Origin: Heterodontus francisci
Lineage: Eukaryota
Reading direction: 5' to 3'
Assembly (NCBI RefSeq): GCF_036365525.1
Contig: NC_090380.1
Span: 82,345,658 to 82,409,657 of the forward strand
Length of the DNA: 64,000 nucleotides
The notes under the pieces were generated by a model. That model saw only the letters and a program-made list of their open reading frames with translations. It did not search any database and was not told the DNA's origin. Below, in pieces: positions 1 to 64,000 of this stretch. The translations under genes and the position numbers were made by a program. How positions within the stretch are numbered: the first letter of the stretch is position 1; every line of letters begins with the position of its first letter.

Positions 1-270
1 GTAGTTTGTTCAGTTTGCTTACCCACTGTTTTTTTTCATGTTTGTACTTGCTGCTGTTCAATCTTCAGTTCGTTAACACCCTATCTGTACTAATGCTTTG
101 TCTTTTAGCACACCATTAACATATTATTTGCCCTTGCTCCGAAGAAGGGTCACTGACCCGAAACGGTAACTCTGCTTCTCTTTCCACGGATGCTGCCAGA
201 CCTGCTGAGTGGTTCCAGCATTTCTTGTTTTTATTTCAGATTTCCAGCATCCGCAGTATTTTGCTTTTAT
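1..270 (+). mobile_element. Penelope-like element 3' end / pseudo-LTR (runs off window start)
   Basis: Same sequence as the reverse complement of the tail of the GIY-YIG element at 9459-9800, with an internal deletion. Contains CCGAAGAAGGGTCACTGACCCGAAAC and ends in GCAGTATTTTGCTTTT. Confidence 0.85.
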
Positions 271-3200
271 TTTATGTGAAGGTTAGGAATCTTTGTATTC
301 CATGTGTAACACTGCATCCTGGCAAGATTAACTTTCAAACTGCATTCTGTTTACCTGAGAGGAGAAAGCTCACCTTACTCATTGAAAAAAAACAGTTTTA
401 TTCCAAAGAAACTGCAAGAAAAGCTGAAAACAGCATTGTTTGACTTCAATGATAGGAAGTTTATTTATCCCTTTCAAAGAGCCAGCATGAGAACAATGGG
501 GCAAATGGCCTCCTTCTGAGCTATATGATTCCAAGATTCTATTCCCCAGCACTGTGCTCTTTTGTAATTTTTTGTATTATTTGAATTATGTGAATCTTTA
601 TTTTAATGGTAAGTAAATTTGATCAATAGTTTAGTCTCCATCAATGTAATATTTTCCACCATCTGATTGACAGGAGATGTAGTGAGCATCCTGCATGTTC
701 TTCATGTCGGTACTTTGCCATTGTTAGGTTTAATTGTTAAAACTGGTCTTTACTAACTTGGTGAAAGACATAGGTTTTAGTTTGCATGATAGGTGATCTG
801 TTTATAGACAATGCTGTCAAACTGTTTAAACAAGGAAAAGGTCTTGGAAAAGCTCAAACCATAATAGGCTCATATATTGTAGTAGTGTATAATGGCTTAA
901 AACTCTGCATACAGTACACGTATTGACAATGGAAGGTTAAAAGCTTAGTCGCCATCGGTTTTAACTGTGTAGACAATTAGTGAAAAGTGTGTTTCTGGAT
1001 CTGTGGTAGGAAAACTGATTGGTTTTTGATGGGGCCATTGGACTGATCTGTGATAGAGATGGCAGACAGGTCAGTGATTTGGTGATGGACAGATCAGTTG
1101 TGGGGAGTGGAGGGGATGTGGTGCGCCTCACTATGAGTGTAAACATACACTTGATATACGAAAAAAGTGTGCATAAGTTTCTCCTCCATTACTGTTCACA
1201 ATGCAAAACCTTTGAGAACTGCTCCTTTCAATGAAGCAGTTATGGAGATTCTGCTGGGAAGGATTTTGCATTGAACAGTCCCTTTTGGTGCATCCTATGA
1301 AATGTTTGAAGCAACAAGTACAGAACATTCTCCATCATTTATTCATTGAACTACAACCATACAGTGGACTACACCAGCATAATGCAGAATATCTTGCCAT
1401 TATACATCTGTATTTAAAGTGTTGCCTTATTGGCAGCATTGCAATGCATATTCTTGTTTGATCCTATAGGCTCCCATGTCAAGGCAACAGAGGGCAATAC
1501 AAGCCTTAGCCCAACACTCTGCAGTTTTCTGAGTTACTCAGTGGCATGAACCAGCACAGATAAATCTACCTTCGGAGGTTTAATATGTCAGTTGTGAATC
1601 TGGTGATGCATGGAGCAAGAGTGAGGAGGAATTGGAGAAGCTGCAACCTGTTGGCTTGTCCTTCATCTGCAAAGTCCATGGATTTACACTTCACAGGCAG
1701 GTCAATGTAGGTCAACATCAACAGTCATGCAGTCATTTGAAAGTGTTCCAAGCAGCCTACATAGTTTGAGCCTCGCCATGGAGGACCCCAGCTGTGCTAA
1801 CTTTTAAATACCTACAAGGGTCAAGAGAAGAGTTTGGAAAGAGTTCACTTAACATGTGCAATTATGTCACTTTTGGGATCATGACTGACTCACCTCTAAC
1901 TTGTTAACTTGTACATGTGAACCCATGGGAAGATAATAATGATCAATACAAAGCTAAACATGGAACAGTAAAATGGGCAGGGTCCCTCACTCCAGAAAGA
2001 TGTTCTAAGATATAACTATATCTTTGTTTTGAATGAATGTGTTTATTGAATTAGATTGTAGGAATTATGATGCTGATAATTTTAACATTAATGCTGAACT
2101 GCATGACTAGAATATATACTTCAATGCATTCAGTTGTATAAAGTTTGAAATGGAAACAGTTTTGCAAGTTCAGCTTTCTTTTCTCTCATTCAGCTTTATA
2201 ATTAATGGTGATTTGATTATTAATTGATATATTGAATTGACTGCAGACCAGCAAAAAATGAGGGTAAAGAAGGAACCCCAGGTAAAGCACTTTTTGCAAG
2301 CGAGGAAAAGCAATTGGAACGGGCAAGAGAGGATAAAGACAGATCCGGACTGAATCTGAGTTCATGCCACTTCTCCAATGCAAGCTGAAGGGATTAGTGT
2401 CCTGTAGGGCCTGCTGGCAAATGCAAATTGATGCTTCATCCTGGCCTCAGAGTCTCCCATGAGTAGCCAACAGAAATTGTATGAGAATGTGCTACAAAGC
2501 ACCTGAGATACAATTGGAGTCATTGACAGCAATGCAGAGTATGAGAGGCATTTTCACAGCCATCTGCGAGGGAGCCCAAAGCAGTAAGAGAGCAGTCAAA
2601 GCTCTTTCATAAATGTTGTGACTGGTGCCATGAAAATCTTACGTATCCATTTGTACAATGTACTGTCAGTCACTGCTAGATTGGGAAGATCAGGAAATCA
2701 TTTGTAAAGAACAGGCTTCACCCAAATTGGAGACAAATCACATAACTTATCTCATGCAACTACCAGGCCTTCAGCTCGGGACCCTGCACCAATGGTGTGG
2801 CTGTAGAAGCATTTGGCAAGGAGGCTTCCTGTCAAGGTAGGCCCACATGCTGTCACTCTAACTAGGCCCTTTAAAGGGTTGAGCAAATGCCTGAAAGTGG
2901 TCCGATTTTGGCAGCCACGGCATTGTCATACAATGGCTCCAAAGTTATAGGGACATCTGGTTTTCCTGCACCCAGATGATCATGGCCATAACCATCCAAG
3001 ATGGCTTGCGACCTCCCACCTCTGCCTACCAACACAGTTACTCCTCTCACTTGGGCAACACTTCATCGCAGTATAAAATTAAGAAATAGATTGAGTACAT
3101 CTTGCCCAGTTATGAAGAGGGAGCATAAGTTTAAGGAATAGATAATTTCACCATTGCAGAGACTTTGAAATAATTCATATAATTTTATATTCCGCTCTTT

Positions 3201-4796
3201 ATGCTGTCTCAGTGTTTGGTGGAGAAAAGCTTTACTGCCTAGTACCATAGGCAGCATGCCAGGTTTGCATGAATACTAAGAATGTGGATCCCAAAATTCA
3301 TTGGGTCATGATCCCAGCAGTTGCTTCATGCTCTCTCACTGACCCTGTTGGCATTTGACAGGTTAGTTGGATGGCACCTCATTACCATGGGACAGGCAAG
3401 TACCACTTTGCATGCATCAGTGGCACCCACTTGGCATTGAAGAGGTGCTTGCTCAGGCTATTCCCTTTCCCTAAGCCTGGTGGTGGACCCCCCTCGGTCC
3501 CTGAGCAAGGCTAGGCTCACACATGAAGAATGGTAACTTGATCAAGGTCTAGGGAACTGTTGGCATTTGTGAAACTTTATCTGCAAGAATTGTCACTTTT
3601 GTGAGGGAGGAAATCAGAGGGAAACTTGGAGAGCAATTAAAATAAGATAATTGCGCTATACTGTTCTTGAGGATCCAATGATAGTAAGAATGTGTAAGAT
3701 ATAAATTAGTATAAAATGTTGTTTTAAAAATGCAAGGGTTTTAAAACACATGGCAGACATTGAATAATTTGATATGCAACGAATATAACAGAGAGGTGAA
3801 ATTTACTAGTTGTTAAAAATTAATAATCAATAATCCAGTGAGGCAGTTACTTGAAAATACCCAAAACTTTCTGTATGACCTTTAAGAACAGTAAATGAAA
3901 ATTAGCAGTGAAAACATTTTGGTGCATAGAGTTTCCGGCATAATCAGCAGCGGTCAAATAGACACAATTAAACACTAACCAGAATGGTGGTGACCTTTCA
4001 GCTTATCCACAATTCTAATTAAAGTAATTCTTCTTTCAAACCCTTCATAAACAAATAAAGCATTACGCTAGGCTGCCTGTTTGAAGATGTCATGCCATCA
4101 TTAAACAGAAAGGTCATGAGATTATATATGTATGAAACTAAAAATGCTAAATTAAATACAAACAAAATGACATAAATCTTATATTTGACCAATAACTGCA
4201 TCAACATTTTTATTTCCAGAAAGTATTTTCCTTAAAGGACAAAATACGAGGTTTGAAATGTTTTCCCTGTGCGTGACACACAATAAAATCATTCAGTGTA
4301 CAAAAATATCTTACATAATGCCATTAAAGACCAACTTCACTTAAAGTGAAATAGCTAGTATTAATAGCGGTGAAAGAGCGATGTTACATTCCTTTTCTCA
4401 CTCATTTTCTTCCCTGCCACTTAATGCAGTTTACTGTTTGTTGGGATATGATTTCTGTCATCACCCATAGGGATTTTGCTTATTCATGAAATTAAGTGCT
4501 GGCAAGCTACATGGCTGTAGTAATTATCATAGGAGCTGAATTCTGCTCTCAGCCAACATTTCCTTGTACATTTTTTGCAGGGCTTACTGGATAACAATCA
4601 GGAGCAGGAGCTCTGGTTCATTTTCCTCTTCCTAACCTTGAGTTACTGAGGCAATTGTAATGCTCCAATTACCACCTAAGGTCATCTGGCACAATACAGG
4701 CTGGGGAATCAAATCTTCTAATGTCCTAGTCAGCTGCTGATTTGAATATCCCACTGAGCCTTCATGGGAAGATGCAATATTGTTAAAACAATGTAA

Positions 4797-4900
4797 CATT
4801 TCCCACATTACAACAGTGACTACACTTCAAAATTGTAAGGTGCTTTGGGACATCCTGAGGTCATGAAAAGAGCTATATAAATGCAAGTCATTCTTTTCTT
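4797..4900 (+). mobile_element. Old SINE 3' tail (Deu-domain/L2-tailed type)
   Basis: CATTACAACAGTGACTACACTTCAAAA...GTGCTTTGGGACATCCTGAGG...CTATATAAATGCAAG. An inverted relative lies at about 41165-41235. Confidence 0.55.
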
Positions 4901-5149
4901 TTTAATAATGTTCATTGTAAAGATAGTGCAGCATATTCATGTTTCACTTATGGCTACTGATTGTCCAGATATTTTTTCTAAAAAAAAGCCATATAATTTA
5001 GAACATTTGTGGTGCAATGACCCAGTTAAACCAGACAAAAACTGATACCAATCTCATTAGAACTCGTCTGAGAGTGATAATGCAGGAAAAGCAAAGTGGT
5101 TATTGAATATGAGTTACACCAAGCTTACTCCCTCAAATCCCACAAGCAA

Positions 5150-5575
5150 TAACCACAGCATTTATAGAGCACCCTTAACATAGAAAAATGTCCCAAGGTG
5201 CGATTGTCAAACATTATTTGACATCGAGCCATATAAGGAGATAGTAGGATAAATGAAAAAAAGCTTGGTCAAAGAGATAGGTTTTAGTGACCACCTTAAA
5301 GGAGAAGACAGAGGTTAAGAGACGGAGGTGTTTAGCTAAGGAATTCCAGAGCTTAAGGCTTAGGCAGCTGAAGGTACAGCTGCAATGATGGAACAAATAA
5401 AGTTAGGAATGAGCAAAAGGCCAGAATTGGATGAGTGCAGAGATCTCATAGGATTGTGGGGCAGGAAGAGATTACAGTGATAAGGAAGGATGAAGTTGTG
5501 GACAGATTTAAAAACAAGACTGAGAATTTTAAAATTGAAGTGTTGCTAGACCAGGAGTTAATATAAGTCAGTTAG
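5150..5575 (-). mobile_element. L2-type LINE 3' end, degenerate
   Basis: ORF 5214-5396 reads FSCLSLKLWNSLAKHLRLLTSVFSFKVVTKTYLFDQAF, the typical L2 ORF2 C-terminal motif (LWNSLP..LR...SFK..LKTYLF). Confidence 0.7.
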
Positions 5576-5808
5576 CATGCCCCATCCTAAGTTCTGTGAT
5601 CTTAGTTTCCTAGTTTCCTAACCATAACTCTCCACAATTTTGTTTTGAACAATTTGATCCCAGGATGTGGGTGACACTGGCAAGGCCACATTTATTGATC
5701 AGCCCTAGCTGCACTGAGAAGGTGATGGTGGGCCTTCTCCGTGAACCACTGCAGTCATCGTAGTGATGGTGTTAGCTAAGGAATTTCAGGAACAATGAAG
5801 GAATGATG

Positions 5809-5830
5809 ATATATATATATATATATATAT
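5809..5830. repeat. (AT)11 microsatellite inside a LINE 3'-end remnant (about 5655-5870)
   Basis: Direct reading. The flanks resemble the LINE tail at 49958-50200. Confidence 0.9.
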
Positions 5831-6423
5831 CCGAGTCAGGATGGCATGTGTCTTGGAGGGGAACTTGGATTCCACTTCAGGTTTTGTTGGGAATAAATGT
5901 CATTATGTGGAGCCAAAGTATTATGAATTTAACATAAACTGATTCTCACATATCCTTTTTCAGTGAAAGAATTCAACCCCAATTTTTCACTACACATATG
6001 CAATTTGAAACCATGGAACATGATTGCTCTACGAATGGAACTGTAAAAGCTTTAATTTCTCTCCTTTCTGATTTTGATGTCACTTTAAAGCTACCAGTTT
6101 TCAGGCTGTATAAAATAAACCTAGAGTCTCAGTATTTAATCTGGCAGAAGTTTGCTCATACTATATGAGGTGGTGGTTCATCTGTTGTGGTTGCCTAAGT
6201 CATCAATGCTTCTTTTTAATTCCATGCACCCACTATTGTCCCTATGGGTTTGCCCACCATCATCACCTTAGCAAATAAAAATGATTTAGAAGATGACTAC
6301 AAATGTAATTTTGTTTTGCTGCTTGGTTAAGGTATTGTGAATTTTGCTTGATTATCTTTGGTGTCAAGGAGAAATTTTGCAGAACTTTTCCTCAGTAATG
6401 ATTTAAACAAGGCAGACTTATCA

Positions 6424-7820
6424 GGGGAGATCTTGGGCACTGTATCACCTGTTATTTAGGCAATAATCAGTCTCTTAACGGTCGAAAATCAGGATCTTGA
6501 TGTACATGCACACATCAGACAGAAAATGCGCTGGCTGCCATCTTGGTACAGAAGTTTGTGCACTCACACCAGTGACTCTAGCGGCACGCAGAGTAGGCAG
6601 ATCATGATGTTAATCAGTGCGCAACACTGAATTGATGCCAGCATTGCCATTTTCGAATGCCACGCAACAGCCAAGGCCTGTCTTAACCTCCCCACAGTCA
6701 AACACACATTCAATGGCATGAAGCAACCCCCCCCCCCTCTCCCCCCAAACTCACTGGTGCTATTTAAAGGCATCATTAGCTACTTGTAGGTTGGTTGTTG
6801 GATATTTCTTTTGGTTGCTGGTGCAATTCTACCCATTTTTGGAGCTTTCCTATACTTGTCTAAAGTTTTAATAGTTGACAGGAAGTGGTCTGGCTGCTGC
6901 TGAAGTACTTTTTGGTGGATTAAAGGATTGCACTGAAACAAGTTGCTTACAGACATGGTGGCCTGGTAAGCCTTTCCCTTGGAATAGAGCATGACTTAGA
7001 GAATGAACAGAGGCCATGCAAAGCAAGACAAGATGATCAAAGAGGAAGGAGGAGGATTGGGGGGAAGGGTTCTCAGCTGAAGGCCATATACACCCAATGT
7101 GTTCAGGGAGCAATTTTCTTACCTGAACTTCAGTGAGGAACAATGCATGTGACGTCTTCACATCACTAATAAGGTCGTGACTGAAATCTTTCAACTGTTG
7201 CTGCTATAACTGCAATTTTAAAGCAAGAACCGCATTGCTAGCGGCTGTGAAGGTGACCAGGCTGCTGATGGAGATATAGCAACTTCTTACAGTTTGCAGT
7301 ACACACTATATAAGCCAGATGACTAAGACTCTCGATACAGAGAAAGTTTAATTTCATTTCCTCTTGTCAGAGACAGGGAAATGGAGTGAGCATGAGAATG
7401 AGGAAAATGAGGAGTAAAAGGAACTATAAGTGAAGCAAGAGCAACAGGAAATGGAGGAAAAGGAAGAGGAGGATGCAACATAAGTAGCCCCTTTCTGCCC
7501 AAACTCTAAAGTGATCAACTAATTCATGAGCGATACCAGTAACCTCAACCACATCTCCCAATTCACCAACAATCTCATGCTCTTTACTTTTTCTCTATCA
7601 CTGACCGTCACATCACCCTCTTTCTAACAACACAAATATTAAAAAGCACCAGAAAATGCACATTCCAATCCAAATGCATAAATTAATCATGACATAATGT
7701 ATACAAAAATAAACTAATCATCTTTGTGCATTCTCTTAATGCCTCTTACATTTGCCTTTGCCTCTCCTAGTTCTCAAATGAAGTACTTCGCTAGTGATTA
7801 TAGCATGAATGATTGAAAGC
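6424..7820 (+). mobile_element. Degenerate PIF/Harbinger transposon arm with HARBI1-like transposase relic (about 6950-7320)
   Basis: Interrupted translation RVLS*RPYTPNVFREQFSYLNFSEEQCM*RLHITNKVVTEIFQLL...LLAAVKVT matches the N-terminus of Harbinger DDE transposases and the relic at 14330-14700. Confidence 0.7.
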
Positions 7821-7834
7821 TGCTGACTTACATA

Positions 7835-8470
7835 CGACCATACAGACACATGAATGGCGGAGCAGGAGTAGGCCACTCGACCCCTCGAGCCTGCTCTGCC
7901 ATTCGATAAGTTCATGGCTGAACTGATTACTCCACATTTCCACCTACCCCTGATAACCTTTCACCCCTTTGCTTATCAAGAATCTATCTACCTCTGTCTT
8001 AAAAATATTCAAAGACTCTGCTTCCACCGCCTTTTGAGGAAGAGAATTCCAAAGACTCACAACCCTCTGAGAGAAAAAAATTTCTCCTCATCTCTGTCTT
8101 AAATGGGCGACCCCTTATTTTTAAACAGTGACCCCTAGTTCAAGATTCTCTCACAAGGGGAAACATCCTTTCCACATCCACCCTGTCAAGACCCCTCAGG
8201 ATCTTATATGTTTCAATCAAGTTGCCTCTTACTCTTCTAAATTCCAGTGGATACAAGCCTAGCCTGTCCAATCTTTCCTCGTAAGACAGGCCACCCATTC
8301 CAGGTATTAGTTTGGTAAACCTTCTCTGTACTGCCTCCAATGCATTTACATCCTTCCTTAAATAAGGAGACCAGTACTGTACACAGTACTGCAGATGTGG
8401 TCTCACCAATGCTCTGTATAGCTGAAGCATAACCTCCCTACTTTTGTATTCAATTCCCCTCACGATAAAC
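7835..8470 (-). mobile_element. CR1 LINE 3' fragment
   Basis: ORF 8140-8463 RGIEYKSREVMLQLYRALVRPHLQYCVQYWSPYLRKD is the canonical CR1 ORF2 C-terminus, followed by a CR1 3' UTR. Confidence 0.95.
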
Positions 8471-9050
8471 GAGGAGGAGGAGATTGCAAATGGCCTTGGA
8501 GGGTGACCTTGGCCTGGAAGGCCTGACTTCAGACTTCATCGCCTCAGCCTGGATTGCAGCAGTCTGGCTGGCTGACGGCAACAGAAGGAGCACTGGTGGA
8601 GTGGCAGGGGTGGGAGCATGAATGCTGTCATCCTGAGAGACAATAACAGGTTCATACTCCATGGAGCCACTGCCACTCTCCTGGAACGGTGCCTCAACAA
8701 TCCTAATAATCTGCTGAAGGAGAGCTTGATGGACTGCTGTGACACCTTGAAAGTCCCTTTACACAATGGTACCCAGAGCCACAGGTGTGCTGATGGAGGT
8801 GACTATCTGTTCCATGCTGGAAAGGATGGGCTCCAAGCTCTTCATAAAGCCCCATGCAAAGTTGGTGCTGGATTCCTCCATGATTATTGAATGCAGCCTT
8901 TCTAGCAGATTTTCCACTGCTCCAAGCATTTGGATGTGTACACCCCTTATCCTTCTTCTGTAGCCTGATCTATTGAAGTCCTCTTCTAAGTCTTCTACAG
9001 CAGAATCCGTGTGCGACCTTGTCCTCCAGAGAGCTAAGCTTTGCCCCCTG
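8471..9050 (-). pseudogene. C-terminal relic of a Harbinger Myb/SANT accessory gene
   Basis: EEDFNRSGYRRRIRGVHIQMLGAVENL...MEESSTNF...LEPILSSMEQIVTSI. Same strand as the spliced Myb/SANT exons at 11470-12250 and convergent with the transposase relic at 6950. Confidence 0.5.
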
Positions 9051-9525
9051 CAGAACAGTAACGGCTCTGCTAAAAGAATTAATGCTGACACATGACCAAA
9101 CTAATCATCTTTCCCTGAGAAAAGCTGTGGACAGTGCTGAACTTCTTGTTTTCAGTCTTTCAAAATTAAACTTGCTGAGCTGTGGTAGATTAGTGAAACC
9201 AGACAATGCTATCAGGGAGGAACAAAGCCTTGTCATTCAGAGAAGGGACATCTGTATTTGAAATGAGTGTGCATACCTTGTAGGTTCTGCAAAAATAAGC
9301 TGCAAACAACCTTATCTGGAATGTGCCAGCTCAAAGTTTGAGACTTGCATAAGCTATCCAACCAATCCATAACCCTAACTGTTGCAGCAGTCTTCACATG
9401 ATGGAAATTACTGAAGAAAGTATAAGAAAGAGGGGCAGTGTCAGGATGGCTTTTAATTGAAAACAAAAACAAGAAATGCTGGAATCACTCAGCAGGTCTG
9501 GCAGCATCTGTGGAAAGAGAAGCAG

Positions 9526-9562
9526 AGTTAACGTTTCGGGTCAGTGACCCTTCTTCAGAACT
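9526..9562 (-). ncRNA. Minimal hammerhead ribozyme motif in the Penelope pseudo-LTR
   Basis: Minus strand reads AGTT-CTGAAGA-A-GGGTC(ACT)GACCC-GAAA-CGTT-AACT: stem I AGTT/AACT, CUGANGA and GAAA core boxes, 5-bp stem II, palindromic ACGT stem III, GUU cleavage triplet. Confidence 0.8.
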
Positions 9563-9942
9563 GACAAATATTAGAAAAGTCACGGATTATAAACAAGTGA
9601 GGTGGGGGTTGGGCAAGAGATAACAAAGGAGAAGGTGCAGATTGGACCAGGCCACATAGCTGACCAAAAGGTCACGGAGCAAAGGCAAACAATATGTTAA
9701 TGGTGTGTTGAAAGACAAAGCATTAGTACAGATTAGGTGTGAATATACTGAATATTGAACAGCAGCAAGTGCAAACCTGAAGAAAAACAACCTGAAAAAA
9801 ACAGTGGGTAAGCAAACTGAACAAACTAAGATGAAATGAAATAAATGCAAAAAAAGATTGTAAAAAATGTAAAAAGGAAAGTAAAAAAAAGGAAGAAAAA
9901 ATAACTAAAAATGACTAAAAATGAAAGTAAAGTGGGGGGCTG

Positions 9943-10948
9943 TCATGCTCTGAAATTATTGAACTCAATGTTCAGTCCGGCAGGCTGTAGTGTGCCTAAT
10001 AGGTAGATGAGATGCTGTTCCTCGAGCTTGCGTTGATGTTCACTGGAACACTGCAGCAATCCCATGACAGAGATGTGAGCATGAGAGCAGGGGGGAGTGT
10101 TGAAATGGCAAGCAACCGGAAGCTCAGGGTCCTGCTTGCGGACTGAGCGGAGATGTTCCGCAAAGCGGTCACCCAGTCTGCGCTTGGTCTCCCCAATGTA
10201 GAGGAGACCACACTGTGAGCAGCGAATACAGTATACTACATTGAAAGAAGTACAAGTAAATCGCTGCTTCACCTGAAAGGAGTGTTTGGGGCCTGGGATA
10301 GTGAGGAGAGAGGAGGTAAATGGGCAGGTATTACACCTCCTGCGATTGCAAGGGAAGGTGCCCTGGGACGGGGACGAGGTGGTGGGGGTAATGGAGGAGT
10401 GGACCAGGGTGTCGCGGAGGGAACGATCCCTTCGGAATGCTGACAGGGGAAGGGAGGGGAAGATGCGACTGGTAGTGGCATCACGCTGGAGGTGGCAAAA
10501 ATGGCGGAGGATGATCCTTTGGATATGGAAGCTGGTGGGATGAAAAGTGAGGACAAGGGGAACCCTGTCACGGTTCTGGGAGGGAGGGGAAGGGGTGAGG
10601 GTAGAGGTGCGGGGAATGGGTCGGACACGGTTGAGGGCCCTGTCAACCACAGTGGGGGGAAATCCTCGGTTGAGGAAAAAGGAGGTCATATCAGAAGCAC
10701 CGTCATGGAAGGTAGCATCATCAGAGCAGATGCGTCGGAGACGGAGAAACTGGGAGAATGGAATGGAGTCCTTACAGGAGGTAGGGTGTGAAGAAGTGTA
10801 GTCGAGGTAGCTGTGGGAGTCAGTGGGCTTATAATGGATATTGGTAGACAACCTATCCCCAGAGATGGAGACAGAGAAGTCGAGGAAGGGAAGGGAAGTG
10901 TCAGAGATGGACCATGTAAAGGTGAGAGAAGGGTGGAAATTGGAAGCA
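9943..10948 (-). CDS. Penelope ORF, partial: RT C-terminus/thumb, Cys-rich linker, GIY-YIG endonuclease
   Basis: LPFLDFSV..., IHYKPTDSHSYLDYTSSHP, CNRRRCNTC, NVVYCIRCSQCGLLYIGETKRRLGDRFAEH, RKLEEQHLI...QPAGLN. The frame stays open beyond the listed start to the truncation point. Confidence 0.93.
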
Positions 10949-11469
10949 GGCTTTTAATTCCATGGGTCAATCAAAGAATTCAGTATTTCATTAGACATTT
11001 TGGCTTCAGACAAATGCCAATTGGACCATAAGTCTGTCAGTATGATACCGTGTCCCTCCTTAAAATAAAGGTATAAAAGAAACACTTAAAGAAACTTGTG
11101 ACTGAAGGGAAGAGTGGCCTTGTCAGTCACTAGGAAGACTGCAGTCGCCATGAAGTTGACCATTTATGGGTGATTGTATGTATTTCACTTGCTTCATGTT
11201 TTGAGCAATTTATTGTAAGTGTTAAATAGCCCATAATACAGTATTAGAAGAGTAGAAGTCGTGTGCTTGATATCCAAATTAATCTAATAAAGTTTGATAT
11301 CTAACTGAATTTTTGAGAGTATTCCATTATTTTCATAATTCTCATGTCGAAGCCAGAAATAATAGACTCAAGTCTTACACCCCACCCTGGCCCCTGCTCA
11401 CTTTGTCTGGTGTCTCACCATGTGTAGGTCCCTCCTGTAATCCTACCCTCTAAAATATAAACAATAATG

Positions 11470-12250
11470 TGGGCTTGTGGTTGCAAGTGTCAGATCAAGT
11501 GATGTTGTCTCTTTAGCTTCACTGTTTCTGCTTTTTCCTCCTCTGCCTGGGAGTATTTCAGTTCTTGGGTATCTGAAATAAAAAAGGGACAAGGATAGGG
11601 TTGTGGTGAGGGGAGAGGAGACAGTAAAAAATGTATGCTTGCACCCTCTGCAGCCTCTCACTCAGAAGAGATTGAGGGCTGAGGAGAGGCAGGACAAGAG
11701 AAGGCATATTGGGTATGCAAATATCCTCATTCTCAATGGCTTCATTGCTGCCAGTGGCAATGGCCACAGCAATGTCAATGATGGCCAGCACCGTCTCCTG
11801 CAATGGTTGTTAAAACACTTGTTTTCTTCCAGTTCTTTGCTACATCCAACTTCTGCAAGGAAGAGGGAAGTGTGTCAGTAATTGTCGTGCAATATGTTTG
11901 GGTGATATGGCTGACATGGTTGAATAGTTGCCAGTGTGTGCGAGCTGTGAGTTGTGGGTGTAAGGCTTGTATGTATGAATGAAGGGTTGAGTACTGATTG
12001 ATGGAGATTGTTGGTATGTGAGTGATGGGAGTGTAGTGAATTGAGAAGTGCATGAGGCTACTTGTGCAGTTGGTAGGATATGTCATTTAAAGATGAAGTC
12101 ACTCACCTTGACAACTCAAGTCAGATTGTTAAAATTCTTCCTTCATGGCATCCATGTTCAAAAAGCAATCCTGGCATTGACATCCTCTGCTATTTCTTCC
12201 CACTGCCTCCTGAGCATATGCCTGGAGGGCACTCTTATGACCTCAGTCAT
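11470..12250 (-). pseudogene. Intron-containing Harbinger Myb/SANT (MSANTD-like) gene relic, parts of 3 exons
   Basis: Exon 1 PSRHMLRRQWEEIAEDVNAR..TWMP*RKNFNNLT*VVK then GTGAGT (about 12105). Exon 2 after TTGCAG includes LQETVLAII. Exon 3 follows TTTTATTTCAG (about 11575). Confidence 0.7.
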
Positions 12251-12587
12251 CTTTATCTGACCTTAACATCATGTCTATTACCAAATGAATACATTGTATT
12301 TGGGCGTCTGGGGTTGTTAGACACTGGGCAGTACAGGTAAGCACATTCAAAGGGCCAAAAATATATTTTTACAGTTTTGGGGTCATTTATGTTCCACTTT
12401 TGTAGTTAGTCATTTTAATTCCTAGTATTAGGTTCTCATTAGCTTTTCTGTCATTTGGTTTTTGTGTCTGCAGCACAGTTCTTGCCATCAATGAATTTCT
12501 CAATGGCAATCTCTTTATGTGATGGATGAGGGAAAAAAGCATGACCGACAATGGGATGCAAAATAGGTTGAGGTGCATGAGGTTCTC

Positions 12588-13200
12588 TGGGACTAAACTG
12601 GATAACCCCCGTAAACGGGTGGGGGTAATCATGATGTGCGATTAATCCACGCCCACTGATTACAATGGAGGCAACATGCTAACTTTGTGCTGCCTGTTCA
12701 TTTGAATGACCTCTGCATTGAGCCAGCGCTAACCTCGCTGTTCATTGGCTGGACACATAAGCAGGGGCCAATATCTTTAGTGGGTAGCACCACTTAAAGT
12801 TAGTTTGCATTGCTTAAAGCTAGCAAACACCTCTTAAAGGGAAGGTGCATTGCGACTGGAACAAGCGCTGGGAGTCAAGATTGAAGAGAATCTGACCTAA
12901 GAAATGTTGAAGCATTACAGAACAGGGGAGAGAGTGGGCTTCAAGGTTTTTGGATGCTGTACTGCAAGCCTTGAGGTAGGAGGTGGAAAGGAGGAGAGAT
13001 AGCCAGTAGCTGCAGGAGGCATGGAGGCCCTCCAGACACACAGTCAAAAGGCATTGGAAGCAGATAACCATGGAGATCATTGCCAGGAGTCAAGGACTTG
13101 GATACAGTGCTGCAAGAAGTATAAGGATCTCGCACAAATGGTTGATGTCAGTGAATACATCTTCAATTGCCATATCCCACCAATTGCGCCACTAGACTCT
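12588..13200 (+). mobile_element. Harbinger end with Myb/SANT exon-1 relic (about 12905-13147)
   Basis: RFLDAVLQALR*EVERRRD...RPSRHTVKRHWKQITMEIIARS..RTWIQCCKKYKDLAQMVD followed by GTCAGT. Confidence 0.7.
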
Positions 13201-13355
13201 CTTACAGGACAAGGTGGACACTCCCCTGGGGCGGCACCTCAACAATTCTAGTAATGCGAGTTTGTGCAGCATCTGGCAGACCACCACAAATTTTGACACC
13301 CACTCTGCTGGGTACTGCAGGGCTTCTCCAGATCACTCCAGACAGTGGAAATGTT

Positions 13356-14110
13356 GGGCTGAATTTTGCCAGCCCATTGGAGACTGACAGGGAGAGGAGA
13401 GGACTGGCAATATGAATGGGGAAGGTGTCGGGAAGGGAACCCGATGTCTTCCTGTGGCCATGGCATATTGCCAGCGGCAGAAACCCTAGCGAAGCAGCTG
13501 CCCACTGCCGGGTGGGGGGGGGGGGGTGCAATTGAGTCACTTAATGGCCCAATTAAGGGTCATTCCCCTCTCCCCCCGTGGTATTTTGCCCACTTTGGAA
13601 GGTCCCACCGCCGGGTGGGAGGACCACCAGGTAAACCCTGGCAGCCTCCTTGCATGTTCCCAGGGATCACTCCTTAATGGACGCTCAGAGGGGGCCCCCT
13701 AAAAACAATGTTCACCACCATGCTGAAGGCCCTGCTGCCATAATAACCACCAACCCCCGCCCCCGAACACCGGGCCTGCCTTACTGGCCCTGGCTTCCCC
13801 AAAGACACTTATGTAGCATCGAGGGCGCCTTGCCATTGAGCCGCCCTCATCCTGGAGCTGCAGCCTCAGCACTGGTCACCGCAACAGGTGACACTGTTGA
13901 GTCTGCTGATCTGCTGGCTCTCTGATTGGGCTGGCAGCTCTTGGGGGGTGGGCCACCATTCTCAATTGGATGGCAGCCCCGGCAGTGGCCTGCTAATTGG
14001 CCACTGGTGGCAAAATGTCACCCCAGGATCCCACTGCCTGCTGGAGTGGGATTGCCACCCACTTTCAGTCCCCATGGCCTGACTTCAAGGTCCCCCAAAA
14101 AATTCGGCCC
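13356..14110. mobile_element. PIF/Harbinger MITE
   Basis: TIR GGGCTGAATTTT / AAAATTCGGCCC, flanks GTT/ATT, GC-rich non-coding body. Confidence 0.85.
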
Positions 14111-14170
14111 ATTGCTTCAGCACTCCAATGTCTGCTCTATCACATCTGTAACAGCAATACCTTCATTGTA

Positions 14171-14310
14171 CTTGTCAGTTCCGAAGAAGGGTCACTGACC
14201 CGAAACGTTAACTCTGCTTCTCTTTCCACAGATGCTGCCAGACCTGCTGAGTGAATCCAGCATTTCTTGTTTTTGTTTCAGATTTCCAGCATCCGCAGTA
14301 TTTTGCTTTT
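14171..14310 (+). mobile_element. 140-bp Penelope-derived insertion with hammerhead motif and 14-bp TSD
   Basis: TSD ATACCTTCATTGTA at 14157-14170 and 14311-14324. Hammerhead-like motif at 14177-14213 (core variant CCGAAGA). Confidence 0.92.
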
Positions 14311-14329
14311 ATACCTTCATTGTATGTGG

Positions 14330-14995
14330 GCTGCACATCAGAGTCATAAGCAGATAGCCCTTATCGCTTAATGCAAAAATAAACAGAGGCCACAGAGAGC
14401 ATGACAAACTGCCAGAAGAGGGAGAAGGAAGAGGGGGAAAAGGGCTTTCAGCAGGAGGCCATTCTCCTTCCTGAACCTCTGTGAGGAACAATGTATGCAA
14501 AGTCTACGCTTTAGTAAGAAGGTCCTCACTGACATCTGCCATCTGCTACAACCATCGCTACAACTTCAGAGCAGGGCATGGACCACCTTGCCAGTTGCTA
14601 TGAAGGTTACCGTGGTGATTAATTTTTATGTGTCTGTCTCCTTCCAGGCTGAAGCTGGAGAAATTTGTAAAATCTCACAGTCTTGGTTTGTCATGGTGGC
14701 TCTAATGCAGTTGGAACAGCAGACTGCTGCAGAATTAAGACATCATGACAACTGCCAGGATATCAGTTTTGACCTGCATGATTCGCTGCCTACAGTTGCA
14801 TGCCAGCTTGACGTTGAAGGAGTGGAATCCCTTCAAATGAAGTATAGGGCGGAGTTGGCATGCCATGCTCGCAAAACAATATGTGTGCAGTCAATGGCAC
14901 CCTGCACCATGAGAATCCTAGGGAAGTCACATGCTTGTTCTGCCTGCTTGACTCTGGCAAGGGTGAAAGAAATGTATTTAGCTCTCTTTGAATAG
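14330..14995. pseudogene. Two HARBI1-like transposase fragments in opposite orientations
   Basis: Plus strand: LRFSKKVLTDICHLLQPSLQLQSRAWTTLPVAMKVTVVINFYVSVSFQ. Minus strand (14830-14990): FPRILMVQGAIDCTHIVLRA, the first catalytic Asp motif of DDE_Tnp_4. Confidence 0.8.
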
Positions 14996-15034
14996 AGAGC
15001 CTCAGTGACCACCCTTACATAACAGTGGATGGTA

Positions 15035-15260
15035 GACTGTTCCCGTGCATCTGCTGTCCTTGTTCTTATACATGGTACAGGTCGCGAGTTTGGAAGATGC
15101 TGTCTAAGGAGCCTTGGTGAGTTGCTGCAGTGCATCTTGTAGATGGTAAACACTGCTGCCACTGCGCACTGGTGGTAGAGGGAATGAATGTTTAAGGTGG
15201 TGGATGTGATGCCAATCAAGCTGGCTGCTTTGCCCTGGATGGTTTCAAACCTCTCAGCTG
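15035..15260 (-). mobile_element. L2/Crack-type LINE 3' fragment
   Basis: LNIHSLYHQCAVAAVFTIYKMHCSNSPRLLRQHLPN. Same family as 50200-50476. Confidence 0.8.
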
Positions 15261-15328
15261 TCTGTGGAGAGAGAAGCAGAGTTATCGTTTCAGGTCAGTG
15301 ATCTTTCATCAGAACCTCTAGACATATT

Positions 15329-16030
15329 GGACTTAATTTTATTCTCCCGCCACTTGAAGCGGTGGCAGGCAAAAAAGTGGCGGCCCCCATGTGCGGGCCA
15401 CCATGCTGTCATGATCTACTGCACAGTGGCTCAAGATAATACGGCATTCGGGCCGCCCCTCGTCCCCCCCACCCAATGACGTGGTGGGGACAGGCTCTGC
15501 AATGCCGGCAACAGTGTCAACTGGCTGTGCGCAGGCACTGGCACCATTTTGAAAGGACAGCCAGACCTGCCGCTAAATTTAAATATTTCAAACCATACCC
15601 CCCCAATAACACTTACGTATATTAGTTGCCCTCTCCTACCCCCAAAAGACTTACATGCAAGAGTTGACATTCCCCTCCCACCCACAAACTGTTCAAAGTT
15701 CAGAGGTCACCCCTTTGCCCCCTCCCCTGCACTATTAATGTGTATTTGACCCCATACCCTCCCCCCACCAACTACACAGAAAATTCTAAGTACCACCCCG
15801 CCTTCTCCACCTTGGTGGCGCCAGTTTCCCTGGGCGGGAAAGTAAAGGCGCATGAGTCCCAGCCGCCACTCGGAAGATCCCGTGTAGCAGGTAAGATCGC
15901 TGACAATTTTATTTAAATGTATTCATTTTCTTAATTTATATATTCAAAGTTGGGTCCCATTACCCGGCGGTGGGGTGCTGCCACGGAGCCTTGCTGCTGC
16001 CGAGAAGATCGGGCCCAGCACTCCTGGCGT
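15329..16030. mobile_element. PIF/Harbinger MITE, right end not resolved
   Basis: Left end GGACTTAATTTTATTC. Body shares blocks with 25844-26388, 26735-27534 and the ends of 42107-46053 (GGCACCATTTT..AAAGG, GCAGGTAAG). Confidence 0.65.
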
Positions 16031-16054
16031 GGGGCTCTGTGGCAGGCTGCTTCT

Positions 16055-16392
16055 CTACCATCTTCCAACCAACCCTCACCACCGATCCTGTGTTGGGACC
16101 TCAATAAAATCAAGCTCAACTTTTGTTTCTTTACTTGTCCCATTATCACTCTCTTTGGCCCTGCACCACCAACTCTTTTGTTATTTTACCTCTCCTGTCT
16201 TCCACCCTATCACAGACCTTCCCTTTTGTTCTTTTTCCCACCCTCCCCTCTTTCACGTGCTTAAAATCTATTATATCTTTAACTTTTTCCCAGTTCTGGT
16301 GAAAGGTCATCGACCTAAAAAGTTAACTCTGTTTCTCTTTCCATGGATGCCACTGACCTGCTGAGTAGTTCCAACATTTTCTGTTTTCATTC
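16055..16392 (+). mobile_element. Older Penelope pseudo-LTR remnant
   Basis: Similar to 36330-36595. Degenerate hammerhead CAGTTCTGGTGAAAGGTCATCGACCTAAAAAGTTAACT. Confidence 0.7.
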
Positions 16393-16751
16393 CAGAAGAG
16401 CTTGTTGCTTTTCTTTTGAATAGCTCCAAGTCATGTTCTAAGTCCACCTGAGATGGGCTCTTGGTTTAACATCTCATCCAAAGGACAGCACTTCCAACGA
16501 TGCAGCACTCCCTCAGTAGTGCCATGGAATGTCAACATTCATGAGGCTGAAACTGACCCCTGACTTTATCACAACGAGATCTCTTACCTGTTTGATGATC
16601 ATAAGTTTTTTGCTTATTTTTTGCTCTGCAGACAGCATTACAACCCTCACAGAGAATAGCATTTATAATGATGAAATGTTGATTTTCAGTTCTCAGTGTC
16701 ATTGCACGCCTTCTAATTTTTCATTGCATTTGAACTGATTTCCATTACACA

Positions 16752-19700
16752 TCACTGAATCACAGAATTGTTACAGCACAGAAGGAGGCTATTTGGGCCA
16801 TTGTGTCCGCACCGGCTCTCCAAATGAGCATTTCACCGAGTGCCACTCCCCCGCCTTCTCCCCATAACTCTGCACATTCTTCCTTTTCATATAATTGTCT
16901 AATTCTCTTTTGAATGCCTCAATTGAACCTGCCACCACTACACTCTCAGGCAGTGCATTCTAGATCTTAACCACACGCTGCGTGAAAAAGCTTTTCCTCA
17001 TGTCGCTTTTGCTTCTTTTACCAATTACTTTAAAACTGTGCCCTCTTGTTCTCGATCCTATCTACTCTGTCCAGATGCCTCATGATTTTGAATACCTCCA
17101 TCAAATCACCTCTCAGCCTTCTCTTCTCCAAAGAAAACAGTCCCAACTTCTCCAATCTATCTGCATAACTGAAGTACCTTATCCCTGGAATCATTCTCGT
17201 GAATCTTTTCTGCACCCTCTCTAATGTTTTCACATCCTTCCGAAAGCACGAAACCCAGAACTGGACACAATACTCCAGCTGAGGCCAAACTAGTGTCTTA
17301 TACATGTTCAACACAACCTCCTTGCTCTTGTACTCTATGCCCCTATTAATAAAGCCCAGGATACTGTATGCTTTATTCGTCACTCTCTCAACCTGTCCTG
17401 CCACTTTCAGTGACTTATGCACATATATACCCAGGTCCCTCTGCTCCCTTTAGAAATGTACCCTTTATTTTATATTGTCTATCCATGTTCTTCCTACCAA
17501 AATGTATCACTTCAAATTTCTCTGCATTGAACATCAACTGCCACTTGTCTGCCCATTCCACCAACTTGTTTATGTCCTTTTGACGTTCTACACTATCCTC
17601 CTCACAGTTCACAATGCTTCCAAGTTTTGTATCATCTGCAAAGTTTGAAATTGTGCCCTGTACACCAAGGTCTAGGTCATTAATATATGTCAGGAAAAGC
17701 AAGGGTCCCAACACTGATCCCTGGGGAACTCCATTACAAATCCTCCTCCAGCCCGAAAAAGATCCATTAACCACTACTCTTTGTTTCCTGTCACTCAGCC
17801 AATTTCATATCCATGCTGCTACTGTCCCATTTATTCCACAAGCTATAACTTTGCTCACAAATCTGTTGTGCAGCACTGTATCAAATGCCATTTGGAAGTC
17901 CATGTCCATCACATCAACTGCATTGCCCTCATCAACCCTCTCTGTAACCTCTTCAAAAAACTCCAGCAAGGTAGTTAAACATGAATTTCCCTTAAGAAAT
18001 CTATGCTGGCTTTCTTTAATTAACCCACATTTCTCCATATGACTATTAATTTTGTCCTGAATTATTCTTTCTAGAATTTTCCCACCACCGAAGTTAAACT
18101 GACTGGCCTATAGTTGTGGGCTTATCTTTACACACTTTTTTGAACAAGGGTGTAACGTTTGCAATTCTCCAGACAGCTAGCACCACCACCGTGTCTAAGG
18201 AAAACTGAAAAATTACGGCCAGTGCCTCCTCAATTTCCATTCTCACTTCCCTCAGTATCCTTAGATGCATCTCATCCAGTCCTGGTGCCTTATTCACTTT
18301 AGGTACAGACAGTCTATCCAATACCTCCTCCTTACCAATCTTAAACTCTCCTCTTTACCTCCTCTTTCATCATTGCCTGGGTTGCATCTTCTTCCTTAGT
18401 AAAGACAGAGAACAAAGTATTCATTTAATACCTCAGCTACGCCCTCTGCCTCCATGCACAAATCCCCTTTTTGGTCCCTAATCAGCCCCACTCCTCCTTT
18501 TAGCACCCTTTTAATATTTATATGTCCATAGAAAACTTTGGGATTCCCTTTTATGTTAACTGCCAGTCATTTTTCATACTTTCTCTTTGCTTCTCTCATT
18601 TGCCTTTTCACTTCCCCTCTGAACCTTCTATATTCAGTCTGGTTCTCTATAGGTTTTCTGTCTGGCATCTGTTGTAAGCACACTTTTTCTTCTTTATCTT
18701 AACCTCTATTCTGTCATCCGGGGAGCTCTGGATTTGTTTACCCTAATTTTCCCCTACGAGGGAACATACCATGACTGTGCCCGAACTACTTCTTCTTTGA
18801 AGGTAGCCCATTGTTCAGCTACAATTTTTCCTGCCAAGCTTTGACTCTAATTTATTCGTCCCAGATCTGTTCTTACCCCATTGAAGTCGGCTTTCCCCCA
18901 GTTAATTAATCTTACTCTGGATCGTTCTTTGTCCTTTTCCACAGTCAGCCTAAACCTTATGATACAATGATCAGAGTCCCCTAAATGTTCTCCTACTGAC
19001 ACTTAATCCACCTGGCCCACCTCATTCCCAAGAACCAGTTCTAGCAGTGCCTCCTTTCTCATTGGATTCGAAACATACTACCGTAGAAAATTTTCCTGAA
19101 CACATCTAGGAACTCTTGCCCCTCACTGCCCTTTACACTACTACTATCCCAGTCTATGTTTGGATAATTCAAGTCCCCCATTATAATTTTTGCACCTCTC
19201 TGTAATTTCATTGCAAATTTGTTCCTCTACATCCTTCCCACGAGCTGGTCGCCTATAGACAACACCATTTTTGTTCCTTAGCTCTAGCCAAATAGATTCT
19301 GTCCTCGACCCCTCTGGGACATCCTCTTTCTCCAGCACTGCAATGCTCTCCTTAATCAATACTGCCACCCCTCCCCCTTTTTTCCCTTTCCTGAATACCT
19401 TGTATCCAGGAATATTTAACACCCAGTCCTGCCCTTCTTTGAGCCAGGTCTCCGATATAGGCACAACATCATATTTCCACATGTCAGTCTGCACCTGTTA
19501 CTCATCAGTCTAATTGGCAACACTCCGTGCATGCGAGTACATGCACATTAATCCTGATTTAGACTTTATTACTTTCTCCCTTACTCTGACCCCACCTAAT
19601 AACTTACTATTCCCTACTCTAGTGCTATCTATCTCTCCCAGTATTCTGCGCACCTTGGTATTCCTGTCTGATATTCTCTACTGGTTCCCATACCCCTGCC

Positions 19701-20960
19701 AAGTTAGTTTAAACCCTTCCCAATTCTTTCTTTCTTTTTCTTTTGGGCCTCCTTATCTCGAGAGACAATGGATACGCGCCTGGAGGTGGTCAGTGGTTTG
19801 TGAAGCAGCGCCTGGAGTGGCTATAAAGGCCAATTCTGGAGTGACAGGCTCTTCCACAGGTGCTGCAGAGAAATTTGTTTGTTGGGGCTGTTGCACAGTT
19901 GGCTCTCCCCTTGCGCCTCTGTCTTTTTTCCTGCCAACTACTAAGTCTCTTCGACTCGCCACAATTTAGCCCTGTCTTTATGGCTGCCCGCCAGCTCTGG
20001 CGAATGCTGGCACCCCACAAGGAGATTTGTCCCAACTCTGTTCAGGTGCAACCCGCCCGGCCTGTACAGGTCCCACCTTCTCCAGGACTGGTTTCAGTGT
20101 CCCAGCAATCTAAAGCCCTCCCTCCTGCATCAGCTTTCCAGCCACGTATTCATCTGCACTATCCTCCTATTTCTATACTCACTTGCGCGTGGTACTGGGA
20201 GTAATCCGGAGATTACTACTTTTGAAGTCTTGCTTGCTAATCTCTTACCTAGCTCACTAAACTCTTTCTGCAGGACCACATCCCTCTTCCTATCTATGTC
20301 ATTGACACCAATGTGGACCATGACTGCTGGTTGTTCACCCTCCTCCCTCAGGGTGCTTTGCAGCCGTTCAATGACATCTTTGACCTTGGCACCAGGGAGG
20401 CAACACACCATCCTGAATTCACATCTGTGGCCACAGAAATGTCTATCTGTTCCCCTGACTATTGAATTTCCTTTCACTATTGCTCTTCCCGTCTTCCTTG
20501 TACTCTCCTGTAGAGCAGAGCCACTAGTGGTGCCATGGCCTTGGCTCTGGCTGCACTCCCCAGATGAACCATCACTTTCCTCAGTAGTCAGAACTGAATA
20601 CCTGTTGGAGAGTAAGATGCATTCAGGGATCTCCTCCACTACCTGTCTGTTTCTTCTTGACTGTCTGACGGTCACCCATTCCCTTTCTTCCTGCCTACTC
20701 TCAACTGGCATCACTTCCTGCATATATGGTTATCCAAGATACAAGAAGTATCCTGGAGTTCCCACATAGCACAGGGTGTGCACTCCAGAGGTTAGAGCAG
20801 CACTGTCATTCCATTATCTGTTAATTAATAACCTTGCTACTGCTAATAAACCTTACTATTGCTAATATACCTTTAACAATACTAATAAACCTTACTACTA
20901 TTAATAAACCTTACTAATGCTAATAAACCTTATTCATACTGATAAACCCGACTAATACTT
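16752..20960 (-). mobile_element. Near full-length degenerate CR1 LINE (ORF1 SGNH esterase, ORF2 endonuclease + RT)
   Basis: ORF1 20130-20723 IVKGNSIVRG...CCLPGAKVKDV...VHIGVND. Endonuclease 19144-19494 YDVVPISETW. RT 17415-18321 GVPQGSVLGPLLFLTYINDL...FADDTKL. Multiple frameshifts, interrupted by an RTE. Confidence 0.93.
19724..20012 (-). mobile_element. RTE-clade LINE 3' end inserted in CR1
   Basis: FLCSTCGRACHSRIGLYSHSRRC C2H2-like terminus and A-rich tail. Nearly identical to 47350-47640. Confidence 0.9.
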
Positions 20961-22594
20961 AATACTTAATTTTGTGGAAAGATTCTGAATTGGGTTCTAA
21001 CATGATTGCAGCAGATTGTGGAGGTACATCAGTTTTCATGTTCTGTATTATCCTTTTCCAAATTTGAATTGATTTTGATAAACACGCCTTTGACAGGAGT
21101 GCATGACAATCTTGCAAATGATGCCTCTTAGATATAACTAAATATAATGAGATAAACAGCTCCTGCTAAAATACGATATATTCAACAGTCATGTACAGAA
21201 ATCTTACAAAATGAATAAGATGAATAAAATAAATTAATTTTAAATGGTTTAACACTTCTGTTAAAATATCGGACAGAAATAAAATCATCCATTGATATAA
21301 TTAACTCTAACTTCCCATCTCATATCTTAGCTGTTTGAAATCTATGCATATTCTGCTTTGTGCACAAATCTCATTAACAATATCAAGTATATTATTTTAG
21401 AAACTCCAACATCTGACTCCAAAATCTTGATTTTTGACATAGATCTCTATGATTTTAGCTCTACATTTATGCATCTACCTAATGACTTGAGCATTAAAGT
21501 TTACTTAAAGTTTACTTTAAAATTTCTGCAAATTATATCAACAGTCTCACCTGTGGAATAGGAACTTAAGAATTGTGTAAAATGAATGTAGAGTACTGCA
21601 CTGGATCCATTGCAACCATTTCATTGCTAATTGTTTGATTTTCTTGCCATATGTTGTTTATCAGTTATAACTTATGTGTTGATTAGAGATATCTTCATTG
21701 CAGTATTGTAAGAGCACTTCAGACCAAGTTAAGAAATAATATGATTCAGCAGCTTTTTTAATCTATTTGGAGTAAGCTAAATATAACATTTGTCGGGCTG
21801 CCATCTGCTCAATAGTACTTTGCACGAGCTTTCATCAACACTGGTATCTTCATTATGCTGAAATATGTAAATTCAGAACTGTTCTGCAGTTCTTTAAAGT
21901 TTAACAGTTCCAGTGATTCACAGGATATTAGCTTGTGATAGATAGGTTATTTTGTGTTTACACTTTTGAACATTTGTATTAATTATTTTCCCATGAACCT
22001 AATAGTGCATCAATTCAAGACACTATAGATGACTAATATCTTACAAATATATTGTAACAGAATCACAGAACCTTATAATTCATTATGCGTTAAGGTACAA
22101 AGTAATGCATGAGTAACAAAAGCAAATAGATACCGTCAAATGTACCAAATCAAGCATTTGTACAGGATTTCAGAAAGATTTCATGACAAATGTACCTGCA
22201 TGCAATGTAAAGAAAGAAACAGCTTGCCTCCATATAGTACATTACATTACTATTATTTTGACTACTATTTTTAACTTTCTTCAAAATAAGCCTCTGGTTG
22301 GCTTTCTGGGACGTGGGCTTGAATTTATCCCAAACTAACGAGATACATACTCTCTCTACTGGCTGTCGTGATCCTATGCTCCTGTGAAGTGCCTTGGGAC
22401 ATCATAATACACTAAAGGAGTTAGATAAATATATGTTGTTGTTGTATATAAAATGAATTTGTAGCCATCTTTATGTACTTTCTTATAGGTGAGAAACTGC
22501 AGTACCAAACCGCCCATAATTTGGCACAAATTGGCAAGCAGAAAGTTAGAAACTTTGAACATAACTTTATAGGAATTCTTACACAGATGTAATT

Positions 22595-22731
22595 CCCAGT
22601 TCCGAAGAAGGGTCACTGGCCCGAAACGTTAACTCTGCTTCTCTTTCCACAGATGCCGCCAGACCTGCTAAGTGATTCCAGCATTTCTTGTTTTTGTTTC
22701 AGATTTCCAGCATCCGCAGTATTTTGCTTTT
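22595..22731 (+). mobile_element. 137-bp Penelope-derived insertion with hammerhead motif and 8-bp TSD
   Basis: TSD ATGTAATT at 22587-22594 and 22732-22739. Near-identical to 14171-14310. Confidence 0.9.
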
Positions 22732-25154
22732 ATGTAATTTACAGCTCATTATTACAGCATAAATAAATATGGAATGTAGAAAGAACATTTGTTTTCTACT
22801 CCTTCCATTGACCATGTACATTCTATTCTACCATGGACCCTACCCAACCACTTTACCTTCCAGAAGGTTCGGTGCAGACATTTACTGATTACCAAAGATA
22901 ATCATTCCCACCATGATATATCAGAAATCTGCCCTATTTAATGTGGCAGGTCTTCATATTTTCAAGTATAAAAGCTTTGGAGGTATATATGGTGTTTAGG
23001 CAGCTTCAGTTTATTTACTGCAGCAAAATACACATTTATCCCGGTTGAAATGCAGCCACAGTACCCCGACAAAGGAACAGATGCAATATTCTGATATTCT
23101 GCAGCGAAGCTCTCCCTTGAAGCTGTGGGGATAGTCTGCTTGCTTTCTTCTGAAAATAATCAATGAAGGTTTAGGTCCAAATGGATTTATATCTGACAGC
23201 TAGTATGAGGTCTGGAAACCATCAATTTAATTCAATAGCTTTGTTCAACTGTCTATAATCTATCTGTCAATCACCCTTGGACTTCTGAGATCACATGGAC
23301 AGCAGAATTATAACTGTGTTATAGATCCTGGTCCAAGTTCAGTGTTATTCTAACTTCTTGCTGCTAGTTAATTTTTGCTTTTAATAAACTTGAACAGATT
23401 ACAGGCTAAGGTTTGTCACAGTTATTATTCTTTCATTGCCCAAGGACCAGGCGACAAGAGACATCTTGTAATATTTTACCCATGAACCCTGGTATGTTGT
23501 GGCTATGGAACAGCTGGACACATTTACACTGGTAGATTGTAACTAGATTGCACTAATCAGATTCCTATTCACCATACCAAGTTACAGACTTCCTTATTTC
23601 CTTGAAAGCAGTGTGTGCAATACTATTGTATGGAATTATCAAATATTTCTCTGGCAGCACAACATGTGCCGGAGGATAATAACTTCATCTGCTTCATCTA
23701 TATGGTTTTGTCCAACTATCGTACTTTCAGTTAACAGATCTCAGTCATTTTCATGCTCTTGGTTTGTTTTCTTGTATAACAGTAAGTGTGAATGAGCCAA
23801 AATTTCCCACAGCTCAGCATTGCTAGTATCAGATGTTATCTTGTTTAGGTTTTATCTGCACCTACAGGTCTCTGGTTCTGACTCCATCAGTCTCCCTGCC
23901 TGTTCCTTCAGGCTCAATCTAATGATGTACTCCCGGTTTGATGCTGAGCTGAGGTTCAAACCTCCAATCCTCCCCTCTCCAGTCATGGAATAGAATCATA
24001 GAATGGTTACAATACAGAAGGAGGCCATTTGGTCCATTGAGCTCATGCCAGCTCTCTGCAGGAGCAATTTTAGACCTACAATTTCTTTCCCTTCACGTGC
24101 TTACCCAATTCGCTATTGAAAGCCACGATTGCACCACCAACCTTTCAGTGATTGAAAAAAAAATGAAAATTTCCAATGAATACAAATGCAAGTTTCCTCT
24201 AAAATAATTGAAAACCTTAAATGCTGGAATCAATCATCCTTGTTGCTTTTCTCTGAAGCGTTGTCAAATGCACCCTAATTTTGAAGATACAGTATTGTTC
24301 ACTAAATTGCAAACAACGGGCTAGAATTTATGATCATCCATTGTCTATGGTCAGAAAACCTGGCTTACTGTTCCAAATGTGGCCTCCCAGTGACCAGCAA
24401 AAAGTGGAAATGACTCATTTCATTGGAGAAGATGTTTACTTTGAATCTGGCACAGGCTACAGCCAAGACTTGCTGCTCACGCTCATGCCAACATATTAAT
24501 ATCTCTCAGATAGATGGGCACAAAATTCAATGAGAATATAAATCCAATACATATTACTTACACTTTTAAATTCCAGTGCCAGTTGTTTTATCTGCACCCA
24601 AGAAGAAAAAGACACAGGAAACAACTGGTTGACCGTTAATTCAATACAGCTTTTCTGCGAACTCCAGGAATCGCTCTAAAGTCTTGATGTTGAAGGTAGT
24701 TTACATGTAGCAGAAATGCACAAGATGTGTTGGGCTCAAATTTTCCTTTAAAACTGCATTTGATAGGGGCTGCAGTGAAACTAGAGCAACGGTGATGTAA
24801 TATTATTTTGTTTACTTCCTTCCTCCTCCAGCATTGCACTAAAAGCTTCATACACATAGCTCACAGATTAGGATTGTTCCAAAAGTGCTATTTATCTGTT
24901 CTCTTTATCTTGAACAGCTCAATGTACAGTGAACATTCATTTTAAAGCTGCAAAAAACATCACAAAGGTGCAGATACTACAAAATAGCACATACATTAGC
25001 TGCAAGCTGATCATTTATTCCATTTATACCTAAGCGCTTTACTCCCTTTACTTGTTTAGATATGTGTTTCCTGCATATAATCTCAGATAACTGCAATTTA
25101 ATACCAAGTCCCAGTTTTTTGCATTCTACAGGAAGTGAGAGATCAGTGGGGTAA

Positions 25155-25545
25155 CATTTTTTTTTGTATTCTTTCACGGGATGTGGGTATTTCTGGCAAG
25201 GCCAGTGTTTGTTGCCCATCTCTAATTGCCCTTGACAACTGAGTGGCTTGCTAGGCCATTTCTGAGGGCAGTTAAGAGTCAACCACATTGCTGTGGGTCT
25301 GGAGTCACATGTAGGCCAGACCAGGTAAGGATGGCAGATTTCCTTCCCTAAAGGAAGGACATTAGTGAACCAGATGGGTTTTTAATGACAATGGTTTCAT
25401 GGTCACTGCTAGACTCGCTTTTAATTCCAAATTTATTTGAAATCAAATTCTACCATCTGCCGTGGTGGGATTTGAACAGAACATTGGCCTGGGGCTCTGG
25501 GTTACTAGTCTAGTAACATTACGACTCGTCACCGCCTCCCCCTAT
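25155..25545 (-). mobile_element. tRNA-headed SINE sharing its 3' tail with the L2/Crack-type LINE
   Basis: B-box-like GTTCAAATCCC on minus (about 25467-25477). Tail TTCACGGGATGTGGG...TTGCCCATC.CTAATTGCCC matches the LINE end at 49958-50030. Other copies at 49068-49450 and 58980-59640. Confidence 0.75.
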
Positions 25546-25843
25546 TGCTGCAAACATCAAGCAATATCTAAAACCTCCACTAAATTCTGATTTTAAAGGG
25601 CTAGAGTTGTGTGTTGGCATATAGTTTTAACAGTTGTGACTGTGGGGGAACACTTACACAGGACCAGATGTCGAACTTGAATTTTACTGTTCTTATTTCA
25701 GGTATTGAACCAGGCTCAGCAGATATTGTCAGAGTATGTATTTCACTTATTTAATGCTACTTTTCAGACCATGGCTACTTCATTTTTGTTAATTGCTAAA
25801 AAGTCACCAGCAGGCTTGATTAGTAGTGCAATAATGTCAATAT

Positions 25844-26388
25844 GGGCTGGATTTTACCAGCCCCTTGACGCCATGGGTCATGGTGGGGAGGCCCATAAAA
25901 TGCTAGTGGGAGCGGCCCGCAATGAGCCACGATGCCAAGAATGCCCTACCGGATATTAGCGGTGGCAGTGAGACCTCGGTGCGGCACCCCTGCCGCCAAG
26001 TGGCAGGGCCTTCATTAAAATAAGCAAATGAGGATAATAAGCATGCAAATGAACTTATGGGGGGGAGCTGGGAGAGGGGATTCAAAGTTAAATTAAACTT
26101 TTATTGAAGTATTTATCAAACCGGCACCTTTAAATATTTAAAACTCTCATGAAGGGCTTGAAGCCCTTTAAAAATGGCGTTGGCACCTGCGCAGTGGCGC
26201 CAGATGCTGTTGCCGGGGATGCAGCCATCACTCCCGCTACGTCATCGGGGGCGGCCGCTCTGCCCCCTCCATTTAAATGAGCCCCGCCGTAATTTTGTGG
26301 ATGCTCTGCGGCGGTCGCACAGTGTGGGCAGGCCACGGAATTCAAAGCACACCACCGTGATGTGCGGCGCGCTAATAAAATTCAGCCC
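25844..26388. mobile_element. PIF/Harbinger MITE
   Basis: TIR GGGCTGGATTTTA / TAAAATTCAGCCC, flanks TAT/AAT. Confidence 0.88.
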
Positions 26389-26734
26389 AATGTATCTAAT
26401 CACATCTTTGTACACTCCTAAACAGATAAATTACATTGCAATGCAATGGAGTAGATGAGTTTTCCTTTACTAACACAGTTATACAGTGAGCTGAAATAAT
26501 AATTGCCGTGAAATAACATATTTAGATCAGCTAAAGTGGGTATTAAGAGCTTTTTATAGCTGTTTTGAGTCAAAAGAAAACGATTTTCATTGGTATCTGA
26601 AAAAGGATAATGTAATGTTTCACTCATTGAGCATTTCACGCTATCATCCAACTAAACTCTTTCGTGTTTTGCATTTCTGTTCCACAGAATTAAATTCTAC
26701 ACAAAAGTTTTAATTCCACACATTGAGCAATAAT

Positions 26735-27534
26735 GAGCTGAATTGTATTCGGGTGCTGCGCTGTGTGGCAGCACCCTTTAAACTCGGCGGGGTGCCCGCA
26801 TTCAGTGGCTACCGCTGAGCCCGCACGATATTTCGTGTGGGGGATCATTTAAATAGTGGGGGCAGAGCGCCCACCCCTGATGATGTGTAGCGGCGGCATC
26901 CACGTCACCAGCAACAGCATCCGGTGCCAGCGTGCCGGCGCAGGCACCATTTTTAAAGGACTGTAAGCTCTTAGAATTACTTCAAATTTTTAAACGGCCA
27001 GCAGTATGAAATTTTTATTAAACAATAATAAATCTGTAGATGGCCCTTCCCCAACCCCCCAACGATCATTTCAATGTCCGAAATAACCAACACATTCCTT
27101 TTTGCCTACCCAAACTTTACCCTGTAAACTTATAACACTTGGTCTATAACCCCTTCCCTTCATCACCACATCCAATAAAAATTGATTTCCCCACTCCTCC
27201 ACCCCTACCTCCCTTTTTATTACTCCCCCTCCTCACCAGGCTCTCGCCTCGGAACTCTGTGCGGAGTTTCGAAGGCGCGCGACAGCCGAACGGAGGCCTT
27301 AAGATCAGCGTGGGACAGCAGGTAAGTTAATTTGAATATAATTACTGTTGATTTAAATATGCAGATGAAGGGCCCGCCGCCAGGTGGCGGGGGTCTGCAC
27401 CGAGGACCCCCACCGCCGGTAATATGTGGCAGGCCCTTCTCGACGTCACGTATAAAGGCGGGCCTCTCCCCGCAACATTTTACCATCCCCCGCACCGCGA
27501 CCCATGGAGTCGAGGAGCCGGTAAAACTCAGCCC
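26735..27534. mobile_element. PIF/Harbinger MITE
   Basis: TIR GAGCTGAATTGTA / TAAAACTCAGCCC, 3-bp TSD AAT/AAT. Confidence 0.85.
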
Positions 27535-27929
27535 AATATGTTGAAAGTTGTAGCATTTGCATTAACTCAACCTTCAAGGAGCTACTGGAGTATGAAAGGT
27601 CGGAAGAGTATGGAACTACTGAGGGATGTAAGTATTGACATTTTCCTTTATATGTTGTACTGTATTTTGAGTTTAAATTTATTTTAATTTTTTTCATTTC
27701 AGTTATTCAATGCTAGGAGCTGTTTAAAATTGTTTATTTTATACCTTAGCTGCAAGTGAGCTTGATGTGGCAATAGGTGATAAATGCTTACAAAAAGGTG
27801 CAATTAGTTGTTCTGATTGCAGCTTTATCCTTGGCTGTTGGATGATTTAGTAAGTTAAGTATAAATTTAAGCTAAGTAGCAAGAACTCAGTCTCAAGCTG
27901 TGAGATGCCAGTGAAAACTAGAAGAGTGT

Positions 27930-30210
27930 GGAGGATTGATCAGGATAGCACATTTGATGTAGACTACATGGATTTTAGCAAGGCTTTTGACAAGGTCCCA
28001 CATGGAAGACTGGCCAGTAAATGTATTATCACTTGTCCCTTTGGAATGTAAATTACTGTAAGATTCACAGGACTACAACTAATATCCAAAGAAAACTTAT
28101 ATATACAGTTACTGCACGAGCACACATACACACTTCTCACTCTGTTGGGCTCCACCCACAACTAACTGGTCAAGTGTGACATGACATTACTTTCTCTGGT
28201 GATCTTCACCTACAGTTCTTAAGGTGATCCCTTAAGGTCATCCCACAACAGTAAATTAAAAGTTAATGGGAACCAAGGGAATGTGGTAAGTTGGATCCAA
28301 AATTGGCTCAGTGACAGGAAACAAAGGGCTATGGTCAACTTTTTTTTTGTGACTGGACTGTTTCCAGTGGGGTTGCACAGGGCTCAGCACTGGGTCCCTT
28401 GCTGTTCATAGTTTATATCAATGATTTAGACTTAAATGTATGGGGGATTATTAAGAAGTTTGCAGATGATATGAAACTTTGTGTGAGGAAGAAAGCTGTA
28501 GACTGAAGGAAGATATTAATGGACTGGTTACGCAGAAAGTGGCAAATGAAATTCCATCCTGAGAAGTATGAGGTAATGCATTTGGGGATTTCAAACAAGG
28601 CAAGAGAATACACAATAAATGATAGGATTCCGTGGGCAAATTATTGGAATCAATTCCGCGAGACAGGATAAACTGTCACTTAGAAGTTTGTATGTTGGCA
28701 TTCATAGCGAGAGGGACGTCTTGCTGCAATTACACAGGGCCTTGGTGAGGCCACACCTGGAATATTGTGTGCAGTTTTGGTCTCCTTATCTGAGGAAGGA
28801 TGTTCTTGCTATAGAGGGAGTGCAGCGAAGGTTTACCAGACTGATTCCTGGGATGACGGGACTGACATATGAAGAGAGATTGAGTTGGTTAGGATTATAT
28901 TCGCTGGAGTTCAGAAGAGTGAGGGGGGATCTCATAGAAACCTATAAAATTCTAACAGGACTTGGCAGGGTAGATGCAGGAAGGATGTTCCCGATAGTGA
29001 GGGAGTCCAGAACCAGGGGACATAGTCTAAGTATATGGGGTAAACCTTTCAGGACTGAGATGAGGAGAAATTTCTTCACCCAGAGAGTGGTGAGCCTGTG
29101 GAATTCACTACCACAGAAAGCAGTTGAGGCCAAAACATTGTATGTTTTCAAGAAGGTGTTAGATATAGCTCTTGGGGCGAAAGGGATTAAAGGATATGGG
29201 GGGAATGCGGGAACAGGTTACTGAGTTGGATGATCAGCCATGATCATAATGAATGGTAAAGCAGGCTCGAAGGGCCAAATGGCCTACACGTGCTCCTATT
29301 TTCTATGTTTCTATGAAAGGCATGGATTAATTAAGAATAGTCAGCACGGATATGTTAAGGAAAGACTAACTTGGTTGAATTTTTTGAAGAAGTAGCGAGG
29401 GTTGATGAGGGTAGTGCAGTTGATGTGGTCTTTATTGGGGGTAAGTGGAAATGTGAGTAATCAGTTCAGCCATGAACTTATTCAATGGTGGAGCAGGCTC
29501 GAAGGGCCGAGTGGTCTATGCCTGCTCCTACTTCATATGTTCGTATGTCCTTGGAGTGCATTTCCACAGATCCCTGAAGGTAGCAGGACAGGTAGATAAA
29601 AAGGCATATGGGATACTGTCCTTTATTGGCGGGGGTCTAGAGTATAAGGGCAGGGAGATTATGCTAGAACTGTATAAAATACTAGTTAGACTGCAGCGAG
29701 AGTGCATATTACTGGAAAGATGTGATCACACTAGAGAGGGTATAGAAGAGATTCACAAAGATGTTTCCAGGAATGGAGAATTGTAGCTGTCAGGAAAGAT
29801 TGGACAGGCTGGGGTTGTTTTCTTTGGAACAGAGGAGGCTAAGGGAAAACTTAATTGAGGTGTATAAAATTCTGAAGGGGTTAAGTAGAGTGAATAGAAA
29901 GGACCTATTTCCATTAGCAGAGAGCTCAATAACCAGGGGACATAAATTTAAATTAACTGGTGGATAATTAGAGACAGGTTGAGGAGGAATTTTTTTCACC
30001 TAGAGGGTGGTGGGTGTCTGGAACTCACTGCCTGAAAAGGTAGTAGAGATAGAGACCTTCATCGCATTCAATAAACATTTGGATGTGCACTAATCAACAG
30101 GGCTATGGACCAAGAGCTGGTAGTTGGATTAGACTGGATAACTCTTCTTCAGCTAGCATGGACACAATGGTGTGAATGGCCTCCTTCAGGCCAGAAATCT
30201 TTCTATGTTT
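27930..30210 (+). mobile_element. Cluster of nested CR1 LINE fragments
   Basis: YMDFSKAFDKVPH (27965), KFADD (28456), well-preserved 3' end at 28710-29315 (ALVRPHLEYCVQFWSPYLRKD), another 3' end at 29550-30210. Confidence 0.92.
28022..28250. mobile_element. 229-bp solo LTR inserted in CR1
   Basis: TGT...ACA ends. Perfect 5-bp TSD GTAAA (28017-28021, 28251-28255). CR1 sequence resumes on both sides. Confidence 0.85.
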
Positions 30211-30624
30211 CAGCCATGAAGGGCCATTGGTCAGGATTATGTTCCTCCCAAGTTTAATACTTCTGTGAAATGAGTAAGTGGATTTTGATTCATGTGAGTG
30301 TTTGGTGCTGCAATTAGCCACAGCATTACCACATCAAAGGTGATGGGAGGTTTCTGGATCGTACTATTCAAAATGGGGTCACGGAAAGAGGCAGTGCCAG
30401 ACAATTCAGGACACAGGGATAGTGGAGATCGAGAAGTGAATTATCATCTACAGAGGCAATAGAGGGAGACATGACTATGTGATGGAGCGGCAGAAGGGTG
30501 GGAATTCTGCCTGGCCCTCTGCTCTGTCTTAACCCTGACCTGTTTTGCTGGATTAGTGGTCATAAGGATGTGCATGGGCTTCTGACAGTATTCACACTGC
30601 TGCTCCAGTAATAGCTGTAAAACA

Positions 30625-32300
30625 GGAGGTGGAAGGAAGAGAGGAACTTGGTGAAATTACAATCACCAGGGAAGCAGTACTGACCAAACTGATGGAGCTG
30701 CGGACTGACAATTTCCCGGGTCCTGATGGGGCTTCATCCTAGGGTCTTAAAAGATGTGGCTAATGAAGTAGTGGATGTGTTGATGATAATTTTTCAAAAT
30801 TCTCTATATTCTGGAAAGGTTCCATCAGACTGAAAAATAGCAATATAACCCCTCTAGTTAAGAAGGTGGGGGGGAGGGGGGAATGGGGGGAAGGCACAAA
30901 ACAGGTAACTATAGGCCAATTAGCTTGACGTCTGTCATGGGGAAGGTGTTCGAATCGATCATTAAGGAGGCTATATCTGGGCACTTAGTAAAACTCAAGG
31001 TAATCGGGAATGGTCAGTGTGGCTTTGTGTAAGGGATGTCATGTTTGACCAATTTACTGGAGTTTTTTGAAGGAGTAACATGCTCTGTGGATAAAGGGGA
31101 GCCTGTTGACATACTGTACTTTGATTTCCAGAAGGCATTTGACTAGGCGCCACATAAAAGGTTATTGTGCGAAGTAGGAGCTCATGGTGTAGGGGGTAGC
31201 ACATTAGCATGATAGAAGATTGGCTGGCTGGCAGAAAGCTGAGAGTATGCATAAATTGGTCCCTTTCTGATTGGCAGGATGAGACGGGTGGAGTCCCCCA
31301 GGGGTCTGTGCTGGGGCCTCAACTTTTTACAATTTATATCAATGACTTAGATGAGGAGAACGATGGCATGGTAGCTAAATTTGCAGATGACACAAAGATA
31401 GGTAGGAAAGTATGTTGTGAAGAGGACATAAGGAGGTTGCAGACCATTATAGATAGGTTGAGTGAGTGGGCAAAAATCTGGCAGATGGAGTATAATGTGG
31501 GAAAATGTGAAGTTGTTCACTTTGGCAGGAAGAATAAAAAAGCAGAGTATTACTTAAATGGAGAATGACTGCAGAATTCCGAGGTGCAGAGGGATCTAGG
31601 TGTTCTAGTGCATGAGTCACAAAAAGTTAGTATGCAGGTACAGCAAGTAATAAAGAAGGCTAATGGAATGCTATCCTTTTTACGAGAGGAATTGAAAATA
31701 AAAGTAAGGATGTTTTGCTTCAGTTATACAGGGCATTGGTGAGACCACATCTGGAATACTGTGTGCAGTTTTGGTTTCTTTATTTATGGAAGGATGTAAA
31801 TGTATTGGAGGCGGTCCAGAGGAAGTTTACTAGATTGATACCTGGAATGAACGGGTTGTCTTATGAGGAAAGGTTGGACAGACTGGGCTTGTTTTCCCTG
31901 CCGTTTAGAAGAATGAGGGGAGACTTGATTGAAGTATATAAGATCCTGAATGGTCTTGACAAGGTTGATGTGGAAAGGATATTTCCTCTTGTGGGTGAGT
32001 CCAGAACGAGGGGGCACTGTTTTAAATTAGGGGTCGCCCTTTTAAGACAGAGATAAGGAGAAATTTTGGACTTTGGAACTCTCTGCCTAAGAAGATGGTG
32101 GTGGTGGGGGTCATTGAATATTTTTAAGGTGGAGGTAGATAGATTCTTGTTACGTAAGGGAATCAAAGGTTATGGGGGGTAGATGGGATTGTAGAATTTG
32201 AGACACAAAAGGATCAGCCATGATCTTATTGAATGGCGGAGCAGTCTCAAGGGGCCGAATGGCCTACTTCTGCTCCTAATTCAAATGTTCATATGTATGT
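30625..32300 (+). mobile_element. CR1 LINE, RT to 3' end, degenerate
   Basis: GVPQGSVLGPQLFTIYINDL, KFADDTKIG, LYRALVRPHLEYCVQFW, CR1 3' UTR. Confidence 0.95.
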
Positions 32301-33479
32301 TTGTATGCAAGGCTGTAGAATTCTGGCAGTGCTGCAATGGGGCCACTAGGAGAGAGGGCAAGATATCTGAAAAGGACAGCAGTACCCCAAAGATCAAAGA
32401 ATCTCTCTGCTTTGTAGCCATTACCAGAGACCACAATGTGGGCATTCCAAACACTTCCCCTCACCTACTGACAACTTTGTGTAGGTAGTGCTGGTGAGTG
32501 GCAGTAAGAGATGTGAATGGATGGGAATCCCAACATGGGCCCCGAAAGAATTTACATATGGTGAAGGGATGGCTGGCAGCAGTCCTGACAGAGATGATGG
32601 AGGGTGGTCAGGGAGGAGTGCGCATGCAGGAGAGGAAAAATTGCTCAGGCCTCACCACTTCATTTTCCAGCCATCTCTATCTCTGTCCCTGCCAATTTTG
32701 GTTGAAATAGTGGCAGTAAATCCCTCTAGAGTAAAAACAAATCTCCTAACTTCTCTTGTCAGTTTTTTAATAATAATTTTGAATTGATAAACCCTTCCCA
32801 ACCAGAGGAAATAATGTTTCCCTGTTTATTTGATCTAAACACTTCATGATGTATGATTATAATGCTCTTTCTATGTTGGGACACCCAAAACTGGACATTT
32901 TTGTGGGCTAACCAATGCTTTATATAAGTTCATTGCTTCTCTACTCTTGTATGCTTAATCTTTATTTCTATTGCCAAATTATGAATAATTTATCAATATT
33001 ACGCATATGCGACCATGCTTTTAAGGCATTTCAATTTCAGACACACAATCGAATTGCATCTTTGCTGTATGGTAACGTAAAATCTTGCATTTCCTGCTAA
33101 CAGCATTAGCAAAGTTTTGAAAGTTCAGTTCATTAAGCACTTTGCTAGCAGCTTAATAGGCAACTTTGCAGCATTAGTGCAGATGCAATCTAACTAAGTT
33201 GTCAACTGTGCATGTGTTTTATCTAATCTGAGCTTGTAGGTTATATGTTTGTTACAAAATAGATCAGCTAGATATCTGATGTATGGAAGTGCATATAATG
33301 TTTAAGAGTTTCCAAAGCAAGCTCCTGAAAAATCTATACCGGCAGAATTTCTGTTTGGCCTGTAGTATGCGTCCAATCTCTCCGAATAGGGTCACACCAC
33401 TTATCAATGTCCAGAGAGCTTAGGTACAGGTTGACAAAGGCTTAACAAACTAGAGTGTATTGTAACGAGAAACTTTTTA

Positions 33480-33719
33480 TGTTGTCTGATGCAACATATA
33501 TGAGATGCGTTGAGTTCAGTTGATTGAAGATCTCAAATATGTCTATTAACAGCTAACTATTATATACAGTGCAGAGCTATCTGTTTACAGGACTTGCCTC
33601 ATGGTGTTACAGTTACAGAGTGAATCTGGCAAGTAGTTACGTAACTGAATCCTGGCATGCAGCTTATTAGCATACTCAGATCTTAAAGGGACCTCACTCT
33701 TAAAGGCAATCACACAACA
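33480..33719. mobile_element. Possible 240-bp solo LTR
   Basis: TGTTGT...ACAACA inverted ends and similar size to the other two solo LTRs. No TSD found. Confidence 0.4.
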
Positions 33720-33779
33720 CACACACCTTGCCAATGTTAAACATCCCACTACTTCCATGACCTCGTTAGGTAGGTCATT

Positions 33780-34950
33780 CCAGATGAACCTGACAGAACT
33801 TTTCGAAGAGGTGACTAAAGTAGTGGACAGTGGAATGTCTATGAATGTTATTTACATGGACTTCCAGAAGACATTTGATAAAGTCTCTCATAAGAGACTG
33901 TTAGCTGTATTTGGGGCTCGTGGAATTGAAGGCAAATTATTGACCTGGTTAGGAAATCGACTGAGCAAAAGGAGGCAGAGATTAGAGATAATGGGCAAGT
34001 ACTCTAATTGGCAGGATGTGACCAGTCATATCCTGTAAAGGCAATTACAATTCATAGTATTCATTAATGACTTAAATGATGGAATAGAAAGCCACATAGC
34101 CAAATTTACCAATGACCCAAGAATAGGAGGCATTGTAAGCTGTGTAGATGGAAGCATAAAATTATAGAGAGCTATTGATAGATTAAGTGAATGGGCAAAA
34201 TCATGGCAATGGATTTCAATGTAGACAAATGTGAGGTCATCCACTTTGGACAGAACAGGATAGAACAGAGTACTTTCTCAATGCTTAAAAGCAAGAAACA
34301 GTAATCAAAAAGGGTGATGGAATGCTGGTCTTTATATCTAGAGGACTAGAATACAAAGTGGTAGAAGTCATGCTTCAGCTATGCAAAGCACTGGTGAGAT
34401 CATATCTAGAGTACTGTGGCAGTTCTGGGCACCATACCTCAGGAAGGATATCCTGGCTCTGGAGGAAATGCAGTGTAGATTTATCAGAATGATACCTGAG
34501 CTCCAAGGGTACGAGGCAAAATTACACAAACCAGGGTTGTATTCCATGTAATTTGGAAGGTTAAGGGGTGATTTGATTGAAGTTTTCAAGATATTAAGGG
34601 GAACAGATAGGGTAGATAGAAACAAACTATTTCCAGTAGTTGGGGAGTCCAAGACTAGGGGGCAGAGTCTAACAAGAATAGCAAGACCTTTCAAGAGTGA
34701 AATTAGGAAAAACTTCTTCACACAAAGGGTAGAAGTTTGGAACTCTCTTCTGTAAATGGCAATCGATGCAAGATCAATTGTTAATTTTAAAACTGAGATT
34801 GATATAGTTTTGTTAGCCAAATGTATTAAAGGATATAGGGCAAAGGCGAGTATATGGAGTTAGGTCTCAGATCAGCCATGATTTAATTGAATGGTGGAAC
34901 AGACTCAAGGGGCTGAATGGCCTACTCCTATTCCTATGTTCTTATGTTCT
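33780..34950 (+). mobile_element. CR1 LINE, degenerate RT to 3' end
   Basis: NLTELFEEVTKVVD...IYMDFQKTFDKVSHKRLL and IEVFKILRGTDRVD...FFTQRVEVWNSL. Confidence 0.9.
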
Positions 34951-35224
34951 CTGAGACCAGGTGTACTCTGCTGACACGGTGTGAGGTCCTGACTGAGAGC
35001 TAGAACAAAGAAACCTCTGACTTTAAGATGCCCCTTCCTCCTACTTCAAAGGCCTTGTGGGATGAGTTAAACCCAGAATAGGGTATGGGAAAATGGCAGG
35101 GAAGTAGAATTGATGTAGAAGCTCAGCTATTATATTGAATTGCAGAGCAAGCTCGAGGGGTCAAATGGCCTACTGTTGCTCCAGAAACCGTGTCCCAATT
35201 CTGCTCTCACTCTAAACTGGAAAA

Positions 35225-36595
35225 GTTCATCGACTTTGCTACAAATTTCCACTCTTTTCTCACCTTCACATAGTCCATCTCTCACTCTTCCTTATCCTGC
35301 CTCAATTTCTCAGTCTCCATTTCTGGGGATAGGCTATCAACCAATATTGACTATAAGCCCATGGACTCCCACAGCTACCTTGACTACACTTCTTTGCACC
35401 CTGCTTTCTGTAAGGACTCGATTCCATTCTCCCAGTTTCTCTGTGTCTGCTGCATTTTCTCTGATGATGCAAGCTTCCATACAAGCTTCTGATATGTCTT
35501 CCTTTCTCCTCAACCAGGGACTCGCCATCAGCATGCTTGACAGGGCCCTCCACTGTGTCCAGTCTATTTCACACACTTCTGCTCTCACCCCTTTCCCTCC
35601 CTCCCAGAACTATGATTAGGTTCCCCTTGTCCTCAGCTTTCACCCCACCAGCCTTTGTATTCAATGGGTCTTCCTTCACTATTTCTGCCACCTCCAGCAT
35701 GATGCCACCACCAATCATATCTTCCCCTCTCCTTTAAGCATTACAAAGGGACTGTTCCATACACAACACCCTGGTCCACTCTTTGGTCACTCCCAACACC
35801 TTCTCCCCTTCCTACGACACCTTTCCATGTAAGCTCAGAAGAGGCAACACCTGCCCTTTTACCTCCTCATTTCTCACCGTCCAAGGTCCCAAGCACTTCT
35901 TCCAAGCAAACAGTGATTCACTTGTACTTCTTGTAATTTAGTATATTGTATTTGCTGCTCACGATCTCCTCTACATTGGGGAGACCAAACGTAGACTGGG
36001 TGACCACTTTGCAGAACACCTCCATTCAGTCTGTAAGCATGACCCCGAGCTCCCAGTCACCTGTCATTTTAATTCTCCACCTTACTCCCACCCTGACCTT
36101 TCTGTCCTTAGAATGCTACAGTGTTCCAATGAAGCTCAGCACAAGCTCGAGGAGCAGTGCCTCATCTTTCGACTGGGCACTTTACAGCCTTCTGGACTCA
36201 ACACTAAGTTCAACAATTTTAGATCATAATCTCTGCTCCCATTTTGTTTTGTGTTTCTTTTTTGCTTTAGTTTTCATTTTTTTGTTTCCTTCACTTAGCA
36301 TTCGAACAGCAACTTTCCTGCCCTTCACAGACAGATCCTTTGTTTCTTTACTTGTCCCATTACCACTGCCTTTAGCCTTGCAACCTGAAACCTTTTGTCA
36401 TTTAATCTCTCCTGCTCTCCATTCTATCCCTTTTTTTCTTCTTCCCCTTTCCCCCCTTTCACTTGCTCAAAACCTATTAAATTTCTAACTTCTCCCAGTT
36501 CTGACGCAAGGTCACAGACCTAAAAAGTTAACTCTGTTTCTCTTTCCGCAAATGCTGCCAGACTTGATGAGTATTTCCAGCATTTTCTGCTTTTA
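35225..36595 (+). mobile_element. Older degenerate Penelope-like element
   Basis: Colinear with the reverse complement of 9459-10948 (YKPMDSHSYLDYTSLHP, YIGETKRRLGDHFAEH). Many stops and frameshifts. Decayed hammerhead at about 36497-36533. Confidence 0.9.
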
Positions 36596-36777
36596 CCCCA
36601 ATTTTGGGATCCCTTGTATCAGATCCCAGTGAAGTTTGTGGCTGCTCTTGTGACCTTCTGAAGTTATGGTGAAATTTTGGCCCCAGTGCCTTTAAAAAAA
36701 TTAATTAATTAAATAAAATTAAGAGTTAGATATATACGGATAATTTAGAGATTCTTTCAAACTAATTTAGACACAAT

Positions 36778-37345
36778 GGCCTTGATTTTATCCGGGCAAC
36801 GGGGGTCATGGCCACTGGCAAAGGAACCAGCGAGAGCCCCGTGTCACCTACTCTGGGGAAGGCCTGTTGGATCCATTAGGCACTTAAGTGGACAGTAGCG
36901 GGCCTTCCCCAGGATCAAGGACCCCAGTGACGGAAATCCCGCCTGCTGAGAGCTGTTGGCCAATCAGAGGCCAGCAGCTCTTTAACTGAGTAGCACCACC
37001 GTGGAGGCGGTGGTTGCTGCCAGTACTCAACTCATTTGAGACCCTGTAACCAGGCTACAGGTAAGTATCAGCGGAAGAGATTTTGTGGGTTGGGAGCTGC
37101 GGGGGAGGGGTTGTAGGGGGGTCGGCAGCAAGGGCAGTGGGGTGGCTCTCAGCGGGACCCCCAACTTCCCAATGCTAGGTTGCCAGTTTAGGCACGAAGT
37201 GCATTTTAACAAAGGACCACGCCCCCACCAGAGTCGGCAAGCAACCCACATGGGTTTGCTACGTGTGCTCCCCGTGCTGTAGCAGGCCCACCCGCATCTG
37301 GCTTAATTCTGGCAGCAGTGGAATGAAGCCTTTAATTGGTAATTA
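36778..37345. mobile_element. PIF/Harbinger MITE, one end visible
   Basis: Left end GGCCTTGATTTTA after AAT. Body related to 61194-61940 and to the reverse complement of 62869-63679. Confidence 0.7.
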
Positions 37346-37589
37346 ACTGCCCAGTTTTGCACACAATTTTAACCAAGGCATTGTTCATTTACAATTGGTA
37401 AAAGACCCTGTCCTAACTCAAAAACTGTGTAAAATGCAAGCGTATAAAATCCTGTTGTGCACTCTGGAAGCAAGCATCAAAATCAACTATATTTAACATA
37501 TTAACATGCACTAGAATTTGAAATCACTTTGGTAATTGCCAACTGTTAATTACAAAGCACCCCTAAATTACAGAGTTGATTGAGATCTC

Positions 37590-38297
37590 GGGCTGGATTT
37601 TATGCTCATCTCGACGACTGGTTTCATGGCAGGGGGTGGGGGTGGCAGGCGGAAAATCAGGGCAGAATCGCCCATCGCAGAACCCGCACCGGGAATCTCG
37701 TTCCAATTCTCCCGGGGGTGGGATAGACCAACGATGGTCTTCCTGCCCAGAAGTCAAATAAGGGCCTCTTCCTGCCACCAGTGGGATCTTACTAGTAGCA
37801 GGGGTCCTCCGCCATGCGGGTTGGATGCCTTGGAAAATGAGGTGCCCTCCCTGTAGGCTTGTGGAGTGCCCCTCCTTCCTGAGCTATTTGTGGCCCATGG
37901 AGGACCCCTAACAGCAATAAATGTACTCCTCAGGACCCCACTCCCCCAGACCGAATGCCCACCCCCCTCCACACGTTCTGGATTGGCCCTGGAGACCCCA
38001 CCTCCCCTACCTCTTGTCCGAGCTTCCACCACTGATCCTGGGTCAGAGGCCTCTGCAGTACCGGCAGTGGCCACCTCTCCTGCCATCCCTGTGATTGGCC
38101 AGCAGCTCTTGGGGGCGGGATCCCCATTCCAATTAAGTTTTTAAAGGGACAAGGATCCCACCTCCTTAAAATTTGACCCCAAAAGTCCAGAGGATCACTC
38201 CAGGGGTCTGAAAAAATGTAGAGGGGGGTCCTCCCCCACCCCCACCGACTTTTCAGCCCGGTGCCATGAGCCCCGCCTCCTGCACAAAATCCAGCCT
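37590..38297. mobile_element. PIF/Harbinger MITE
   Basis: TIR GGGCTGGATTTT / AAAATCCAGCCT. Body is a clear homologue of 62869-63679. Confidence 0.88.
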
Positions 38298-38426
38298 CTT
38301 AAGTTCGACCTGTGCTTGAATCAATATACTTGTTTGAAGTGATATTGTTGAATCAGTTTACTACATTCTAATACAACCACTTGAAGAGAATAAAACAAAA
38401 TTATTCCACATTGAAGAGGACAAGCT

Positions 38427-38432
38427 TTTATT
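38427..38432 (-). promoter_or_regulatory. Candidate polyadenylation signal for the myosin transcript
   Basis: AATAAA 245 nt after the in-frame TGA, followed by a T-rich tract (TTTTGTTTT). Confidence 0.45.
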
Positions 38433-38676
38433 AATTTACTACGTATGGTACAATATATTTTACACTGACCTTTGATTTACACAGCATGCAGACAGTGAGC
38501 GAAACTGCTTGGACACCAGTGAAAGTTGTTGCTCTTTGCACGACAGAATGGAAAAAAGAAAATATTGCAAGGGAATGGCAATACAGAACTGACATCTTAA
38601 AATTGGATGTTGCCTTTTTAAACACTTCACGATAAATATATGAGTAGAATGATAGGAATAAATGAACATAAATAGT

Positions 38677-38817
38677 TCACACTTTTCCAGTGATAACTCT
38701 GGATTTGGTTCGAAGTTTGTTGACCTGAGATTCTGCAACCTCAACCCTCCCTTCAGCTTCTTCTACCTCTTGTTGGAGGTTTCTGTGCTTGCTCATGTTT
38801 GTATTGGCTCGTTCTTC
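38677..38817 (-). CDS. 3' coding exon of a sarcomeric (class II) myosin heavy chain tail; paralog and functional status unresolved
   Basis: Acceptor CTTTTTATTTATAG, then [45 protein letters not shown] (45 codons, 38817-38683). This aligns without gaps to MYH7 [45 protein letters not shown], with the same phase-0 boundaries. Followed by GTG TGA. Not in the supplied ORF track. Confidence 0.9.
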
Positions 38818-39784
38818 CTATAAATAAAAAGGTGGATGCATTTACTTTGAACTTCAGATAATGTTAACTAAGGTATGGGATTATTGTGTACACTTAATAT
38901 ACTTAAAATTCCTTCCCCTGCTTTACTCATCTGAACTCATTTAAAATAAATGAGTTAATGCTGCTAATAGTAGAGGAAGGAATGTTATGGAAACATCTGT
39001 TTGCTGATGTCCCTTGTTGTAATAAAGTTTTGGGATTTAAAGCAGTGACATTTAAAGGCTGAATCTTCAGTTGTGCAAGACTGATGGGAAGACTTGATCA
39101 TCGGGAGTGCATGCTGGGAGTTTAGTCATGCACTGCAAGATTTCCGACCATTTATAATTAATTTTCTGTAAAGAGTGCATATCTGAATTTCCGATATGTT
39201 TTCCTGATGGGAGTATTTGTTAATCTATACTCCAGACTGTATCAGACACCTGCGGCCACTAGCTATAATCTGCCTTCAATGCATGAAGTATCTGAGCTCT
39301 CTGTGAGACACACCATTTATATAACGTTTTATTGATTATTACTGTCCCAGTACTAATCCTTCTAAATATCAAATGTTAATGTGCGTCAAAATAAAAGATT
39401 AAATCTGCTCAAAGGCTGAACATGACAGACGTGGGTCAGTGTTTCCTAGCTCACTGTTCAAAACTGCATTGCAAATATGGGTCTGCATAAAAATTAGGAA
39501 TCAGGATCAGAAACGGAGTGCCAGTCCAGAAAACATTGATTCCTATATAAATATGGAGGCAGTTTTCGAGCAGGGTGGGTGGTGGAATTGCTTGGGTGAA
39601 AACCGCATGTCAACTCAGTGAGTTGGAATCTGCAGGTTACAATTCAATTGAAGCAATTAATTTTAACCTCTGGGTTTTGCATCTCCAAGCTGCACAACAA
39701 CCTAAGATGCACACCCACAGGATGCAATCTCAATTAAATTTAAAGGAACAGTATATAAATGGAAATGGAGGTGGTCAAGATGTA

Positions 39785-40236
39785 GAACATAGGCAACCTC
39801 CAGAGTCAATGATGCATTGATATAATTGCTGCTGGGTGCAGTCAGTGTAGTATAAGTATGTAAAGACACTGAAGACAGTGAGAGAGACCCCTCCCACTGT
39901 ATGAGCAATGATGTAACAGTCACATGAGAAGAAGGTATAGCAGCAGGAAAGATGCCAGCTTAGGTGGCTTGCAGAGAGTGTATATAATAACTGTAAATCA
40001 TAAAGTGTTGTTATTTAACATTTACCGGAGTCATAGATTTTCTCGAGAACGCGCCAGCAACGCTACAAACACACAACAACGTAACAGTCAGGAGGGGAAT
40101 GGACATAATTTTCCCCAGCAATGGAAGGAAGAAAGCTGCCGCTCTCACGGAAAAGGCATCTCTGGAGATAGCTGAGGGGATGAGCAGCAGGAGCATTGTG
40201 CCCAGGTCTTGGATGCAATGGAGGAAACAGTTTAAT
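39785..40236 (+). pseudogene. Harbinger Myb/SANT exon-1 relic split by a solo LTR
   Basis: After removing the LTR: [63 protein letters not shown]. Confidence 0.75.
39846..40086. mobile_element. 241-bp solo LTR
   Basis: TGT...ACA ends. Perfect 5-bp TSD GTCAG (39841-39845, 40087-40091). Confidence 0.85.
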
Positions 40237-40239
40237 GTC

Positions 40240-40562
40240 CCTCCTGTGCACCCCACTCTCCTGTTCATCCCTCTCCTGTGCACATCTTTCCTGTGCACCC
40301 CACTCTCCTGTTCATCCCTCTCCTGTTCATCCCTCTCCTGTGCACCTCTTTCCTGTGCACCTCTCTCCTGTGCACCCCACTCTCCTGTTCATCCCTCTCT
40401 CCTGTGCACCCCACTCTCCTGTTCATCCCTCTCCTGTGTACCTCTCTCCTGTGCACCTCTCTCCTGTTCAATACTCTCCTGTGCACCTCTGTCCTGTGCA
40501 CCCCTCTCCCCATGCACCTCTCCCCATGCACCTCTCCCCTGTGCACCCCACTCTCCTGTGCA
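40240..40562. repeat. Pyrimidine-rich minisatellite, 14-17 bp units of core CTCTCCTGTGCACC / CTCTCCTGTTCATCC
   Basis: About 20 imperfect tandem copies read directly. They explain the low-complexity ORFs at 40099-40653. Confidence 0.95.
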
Positions 40563-40805
40563 TGTGCTGATCCCAGCACCGCAAGTTGTCAGTGCCAGGG
40601 ATTGTGATGATCTTCCATTTCGGATGTGCTATCAAACACACCCAGTACAGTAATGTTCTTTTGATGTTCAGCCCCAGCTCAGTTTCAAGCTTGTGTACTT
40701 GTTGTCAAAGTTATTTTGATTATTGTTTTAAAAAATCCTGATAGGTATCTCGAGAATAAATTATTTTCTCTGCTTGCCTGGTGAAAATCCTAAGAATCCT
40801 GTGAC

Positions 40806-40955
40806 TGAATTTCTGCAGGCGTTTTCCTGTTTGTTCACAGCTAAATTCATGACAGAAAGCCTGTAAAAGTGGTGTTTATGCCTCTTTTCTAGGGTTTCTG
40901 TGGCTCATTCATTAAAGTTACAGCAGAAAAGCACGAGAACGCCTGCAGAAATTCA
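40806..40955. repeat. 150-bp fold-back element with perfect 18-bp inverted termini
   Basis: TGAATTTCTGCAGGCGTT (40806-40823) and AACGCCTGCAGAAATTCA (40938-40955). Confidence 0.8.
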
Positions 40956-41149
40956 CTCCCATCACAGAAAAAGGCCATTCAGCCCATTGTGTCAGTGCAG
41001 TTGTCCCATTTCTCTGTCCTTTCTTCATAATCCTTTAAAATACTTATTTTTCAAATATTTATGTCATTCTCTTTTAACATTTATAATTGGTTTAGAGTTA
41101 TAATCATAGCGTTCCTATTGACTTTATTATAGTAATGTTAATGAAAGAC

Positions 41150-41355
41150 AGACAGCCTCCTTTAACCTCAGGACATCTCAAAGTGCTTCATAGTCAATGA
41201 AGTACTTCCAAAGTGTTGTCATTACTGTTGTAACATAGGAAACACGGCAGCTAATTTGCACACTGCAAGCTCCCACAAACAATAATGGGGTAACAACCAG
41301 ATAATCTGTTTTAAGTGATTTTGCTTGAGGGATAAATATTGGCCAGGACACCGGG
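41150..41355 (-). mobile_element. Deu-domain SINE (SacSINE1-like) fragment
   Basis: GGAAACACGGCAGCTAATTTGCACACTGCAAGCTCCCACAAAC...GAGGGATAAATATTGGCCAGGACAC. Related pieces at about 16400-16560 and 57488-57682. Confidence 0.65.
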
Positions 41356-42396
41356 CTGAATACTGAAAGTTAAAATCTTGTCAGAGAATGGAATCTTTCC
41401 CTGGACTACAGCAGCCTTAAAGCTGAACTGAGCATTTGATTAAAAGGATTCTAGAAACATACACATGTTTAGCATGGAAGGAGTCCATTCGGTCCGTCAT
41501 GTCCACACTGGCTGACAAGTAGCCATCCAGCCTAATCCTACTTTCCAGCTCTTGGTCTGTAGCCTTGTAGGTTAAAGCACTTCAAGTCCATATCCAAGTA
41601 CTGTTTAAATGTTATAAGGGTTTCTGCCTCTATTACCCTTTCAGGCAATAGATTTCAGATCCCCGACACCCTCTGAGTGAGACAATTCCCCCTCGACGCC
41701 CTTCTAAATCTCCACATCTTACTGTAAATCTGTGCCCTGGTTTATGCACACATTAACCAAGGGGAATAGGGCCTTCCTATCCACTCTATCTAGACCCCTC
41801 ATAATTTTATACACCTCAATTTGTTCTCTCGTCAGCCTCCTCTGTTCCAAAGAAAACAACCCTGATCTTTCCACAAAGCTGAAATTCTCCAGTCCAGGCA
41901 ACATTGTCGTAAAGCTCCTCTGTACCCTCTCTAGTGTAATCACATCTTTACCATTTCAAAAGCAAAATACTGCAGATGCTGGAAATCTGAAACAAAAACA
42001 GAACATACTGGAAATACTCAGCAGGTCAGGCAGCATCTGTGGACAGAAAAACAGAGTTGATGTTTCAGATCTGTGACCTTTCATCAGAACAGAGTTCAGG
42101 AACACTGGGCTGGATTTTGTGGTCCCGCCACCGTGCGCAGCAGGCGGCCTCTTAACACATTGATGGCGCACCCCACCCCCCCCACCCCTCCCCAATCACG
42201 TGGTGGGGGTGACATTGGTGACGCCTTGAACGAAATCACCTGATGCAGGAGCAGGAACTGGTGTCATCTTTGAAAGGCTACCAGCCCTGCATTCACTCTC
42301 TTTCTGCATTGCAGTGAAGCTTTTCGAAGCAGCATTTCAGGAGTGTTCCAGAAACCTAACCATCAGATAGGGGCACCACTGGGCATCCCTCTGATC

Positions 42397-44008
42397 ATGG
42401 CAGAGGTCCAAGCAAGGGTGGCTCCACGGTTCAGTGATGTCTCCCAGCTTATTCTCTTCCAGGCCGCAAGGGAATGGTGGGAGGTCCTTTTCCCCAGAGA
42501 CGGGTTGAAGAGGTCCTCCCGCCTGACCAAGCTAACCGGATGGAGATCGCAGAGGAGGTCAGCAGCTGTGGGGTCACCCGAGAAGACTGGGTCCAGTGCT
42601 GGAAGAGGGTCAATGACCTCCTGCACTCAGCAACGTTAAGTACCATGTTTCAAAAGTGCTCGGTGTGATCCGGTTGGCACTGCACGGTATGCCACATGGG
42701 TGCCACTGTCATTTCAGAGACAGGTCAGGGAGCATTTATGGCACATGATTGGCTGCATATGTGAGTCAATTCTCCCTCATTATTACCTCAGAGCATGTCA
42801 GACCTATGACAGGGTAAGTCCATATGCCAGACAAAGCATCCCCAGGTTTTGATGAAGCGCCCATATTGGCACAAACGAGATGTTGCCAGTTGGCAATGTT
42901 CAATATCTGCATCCTTGCTCTTTCAGGAAAAGAGGGCCCATAACAGTAGGGAGGTGTCCAGGACCGGAGGCAGGGAGCCCGACCTGAGGCCATTGTTGCA
43001 AGCTGAAGAGGAGGCGCTGGAGTTAACCGGGAGCCAAGGAGCAAGTGGAGCTCGGGGTCTCAGCTGAAGAGAGTGATTATTGCCAAACATAGAATGAATC
43101 GAAATTACATCTCGTATGCAGACGCTATGCTGTCATCTTTGCAACATAAGTAGCATAACACCTAAATGTCTGTTCTTCACTTTGCAGGGCGATGCTCGGC
43201 AATGCCACCAGAGACCGAGGAAAGGATAAGCACCTCTGAGGAAGAGATACAATCAGAGGATGCACCATTCCATGACACTCCTGCACCTTCCACAAGCACA
43301 GATACTCTCACCTCGGTGGGTATCCGATCGGCATTAAATTTGGGGTCATGAACTGGTGAGAGCACCACACATGCGCCCGAGCAGCTGGCTGAGGCTGAGA
43401 CAGCTGAGGCCGCTGACAGTCAGAGGACTGTGGTTGGCCAGGCCCATGCTGAGCCTCAGGCTGATGATGAGCCTCTGGTGTCAGCAGCACAGGGCGTGCT
43501 GGAGTTGCAGGGAGAGGTGAGGCAACATCTGGCGGAGATATCAGAGGCCATGTGCAGTCTTGAGTGGATGGTGGGGGAGTCCAGCCATGCCATGACTGCT
43601 GCTATGTCCCAGACATATGAGAGCACGGCTTCATCCAGCGCGAGGTTGGCAACCCTCATGGAGAGCCATGGTCCTTCACTGGAGAGCAGAGATGTTCCAA
43701 CAAGCCTTGAGAGGGAGGATGAATGGCTGCGTCCCACATCTGGGGTCTCCCCTCAGGGTGATACGAGTGTGGACACCGGCTCCTCAGCCCCTCCACTAGT
43801 GAGTTCAGCTCCAGCAGCTGCAACGCCTGAGGACAGCCCTGCGCTGGTGCAGGACGCCCTCAGGCAGCCGGGGCCTTCCAGGCCTCAGGCGGCCAGAGGA
43901 CGACTGCCGAAGTCATCCCAGGCCAAGGGGCGACCTGATCAGCAGCCTGCCTCCAGTCCAGCTGCTAGCAGAGATCGCACTGCACAGCACCACCCGCAAA
44001 TGTATTAA
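42397..44008 (+). pseudogene. Harbinger Myb/SANT DNA-binding accessory gene, 3 exons, frameshifted
   Basis: Exon 1 MAEVQARVAPRFSDVS...EVLFPRDG...MEIAEEVSSCGVTREDWVQCWKRVNDL. Exon 2 after CTCTTTCAG: EKRAHNSREVSRTGG. Exon 3 after CTTTGCAG (about 43188). Confidence 0.85.
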
Positions 44009-44319
44009 AAAGACACCTTGACACATATTGGTATTCACAGGTGAGACAGATGTGTCATATCTACTTTAATTAAATGTGTTGTCCTCCCAAACATCAGCCT
44101 TTATTGTCTGAATAACGCATGCCATTATGGATTGATTATGGGTCTTTCCATTACATCATAAGCCTGACAGTATTGCCAATGTAAGCAATAACATCAGTGC
44201 CATGCCAATATGCATGGCACTGCACGGATGAAGTCACATGGGCAATGGTTCAGTCAGCTGCTGTCAGTCATGCTGGAGAGATAGAGGTTACAGAGGCAGA
44301 AGACTTCAGACAAGATGCA

Positions 44320-45230
44320 GGACAGTAGTTTGTTGTGTGAGGAACATTTTTTGCACTTCAGGGATTGTGGAAATGTTCAACAATCAGTCGTTGCCTTGCC
44401 TCCCTTGCTCACTGCTCACCATGTGGGTCCTCCATCATTGCTCCCAATGCATGGTTGTTCCTGGGTGGCCTCTGTGTTGTCATCGTCGGAGGATGTGTCC
44501 TGCTCCTGAACCTCTTCATCCTACAAGGCCTCCCCCCTCTGTACTGCGATGTTGTGCAGAACGCAGCAGACTGTAACAATGCGCCCAACCCTCTCTGGGC
44601 CATTCTATAAGGCTCCACCAGATCTATCGAGCAGCAGAAGTGCATCTTCAGCAGACCGATGGCCTGCTCGATGGTAGCTCGGGTGGAATTGTGCCAGACG
44701 TTGTAGCACTCTTCAGCATCGTTGCTGGAGTTCCTCATTGGCGGCAGAAGCCACATCATCAAGGGGTATCCCTTATAACCAAGAATCCACCCATGAAGGT
44801 CAGCGAGAGGTGTGAACAGCAGCGGCACCTGGGACTGACGCATGATGAACGAGTCATGGCAGCTGCCTGGGAAGTGGGCACAGACTTGCAGGAAGAAATT
44901 GTTAGGGCAACAGTAACTTTGAGATCCACAGGCATAGGGTGACTAACAAAGCCCATTGGTTGCAGGTCATTATTCAGCAGTGCACAGAGGTGTGTGATGG
45001 CCTCTGTGTTCATCCGCAATCATCTCTGATACTGGCACTCTGACACCTGGAGGTGTGTTATCCGAGTCCTATAGACTTGCTAGCCTATCTGGGCTACTCT
45101 GCACCTGGGTGGCTGTGCTGTTCATGTCTGGGAGCTTCCTCATGGGCTGCACCAGCTTCTTGCGCCTGCCTCCGGTGAGATGCCTCATCACAGCAAGGAT
45201 ATCCAGGAAGACAGGATGGATCATACCCAT
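44320..45230 (-). pseudogene. HARBI1-like DDE transposase, internally deleted and frameshifted
   Basis: RMNTEAITHLCALL..HPMPVDLKVTVAL, GWILGYKGYPL (catalytic GD mutated to GY), AEECYNVWHNSTRATIEQAIGLLKMHF. The GAIDCTH region is missing. Confidence 0.88.
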
Positions 45231-45488
45231 CTCTATGCTCCTAGTAACTTTGGGTTCCTTCAACAGATCAATTACACCTATCTGGGATGAGAGTTGTGTT
45301 AATAACTGCTTCAGCAGTGTCCCAGCATGAGCTGTATAGAATGGCATGACGTTGCCCACACAACCTTTAAATAAGTGCGAGCCAGCCTGACATCGTTATA
45401 TCATTTGAGTTGCCTGCACTGGACTACTGGCAACAGCAACCTTTACAGTTTCTCAGTTATGCCCCCACTGCCAAACAGTTTATCCACT

Positions 45489-45662
45489 TGCAGAGTTAAC
45501 CCCTTCCCCACAACTTCACGATAGACCAATGCAGAGTTAAGCCCTTCCCCCAACCTTCACGATAGACCAATGCAGAGTTAAGCCCTTCCCCCCTTCAAGA
45601 TAGGCCAATACAGAGTTGACTCCTTCCCTCCAACCTTTCACAATAGACCAATGCAGAGTTCC
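45489..45662. repeat. About 4 tandem copies of a roughly 41-bp unit inside the Harbinger element
   Basis: TGCAGAGTTAAGCCCTTCCCCCAACCTTCACGATAGACCAA and variants. Confidence 0.9.
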
Positions 45663-47339
45663 AACACCCCTTACTTCTGGCGATTTATCTTTACTGTGTC
45701 TGAGTTCGCAGCAGAAACGGAGGAAAACAAAGCATTACTTAACCAACCTTTGCAGGCACCAAGGACTCTCGCCTTGGTGGCACCAGCTGTAAAGGACAGG
45801 AAAGTGAAGGCACGTGAGTGATGCACGTCGAGCTCAAGATTGGAAACTGCAGGTAGGATTGTGGCAAACTATATTCAAATGGATGCAAAGAAGTACTTAA
45901 CCATATTTAAATAGGTGCTGCCACAGAGCTTCACCACTGGCAATCGGAATCAGCAATCCCGGTGTCAGGTTCCGTGGCAGCCGTTGTTGCTCCGATTCTC
46001 CGGCGACCCCCCTCCACGAGACCCGCCATCAGTTGAAGGACAAGATCCAGCCCATTAACTCTGTTTCTCTCTCGCAGATGCTGCCTGACCTGCTGAGGAT
46101 TTCCAGCATGTTCTGTTTTTGTTTCATATCTTTACTATGGTGACCAGAACTGCACGCAATACTCCAGCTATGTCCTAACTATTGGTTTATACCGTTCCAG
46201 CATAACCTCCCAGTTCTTATATTCTATGCCTCAGCTAATAAAGGTTAGTATACCACGTGCCTTCTTGACCACCTGATATACCTGCCCAGCCACCTTCAGG
46301 GATCTGTGGAATGTACTCCAAGGTTGCTCTGCTCCTCCACAATTCTCAGTATCCTACCATATATTCTATATTTCCTTGCCTTGTTTACCCTCTCCAAATG
46401 CATTACCTCACATTTCTCCAGTTTGAACTCCATTTGCCACTGTTCTGCTCGCCTGACTAGTCCATTGATACCATCCTGCAGTCTAAAGCTTTCTTCTTTA
46501 TTATCAACCACATGGCCAATTGTTGTATCTTCTGCAAACTTCTTAATCATACCTCCTACATTCAAGTCCAAATCATTGATAAATACCACAAAAAGAAGTG
46601 ACTTAGTACTAGCCTTCTAGTCAAAAATACACTCATCGACCATTACCCTTTTCTTCCTGCCTCTGAGCCAATTTTGGATCCAACTTGCCACTTTCCCTTG
46701 GATCCCATGGGCTTTCACTTTCGTGACCAGTCTGCCTGCCATGTGGGATCTTATCAAAAACCTTTCTAAAATCCATACAGACTATATGAAATGTAATACC
46801 CTCATTGACCCTCCTTGTTACTTCCTCAAAAAAATTCAGTCATGTTAGTTAACCTTCCCTTAGCAAATCCATGCTGACTGTCTTTGATTAATCCATATCT
46901 TTCTAAATGAAAATTTATCCGGTCCTTCAGAACTTTTTCCAATAATTTTCCCACCACCAAGGTTCAGCTGAGTGGCCTGTAATTGCTCGGTCTATCCCTT
47001 TCTCCCTTTTTAAACAATGGTACAGCTTTATCTGTCCTCCAGTCCTCTGGTACCACACCTGTCGTCAGAGAGGATTGGAAAATGATGGTCAGAGCCTCCT
47101 CTATTTCTTGCTTCCCTTAATAGACTGGGATACATTTCATCCGGGCCTCGGGAATTATCCACTTTCAAAGATGTTAAACACCTTAATACTTCCTCTCTTG
47201 CAATGTTAATTTCATCTAATATTTCACACTGCTCCTCCCTGATTGCAATGTCTGTATCATCTCTTTTGTGGAAATAGACGCAAAGTATTCATTAAGAACC
47301 ACACCAAAGTCCTGCACCTCTGCACACAGGTTACCCTTT

Positions 47340-48217
47340 ATTTTTTTCTTTGGCCTCCTTATCTCGAGAGACAATGGGTAAGCGCCTGGAGGTGGTAAGT
47401 GGTGTGTGGAGCAGCGCCTGGAGTGGCTATAAAGGCCAATTCTAGAGTGACAGGCTCTTCCACAGGTGCTGCAGAAAAATTTGTTTGTCGGGGCTGTTAC
47501 ACAGTTGGCTCTCCCCTTGCGCTTTTGTCTTTTTTGCTGCCAACTGCTAAGTCTCTTCGACTCGCCACACTTTAGCCCCGTCTTTATGGCTGCCCGCCAG
47601 TTCTGGCGAACGCTGGCAACTGACTCCCACGACTTGTGATCAATGTCACAGGACTTCATGTCGCGTTTGCAGACGTCTTTAAAGCGGAGACATGGACGGC
47701 CGGTGGGTCTGATACCAGTGGAGAGCTTGCTGTACAATGTGTCTTTGGGGATCCTGCCATCTTCCATGCGGCTCACATGGCCAAGCCATCTCAAGCACCG
47801 CTGACTCAGTAGTGTGTATAAGCTGGGGATGTTGGCCGCCTCGAGGACTTCTGTGTTGGAGATACGGTCCTGCCACCTGATGCCAAGTATTCTCCGGAGG
47901 CAGCGAAGATGGAATGAATTGAGACATCGCTCTTGGCTGACATACATTGTCCAGGCCTCGCTCCATAGAGCAAGGTACTGAGGACACAGGCTTGATACAC
48001 TCGGACTTTTGTGTTCCGTGTCAGTGCGCCATTTTCCCACACTCTCTTGGCCAGTCTGGACATAGCAGTGGAAGCCTTTCCCATGCGCTTGTTGATTTCT
48101 GCATCTAGAGACAGGTTACTGGTGATAGTTGAGCCTAGGTAGGTGAACTCTTGAACCACCTCCAGAGCGTGGTCGCCAATATTGATGGATGGAGCATTTC
48201 TGACGTCCTGCCCCATA
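47340..48217 (-). mobile_element. Young RTE-clade LINE 3' fragment
   Basis: LEVVQEFTYLGSTI, KVRVYQACVLSTLLYG, LRWLGHVSRMEDGRIPKDTLY, CSTCGRACHSRIGLYSHSRRC. One frameshift, A-rich tail. Confidence 0.95.
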
Positions 48218-49067
48218 TGGTCCCTAATAGAACCTACTCTTTCTTTAGTTATCCTATTGCTATTTATGTATTCATAAAAAATATCTTCAGCTTTTCCTTG
48301 ATTTTACTTGCCAATATTTTTTCATGTCCTTTCTTTGCTTTCCCAATTTCCCTTTTAATTTCACCCCTACACTTTTTCTACTCCTCTAGGTTTTTTGTAG
48401 TACTGAGCCCTTGGTATCTGTCATAAGCTTCTCTTTTTTTTCTTTATCTTCTCATTTAAGCCCCTTGGCATCCAGGGGTCTCTGGATTTATTAGTCCCAC
48501 CCTTTTTCTCCAAGAGAACTTACTTGCTCTGAACCCTCACTATCTCGTCCTTGAATGCCTCCCACTGATCTGGGACTGATTTACCTTCAATTAACGATTT
48601 CCAGTCCACTTTAGCTCAATCATACCTCATCTTAGTAAAATTAGCTTTTCCCCAATTGAGAACTTTTATTGCTGGTCTGTCTTTCTCCATTTCCATAACT
48701 ACCCTAATTATGATCACTTCCATCAAATTGCTCTCCAATGGATATCCCTTCCACCTGCTCAGCTTCATTCCCTAAAATTAAGTTCAGAATCCCCTCATCT
48801 CTTGTTGAGCCTGCTATGTACTGGGGATAAAGGTTCACCCAAATGCATTTTAAGAATTCTGCTCCCTCTGTGCCTTTCATGCTAATTCTATCCCCGAAAT
48901 ATTATGGTAGTTGAAATCCCATACTGTTACTGCCCTATTGTTTTACATTTTGAAGAGATTTGCCTACATATTTGCTCTTCCATCTCCCTCTGGATGTTTG
49001 GGGTTTATAGTACACTCCCAGTAGTGTTATTGCCCCTTTTTGTTCTTCAGTTAAACCTCCTGGATCA

Positions 49068-49450
49068 CCTTTTTTATTCTTTCATGGGATGTGGACATTT
49101 CTGGCAAGGCCAGCATATATTGACCATCCCTGACTGCTCTTGACAACTGCTTGCGAGACCATTTCAGAGGGCAGTTAAGAGTCAACCACATTGCTATGGG
49201 TTTGGAGTCACATGTAGGCCAGTAGTCCTTCCCTGAAAGATTTTAGTGAGCCAGATGGGTTTTTACAACAATCAATGATAGTTTTATGACACCATTACTG
49301 AGACTAGCTTTCAATTCCAGATTTAAAAAAAAATAATTAATTGAATTTAAATTCCACCAGCTACTCTAGTGGGATTTGAACCCATGTCCTCAGGGCATTA
49401 ACCTGGGCCTCTGAATTACTATTTCAGTGACATTACCACTGCGCCACCAT
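49068..49450 (-). mobile_element. tRNA-headed SINE, same family as 25155-25545
   Basis: Shared blocks GAGGGCAGTTAAGAGTCAACCACATTGCT and GTGGGATTTGAAC. Confidence 0.8.
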
Positions 49451-50660
49451 CTCTCCAGTGACATATTCATTAGCACTATCTTTCTATTTCTATACTCACT
49501 AGCACATGGCATCAGGAGTAACCCGTAGATTACTGCCTTTGAGGTCCTGCTTTTCAATCTTTCTCCGAGCTCCCGAAACTCTGCCTTCAGGATCTCATCC
49601 CTCTTTCTGCCAATGTCATTGGTGCCGACATGGACCACAACCTCTGGCTGTTCACCCTCCCACTTCAGAATGTCCTGCAGGTGTTCAGTCACATCCTTGA
49701 CCCTGGCACCAGGGAGGCAACACACCATCCTATGGCCAAGGAAGTGCCTGTCTGTTCCCCTCACTATCAAATCCCTACCATTATTTCTCTTCCACTCTTC
49801 CTCCTCCACTCTGTGCAGCTGAGCAATCGAAGTAATGGCATATGTATATATTTGTAGAGATATATTTATTTATTTAAATATTTACATATTTTCAGTGAAT
49901 GAACACTGGATTATTGCCTCCTTTTGTTGCCAATTATTCAGCTTTATAAAGTCTTATCTTTTTTTTATTCATTCATGGGATGTGGGCATCGCTGGCCAGG
50001 CCAGGATTTATTGCCCATCCCTCATTGCCCATAAGAAGGTAGTGGTGAGCTGCCTTCTTGAACTGCTACAGTCCAAGTGAGGTAGGTACACCCAGAGTGC
50101 TGTTAGGAAGGGAGTTCCAGGATTTTGACCCAGTGACAGTGAAGGAACAATGATATAGTTCCAAGTCAGGATGGTGTGTGACTTGGAGGGGAACTTGCAG
50201 GTGGTGGTGTTTCCATGCATTTGCTGCCCTTGTCCTTCTAGTTGGTAGAAGTTGCAGGTTTGGAAGGTGCTATCTAAGGAGCCTTGGTGTGTTGCGGCAG
50301 TGCATCTTGTAGATGGTACACACTGCTGCCACTGTGTGTCGGTGGTGGAGGGAGTGAATGTTGAAGGTTGTGAATGGGGTGCCAATCAAGCGGGCTGCTT
50401 TGTTCTGGGTGGTGTCGAACTTCTTGAGTGTTGTTTGAGATGTACCCATCCAGGCAAGTAGAGAGTATTTTATCACACTCGTGACTTGTGACTTGTGACT
50501 TGCTGATGGTGGACAGGCTTTGGGGAGTCAGGAGGTAAGTTACTCACCACAGGATTCCTAGCCTCTGACCTGCTCTTTCAGCCATGATATTTATATGGCT
50601 ACTCCAGTTCAGTTTCTGGTCAATGGTAACCCCTAGGATGTTGATAGTGGGGAATTCAGC

Positions 50661-51680
50661 TGTAGGCATGGCCATTTTTAAGCCTTTAAATCAGCCCAGG
50701 CCAAAGAACACTTTAAATTCAATCACTGTGGCCAGGGCACTTTGAATTCGACTCATGTGGACTGTCCCTTTAAATCACAAACAAATTGCCTCTGGACAAC
50801 GGAATAAAAATCAATTAAAGAAATACAGGGACAGGCTATCAAGCACTAAACAGCAGGGAGTTCACCAGCCAGTCTTTGAATGCTCAAAGACCTGATAAGG
50901 ATGCCATTCCCTGGACAAGTCATTTCAAATAAAATAAAACCGGTTATCAATTAGCACCCACTCTGGACATCTCCAAGCTATCAAGACATGATCAACTCAT
51001 CTCCCCTCCATTTTTCACCTACTCTCCTCAAACGAGGCAGGCAACCTTGTTCAAAAGATCTATTCAACAAGTTATATCTGACCTGTCTGACACAAACTCA
51101 TAGGATAATAACAAGACAGTTTTTGGTGTAAACCAATAACACTAACTGGTATAGGGTTTTGCAGCAGAGGAGTTTTTTTTCTTCAGCAAGAGCTTTACAG
51201 GGACAGTAAGAAAAGGCATGCCAGCATCTCCAGCAAACTGTACAGAGTGAGTGCAGAGAACATCAGCACATCAAGACCACAGAGCTCACATTTGAGTTCA
51301 GGACACGCATTGAAGTTAGGAGGCAAATCCTCGACCCAAGATAGACTCTGCACTGCAAACAACGACAGGCCGCTGCCCGCTACAAGACATCGGACCCATA
51401 AGTATCACCAACGAGACTACACGACACATTGCGTGGGCTAAGGTCCCCCTCTCAAACACACCAGACATACACCTTAGGTTAGACTGGGTGGGTGGTGTTT
51501 TTATAGCCATTGTACAAGATAGATTATAAGTGGTTTCACTGTTGGTTTTTGTTTAATAAATACCCTTGTTTGATTCATCATTTACCTGAGTGTTGTTTGA
51601 CATAATTTTCGAATTTCACTTCGCGATATCACAAGTGAGTGTTGGGGGAGGAGAGATTTTTACCGTTATGACCCCGCACA
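50661..51680 (+). mobile_element. About 1-kb non-coding insertion, probable solo LTR
   Basis: Interrupts LINE sequence (ATTCAGC | GATAGTAATGCC). TGT...ACA ends, AATAAA near 51555. TSD not resolved. Confidence 0.6.
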
Positions 51681-52969
51681 GATCAATCACAATTGATAGT
51701 AATGCCATTGAATGTCAAGGGGAGATGGTCAGATTCTCTCTTGTTGGAGATGGTGGTTGCCTGGCACTTGTGTGGAGCAAATGTTACTTGCCACTTATCA
51801 GCTCAAGCCTGTATATTGTCCAGCTCATGCTGCATTTCTACATGGACTGCTTCTGCATCTGAGGAGTCACGAATGGTGCTGAACATTGTGCAATCATCAG
51901 CGAACATCCCCACTTCTGACCTTATGATTGAAGGAAGGTCATTGATGAAGCAGCTGAAGATGGTTGGGCCTAGGACACTACCCTGAGGTACTCCTGCAGT
52001 GATGTCCTGGAGCTCAGATGATTGACCTCCAACAACCACAACCATCTTCCTTTGCATTAGGTATGACTCCAAACAGTGGAGAGTTTTCCCCCTGATTCCC
52101 ATTGATTTCAGTTTTGCGAGGGCTCCTTGATGCCATACTTGGTCAAATGCTGCCTTGATGTCAAGGGCAGCCACTCTCACTTCACCTCTTGAGTTCAGTT
52201 CTTATGGCAATGTTTGAACCAAGACTGTAATGAGGTCAGGAGCTGAGTGGCCCTGGCGGAACCCAAACTGATCGCCATTGAGCAGGTTATTGCTAAGCAA
52301 GTGCCGCTTGATGGCACTGTTGATGACACCTTCCATTACTTTACTGATGATCGAGAGTAGACTGATGGGGCAGTAATTGACTCGGTTGGACTTGTCCTGC
52401 TTTTTGTGTACAGAACATACCTGGGCAATTTTCCACATTGCCGGGTAGATGCCAGTGTTGTAACTGTACTGGAACAGCTTGGCGAGGGGTGTGGCAAATT
52501 CTGGAGCACAGGTATTCAGTACTATTGCCGGAATATTGTTAGGGCCCATAGCTTTTGCAGTATCCAGTGCCTCCAGTCATTTCCTGATATCACGCGGAGT
52601 GAATCGAATTGGCTGAAGTCTGGCATCTGTTTCCTTGCCCATGTTTGACTTGATGCCATGAGAATTCATGGGGTCCAGAGTTGATGTTGAGGACTCCCAG
52701 GGCAACTCTTATTTTTTTCCACAAAAATATACTTTATTCATAAAAAATCTGTAAAAAATACATTCCAACGCAGTTCAAAACAGCACCGAGTTGACATTCC
52801 AAAACGTGCAAAGGAAATCAGTTTTCTTAATACAGGAGTGAGTTGCCTCACAACCCTTCCATTTCAATTTACATGCCATGTACATTTTACAGCAAACCCA
52901 TATCTGGTGTCTGCAGCCTGAGGGGTTTCCCATGGGTCCAGCCCCTCAGTTCACTATGGTGGGAGGAAC

Positions 52970-55814
52970 TTACACGGTGGTCTTTCCCCATTGAGCATTT
53001 GCGGCGGCTGCCCCAAGCTTTAGTACGTCCATCAGCACATAGTCCTGGATCTTGGAATGTGCCAGTCTGCAACACTCGGACGTGGACAGCTCTTTGCGGT
53101 GGAAGACCAGCAAGTTTCGGGCAGACCAAAGAGTATCTTTCACCGAATTGATGGTCCTCCAGCAGCAGTTGATGTTTATCTTGGTGTGTGTCCCTGGGAA
53201 CAGCCCATAGAGCACAGACTCCTTTGTTACAGATCTGCTTGGGATGAACCTCAACAAAACCACTGCATCTCCTTCCACACCTGCTTTGCAAAGACACATT
53301 CCAGAAGGAGGTGGGCAACCATCTCTTGCCCACCACAGCCACCTCAAAGGCAGTGTGTGGAGGGGGTGAGACTCCAGGTGTGCAGGAAGGATCTGATGGG
53401 GAGGGCTCTTCTCACCACCTGCCAAACTACGTCTTGGTGCTTGTTTGAAAATTCTGGTGATGAGGCTCGGGGAACCATCCGACAGGATCCACCATCTCCT
53501 TTTCCTGTAGGGCCTTGAGGACATTCCCTGTAGTCCACTGCCTGATGGATTGGTGGTCAAAGGTGCTTTTCCACAATATGGGTGGTACGGCATGGTCCAA
53601 CTGGATGGAGCGTTCTGCGGCAATGTGACCAGACCCATCCTTCGCAACATCGGGGACAGTTCCCAAAGAACATGGCCTCACTCTTGCCGTGGTTAACTTT
53701 GGATCCTGATGCCAGTTCGAACTGGTCGCAGATGCTCATCAGTCTGCGAACGGACAGCGGATCCGAGCAGAAGACAGCGACATCATCCATGTACAGGGAG
53801 GCTTTGATCTGAATACCTCCGCTGCCTGGGATTGTCACCACTCTCATGCTCACATCCTTCCGAATAGAGTCTGCAAACAAACAAGACAGAGGAGAGAGGA
53901 CAGCCCTGTCTGACTCCAGATTGGATTGGGAAATTCTCTGATTCCCACGCATTGATTGAGACTGTGCTACTGATGTTTGTGTAGAGCAGTTTGATCCAAC
54001 AGCGGATTCCATCCCCAAACCTCATTTTGGAGAGCACGTCTATCATGTAGGTGTGCGATATCCTGTCAAAAGCCTTCTGGTCCAAGCTGATAAGGCAGGT
54101 GTCCACCCTCCTGTCCCGTACGTAGGTGATCATATCCCTGAGTAGCGCAAGACTATCAGAGATCTTTCTGCCAGGTACAGTACAGGTCTGGTCAGGATGA
54201 ATGACACGACTGGCGATAACTTTGGACAGAATCTTGTAATCAACATTAAGCAGTGAGATGGGCAGCCAATTTCTGATTTCTGCCCTCTCCCCCTTCTGCT
54301 TGTAGATGAGGGTGATGATGCCTTTCCTCATGGATTCTGACATGCTGCCGGTCAGAGGCATACTCTCGTATATGTCCAGCAGGTCTGGGCCAATCCAGTC
54401 CCACAGAGCCTAATACAACTCAACTGGTAAGCCGTCGCTTCCGGGAGTTTTACTCGTCTCGAAGGACCTGACAGCATTTGTCAGCTGGTCCAGAGTTAGC
54501 GATTTGTCCAGTTTCTTCCGCATGTTGTCATCTAAGACCTCCGTGATAGATGACAGGAAGGCCCTTAAGGCCGTGCTGTTTGTGGGCTTCACATCGTACA
54601 GCTCAGCATAAAAGGATTTGCTGATCCTTAGTATGTCAGACTGCAAAGACGTTAACGAGCCATCCTCTTCCTTCAGGCTGCTGATCACAGAGCTCTCTCT
54701 GTGTACCTTTTGGAAGAAGTAACGCGAGCATCCTGCTCAATGGAGCGAACTCTGGATCGGTAGATGATCTTGGAGGCCTCTGTGGCAAAGAGCGAGGCCT
54801 GCTGGCTCTTCACCTCTTGGAGATCCTCCTTGATCGCAACCCCCATCGACTGCAGCCGGAGCAGATTCTGCATTCTATTCTGGAGTCGGGACATTTCCCT
54901 CTGTCTCTCTCTCACCTTCTGAATACCTTTGAGGATAAAGAATCTCTTGATGTTCTGCTTGATCGCTTCCCACCAGTGGACTGGAGACTCAAAGAGGGGT
55001 TTCACGGTTCTCCAACCTTTGTAATCCCTTTTGAGTTCCTCAAGGTTCTGTGGGGTTAGCAGTGTAACATTGAGCTTCCATATCCCCCTGCCAACCCGCT
55101 GATCGTGCTGTAAGTAACAGTCGGCCAGTAAGAGGCAATCGTCAGAGATGAACACCGGCTTGACGTCGGTGACAGCATGGGACACAAACAGGAAGTCAAT
55201 CCTGGAACGGGCAGACCCGTCCGATCTTGACCAGGTGTCTCTACGCTGTGCTCCGCCTGCTGGTTTGCTGACATTTGCAGGTCGTGCAGCTTGGCATCTT
55301 TTAGTGTTTCCGTTAGGAATCTGGATATCGCGTCCAATTTGCTGTCATTACTTCCGGATCATCCAGCTGCATTGATGATGCAGTTGAAGTCACCGCCTAG
55401 AATGACCGGCGTGGACGATGCCAGCAGCAGTGGGAGCTGCTGGAAGACGGTCAGCCGCTCACTGCATTGAACCGGGGCGTACAGGTTGATCAACTGGAGC
55501 AGAGCATTGTCGTACATTACATCTGCTACGAGGAGGTGATCACCCACCACCTCCTTAACTTCGGAGGTGGTGAAGTTGCCTCCCTGCAGCAGAATACCCA
55601 GGCCGGAGGAACGGGAATCATTACCCCCTGACCAGATCAATGGCCCATGGGACCACCATCGCAACCATTGCCTGTAGGTGCTGAGGTGGGGAATTCCACA
55701 CTCCTGCAGAAACAGTAGGTCGGCTTTGATCTTGGCGAGGTAGTCCAAGGTCAAAACACATTGTGTAGTAGATTTAACGCTAAGCATGTTAATCGAAGCA
55801 ATCTTTATACCAAT
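52970..55814 (-). pseudogene. Tx1 ORF2: APE endonuclease, RT and C-terminal zinc-binding region; fragmented, with internal deletions
   Basis: IKIASIN, ADLLFLQECG, INLYAP, ILGGDFNC, SDDCLL, KTPGSDGLPVELY, NWLPISLLNVDYKILSK, SGVRQGCPLS, SLYMDDV. Confidence 0.92.
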
Positions 55815-57355
55815 TTTAAAGTTGGGTGTTGCACACCAGTTGTCCTTGCTGGTCCCAGTTCTTGGGTATGTTCTTGCATACCCATAGTGTGCACAAGCTG
55901 TTTCACATTCGTTGGGCTCAGAAACCCCTCCTGGTTACTCATGGGGGGTTTGTTCCACTGGGGGTGACATTGCGGGGGGGGCTTGTAAGCAGCAAGGCTT
56001 GGGCTGTCCTCTGCTGTTGGTGTCTTTCTCCTCTGTTCCTCCTCAAAGACATCACTGCTCCCGGCTTCCCGGAGCTGGAGTGCGCCTGACGCTTCTTTGC
56101 TCTTGGTGTCCCGGAACTGGGATGCGCTGGGCATCTCGCTGGGTTCGGCGCTTTGGGTTTGGGGCGTGCTGAGCCCATCACAGCTTCCAGTGCCCGGGGA
56201 CTGGGGGGCTTTCTCTTCCAGCTCCTTTGAGTTCTGCCGCTTCTTTTGCAGGTGCAATCGTTCCGGCCCTTCCTTGTCCAATGAGGAGGAGCTGCCATAG
56301 TCCGTCTAAGACGGTAGCCTCCTCTTGCCACTGGTTTGGGTAGTGGCCTGTTCCTTTTTTGGAGGTTTTTCCTTTGTGATTTTCCTTTTTAACCACTTGC
56401 CACTGACCAGTTTGTCCATCTGCTGCCTCCTCCTCCATTGATTCTGTCTGTAGAGGAGGGGTTTCCGGGCACAGGGTAGGTGTTGGGTCGCTGGTTGCAT
56501 CTGCCTCCCCTTTGTTCTCCTTCTCAGATAGACTTTCCTCGCTGTGGAGAGGGTTGTTTGTCTCCTTCCCAGCACCAGATGCATTCACCGTTCCTTCTCC
56601 CAGCCTTTCCTTGGACCTTGCCGCCTGAGCATAACTGAGGCAATATTTGGGGAAGGTAGAGGTGGCCTGCCTCACCACACAGGTCGCAGCACTTACTCTG
56701 CTTACAGTCCTTGGTCTGATGGCTTTCCTTCATGGAGACGACTGTGCTGCAGTTGGCTGCCATGTGACCAGATTTGCCACAGATCCGACAAACTCTGGGC
56801 TGCCCTGCAGAGACCAAGAAGCCTGGACTTCTCCCAATAGCCAAGCTGGAGGGGGGATGGATGATGGCTCCATTGGCATTGACCTTCAAGGTCACCTTGA
56901 CCTGCCGCTTGCTGGTCCAAATCCCAAATGGGTCCTTGACATCAGTGCTGCTGCCGGCCCCCTCAACGTACCTGGCGAGGAAGGTGAGTACATCCACGAC
57001 AGGAACATGAGGGTTGTAGAGGTGGCTTGTCACCACCTGGTCATGTTGCGACATCAGAGTGAAGAGCAGCTCCACTGTGAGGATGGACAGCAGCGCCTGG
57101 TTTCCCTTTCTCCTTGAACACTTTCAGGAACTTGATGCATCCCGCCACGTTCTTGAACGTCTCGTCGAAATATCCACTGCCGGGGAAGTCCTGCAGGCAG
57201 AAGGTGTCTGCAGCTTGGAATCCACAGCAATTGATAAGGATTTTCTTGATGAAGAAGGTATGGTACACAGGTGCACCTCCTTCCTTATCCTTTACCACCA
57301 CCCGAACAGTGTTATGCACTCCTTAGCCTGAAGCTCTAGAATTGGTTACAGCCAT
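55815..57355 (-). pseudogene. Tx1 ORF1: gag-like CCHC zinc-knuckle protein (ZCCHC3-like), disrupted
   Basis: ATG at 57355. MAVTNSRASG*GVHNTVRVVV..FCLQDFPGSGYFD, DPFGIWTSKRQ, CRICGKSGHMAANC, CDLCGEAGHLY, then a low-complexity tail. Confidence 0.88.
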
Positions 57356-57393
57356 TTTACTCAAGACCTACCTGGAACAAGATCAAAGGCCAC

Positions 57394-57425
57394 TGATCAT
57401 GGTTTCTTCCCCTGCCAGGTAAGTA
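57394..57425 (-). ncRNA. U1 snRNA 5' fragment (about nt 2-32) forming the head of the Tx1 element; not a functional snRNA gene
   Basis: TACTTACCTGGCAGGGGAAGAAACCATGATCA versus human U1 (A)TACTTACCTGGCAGGGGAGATACCATGATCA: one insertion and one substitution. Confidence 0.93.
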
Positions 57426-57487
57426 ACTCCCTGTGCAACTCCCTCCCGACTGTGTACCACTGTCCTGCTGGTGGGGGGACAGGTTCT

Positions 57488-57682
57488 GCCGTGGGATCTT
57501 TTATGTCCACCTGATAGGGCAAATAAGGCCTCAGTTCAATATCGCATCCAAAAGACACTGCCTCCAACAGCACAGCATTCCCTCAGTACTACACTGGACT
57601 GTCAGCCTTGATTTTTGTGCATGAGTCCTGAAATGGGTCTTCTGACTCAAAGTTGAGAATGCAATCAAATGAGCCACAGCTG
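57488..57682 (-). mobile_element. Deu-domain SINE (SacSINE1-like) head and body fragment
   Basis: GGGATCTTTTATGTCCACCTGA...CATCCAAAAGAC...CCCTCAGTACTACACTGGA.TGTCAGCC. Confidence 0.65.
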
Positions 57683-58444
57683 ATGTGATGTATTTTAGAT
57701 CACAGTATCAATCCACCAACTGTGAATGACCCAATTTTAAATGATTGAAAATGACTTTTAATAAATTTGCAAAACATTTTTCTCGTTAGATGGGGGTACA
57801 GTAGTCAGTTCCTTAGTAACTTAAAAAGTTATTATTTAAAACCTTTCATAATGTACCTATTAGTGCCCTTGTGCTTAATATTTGGAGCTTCCCCAAATGG
57901 CTGCAGACAAATGCAATTAGCGGAAACTCTCGATGGTGATTAATTCACCCTGGGGTTATGGCCTGCTTCTAATGCAATGTCTTTAATACTAACCTAAAAG
58001 ATCACAGAAACTCAAATTGTGTTGAATGCAATTTGTGCTTTAAATTCTACAAACTTTTGTGCCGGTTACGCCAATATCGGGGGACATGCACTGAAGAAAA
58101 GAGCACAATCGAGTAGAAACTCCAGGCCGTAATCTTTGCAATGTCACATTAAGCAGCTGTCTTAAAAAGGCACTGTCTTTATGAAAAAATGTTCTGCAAA
58201 CTAATTTTGTTTGGGTTGAACAGTAACAACAACACCTAGGGTAGGTTCAAATTGAAGCAACTCTCCTGACGCTTATGTGTGGGGAACTCAGTTTGAATAC
58301 AATCCATTTATATGTTCGTTGTCTCCATTGTTATTCCTGCATTTTCTTACCTGCTGAATGCAGATAAATTCAAGCAGAAATTTTTTTTTGGTCATGGGCG
58401 TGAGTGTCACTGCCAAGGCTGACATTTGTTTCTCATCCCTAATT

Positions 58445-58800
58445 TTATTTATTTAGTATTTAGAGATACAGCACTGAAACAGGCCCTTCGGCCCACCGAG
58501 TCTGTGCCGACCATCAACCACCCATTTATACTAATCCTACACTAATTCCATATTCCTACCACATCCCCACCTGTCCCTATATTTCCCTACCACCTACCTA
58601 TACTAGGGACAATTTATAATGGCCAATTTACCTATCAACCTGCAAGTCTTTGGCATGTGGGAGGAAACCGGAGCACCCAGAGAAAACCCATGCAGACACA
58701 GGGAGAACTTGCAAACTCCACACAGGCAGTACCCAGAATTGAACCCGGGTCGCTGGAGCTGTGAGGCTGCGGTGCTAACCACTGTGCCACTGTGCCGCCC
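58445..58800 (-). mobile_element. Full-length young HE1-type V-SINE
   Basis: tRNA-like head GGGCGGCACAGTGG..TGGTTAGC..GGTTCAATTC, V-domain TGTGTGGAGTTTGCA.GTTCTCCC, CR1-type tail GGGCCGAAGGGCCTGTTTCAGTGCTGTA plus (TAAA)n, TSD (CCC)TAATT. Confidence 0.92.
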
Positions 58801-59026
58801 TAATTGTCCTAATTTACCCAAATAATGACGGAAGAATCACCTGTAGATTAGGCTCTCTCTGGTGGAGAGATGTACAATTGCATAATTTTGTCTCAAACAT
58901 GAGACAAATTCAGAGACTGAATGACATAGCAAACCTCCAATTCAATTATGTGCTTTTGATTTGCTGTTGAGAGGTGGACAATGCTGTTAAGGTAACATTT
59001 ATTGTCCATCTACAGTTTCCCTGAAA

Positions 59027-59375
59027 TAAAGGCCTGCTCGAGTCTGCAATTGAAACCTGACCCGACCTCGACAGAATCACATCCGACCCAAGCCCAATCT
59101 GGCCTGAGTCTTTTGATTTTTTCTCGCGCCCGACCCGACCACTGGAATGAAGTTGGTTATATACAAGGCTCTACCTTGGATGGAATCGCTCACTGCAGCC
59201 TAGTGCAGAGTCTGGATGCACGTTTCCTGCCTTGACATCCTGGCTGTCACTGTGTCCAACCCGGCCCGACCCAACCCGAGCCCGAATGCGGGACCTGGAA
59301 GGGCGACCTGACCCGACCCGAACACAACACATGTCGTTGGGCCTGGTCGGGTTCGGGTCGGGTAGCCATGCTCTA
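59027..59375. mobile_element. hAT-type MITE inserted in a SINE (host about 58980-59640)
   Basis: 8-bp TSD CCCTGAAA / CCCTGAAG. TA..TA imperfect TIRs. Many ACCCG/CCCGA subterminal repeats in both orientations. Confidence 0.8.
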
Positions 59376-60550
59376 CCCTGAAGGCATTAAAAGCCAATCA
59401 CATGATGTGAGACCGGAGTCAGATGTAGCTGGACTGGGTAATGATGGCAGCCTCCCTTCCCTAAAGGACATTAATGAACCAGTTGGATTTTTACAATACT
59501 TGGCAGCTTTTGTTGTAATTTTCTCTAGTCTTAGTCCACAAATTATCACATTTATTGAATTCAATTTCACTGCTTATGGCAAATTTGAACTCATGGACTT
59601 GGAGTTGCTGGTGCAACACTATAACCATTGCACAACAGTTTTGGGGGGTGCGGGGCAGGGGGGAATTTTCTACACTATTTTGGCTTTTTAGTTATTTTGG
59701 AATTTTCTTCAAATTTAGTTCTCAGGCCTCCTGAGTATAACATCATTTGAGTAGATAAGAGGCTGGATAGGCAGTTCTACTCCGAGGCCGCTGGCAATGC
59801 ACTTCTACACTTGGCCAATATAAAGGAGCCAATTTTACGTTTTGACAATGGCAGAAAATGGGTGATAACGGTCCGACCTCCTGTGGTGAGTCCCACCCGA
59901 TTTTCTTTTCGATTGACTTGTTGTTCATCGTCTCTAACCATCACTAATTCTCTCAAAACCTTACATGCTTCCCCATTATATCAAGATTACCGCAGCCAGT
60001 TTCCATTGATCTTCTCTGTCTTGTTCCTCCTAAGCTGTAAATATGCCGACTCTGCTTTCAGCCTTCCTCCTAACACAATCTCCTAATGTAATCAGTTGTA
60101 AGGTTTGTTCCTGTTACTGATACAGGAAAGGACATGACAAAATATTCAGTTGTGAATCTACTTTATTGAGACAATGTCAGAACAAGTTTATTGAGTTTTA
60201 TTCAGACGAAAGCAACAAATTCAGGCAGTGATTTACAATCTAGCGTTGTAAGAGGCTCCGTACCCCCTGACAATGGTTCTTGAACTTCAGGAATTACAAG
60301 AACAAAATTGTACACAACACAGGGTTTGGCTCAACCATAAATTTGTTGTTTTATTGAACCCGCTATTCTCCCTAATACAGCACCTCTGTGGTTAGTGAAA
60401 CCAAACAAACTGTCCCCAGTGCAAAACCTTCTACGGTTACGCAAAATTAACTCCTCAATTCCCAACTGAATCCTTCTGCGATTCAACCACTGTTCCCAGT
60501 TACTCAAACGAAGTCACTACAACTTGGTTTAAACTTACAAAACACAAGCA

Positions 60551-60713
60551 AAACCACTACGCTTTAGTCCCAAAACCTCACAAAACCCTCAGACCAATAT
60601 CACTACGATTTGGCGGAAACACTTTGAAATTACAAACAAAAACACTATGCTTTGGTCCCAAACCCTTACAAAACCCTCAGACCAATATCACTACGATTTG
60701 GCTGAAAACACTT
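60551..60713. repeat. Two-copy direct repeat (period about 88 bp) within an unclassified LTR-like tract (about 60247-62516)
   Basis: ACAAAACCCTCAGACCAATATCACTACGATTTGGC occurs twice. Further pairs: TGTTGATTGTAGG and CCAGACAAATATGATCAG. Confidence 0.8.
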
Positions 60714-61193
60714 ACAACCCCCAACAAGGCCAGTCTGTCCAGTGTTGATTGTAGGTCCTGAGTCAAGGTGACCAATCCTGACCCTTCTTCTGACTGTAGA
60801 CGCCACAAGACAAACCCCTTCAAGATTTGACTGAAAGCTTAAAATCACCCATACGGCTGGTCATTACCAATGTTGATTGTAGGCCTGGATTGGGAGATGA
60901 CTTGTCCCCATCCTTCTTTAGCTGACTGCAGCACAGTCACTCCAATATGCCCTCTTTTTACATAGTCCAGACAAATATGATCAGTTCGTACTGGTTGAAA
61001 CAATACAGTCATTCCATGGAAAAATAGCCCAGACAAATATGATCAGCTCTCATATTGTTAAAACAACCCTCTTGCTGTTTTGAGGCACTACAGTAAAAGC
61101 ACTTGGTGCCGAGGTTGATGAAAGTGTGACTGTCCCGTTTCTCTCCTTGACAGGCACCAATCATAGTTACAATGGCCAGATTACAGAACCATT

Positions 61194-61940
61194 GGCCAGG
61201 ATTTAACCATAGGTGGATGGGAGCTGGCCACCAACTGAAAAGTCGGTGGCGAACCCGCTTCTACTTCACCTGGGGATCCGACCCATATTTTGGGGGTCCC
61301 CGGGCTTCAATTGTTCTGAGGCAGGACTTCCACCCGCTTGAGGCAGGAAGTCCCGCCGAATGGAGCTGCCAGTCAATCAGCAGGACGGTAGTTCCTAGAC
61401 CCAGCAGCGCCACTGGGAAAGTGGTGCCCACTGCTGGGACTATAGCCCAGCTTGAAGTAAAGATGCCAGGGAGCCTGGAAGTCAGGTAAGTTTTGGTTGC
61501 CTCGCCGGGGGTAATCGGTTGGGCCCCGGCGAGGCAAGGGTGGTTGGTTGGGGGGACGGGGGGCGTTCTGGGTGTTGAGGGTGGTTAGGGTAGCAGGGGC
61601 GGCTGTCCATTGGGAACAGGGTGCCCGATCAAGAGGGCCCCCCAGAACCTTCGAGAGCCGCCTGCTTTTGTCAGGCGGCTTCTCTCAGGTCTAGGACACC
61701 CACTTGCCATGCATAATATCCACTTGGAGGTGGGTGAAGGCCCTTAAGTGGCCGTTAAGTGGCCATTTAAGGGCCTTGATTGGCTTGGGGCGGGCAGGCC
61801 GTTTTTCCCGCTGTCGCCCTGCGTAAAGTGGCGGTGGAGGCGGGAGTGAGTCAGGAAGGGCTCCCGGAGCCTCCTGCTCCAGTTTACCCCCCTCCACCCC
61901 ACCACCATCTCACTCTTTGAGGTGACGTAAAATTCAGCCC
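61194..61940. mobile_element. PIF/Harbinger MITE
   Basis: TIR GGCCAGGATTTA / AAAATTCAGCCC, TSD ATT/ATT. Confidence 0.85.
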
Positions 61941-62868
61941 ATTGTCAGTGATGCTGGCCTTAGTTGTATTCCAATTCCTTAATTGTATTATCTCAACAGC
62001 ATGTTCCTTGTACCATCGTTTATGGTAATCAGTCTCTTAATTGCATTAGGTAATGACAGGTAACGGCTTTACCCTGGTACCATTGTTCCATGATAGCACT
62101 CAGTCAATGTCCAAATCCTTGTGATGAGCCACTGTCTTTTACTAAATGTCCGAATTAACCCTTTGCTGCCCAGCCCTGTGCTGTTGGCTGCAGCTTGGCT
62201 TATGTGTTTTATAGTTCAAAAACATGAGGTCAAAACATGTCTGTGGGCCTGGATTTTTATATTCCATAAATTTCCCAATTGGAAGGGATTCTGATGCTAC
62301 ATGTGGGCTATAAATCTCCTGTATTAGTTCTGGCCAGGGGAGTGCATGTCTTCTGCAGCTTTCGGTCTTCAAACCATTCCTCTTCTCCTTTGCCATCTTG
62401 TTTCCAGTTCTTTTCCTCCATACTGGACCTGATCGGAAGGGTCTCTTTTATTCTCGCTCTTATCCACCTAATGTCCTGAAAATCAAATTGTAATCTGACC
62501 CGTGCCCATCACCACATAGCCATGTCTCACTGGACGAATCGTGGGTGAGTAGACTGCATGGCCTAAAGATGAGTACACATACGCCACCACAACTTCTCCA
62601 TTCATCATTGTCTCAGCATCCCATTATCTCAGTCTTTTTTGGGAGCGGTGGCAGGTGTGAAAAATGGCGGTGGTCACACTTGTAACATCTGCGGCCATGC
62701 CGCCACGCAGCCATTTTGCATAAGGCCATCGCCCTGAATCACGTGGCAGGGATGCCATTGGCTATGCCATTCACCTGATGTTGGAGCAGGTGCTGGCGCC
62801 GTCTTTAAAAGGCTGCCAACCCTGTATTTACTCCCTGCGTTCATTCATCATCACCTTCCTGAGGCTAA

Positions 62869-63679
62869 GGGCTGGATTTTGTGAGGTAGGGTCGGAGGCG
62901 CGAGTGGGGAGGGGGAGCGAGCATGGAGTACTGTGATGGGGGAGGCGGTAGGGCAGAGGGCCCATTGCCTCTCTGTCGCCCGGTGATCTTCCCAAGGGTG
63001 GGATAGGCCAATGACGGCTTTCTCACTCAGTGGCCAATTGAGGGCCTATTAACAGCCAGTTAAGGGGCTCTTCCCACCACCGCTGGGATCTTACCAGGGT
63101 GGGGGGTCTCCGCCACGTGTGGAGGACACCTTGTAAAATGAGGCGTGCTCCCTGCTGGCTTTGGTGGGGGTGGGGGGTGGGGGTTGGTTCCCTCTTTTGT
63201 GGGCAATTTGTGGCCCACAGAGGACCCCTATTGGGAACAACTTTAACCCCCCCCCATATAACTCTTCCCCCTTGACTGCATGACCACCCCACCCCGCACC
63301 CCAACTCGCTGCAGCCTTTTGGACTAGCCCCAGCAACCTCGCCTCACTTACCTCTATTACTGGGTTCCAACCCTAGCCCTGGGTCCAAGGCCTCTGCTGT
63401 ACCGGCAGTGGCCACCGCTCCCATTGGCGTTGCAGATACTGCTGGTCTGATTGGCCGGCAACTGTTGCAGGCAGGATCCCCGTTCTTTTAAAGACTTTAA
63501 GGGGTCGGGGATCCCGCCTCCTGAAACTTCGATTTAAAAAGATCAGAGGATTGCTCCAGTGCGGGGGTGGGTGGGGTTAGGGGAGAGGTGGGTGGGGGTG
63601 CAATAAAATGCAGAGGCAGGGCTCCCCCACATTTTCGGCCCAGTGGCAGAAGCCCTGCCTCCTCTTCAAAATCCAGCCC
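62869..63679. mobile_element. PIF/Harbinger MITE
   Basis: Perfect 13-bp TIR GGGCTGGATTTTG / CAAAATCCAGCCC and canonical TAA/TAA TSD. Adjoins another MITE fragment at about 62630-62860. Confidence 0.93.
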
Positions 63680-64000
63680 TAAATGTCTGTGCTCTGGAAA
63701 ATGTTATTTTATCTTTTTGTAAGAGGTTTCTAACCCAAGGATTTTTTTTTTTTGGTACGACACAGATGAATAAACAACCAGAATCACTTCAAATATCCCA
63801 AATTCTAATACACACCATTAAACATCTAAAATTCAAAGCTGCCACGTGTGAGCCATATTATCCAGAATTAAAGTCCCACACATACCTTGACATAATAACC
63901 AGAATTTCACTGTGGCCACCAATGAAATTCAAGTTTTCACAGCATAAGGTAAGTTAACCTTAATAATTCCAACTTAGTTCAGACCAATACTTAGTAACTG

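Follow-up and report, generated by a model that had tools for sequence, protein, structure and literature searches.

Retroposons that begin with a piece of spliceosomal snRNA, i.e. the SINEU elements and some Tx1 families, have previously been described in crocodilians only. A U1-derived head is carried by Tx1-2_Crp, Tx1-2B_Crp and Tx1-4_AMi and a U2-derived head by Tx1-11_Crp, with SINEU elements as partners (Kojima 2015, Genome Biol Evol, PMC4494074). The three U1-headed families bear their heads without targeting U1 genes, and the U1 and U2 additions at the 5' end have been ascribed to template switching (Kojima 2015, PMC4494074). For sharks, the literature that we searched yielded no description of such a family.

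We propose that the stretch examined here contains an old, inactivated, full-length copy of a subfamily of L1/Tx1-type LINEs whose transcription unit is led by about 32 nt of U1 snRNA, and that this head was captured by an ancestor of the subfamily and has been inherited since; taken jointly, we consider these statements probable. The window, by which we mean the whole 64,000-nt stretch of DNA that was analysed, holds on its minus strand a LINE of 4.7 kb with the following parts, listed from the 5' end of the element and ending with the host sequence beside it:

57426 to 57441, minus strand: 5' copy of the target-site duplication (TSD), gagttgcacagggagt, with mismatches to the 3' copy at 57432 and 57434
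57394 to 57425, minus strand: U1 snRNA-derived head, U1 nt 2-32, with which the inserted unit opens (Rfam U1 alignment)
57356 to 57393, minus strand: 38-nt leader from the head to the ORF1 ATG, read from the sequence (predicted fold -23.7 kcal/mol, z -2.18; no Rfam family accounts for it)
55808 to 57355, minus strand: ORF1 remnant with two ZCCHC3-type RNA-binding domains, CCHC zinc knuckles and a low-complexity tail (Pfam, tblastn)
52890 to 55934, minus strand: ORF2 remnant in several frame pieces (Pfam, frame map)
about 55380 to 55748, minus strand: APE-type endonuclease of ORF2 (Pfam Exo_endo_phos, 3e-05; 24.3 bits, cut-off 24.5)
53560 to 54409, minus strand: reverse transcriptase (RT) of ORF2 (RVT_1, 3.9e-17 and 5.1e-06)
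52733 to 52738, minus strand: AATAAA polyadenylation signal (sequence)
52709 to 52718, minus strand: short A tail of 10 nt, AAAAAAATAA (sequence)
52693 to 52708, minus strand: 3' copy of the TSD, gagttgccctgggagt, which agrees in full with the consensus of the flanking repeat family
51806 to 52692, minus strand: host sequence beside the element, from the RT region of another LINE that is older and unrelated, which resumes upstream of 57441 (RVT_1, 1.3e-19)

The element is enclosed by a 16-bp TSD whose two copies (57441-57426 and 52708-52693) are identical at 14 of 16 positions, just as a first-pass annotation of this DNA had placed them. At both mismatched positions, the letters of the 3' TSD copy are found in almost all reads that come from other copies of the flanking LINE; the two mismatches are thus private changes of the 5' copy relative to the flanking repeat family, and the duplication was 16/16 at insertion. 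Additionally, 379 raw reads of uninterrupted copies of the flanking repeat pass from 57426 directly into the sequence below 52693. The empty site is thereby confirmed, and the insertion boundary falls at 57425|57426. Judged from the read and contig comparison, the flank is a high-copy repeat in its own right, and the reading frame of the flanking LINE runs uninterrupted across the reconstructed empty site; together with the RVT_1 match, this continuity bears out the earlier reading of the flanks as an old LINE rather than a U1 gene. No U1 gene was found anywhere in the window, and inspection of the TSD region revealed no U1 similarity of the target beyond chance.

What kind of element is it? 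ORF1 matches PF23057 (9.2e-15), PF23058 (2.7e-20) and PF00098 (8.5e-05), and its N-terminus agrees within one residue with that of a homologous ORF1 protein; ORF1 proteins with RNA-binding domains and CCHC zinc knuckles are usual for Tx1. In ORF2, the N-terminal APE-type endonuclease is followed by the RT, which is the domain order of the Tx1 clade, and a C-terminal region is also kept. The closest ORF1 matches are ZCCHC3-like proteins of skate and shark, and the closest RT matches include amphibian (Pleurodeles) proteins; the RT homologues carry no Tx1 family name, and some are labelled 'hypothetical'. Assignment to the L1/Tx1-type LINEs is therefore by domain content rather than by RT phylogeny, and on that footing it is supported. 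The copy is dead. There is an in-frame stop at codon 11 of ORF1 as well as at least three frameshifts, with homologous ORF1 proteins mapping to frames 3/1/2/3 (tblastn), and the endonuclease match in this degraded copy falls just below the Pfam cut-off. In other words, the first-pass annotation was right to list ORF1, ORF2, AATAAA and an A tail in succession, all of which are present, but the ORFs are not intact and the A tail is short.

The head is 32 nt long, and the LINE starts at 57425. Aligned to model positions 1-32 of the Rfam U1 model, the head scores 9.9 bits (E 0.7), a value that is low because just half a stem is present, and all of the highly conserved U1 positions of the model are matched in it: UACUUACCUGG, GG and GAUCA. 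The 5' 18-mer of the head occurs once in the window, with 0.05 matches expected when up to 3 mismatches are allowed. Compared with the vertebrate U1 sequence, the head has one additional A (57407) and a single U>A substitution, and it matches at about 29-30 of 31 positions. The claim that the element "starts exactly with U1 nt 2-32" thus stands as to U1 origin and starting point and falls short as to exactness.

Does the head belong to this copy or to a family? Copy number was judged from public runs, namely raw DNA reads (X21), DNA contigs (X1) and contigs of another organism (X5). Raw-read depth is ~56x over the head (bin 57394-57425), 129 over the leader and 3.5-5.5 over the far-flank bins, and at least 32 distinct X1 contigs span the head; these 32 represent the variant without the extra A, at ~12% of summed depth. 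Among raw reads, the extra A is absent from 8 of 71, i.e. ~89% have it. Since most heads share an A that canonical U1 lacks, they would descend from a common master rather than from repeated fresh capture, an argument that assumes the canonical vertebrate U1 sequence in the U1 genes of this species. In two contigs, X1 record 7 (727 nt) and, from another organism, X5 record 15 (573 nt), similarity ends exactly at 57425. U1 sequence is therefore found at the extreme 5' end of the element and is common to copies, as in the snRNA-headed families. The earlier view that the U1 piece lies within the mobile unit and moved with it is sustained.

These same data weigh on a simpler account, offered in the first-pass annotation as the alternative, in which a single U1/LINE template switch of the human U6-L1 kind yielded just this copy. 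L1 chimeras with U6, U1, U2 and U5 are well known (Buzdin 2002 and Garcia-Perez 2007, as cited in PMC4494074), and the window's copy has a normal flanking TSD, as such a chimera would. But the head and the head/leader junction recur at the raw-read depth given above and in dozens of distinct contigs, and a second organism shares them, with similarity ending at the same nucleotide. Nor would segmental duplicates of a single locus readily supply the head reads, since depth falls and loose ends appear at 57426. We accordingly reject the one-off chimera, which we regard as highly improbable. The subfamily, for its part, is one form among several. Depth at the start of ORF1 is 308 vs 56 in the head (~18%), and in some contigs the match breaks off shortly before the ATG, at 57358, which means that most ORF1-related copies are 5'-truncated or have other 5' ends and that the headed form is one subfamily; by these read and contig data, the headed 5' end is one of several 5' UTR types among related copies.

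How, then, was the head acquired? We hypothesize that it was gained in the ancestor of the subfamily, most likely when the element's RT, having reached the LINE RNA's 5' end, jumped to U1 snRNA at the close of cDNA synthesis, and less likely by 5' transduction from a master copy located in a U1 gene. Afterwards, the head would have been passed on within the 5' UTR as new copies were made by ordinary target-primed reverse transcription at dispersed sites, the site here being the RT region of another LINE, with its TSD of 16 bp. We infer that the head arose by template switching, and we suppose that transcription starts at the head, from promoter elements that would lie within the short 5' UTR or at the start of ORF1. 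A precise start at U1 +1, kept over many generations, would also be expected from a U1 PSE promoter.

A different explanation would dispense with template switching: a Tx1 lineage whose endonuclease targets U1 genes near nt 32 would have its masters in U1 genes, transcribed from U1 +1 by the external U1 PSE/DSE promoter, and the dispersed copies would be off-target daughters with a co-transcribed head. The Tx1 clade does include families specific for small-RNA genes, U2 being the target of Keno and U5 and 5S those of other families, and the 3' flank of Keno and Utopia begins at U2 nt 39, so that a co-transcribed head would be ~38 nt, near the length of the head seen here. A start at U1 nt 2, a total 5' UTR of only 70 nt, and a 5' end fixed at 57425 in contigs of two organisms, as an external promoter setting +1 would give, also fit this explanation. 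That the element leaves no space for an internal promoter is a weak argument, however, because in several LINEs, jockey and the I factor among them, the first tens of nucleotides hold an initiator-type internal promoter. The derived extra A speaks against U1 targeting, for heads renewed from many U1 targets should be canonical, and most are not. Moreover, the window's copy sits in another LINE, in a target without U1 similarity beyond chance and with no U1 gene in the window, and neither flank of this one copy is U1, as the flanks of a Keno-like, snRNA-gene-specific insertion would be. The crocodilian U1-headed Tx1 families favour a Mariner transposon over U1 genes (PMC4494074), and no U1-targeting LINE had been reported as of 2015. 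We judge U1-gene targeting to be quite unlikely. If it were true, a U1-gene-specific lineage, or a direct descendant of one, would be the first U1-targeting non-LTR retrotransposon, and co-transcription with the target gene, not template switching, would explain why, in distant vertebrates, both SINEU elements and Tx1 LINEs have snRNA heads.

Between the head and ORF1, the 38-nt leader and the ORF1 ATG at 57355 lie where the first-pass annotation had put them. A 5-codon uORF has its AUG within the head (57400) and its end within the leader, and the leader also contains a 5'-splice-site-like motif, CCAGGTAGGT (57375-57366), complementary to head nt 2-11. The head might also have been co-opted: the U1 5' end and the donor-like CCAGGTAGGT could form a terminal hairpin that masks a cryptic 5' splice site or protects the 5' end, or the motif could have recruited the U1 snRNP and thereby positioned U1 snRNA for the template switch. 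The helix is contiguous over 10 bp (head nt 2-11 with leader nt 51-60; P ~0.003 by shuffles and random 38-mers of the window), and the minimum free energy and z-score of the fold, as listed above, point the same way, but this z-score is modest, and the observation was made post hoc, from a single sequence. At position 57380, nearly all reads differ from this copy in a way that would replace a G-U pair of the extended helix by G-C; the CCAGGTAGGT motif is free of majority differences among the matches listed. Yet a good splice donor in any sequence pairs with the U1 5' end by construction. Such a role is thus conjectural, and we think it rather unlikely, if less so than the targeting of U1 genes.

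Given a propagating U1-headed Tx1-type LINE in a cartilaginous fish, the link between Tx1-type elements and spliceosomal snRNA 5' ends would be either very old or repeatedly arising. With its many copies, a shark genome is a second and independent system in which to weigh template switching against co-transcription from snRNA genes, and in which to ask whether the head and the complementary splice-donor-like motif have a function.

The closest likeness is to the crocodilian Tx1-Mar elements, which are also autonomous Tx1-type LINEs with a U1 5' fragment as the family 5' end, with an inherited head and with insertion away from U1 genes (on the shark side, in one copy). The differences lie in the host, which here is a cartilaginous fish; in the head, of which 32 nt are clearly U1 in the shark vs ~50 nt implied by the crocodilian SINEU-2 coordinates; and in the target, which is a LINE for the shark copy (n=1) vs Mariner-N4_AMi for crocodilian Tx1-Mar. 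The U1-headed Tx1 type is already known from crocodilians (Kojima 2015, PMC4494074), and the shark family extends it to a new host with no new mechanism. Keno (Kojima & Fujiwara 2004, as cited in PMC4494074 and PMC4640811) is likewise a Tx1-type LINE tied to a spliceosomal snRNA, and its site, ~38 nt into the snRNA gene, would yield a co-transcribed head of similar length; as these citing papers present them, however, Keno copies have U2 gene fragments as flanks, whereas the window's shark copy is without U1 flanks. The 5'-transducing SVA (MAST2) and R2, which is co-transcribed with 28S rRNA, carry host 5' sequence as a result of transcription that begins within a host promoter or gene, in the terms in which PMC4494074 mentions them; they have a host promoter context, and the likeness of the shark family to them is in the carried 5' host sequence alone. 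Finally, the mammalian U6/L1 and other snRNA-L1 chimeric retrocopies (Buzdin 2002 and Garcia-Perez 2007, through their citation in PMC4494074) resemble the shark element in having an snRNA fused 5' of a LINE inside one TSD, and they likely share its mechanism of origin. As described there, the mammalian chimeras are independent, dead-on-arrival events with variable junctions, whereas the shark junction is common to many copies, and the chimera itself would therefore have become a propagating lineage.

Sequence inspection of the window establishes that the element, which lies on the minus strand, is a complete retrotransposon insertion. Its parts, in the element's own reading direction, are as follows.

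57441-57426, minus strand: 5′ copy of a 16-bp direct repeat, gagttgcacagggagt
57425-57394, minus strand: U1-like head, beginning with the first nucleotide of the element, TACTTACCTGGCAGGGGAAGAAACCATGATCA
Between head and ATG, minus strand: leader, 38 nt (from sequence)
57355, minus strand: ORF1 ATG (from sequence and a homologous N-terminus)
After the ATG at 57355, minus strand: coding remnants, ∼4.6 kb
52738-52733, minus strand: AATAAA (from sequence)
52718-52709, minus strand: A tail, 10 nt (from sequence)
52708-52693, minus strand: 3′ copy of the 16-bp direct repeat, gagttgccctgggagt

According to Pfam, the ORF1 region holds two ZCCHC3-type RNA-binding domains and one CCHC knuckle, and the ORF2 region an APE-type endonuclease and a reverse transcriptase (RT). 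This copy is dead: codon 11 of ORF1 is an in-frame stop, the ORF1 frame changes at least three times, and ORF2 is split into several frame pieces. The first-pass annotation had listed ORF1, ORF2, AATAAA and an A tail; all are present, with the qualification that the ORFs are broken remnants and the tail is 10 nt long. The start of ORF1 is well supported by the homologous ORF1 protein P0007, whose N-terminus aligns within one residue of the ATG at 57355, so the 5′ UTR is 70 nt and the previously reported spacing of 38 nt between U1 piece and ATG is supported. Differences are given throughout as this copy against the majority of reads. At the ORF1 frame change at 57102-57107, single-base deletions are clustered and 57104 is a loose end shared by 163 raw reads; this appears to be a private rearrangement or indel of this copy. 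A search of the rest of the window by blastn and tblastn found no second copy of the element, and a distant RT-like stretch at 33730-33951 (plus strand; 28% identity over 74 aa to the element's RT) is the remnant of another, unrelated retroelement.

Into what did the element insert? When the flanks are joined with one copy of the repeat, a frame stays open across the junction and runs into RT motifs, and the 3′ flank matches RVT_1 at 1.3e-19 (Pfam); the element therefore entered another LINE, older and unrelated, within its RT region and in the same orientation. The earlier view of the flanks as an old LINE and not a U1 gene is upheld by this match and by the Rfam search of the whole window, in which no family reached its gathering score and thus no snRNA gene was detected. 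The insertion boundary lies exactly between 57425 and 57426: in 379 raw reads, which derive from old-LINE copies that are uninterrupted, the alignment begins at 57426 and proceeds rightwards, and on their other side these reads have the sequence just below 52693 in the window. The repeat, described as a 14/16 target-site duplication, does differ between its copies at two positions (57432 and 57434). At both, nearly all reads from other copies of the old LINE agree with the 3′ copy, so the duplication must originally have been 16/16. The host LINE (57426-57680 and 50000-52692, minus strand, with RT at 51806-52576) is very abundant; its summed contig depth in the public runs X5 and X6, guessed to be RNA, reaches several thousand, far above that of the Tx1-type element.

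Given the 5′ UTR alone (71 nt), the Rfam U1 model places 57425-57394 at model positions 1-32, and its highly conserved letters (UACUUACCUGG, GG and GAUCA) are all matched by the head; the score, 9.9 bits, is low, the head having only one of the two strands of stem-loop I. The element had been said to start exactly with U1 nt 2-32, and this wording is slightly too strong, as we take the head to be vertebrate U1 nt 2-32 apart from one extra A and one U-to-A change; its 3′ end falls in the loop of U1 stem-loop I. Chance is not a reasonable source of the likeness, given both its placement at the first nucleotide of the insertion and the rarity of the first 18 nt of the head, which occur once in the 64-kb window against an expectation of 0.05 with up to three mismatches. 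At permissive Rfam thresholds the head is the sole match, and no family accounts for the 38-nt leader. By eye, and with several gaps, the leader can be threaded as U1 nt 38-60 or as the 5′ region of U2; we rejected both candidates, as covariance models neither extend the U1 match nor return a U2 match. The AUG within the head (U1 nt 26-28) starts a five-codon uORF (57383-57400, minus strand; ATG ATC AGT GGC CTT TGA) that stops 28 nt before the ORF1 ATG.

Is the head peculiar to this copy or the property of a family? Public runs were compared with 56786-57745 at 80% likeness, in bins of which one, 32 nt long, is exactly the head.

Depth of public sequencing runs in the bins ORF1 start (57330-57361), leader (57362-57393) and head (57394-57425). 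X5 and X6 are guessed to be RNA, and their depths are not taken as expression.
X21, raw DNA reads, same species label: ORF1 start 308; leader 129; head 56; far flank 3.5-5.5
X1, DNA contigs, summed word depth: ORF1 start 31391; leader 20805; head 9073; far flank not compared
X6, organism A, possibly RNA: ORF1 start 407; leader 149; head 65; far flank not compared
X5, different organism, possibly RNA: ORF1 start 305; leader 196; head 182; far flank not compared

X21 is a capture library of uncalibrated single-copy depth, such that its headed copies number "dozens or more", which is not a count. Among the X1 contigs, 32 distinct ones have a head that lacks one nucleotide, at 57407, and since these make up only ∼12% of the summed depth there, many more distinct contigs must have the head of this copy. 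Matching stops exactly at 57425 in two long contigs, X1 record 7 (727 nt) and X5 record 15 (573 nt); minus-strand record coordinates are ambiguous, so that the contigs either enter a different flank or end there, and on either reading 57425 is the common 5′ end of the repeat. Hence, at least two organisms have a multi-copy lineage with this head and this head/leader junction. The finding refutes the alternative of a one-off U1/Tx1 template-switch chimera that the first-pass annotation had raised, and it supports the view that the U1 piece travelled with the element. Exact-pattern scans for the junction and the leader returned nothing from metagenome, bacterial/archaeal and viral contigs, as expected of collections without shark genomes.

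A second question is whether the head is inherited or repeatedly re-acquired. The extra A at 57407 is missing in only 8 of 71 raw reads and in ∼12% of contig depth, and canonical vertebrate U1 is, to our knowledge, without it. That most heads have this noncanonical A points to descent from one master carrying the head, as opposed to heads captured time and again from U1 RNA or renewed from many U1 genes; the argument takes canonical vertebrate U1 as its reference, and the species' own U1 genes may differ. Not all relatives appear to share this 5′ end. Depth drops by more than half from the ORF1 start to the leader, for example in X21, and then again into the head, and we estimate that repeat-edge clipping would cost at most about a quarter of the depth for 144-nt reads. 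In X5 record 10 and X6 record 21 the match runs three bases past the ATG on its upstream side, to 57358, and then gives way to 171 and 748 nt, respectively, of non-fitting sequence. On the simplest reading, ORF1 is common, at 80% or more, to several subfamilies whose 5′ UTRs differ and may be longer, and 5′ truncation contributes to the loss of depth.

How did the head arise? We think it likely that an ancestor of the headed subfamily gained it once and that it has been copied along with the RNA ever since. In the origin that we favour, the reverse transcriptase would have switched template from the 5′ end of the LINE RNA to U1 snRNA, and the head would then have been propagated within the element RNA. 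Template switching is the accepted mechanism for snRNA-L1 chimeras, and Kojima proposed it for the recurrent U1/U2 additions in crocodilian SINEU and Tx1 elements (PMC4494074). A competing, less favoured origin is 5′ transduction from a master copy inside a U1 gene: the 3′ U2 flank of Keno and Utopia begins at nt 39, such that co-transcription from an snRNA promoter would yield a head of similar length, and an external PSE promoter would likewise set the start precisely. Continuing specific targeting of U1 genes by the headed lineage, as the first-pass annotation envisaged, is decidedly unlikely in our judgment: the target of this copy is non-U1, the derived head is common to most copies, and the U1-headed Tx1 families of crocodilians prefer a Mariner transposon (PMC4494074). 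The best local match between the target site and U1 around nt 16-32 is 8/10, which we estimate to be chance level for the number of comparisons made.

The head also pairs with the leader. Head nt 2-11 are complementary to a good splice-donor-like sequence, CCAGGTAGGT (57375-57366), in a hairpin within 57366-57425 (minus strand) whose helix has 10 contiguous bp, or 15 pairs when extended with a 2-nt bulge; the predicted fold has −23.7 kcal/mol and a z of −2.18, and a helix of this length is formed by 0.3% of shuffled leaders or random 38-mers from the window (P ∼0.003). At 57380 this copy is at odds with nearly all reads, in which G-C takes the place of a G-U pair in the helix, and the donor-like motif has no majority difference among the read-table rows shown. 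Might the motif have drawn U1 snRNP and so favoured a template switch, or might the hairpin today hide the donor or shield the 5′ end? We regard these ideas as speculative and rather unlikely.

Membership of the Tx1 clade is a putative assignment from architecture only; none of the RT and ORF1 matches has a Tx1 name, and the ESM Atlas returned generic RT clusters only. The nearest database proteins to ORF1 (60-62% identity) are P0001, from the skate Leucoraja erinacea, and P0151, from the shark Heptranchias perlo. Both bear the host-gene name "zinc finger CCHC domain-containing protein 3-like"; they are probably LINE ORF1 copies and not ZCCHC3 orthologues, and a paper on ZCCHC3 has nothing on the origin of its domains. 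A late-2015 list of elements that target snRNA genes comprises Keno and Utopia (U2), Dada-U1 and Dada-U6, and the legend of Fig. 3 in the SINEU paper names U5 snRNA as also the target of a Tx1 family (PMC4494074); a U1-targeting LINE is in neither, and full-text literature searches returned no description of U1-headed LINEs in sharks. SINEU, a group of snRNA-headed retroposons, was found only in crocodilians (Kojima 2015, PMC4494074). The element extends a published kind, the snRNA-headed Tx1 LINEs, to a new host group, and the apparently differing 5′ UTRs of its ORF1-sharing subfamilies recall the repeated replacement of the 5′ head in crocodilian SINEU-1.

Follow-up and report, generated by a model that had tools for sequence, protein, structure and literature searches.

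The closest described counterparts of the element reported here are the crocodilian Tx1-Mar retrotransposons, of which Tx1-2_Crp, Tx1-2B_Crp and Tx1-4_AMi begin with a U1-derived head and Tx1-11_Crp with a U2-derived one, together with the SINEU elements of the same study (Kojima 2015, PMC4494074). In the available part of that paper the heads are attributed to template switching, and how the U1- and U2-headed elements acquired their heads and are transcribed is left open. Insertion into the snRNA gene itself is described for U2, whose sequence resumes at nt 39 after Utopia and forms the same 3' flank in Keno; as far as the accessible text goes, the work concerned (PMC4640811, from 2015) names only the DNA transposon Dada-U1 as targeting U1. 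A host sequence at the 5' end of the RNA is likewise reported, in the available portions of two papers (PMC3774820, PMC11331408), for R2, which is co-transcribed with 28S rRNA and is proposed to use that sequence for annealing at the target, with uniform 5' junctions as the outcome. Our literature search, covering few subscription papers, returned no Tx1 element inserted in U1 and no fold-back leader.

The window analysed in this study, a stretch of 64,000 nucleotides from Heterodontus francisci, contains an element that can be compared with all of these systems. Based on the evidence set out below, we consider it probable that this element is a dead copy of a LINE that inserts into U1 and U2 genes, that its U1 head came from the host gene by way of the snRNA promoter, and that its leader, as predicted, forms a cover likely kept by selection.

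The window element and its leader

The copy lies on the minus strand from 57425 to about 52712. It is a decayed, dispersed Tx1/Keno-like LINE, an ordinary dead insertion, assigned to subfamily A1 of the family described below. Its parts are as follows.

57426..57441, minus strand: 5' copy of the target-site duplication (TSD), 16 bp, 14/16 identical to the 3' copy; not snRNA sequence
57390..57425, minus strand: U1-derived head, U1 nt 2-32 followed by GTGG, which is U1 nt 38-41
57415..57424, minus strand: U1 nt 3-12, which recognises the 5' splice site; forms the 5' arm in the predicted fold-back helix
57385..57407, minus strand: shortened U1 stem-loop I, predicted to form the inner stem by AGA/TTT and CCAT/GTGG pairing
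57378..57382, minus strand: TCTTG (TCCTG in the family), predicted partner of U1 nt 13-17, common to the long-UTR ancestor B
57366..57375, minus strand: anti-U1 10-mer and donor-like motif, predicted to be occluded in the hairpin
55820..57355, minus strand: decayed ORF1 with ZCCHC3-like RNA-binding domains and zinc knuckles; 3' boundary approximate
52970..55815, minus strand: decayed ORF2, matched by a reverse transcriptase fragment; 5' boundary approximate
52712..52969, minus strand: 3' UTR with AATAAA at 52738-52733 and a short A tail
52693..52708, minus strand: 3' copy of the TSD

The 5' TSD is free of snRNA sequence, and the insertion is therefore a dispersed one. Domain searches matched PF23058 and PF00098 in the ORF1 fragment and RVT_1 in ORF2, which is without some 460 bp that young copies have; the young relative L320 gives PF23057, PF23058 and PF00098 in ORF1 and Exo_endo_phos, RVT_1 and zf-RVT in ORF2. 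The traits of Tx1-type elements (an ORF1 with RNA-binding and CCHC domains, an ORF2 with AP-type endonuclease and reverse transcriptase, an A tail and a TSD) are thus all found, the clade name itself resting on this domain layout and on the label given in an earlier, sequence-only reading of the locus. Compared with the genome's own U1 genes, the head of the window copy has one extra A, one G>A change and a stem-loop I whose loop is 5 nt shorter. The full-length U1 fold behind a promoter that marks a functional U1 snRNA gene is not present in the element, and Rfam returned nothing at gathering score for the whole window, U1 included, with four chance-level matches only in 57000-57900. Just upstream of the element, the window holds a SINE-like segment (57490-57680, minus strand) which may be a shark DeuSINE/SacSINE-type domain.

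The sequence-only reading had noticed that ACTTACCTGG (57424-57415) can pair with CCAGGTAGGT (57375-57366) on the minus strand and that the resulting hairpin would end 10 nt before the ATG (57355). Both sequences and the distance were confirmed, and the 10-bp match is real. In the predicted fold the helix has pair probabilities of 0.84-1.0 and is extended by five further pairs between 57414-57410 and 57382-57378. The stem of GATCA and TGATC that had been placed inside it receives an ensemble probability of only 0.006-0.007, its position being taken by the shortened U1 stem-loop I. By the same fold, the suggestion that the 10-mer replaces a missing half of stem-loop I has to be given up: a shortened stem-loop I is still there, and the partner of the 10-mer is nt 3-12. 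The companion suggestion, that the element masks its own U1 splice-site-binding end, survives as a predicted structure, one that the lineage appears to have rebuilt repeatedly. When the U1 head was held fixed and the rest of the leader shuffled, 2 of 300 sequences masked nt 3-12 equally and 1 of 300 reached an equal duplex; against shuffles of the whole sequence the fold energy is unremarkable (z -1.26, 22/200). A stall of the reverse transcriptase at the hairpin base was considered and rejected, only 3 of 30 ORF1-anchored copies ending at leader nt 46-63.

Subfamilies and insertions in U1 and U2 genes

The genome has true U1 genes and contains 159 exact matches to the 18-nt head. Ninety copies from the first 100 listed of these matches were inspected; nearly all belong to one LINE clade with related ORF1, and the flanks of the dispersed copies look diverse. 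A 5' end derived from U1 or U2 is common to the family, as in the snRNA-headed Tx1 elements. A tree of 14 subfamily consensus sequences, drawn by leader type from 155 of 211 copies and joined by five hand-picked C copies, with D set as outgroup and 6 of 11 inner branches starred, gives the ladder D, C, B, A0/A1, A2/A1c/A3b, A3a, A4, s1, s2-s4, in which several consensus sequences were built from 2-5 copies each. The median divergence of copies is 8.1% in D, 10.5% in C, 5.8% in B, 4.5-4.7% in A0/A1, 3.2-3.3% in A3a/A4, 1.8% in s3 and 0.5% in s4. Following A4, the lineage gained a U2 head ahead of its U1 head. The 1745 genomic matches include U2 gene arrays and do not represent a copy number; all 30 sampled on C1-C2 belong to this lineage.

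Heads of other kinds occur beside the main series. Two family D copies (L289, L290) begin with a shorter U2 head ending near nt 35, and the GTAAGT conserved in family D, located at that junction, may be what is left of an even older U2 head. Several subfamilies are preceded by a variant U1 head in which an A-run replaces the loop of stem-loop I (L231, L240, L222, L114, L295). Separate U2 additions whose junction, near U2 nt 44, precedes that of the s-lineage are seen in a B copy (L108) and an A4 copy (L236), and L093 has U1 nt 1-18 and a short spacer before a U2-headed copy, which represents another round of head addition.

The U1 start together with its upstream flank has 36 matches in the genome, 35 of which lie in U1 clusters; 33 of these are listed as intact genes, and 2 of the 35 promoter-flanked loci are interrupted by the present lineage. 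The first interrupted locus reads promoter, U1 1-55, full-length s4 copy, A tail, U1 38-55, second full-length copy, A tail, and U1 from nt 40.

L320:361-6301 and L322:1-5056 (G000:C41:6047560 onward): tandem full-length young copies in a U1 gene with intact upstream sequence

The first of the two copies has open frames of 520 and 1136 aa, counted from stop to stop, and a leader composed of a fresh U1 head, then a U2 head, then the old U1 remnant. The second locus (L321) reads promoter, U1 1-56, a 244-bp 3' end of the element, A tail, and U1 from nt 40. In addition, an old truncated copy, a 1.2-kb fragment, runs into decayed U1 at nt 41. An old truncated insertion at U1 nt 41 (L324:8039-9355, repeated in L306-L313) is now within a repeat unit of about 23 kb, together with one U1 gene and one U2 gene.

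Within the U2 arrays, the tails of s4 copies lead into nt 35-39, and the 5' junctions come after nt 53-55. The 3' junctions of this youngest lineage are at nt 39 (L318), the position known from Keno, at nt 38 (L324, L326) and at nt 35 (L325), and one U2 site holds a tandem stack. Duplications at the insertions in U1 nt 38-41 and U2 nt 35-39 measure 15-18 bp. Strict specificity for U2 genes is not observed, given the U1-gene insertions and hundreds of dispersed copies. At L324:183-5503 the remainder of a U2 gene follows a full-length young copy whose own U2 head begins at nt 12; no match to U2 upstream sequence was found in front of this copy, and its start is either an upstream deletion or a truncated junction. 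The U2 genes at G000:C41:6.77-7.50 Mb (L314-L319, L325, L326) form a 577-bp tandem array whose upstream sequence is unlike that of the U2 genes at 21.6-22.0 Mb, hence two U2 locus types.

The heads are likely to derive from insertion followed by read-through from the snRNA promoter, because young copies sit in U1 and U2 genes and the head ends match the TSD: the family D head ends at about U1 nt 56 and that of the s-lineage at U2 nt 53, which are the far ends of the duplications. A copy inside an snRNA gene would be transcribed from that gene's promoter and so carry the gene's 5' part. Its re-insertion would then add a new head, or would renew an old one by annealing as a homology arm, as proposed for R2. 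The U1 head in the window is likely such a host-gene part, left in front of an insertion. Four of the 90 dispersed heads have the native U1 loop; they fit the promoter route or template switching, and the latter may be a second source of heads. Among the fetched loci, no copy of the window's own subfamily was found in an snRNA gene and no full-length copy behind a U2 promoter; BLAST of the U1 and U2 upstream sequences against the dispersed loci gave no match.

History of the predicted cover

The 10-mer opposite the U1 end had been expected to be present in the family consensus and to be conserved relative to neighbouring leader bases. It is present, but it is not conserved. In the window's subfamily it is the majority state (284 of 290 aligned bases in 29 copies; neighbouring leader bases 0.97-0.99); across subfamilies it is not kept, its changes exceeding those of its neighbours. 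The 10-mer is therefore understood as a temporary solution of subfamilies A0/A1 and no fixed motif. Ancestor B has the same U1 head and a UTR of about 200 nt, with a pre-ATG segment, CCAGGAAAGC, that is without GT and lies about 120 nt further down. Subfamily A originated by a deletion between two CCTG words which put this segment beside the head. The segment already formed 8 of 10 pairs with U1 nt 3-12, and two substitutions, both within the 10-mer and both gaining pairs, brought it to 10/10 in A0 (simulated P 0.0024); A1 has one G-U. As the donor-like GT is younger than the head, the idea that U1 snRNP bound at this site supplied the head fails: the head was already in place in B, whose segment had no GT. 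A derivation of the CCAGG core from U1 nt 47-51 was tried and rejected, fitting family D and not A, whose core traces to the pre-ATG segment of B.

Later subfamilies have GTATGC, CTGGG or a 5-nt deletion at the place of the 10-mer. Among 49 A-type leaders, changes in the core take the form of G-U wobbles, at two pairs and in 10 and 12 copies; the pair at U1 nt 3 is broken in 15 copies and that at nt 5 in 17. A covariation test on the same leaders found no pair changed on both sides and a score not above the shuffle control (451/500), partly because the search pattern had fixed the head.

What recurs in the predicted folds is masking of U1 nt 3-12. In D it is provided by GTAAGT and GGC (P 0.98, 0/300 shuffles), in B by TCCTG-CAGGT (P 0.79, 34/300 shuffles, not significant alone) and in A0/A1 by the 10-mer (P 0.98, 2-3/300 shuffles). 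The consensus of the five divergent C copies is unmasked (P 0.01). Masking is weaker in later subfamilies with U1 heads, at 0.79 in A2, 0.77 and 0.67 in A3 and 0.44 in A4, where 110/300 shuffles are as high; 85 exact matches to CTGGG leaders show that amplification continued despite this weakening.

The old U1 end was unchanged until the U2 head came, and then acquired substitutions at A3, C8, C9, G12, C13 and A14 (U1 numbering). These six changes among 13 positions, of which four gain a pair, two turn a pair into G-U and none breaks one, raised the pairing of the old U1 end with U2 nt 25-38 from 10 to 13 of 13. Duplex energies along the series are -4.9 (hypothetical join), -7.9, -9.1, -11.6 and finally -9.9 kcal/mol. 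When equal numbers of substitutions were placed at random, 13 pairs were reached at simulated P 3e-5 to 9e-4, and the rate of 6/13 exceeds the 0.12 at ORF1 third positions (P 0.003 for s4, 0.03 for s3), in tests that were chosen after the alignment was seen and on a U1 end already at 10/13 against U2. In the same U2-headed lineage, the former partner no longer pairs with the U1 remnant and the donor GT is gone. Taken as modelled, the series suggests that the recurring trait is the cover, with different strands pairing to the U1 end in three stages. The leader would fold back over the splice-site-binding end of its head as a likely selected cover, rebuilt more than once by the lineage, and its purpose would be that a long capped RNA neither acts as U1 or U2 snRNA nor is treated as such. 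We put forward tentatively, as somewhat short of an even chance, the broader reading that a LINE hijacking snRNA promoters must disarm the intron-recognition sequence at its 5' end by a new antisense cover after each change of head. Within that reading, the U1 splice-site-binding end was covered at the stage of the window copy, and the U2 branch-point-binding region is covered today, by the discarded U1 end.

Selection may also have acted on the fold-back only as a generic stable 5' structure, serving RNA protection or completion of the 5' junction, with the heads originating as above. The same changes would be expected if any stable leader were selected, since the U1 and U2 fragments are single-stranded nowhere but in the covered stretches; of 30 ORF1-anchored copies, 26 extend to head nt 14 or beyond it in the 5' direction. 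For R2 templates, insertion was improved by a thermodynamically stable 5' module, according to the available part of PMC11331408. The helix of the U2 stage, however, lies over U2 nt 25-38, where the branch point is recognised, rather than over the first nucleotides. A strong cap-proximal hairpin 10 nt before the ATG is, moreover, expected to hinder translation, here of ORF1, and we judge this explanation rather unlikely.

Less probable still is a purely mutational origin of the complementarity, in which template switching during reverse transcription perfects near-palindromes and selection has no part. The leaders are rich in microhomology deletions and duplications, and amplification went on while pairing decayed in A2-A4, both as this explanation would have it. 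Copying of the opposite arm would not be expected, however, to turn Watson-Crick pairs into G-U, as two of the six changes in the U1 remnant do; the snRNA arm is invariant, only the partner changing, and the changes came stepwise over s1-s4.

The motif may finally be read as a working 5' splice site, which either recruits cellular U1, for supply of the head or protection of the transcript, or acts as a self-paired donor of the spliced-leader type. Self-paired donors of spliced-leader RNAs have been proposed to work without U1 (PMC4041458, citing Bruzik et al., in the accessible text). Within the first 600 nt of one A1 copy no site matches U1 better than the motif (-12.1 kcal/mol, with -9.3 kcal/mol at the second-best site), A0 has a perfect CAG|GTAAGT, and in family D GTAAGT stands at 0.93 against flanks of 0.74 and 0.65, a figure from 19 rows that is biased because they were anchored on the motif. 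The search for spliced retrocopies used the 17 nt that precede the donor, which have 276 exact matches. All 23 copies without GT were read and none is joined to a downstream acceptor: 22 continue as the element with point changes or small indels, and one (L147) runs into another repeat. The 30 copies read of the 253 with GT are all unspliced. With a motif younger than the head, predicted to be occluded in A0/A1 (P unpaired ≤0.01 at 8/9 positions), present in B as a weak donor-like site only and deprived of its GT in the youngest lineage, use of the 10-mer as a splice donor is unlikely from the sequences, and this whole explanation very improbable.

Comparison with known systems

Our study bears on the two points left open for U1- and U2-headed elements. 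If the proposed reading is true, the lineage would be a non-LTR element that uses a fixed U1-gene site, and the promoter route would explain transcription of the snRNA-headed Tx1 and SINEU elements. If the cover is selected, it would be a natural RNA structure kept through complete turnover of both strands, and would bear on the question of what has to be hidden in a long capped RNA transcribed from an snRNA promoter; recurrence of a similar cover after the switch to a U2 head suggests, on the modelled folds, that such elements hide borrowed splicing signals. As the complete series is present in this genome, down to young copies behind intact U1 promoters, the question of head origin and transcription is directly testable here.

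Several traits have parallels in systems already described, the comparison resting throughout on the available parts of the papers cited. With spliced-leader RNA (PMC4041458) the window element shares a short leader followed by a donor-like site paired in cis, but no spliced product is seen among the genomic copies read and the youngest lineage has lost the GT. With R2 (PMC3774820, PMC11331408) it shares host-gene sequence at the RNA 5' end and a structured 5' module; R2 frees its 5' end by an HDV-like ribozyme, whereas the window gave no Rfam match and the element's 5' end is the snRNA start. Like Keno, the lineage is an APE-type two-ORF element with a 3' junction at or near U2 nt 39 and tandem stacking (PMC4640811, PMC4494074), a likeness that rests on published descriptions; unlike Keno, it also inserts at U1 nt 38-41 and is mostly dispersed. 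Like Tx1-Mar and SINEU (PMC4494074), it is a Tx1-type LINE with U1- and U2-derived 5' ends, recurrent addition of heads before old heads and no internal promoter identified; unlike in that account, whose available text mentions neither a fold-back nor insertion in U1 genes, copies are found here inside U1 and U2 genes and the complementary strand has been rebuilt. U1- and U2-headed Tx1 elements with serial head addition (PMC4494074) and the U2 targeting of Keno and Utopia are thus already published; added here are the link of the window family to a lineage inserting in U1 and U2 genes, an account of how the 10-mer arose and decayed, and the predicted anti-U2 cover built anew.
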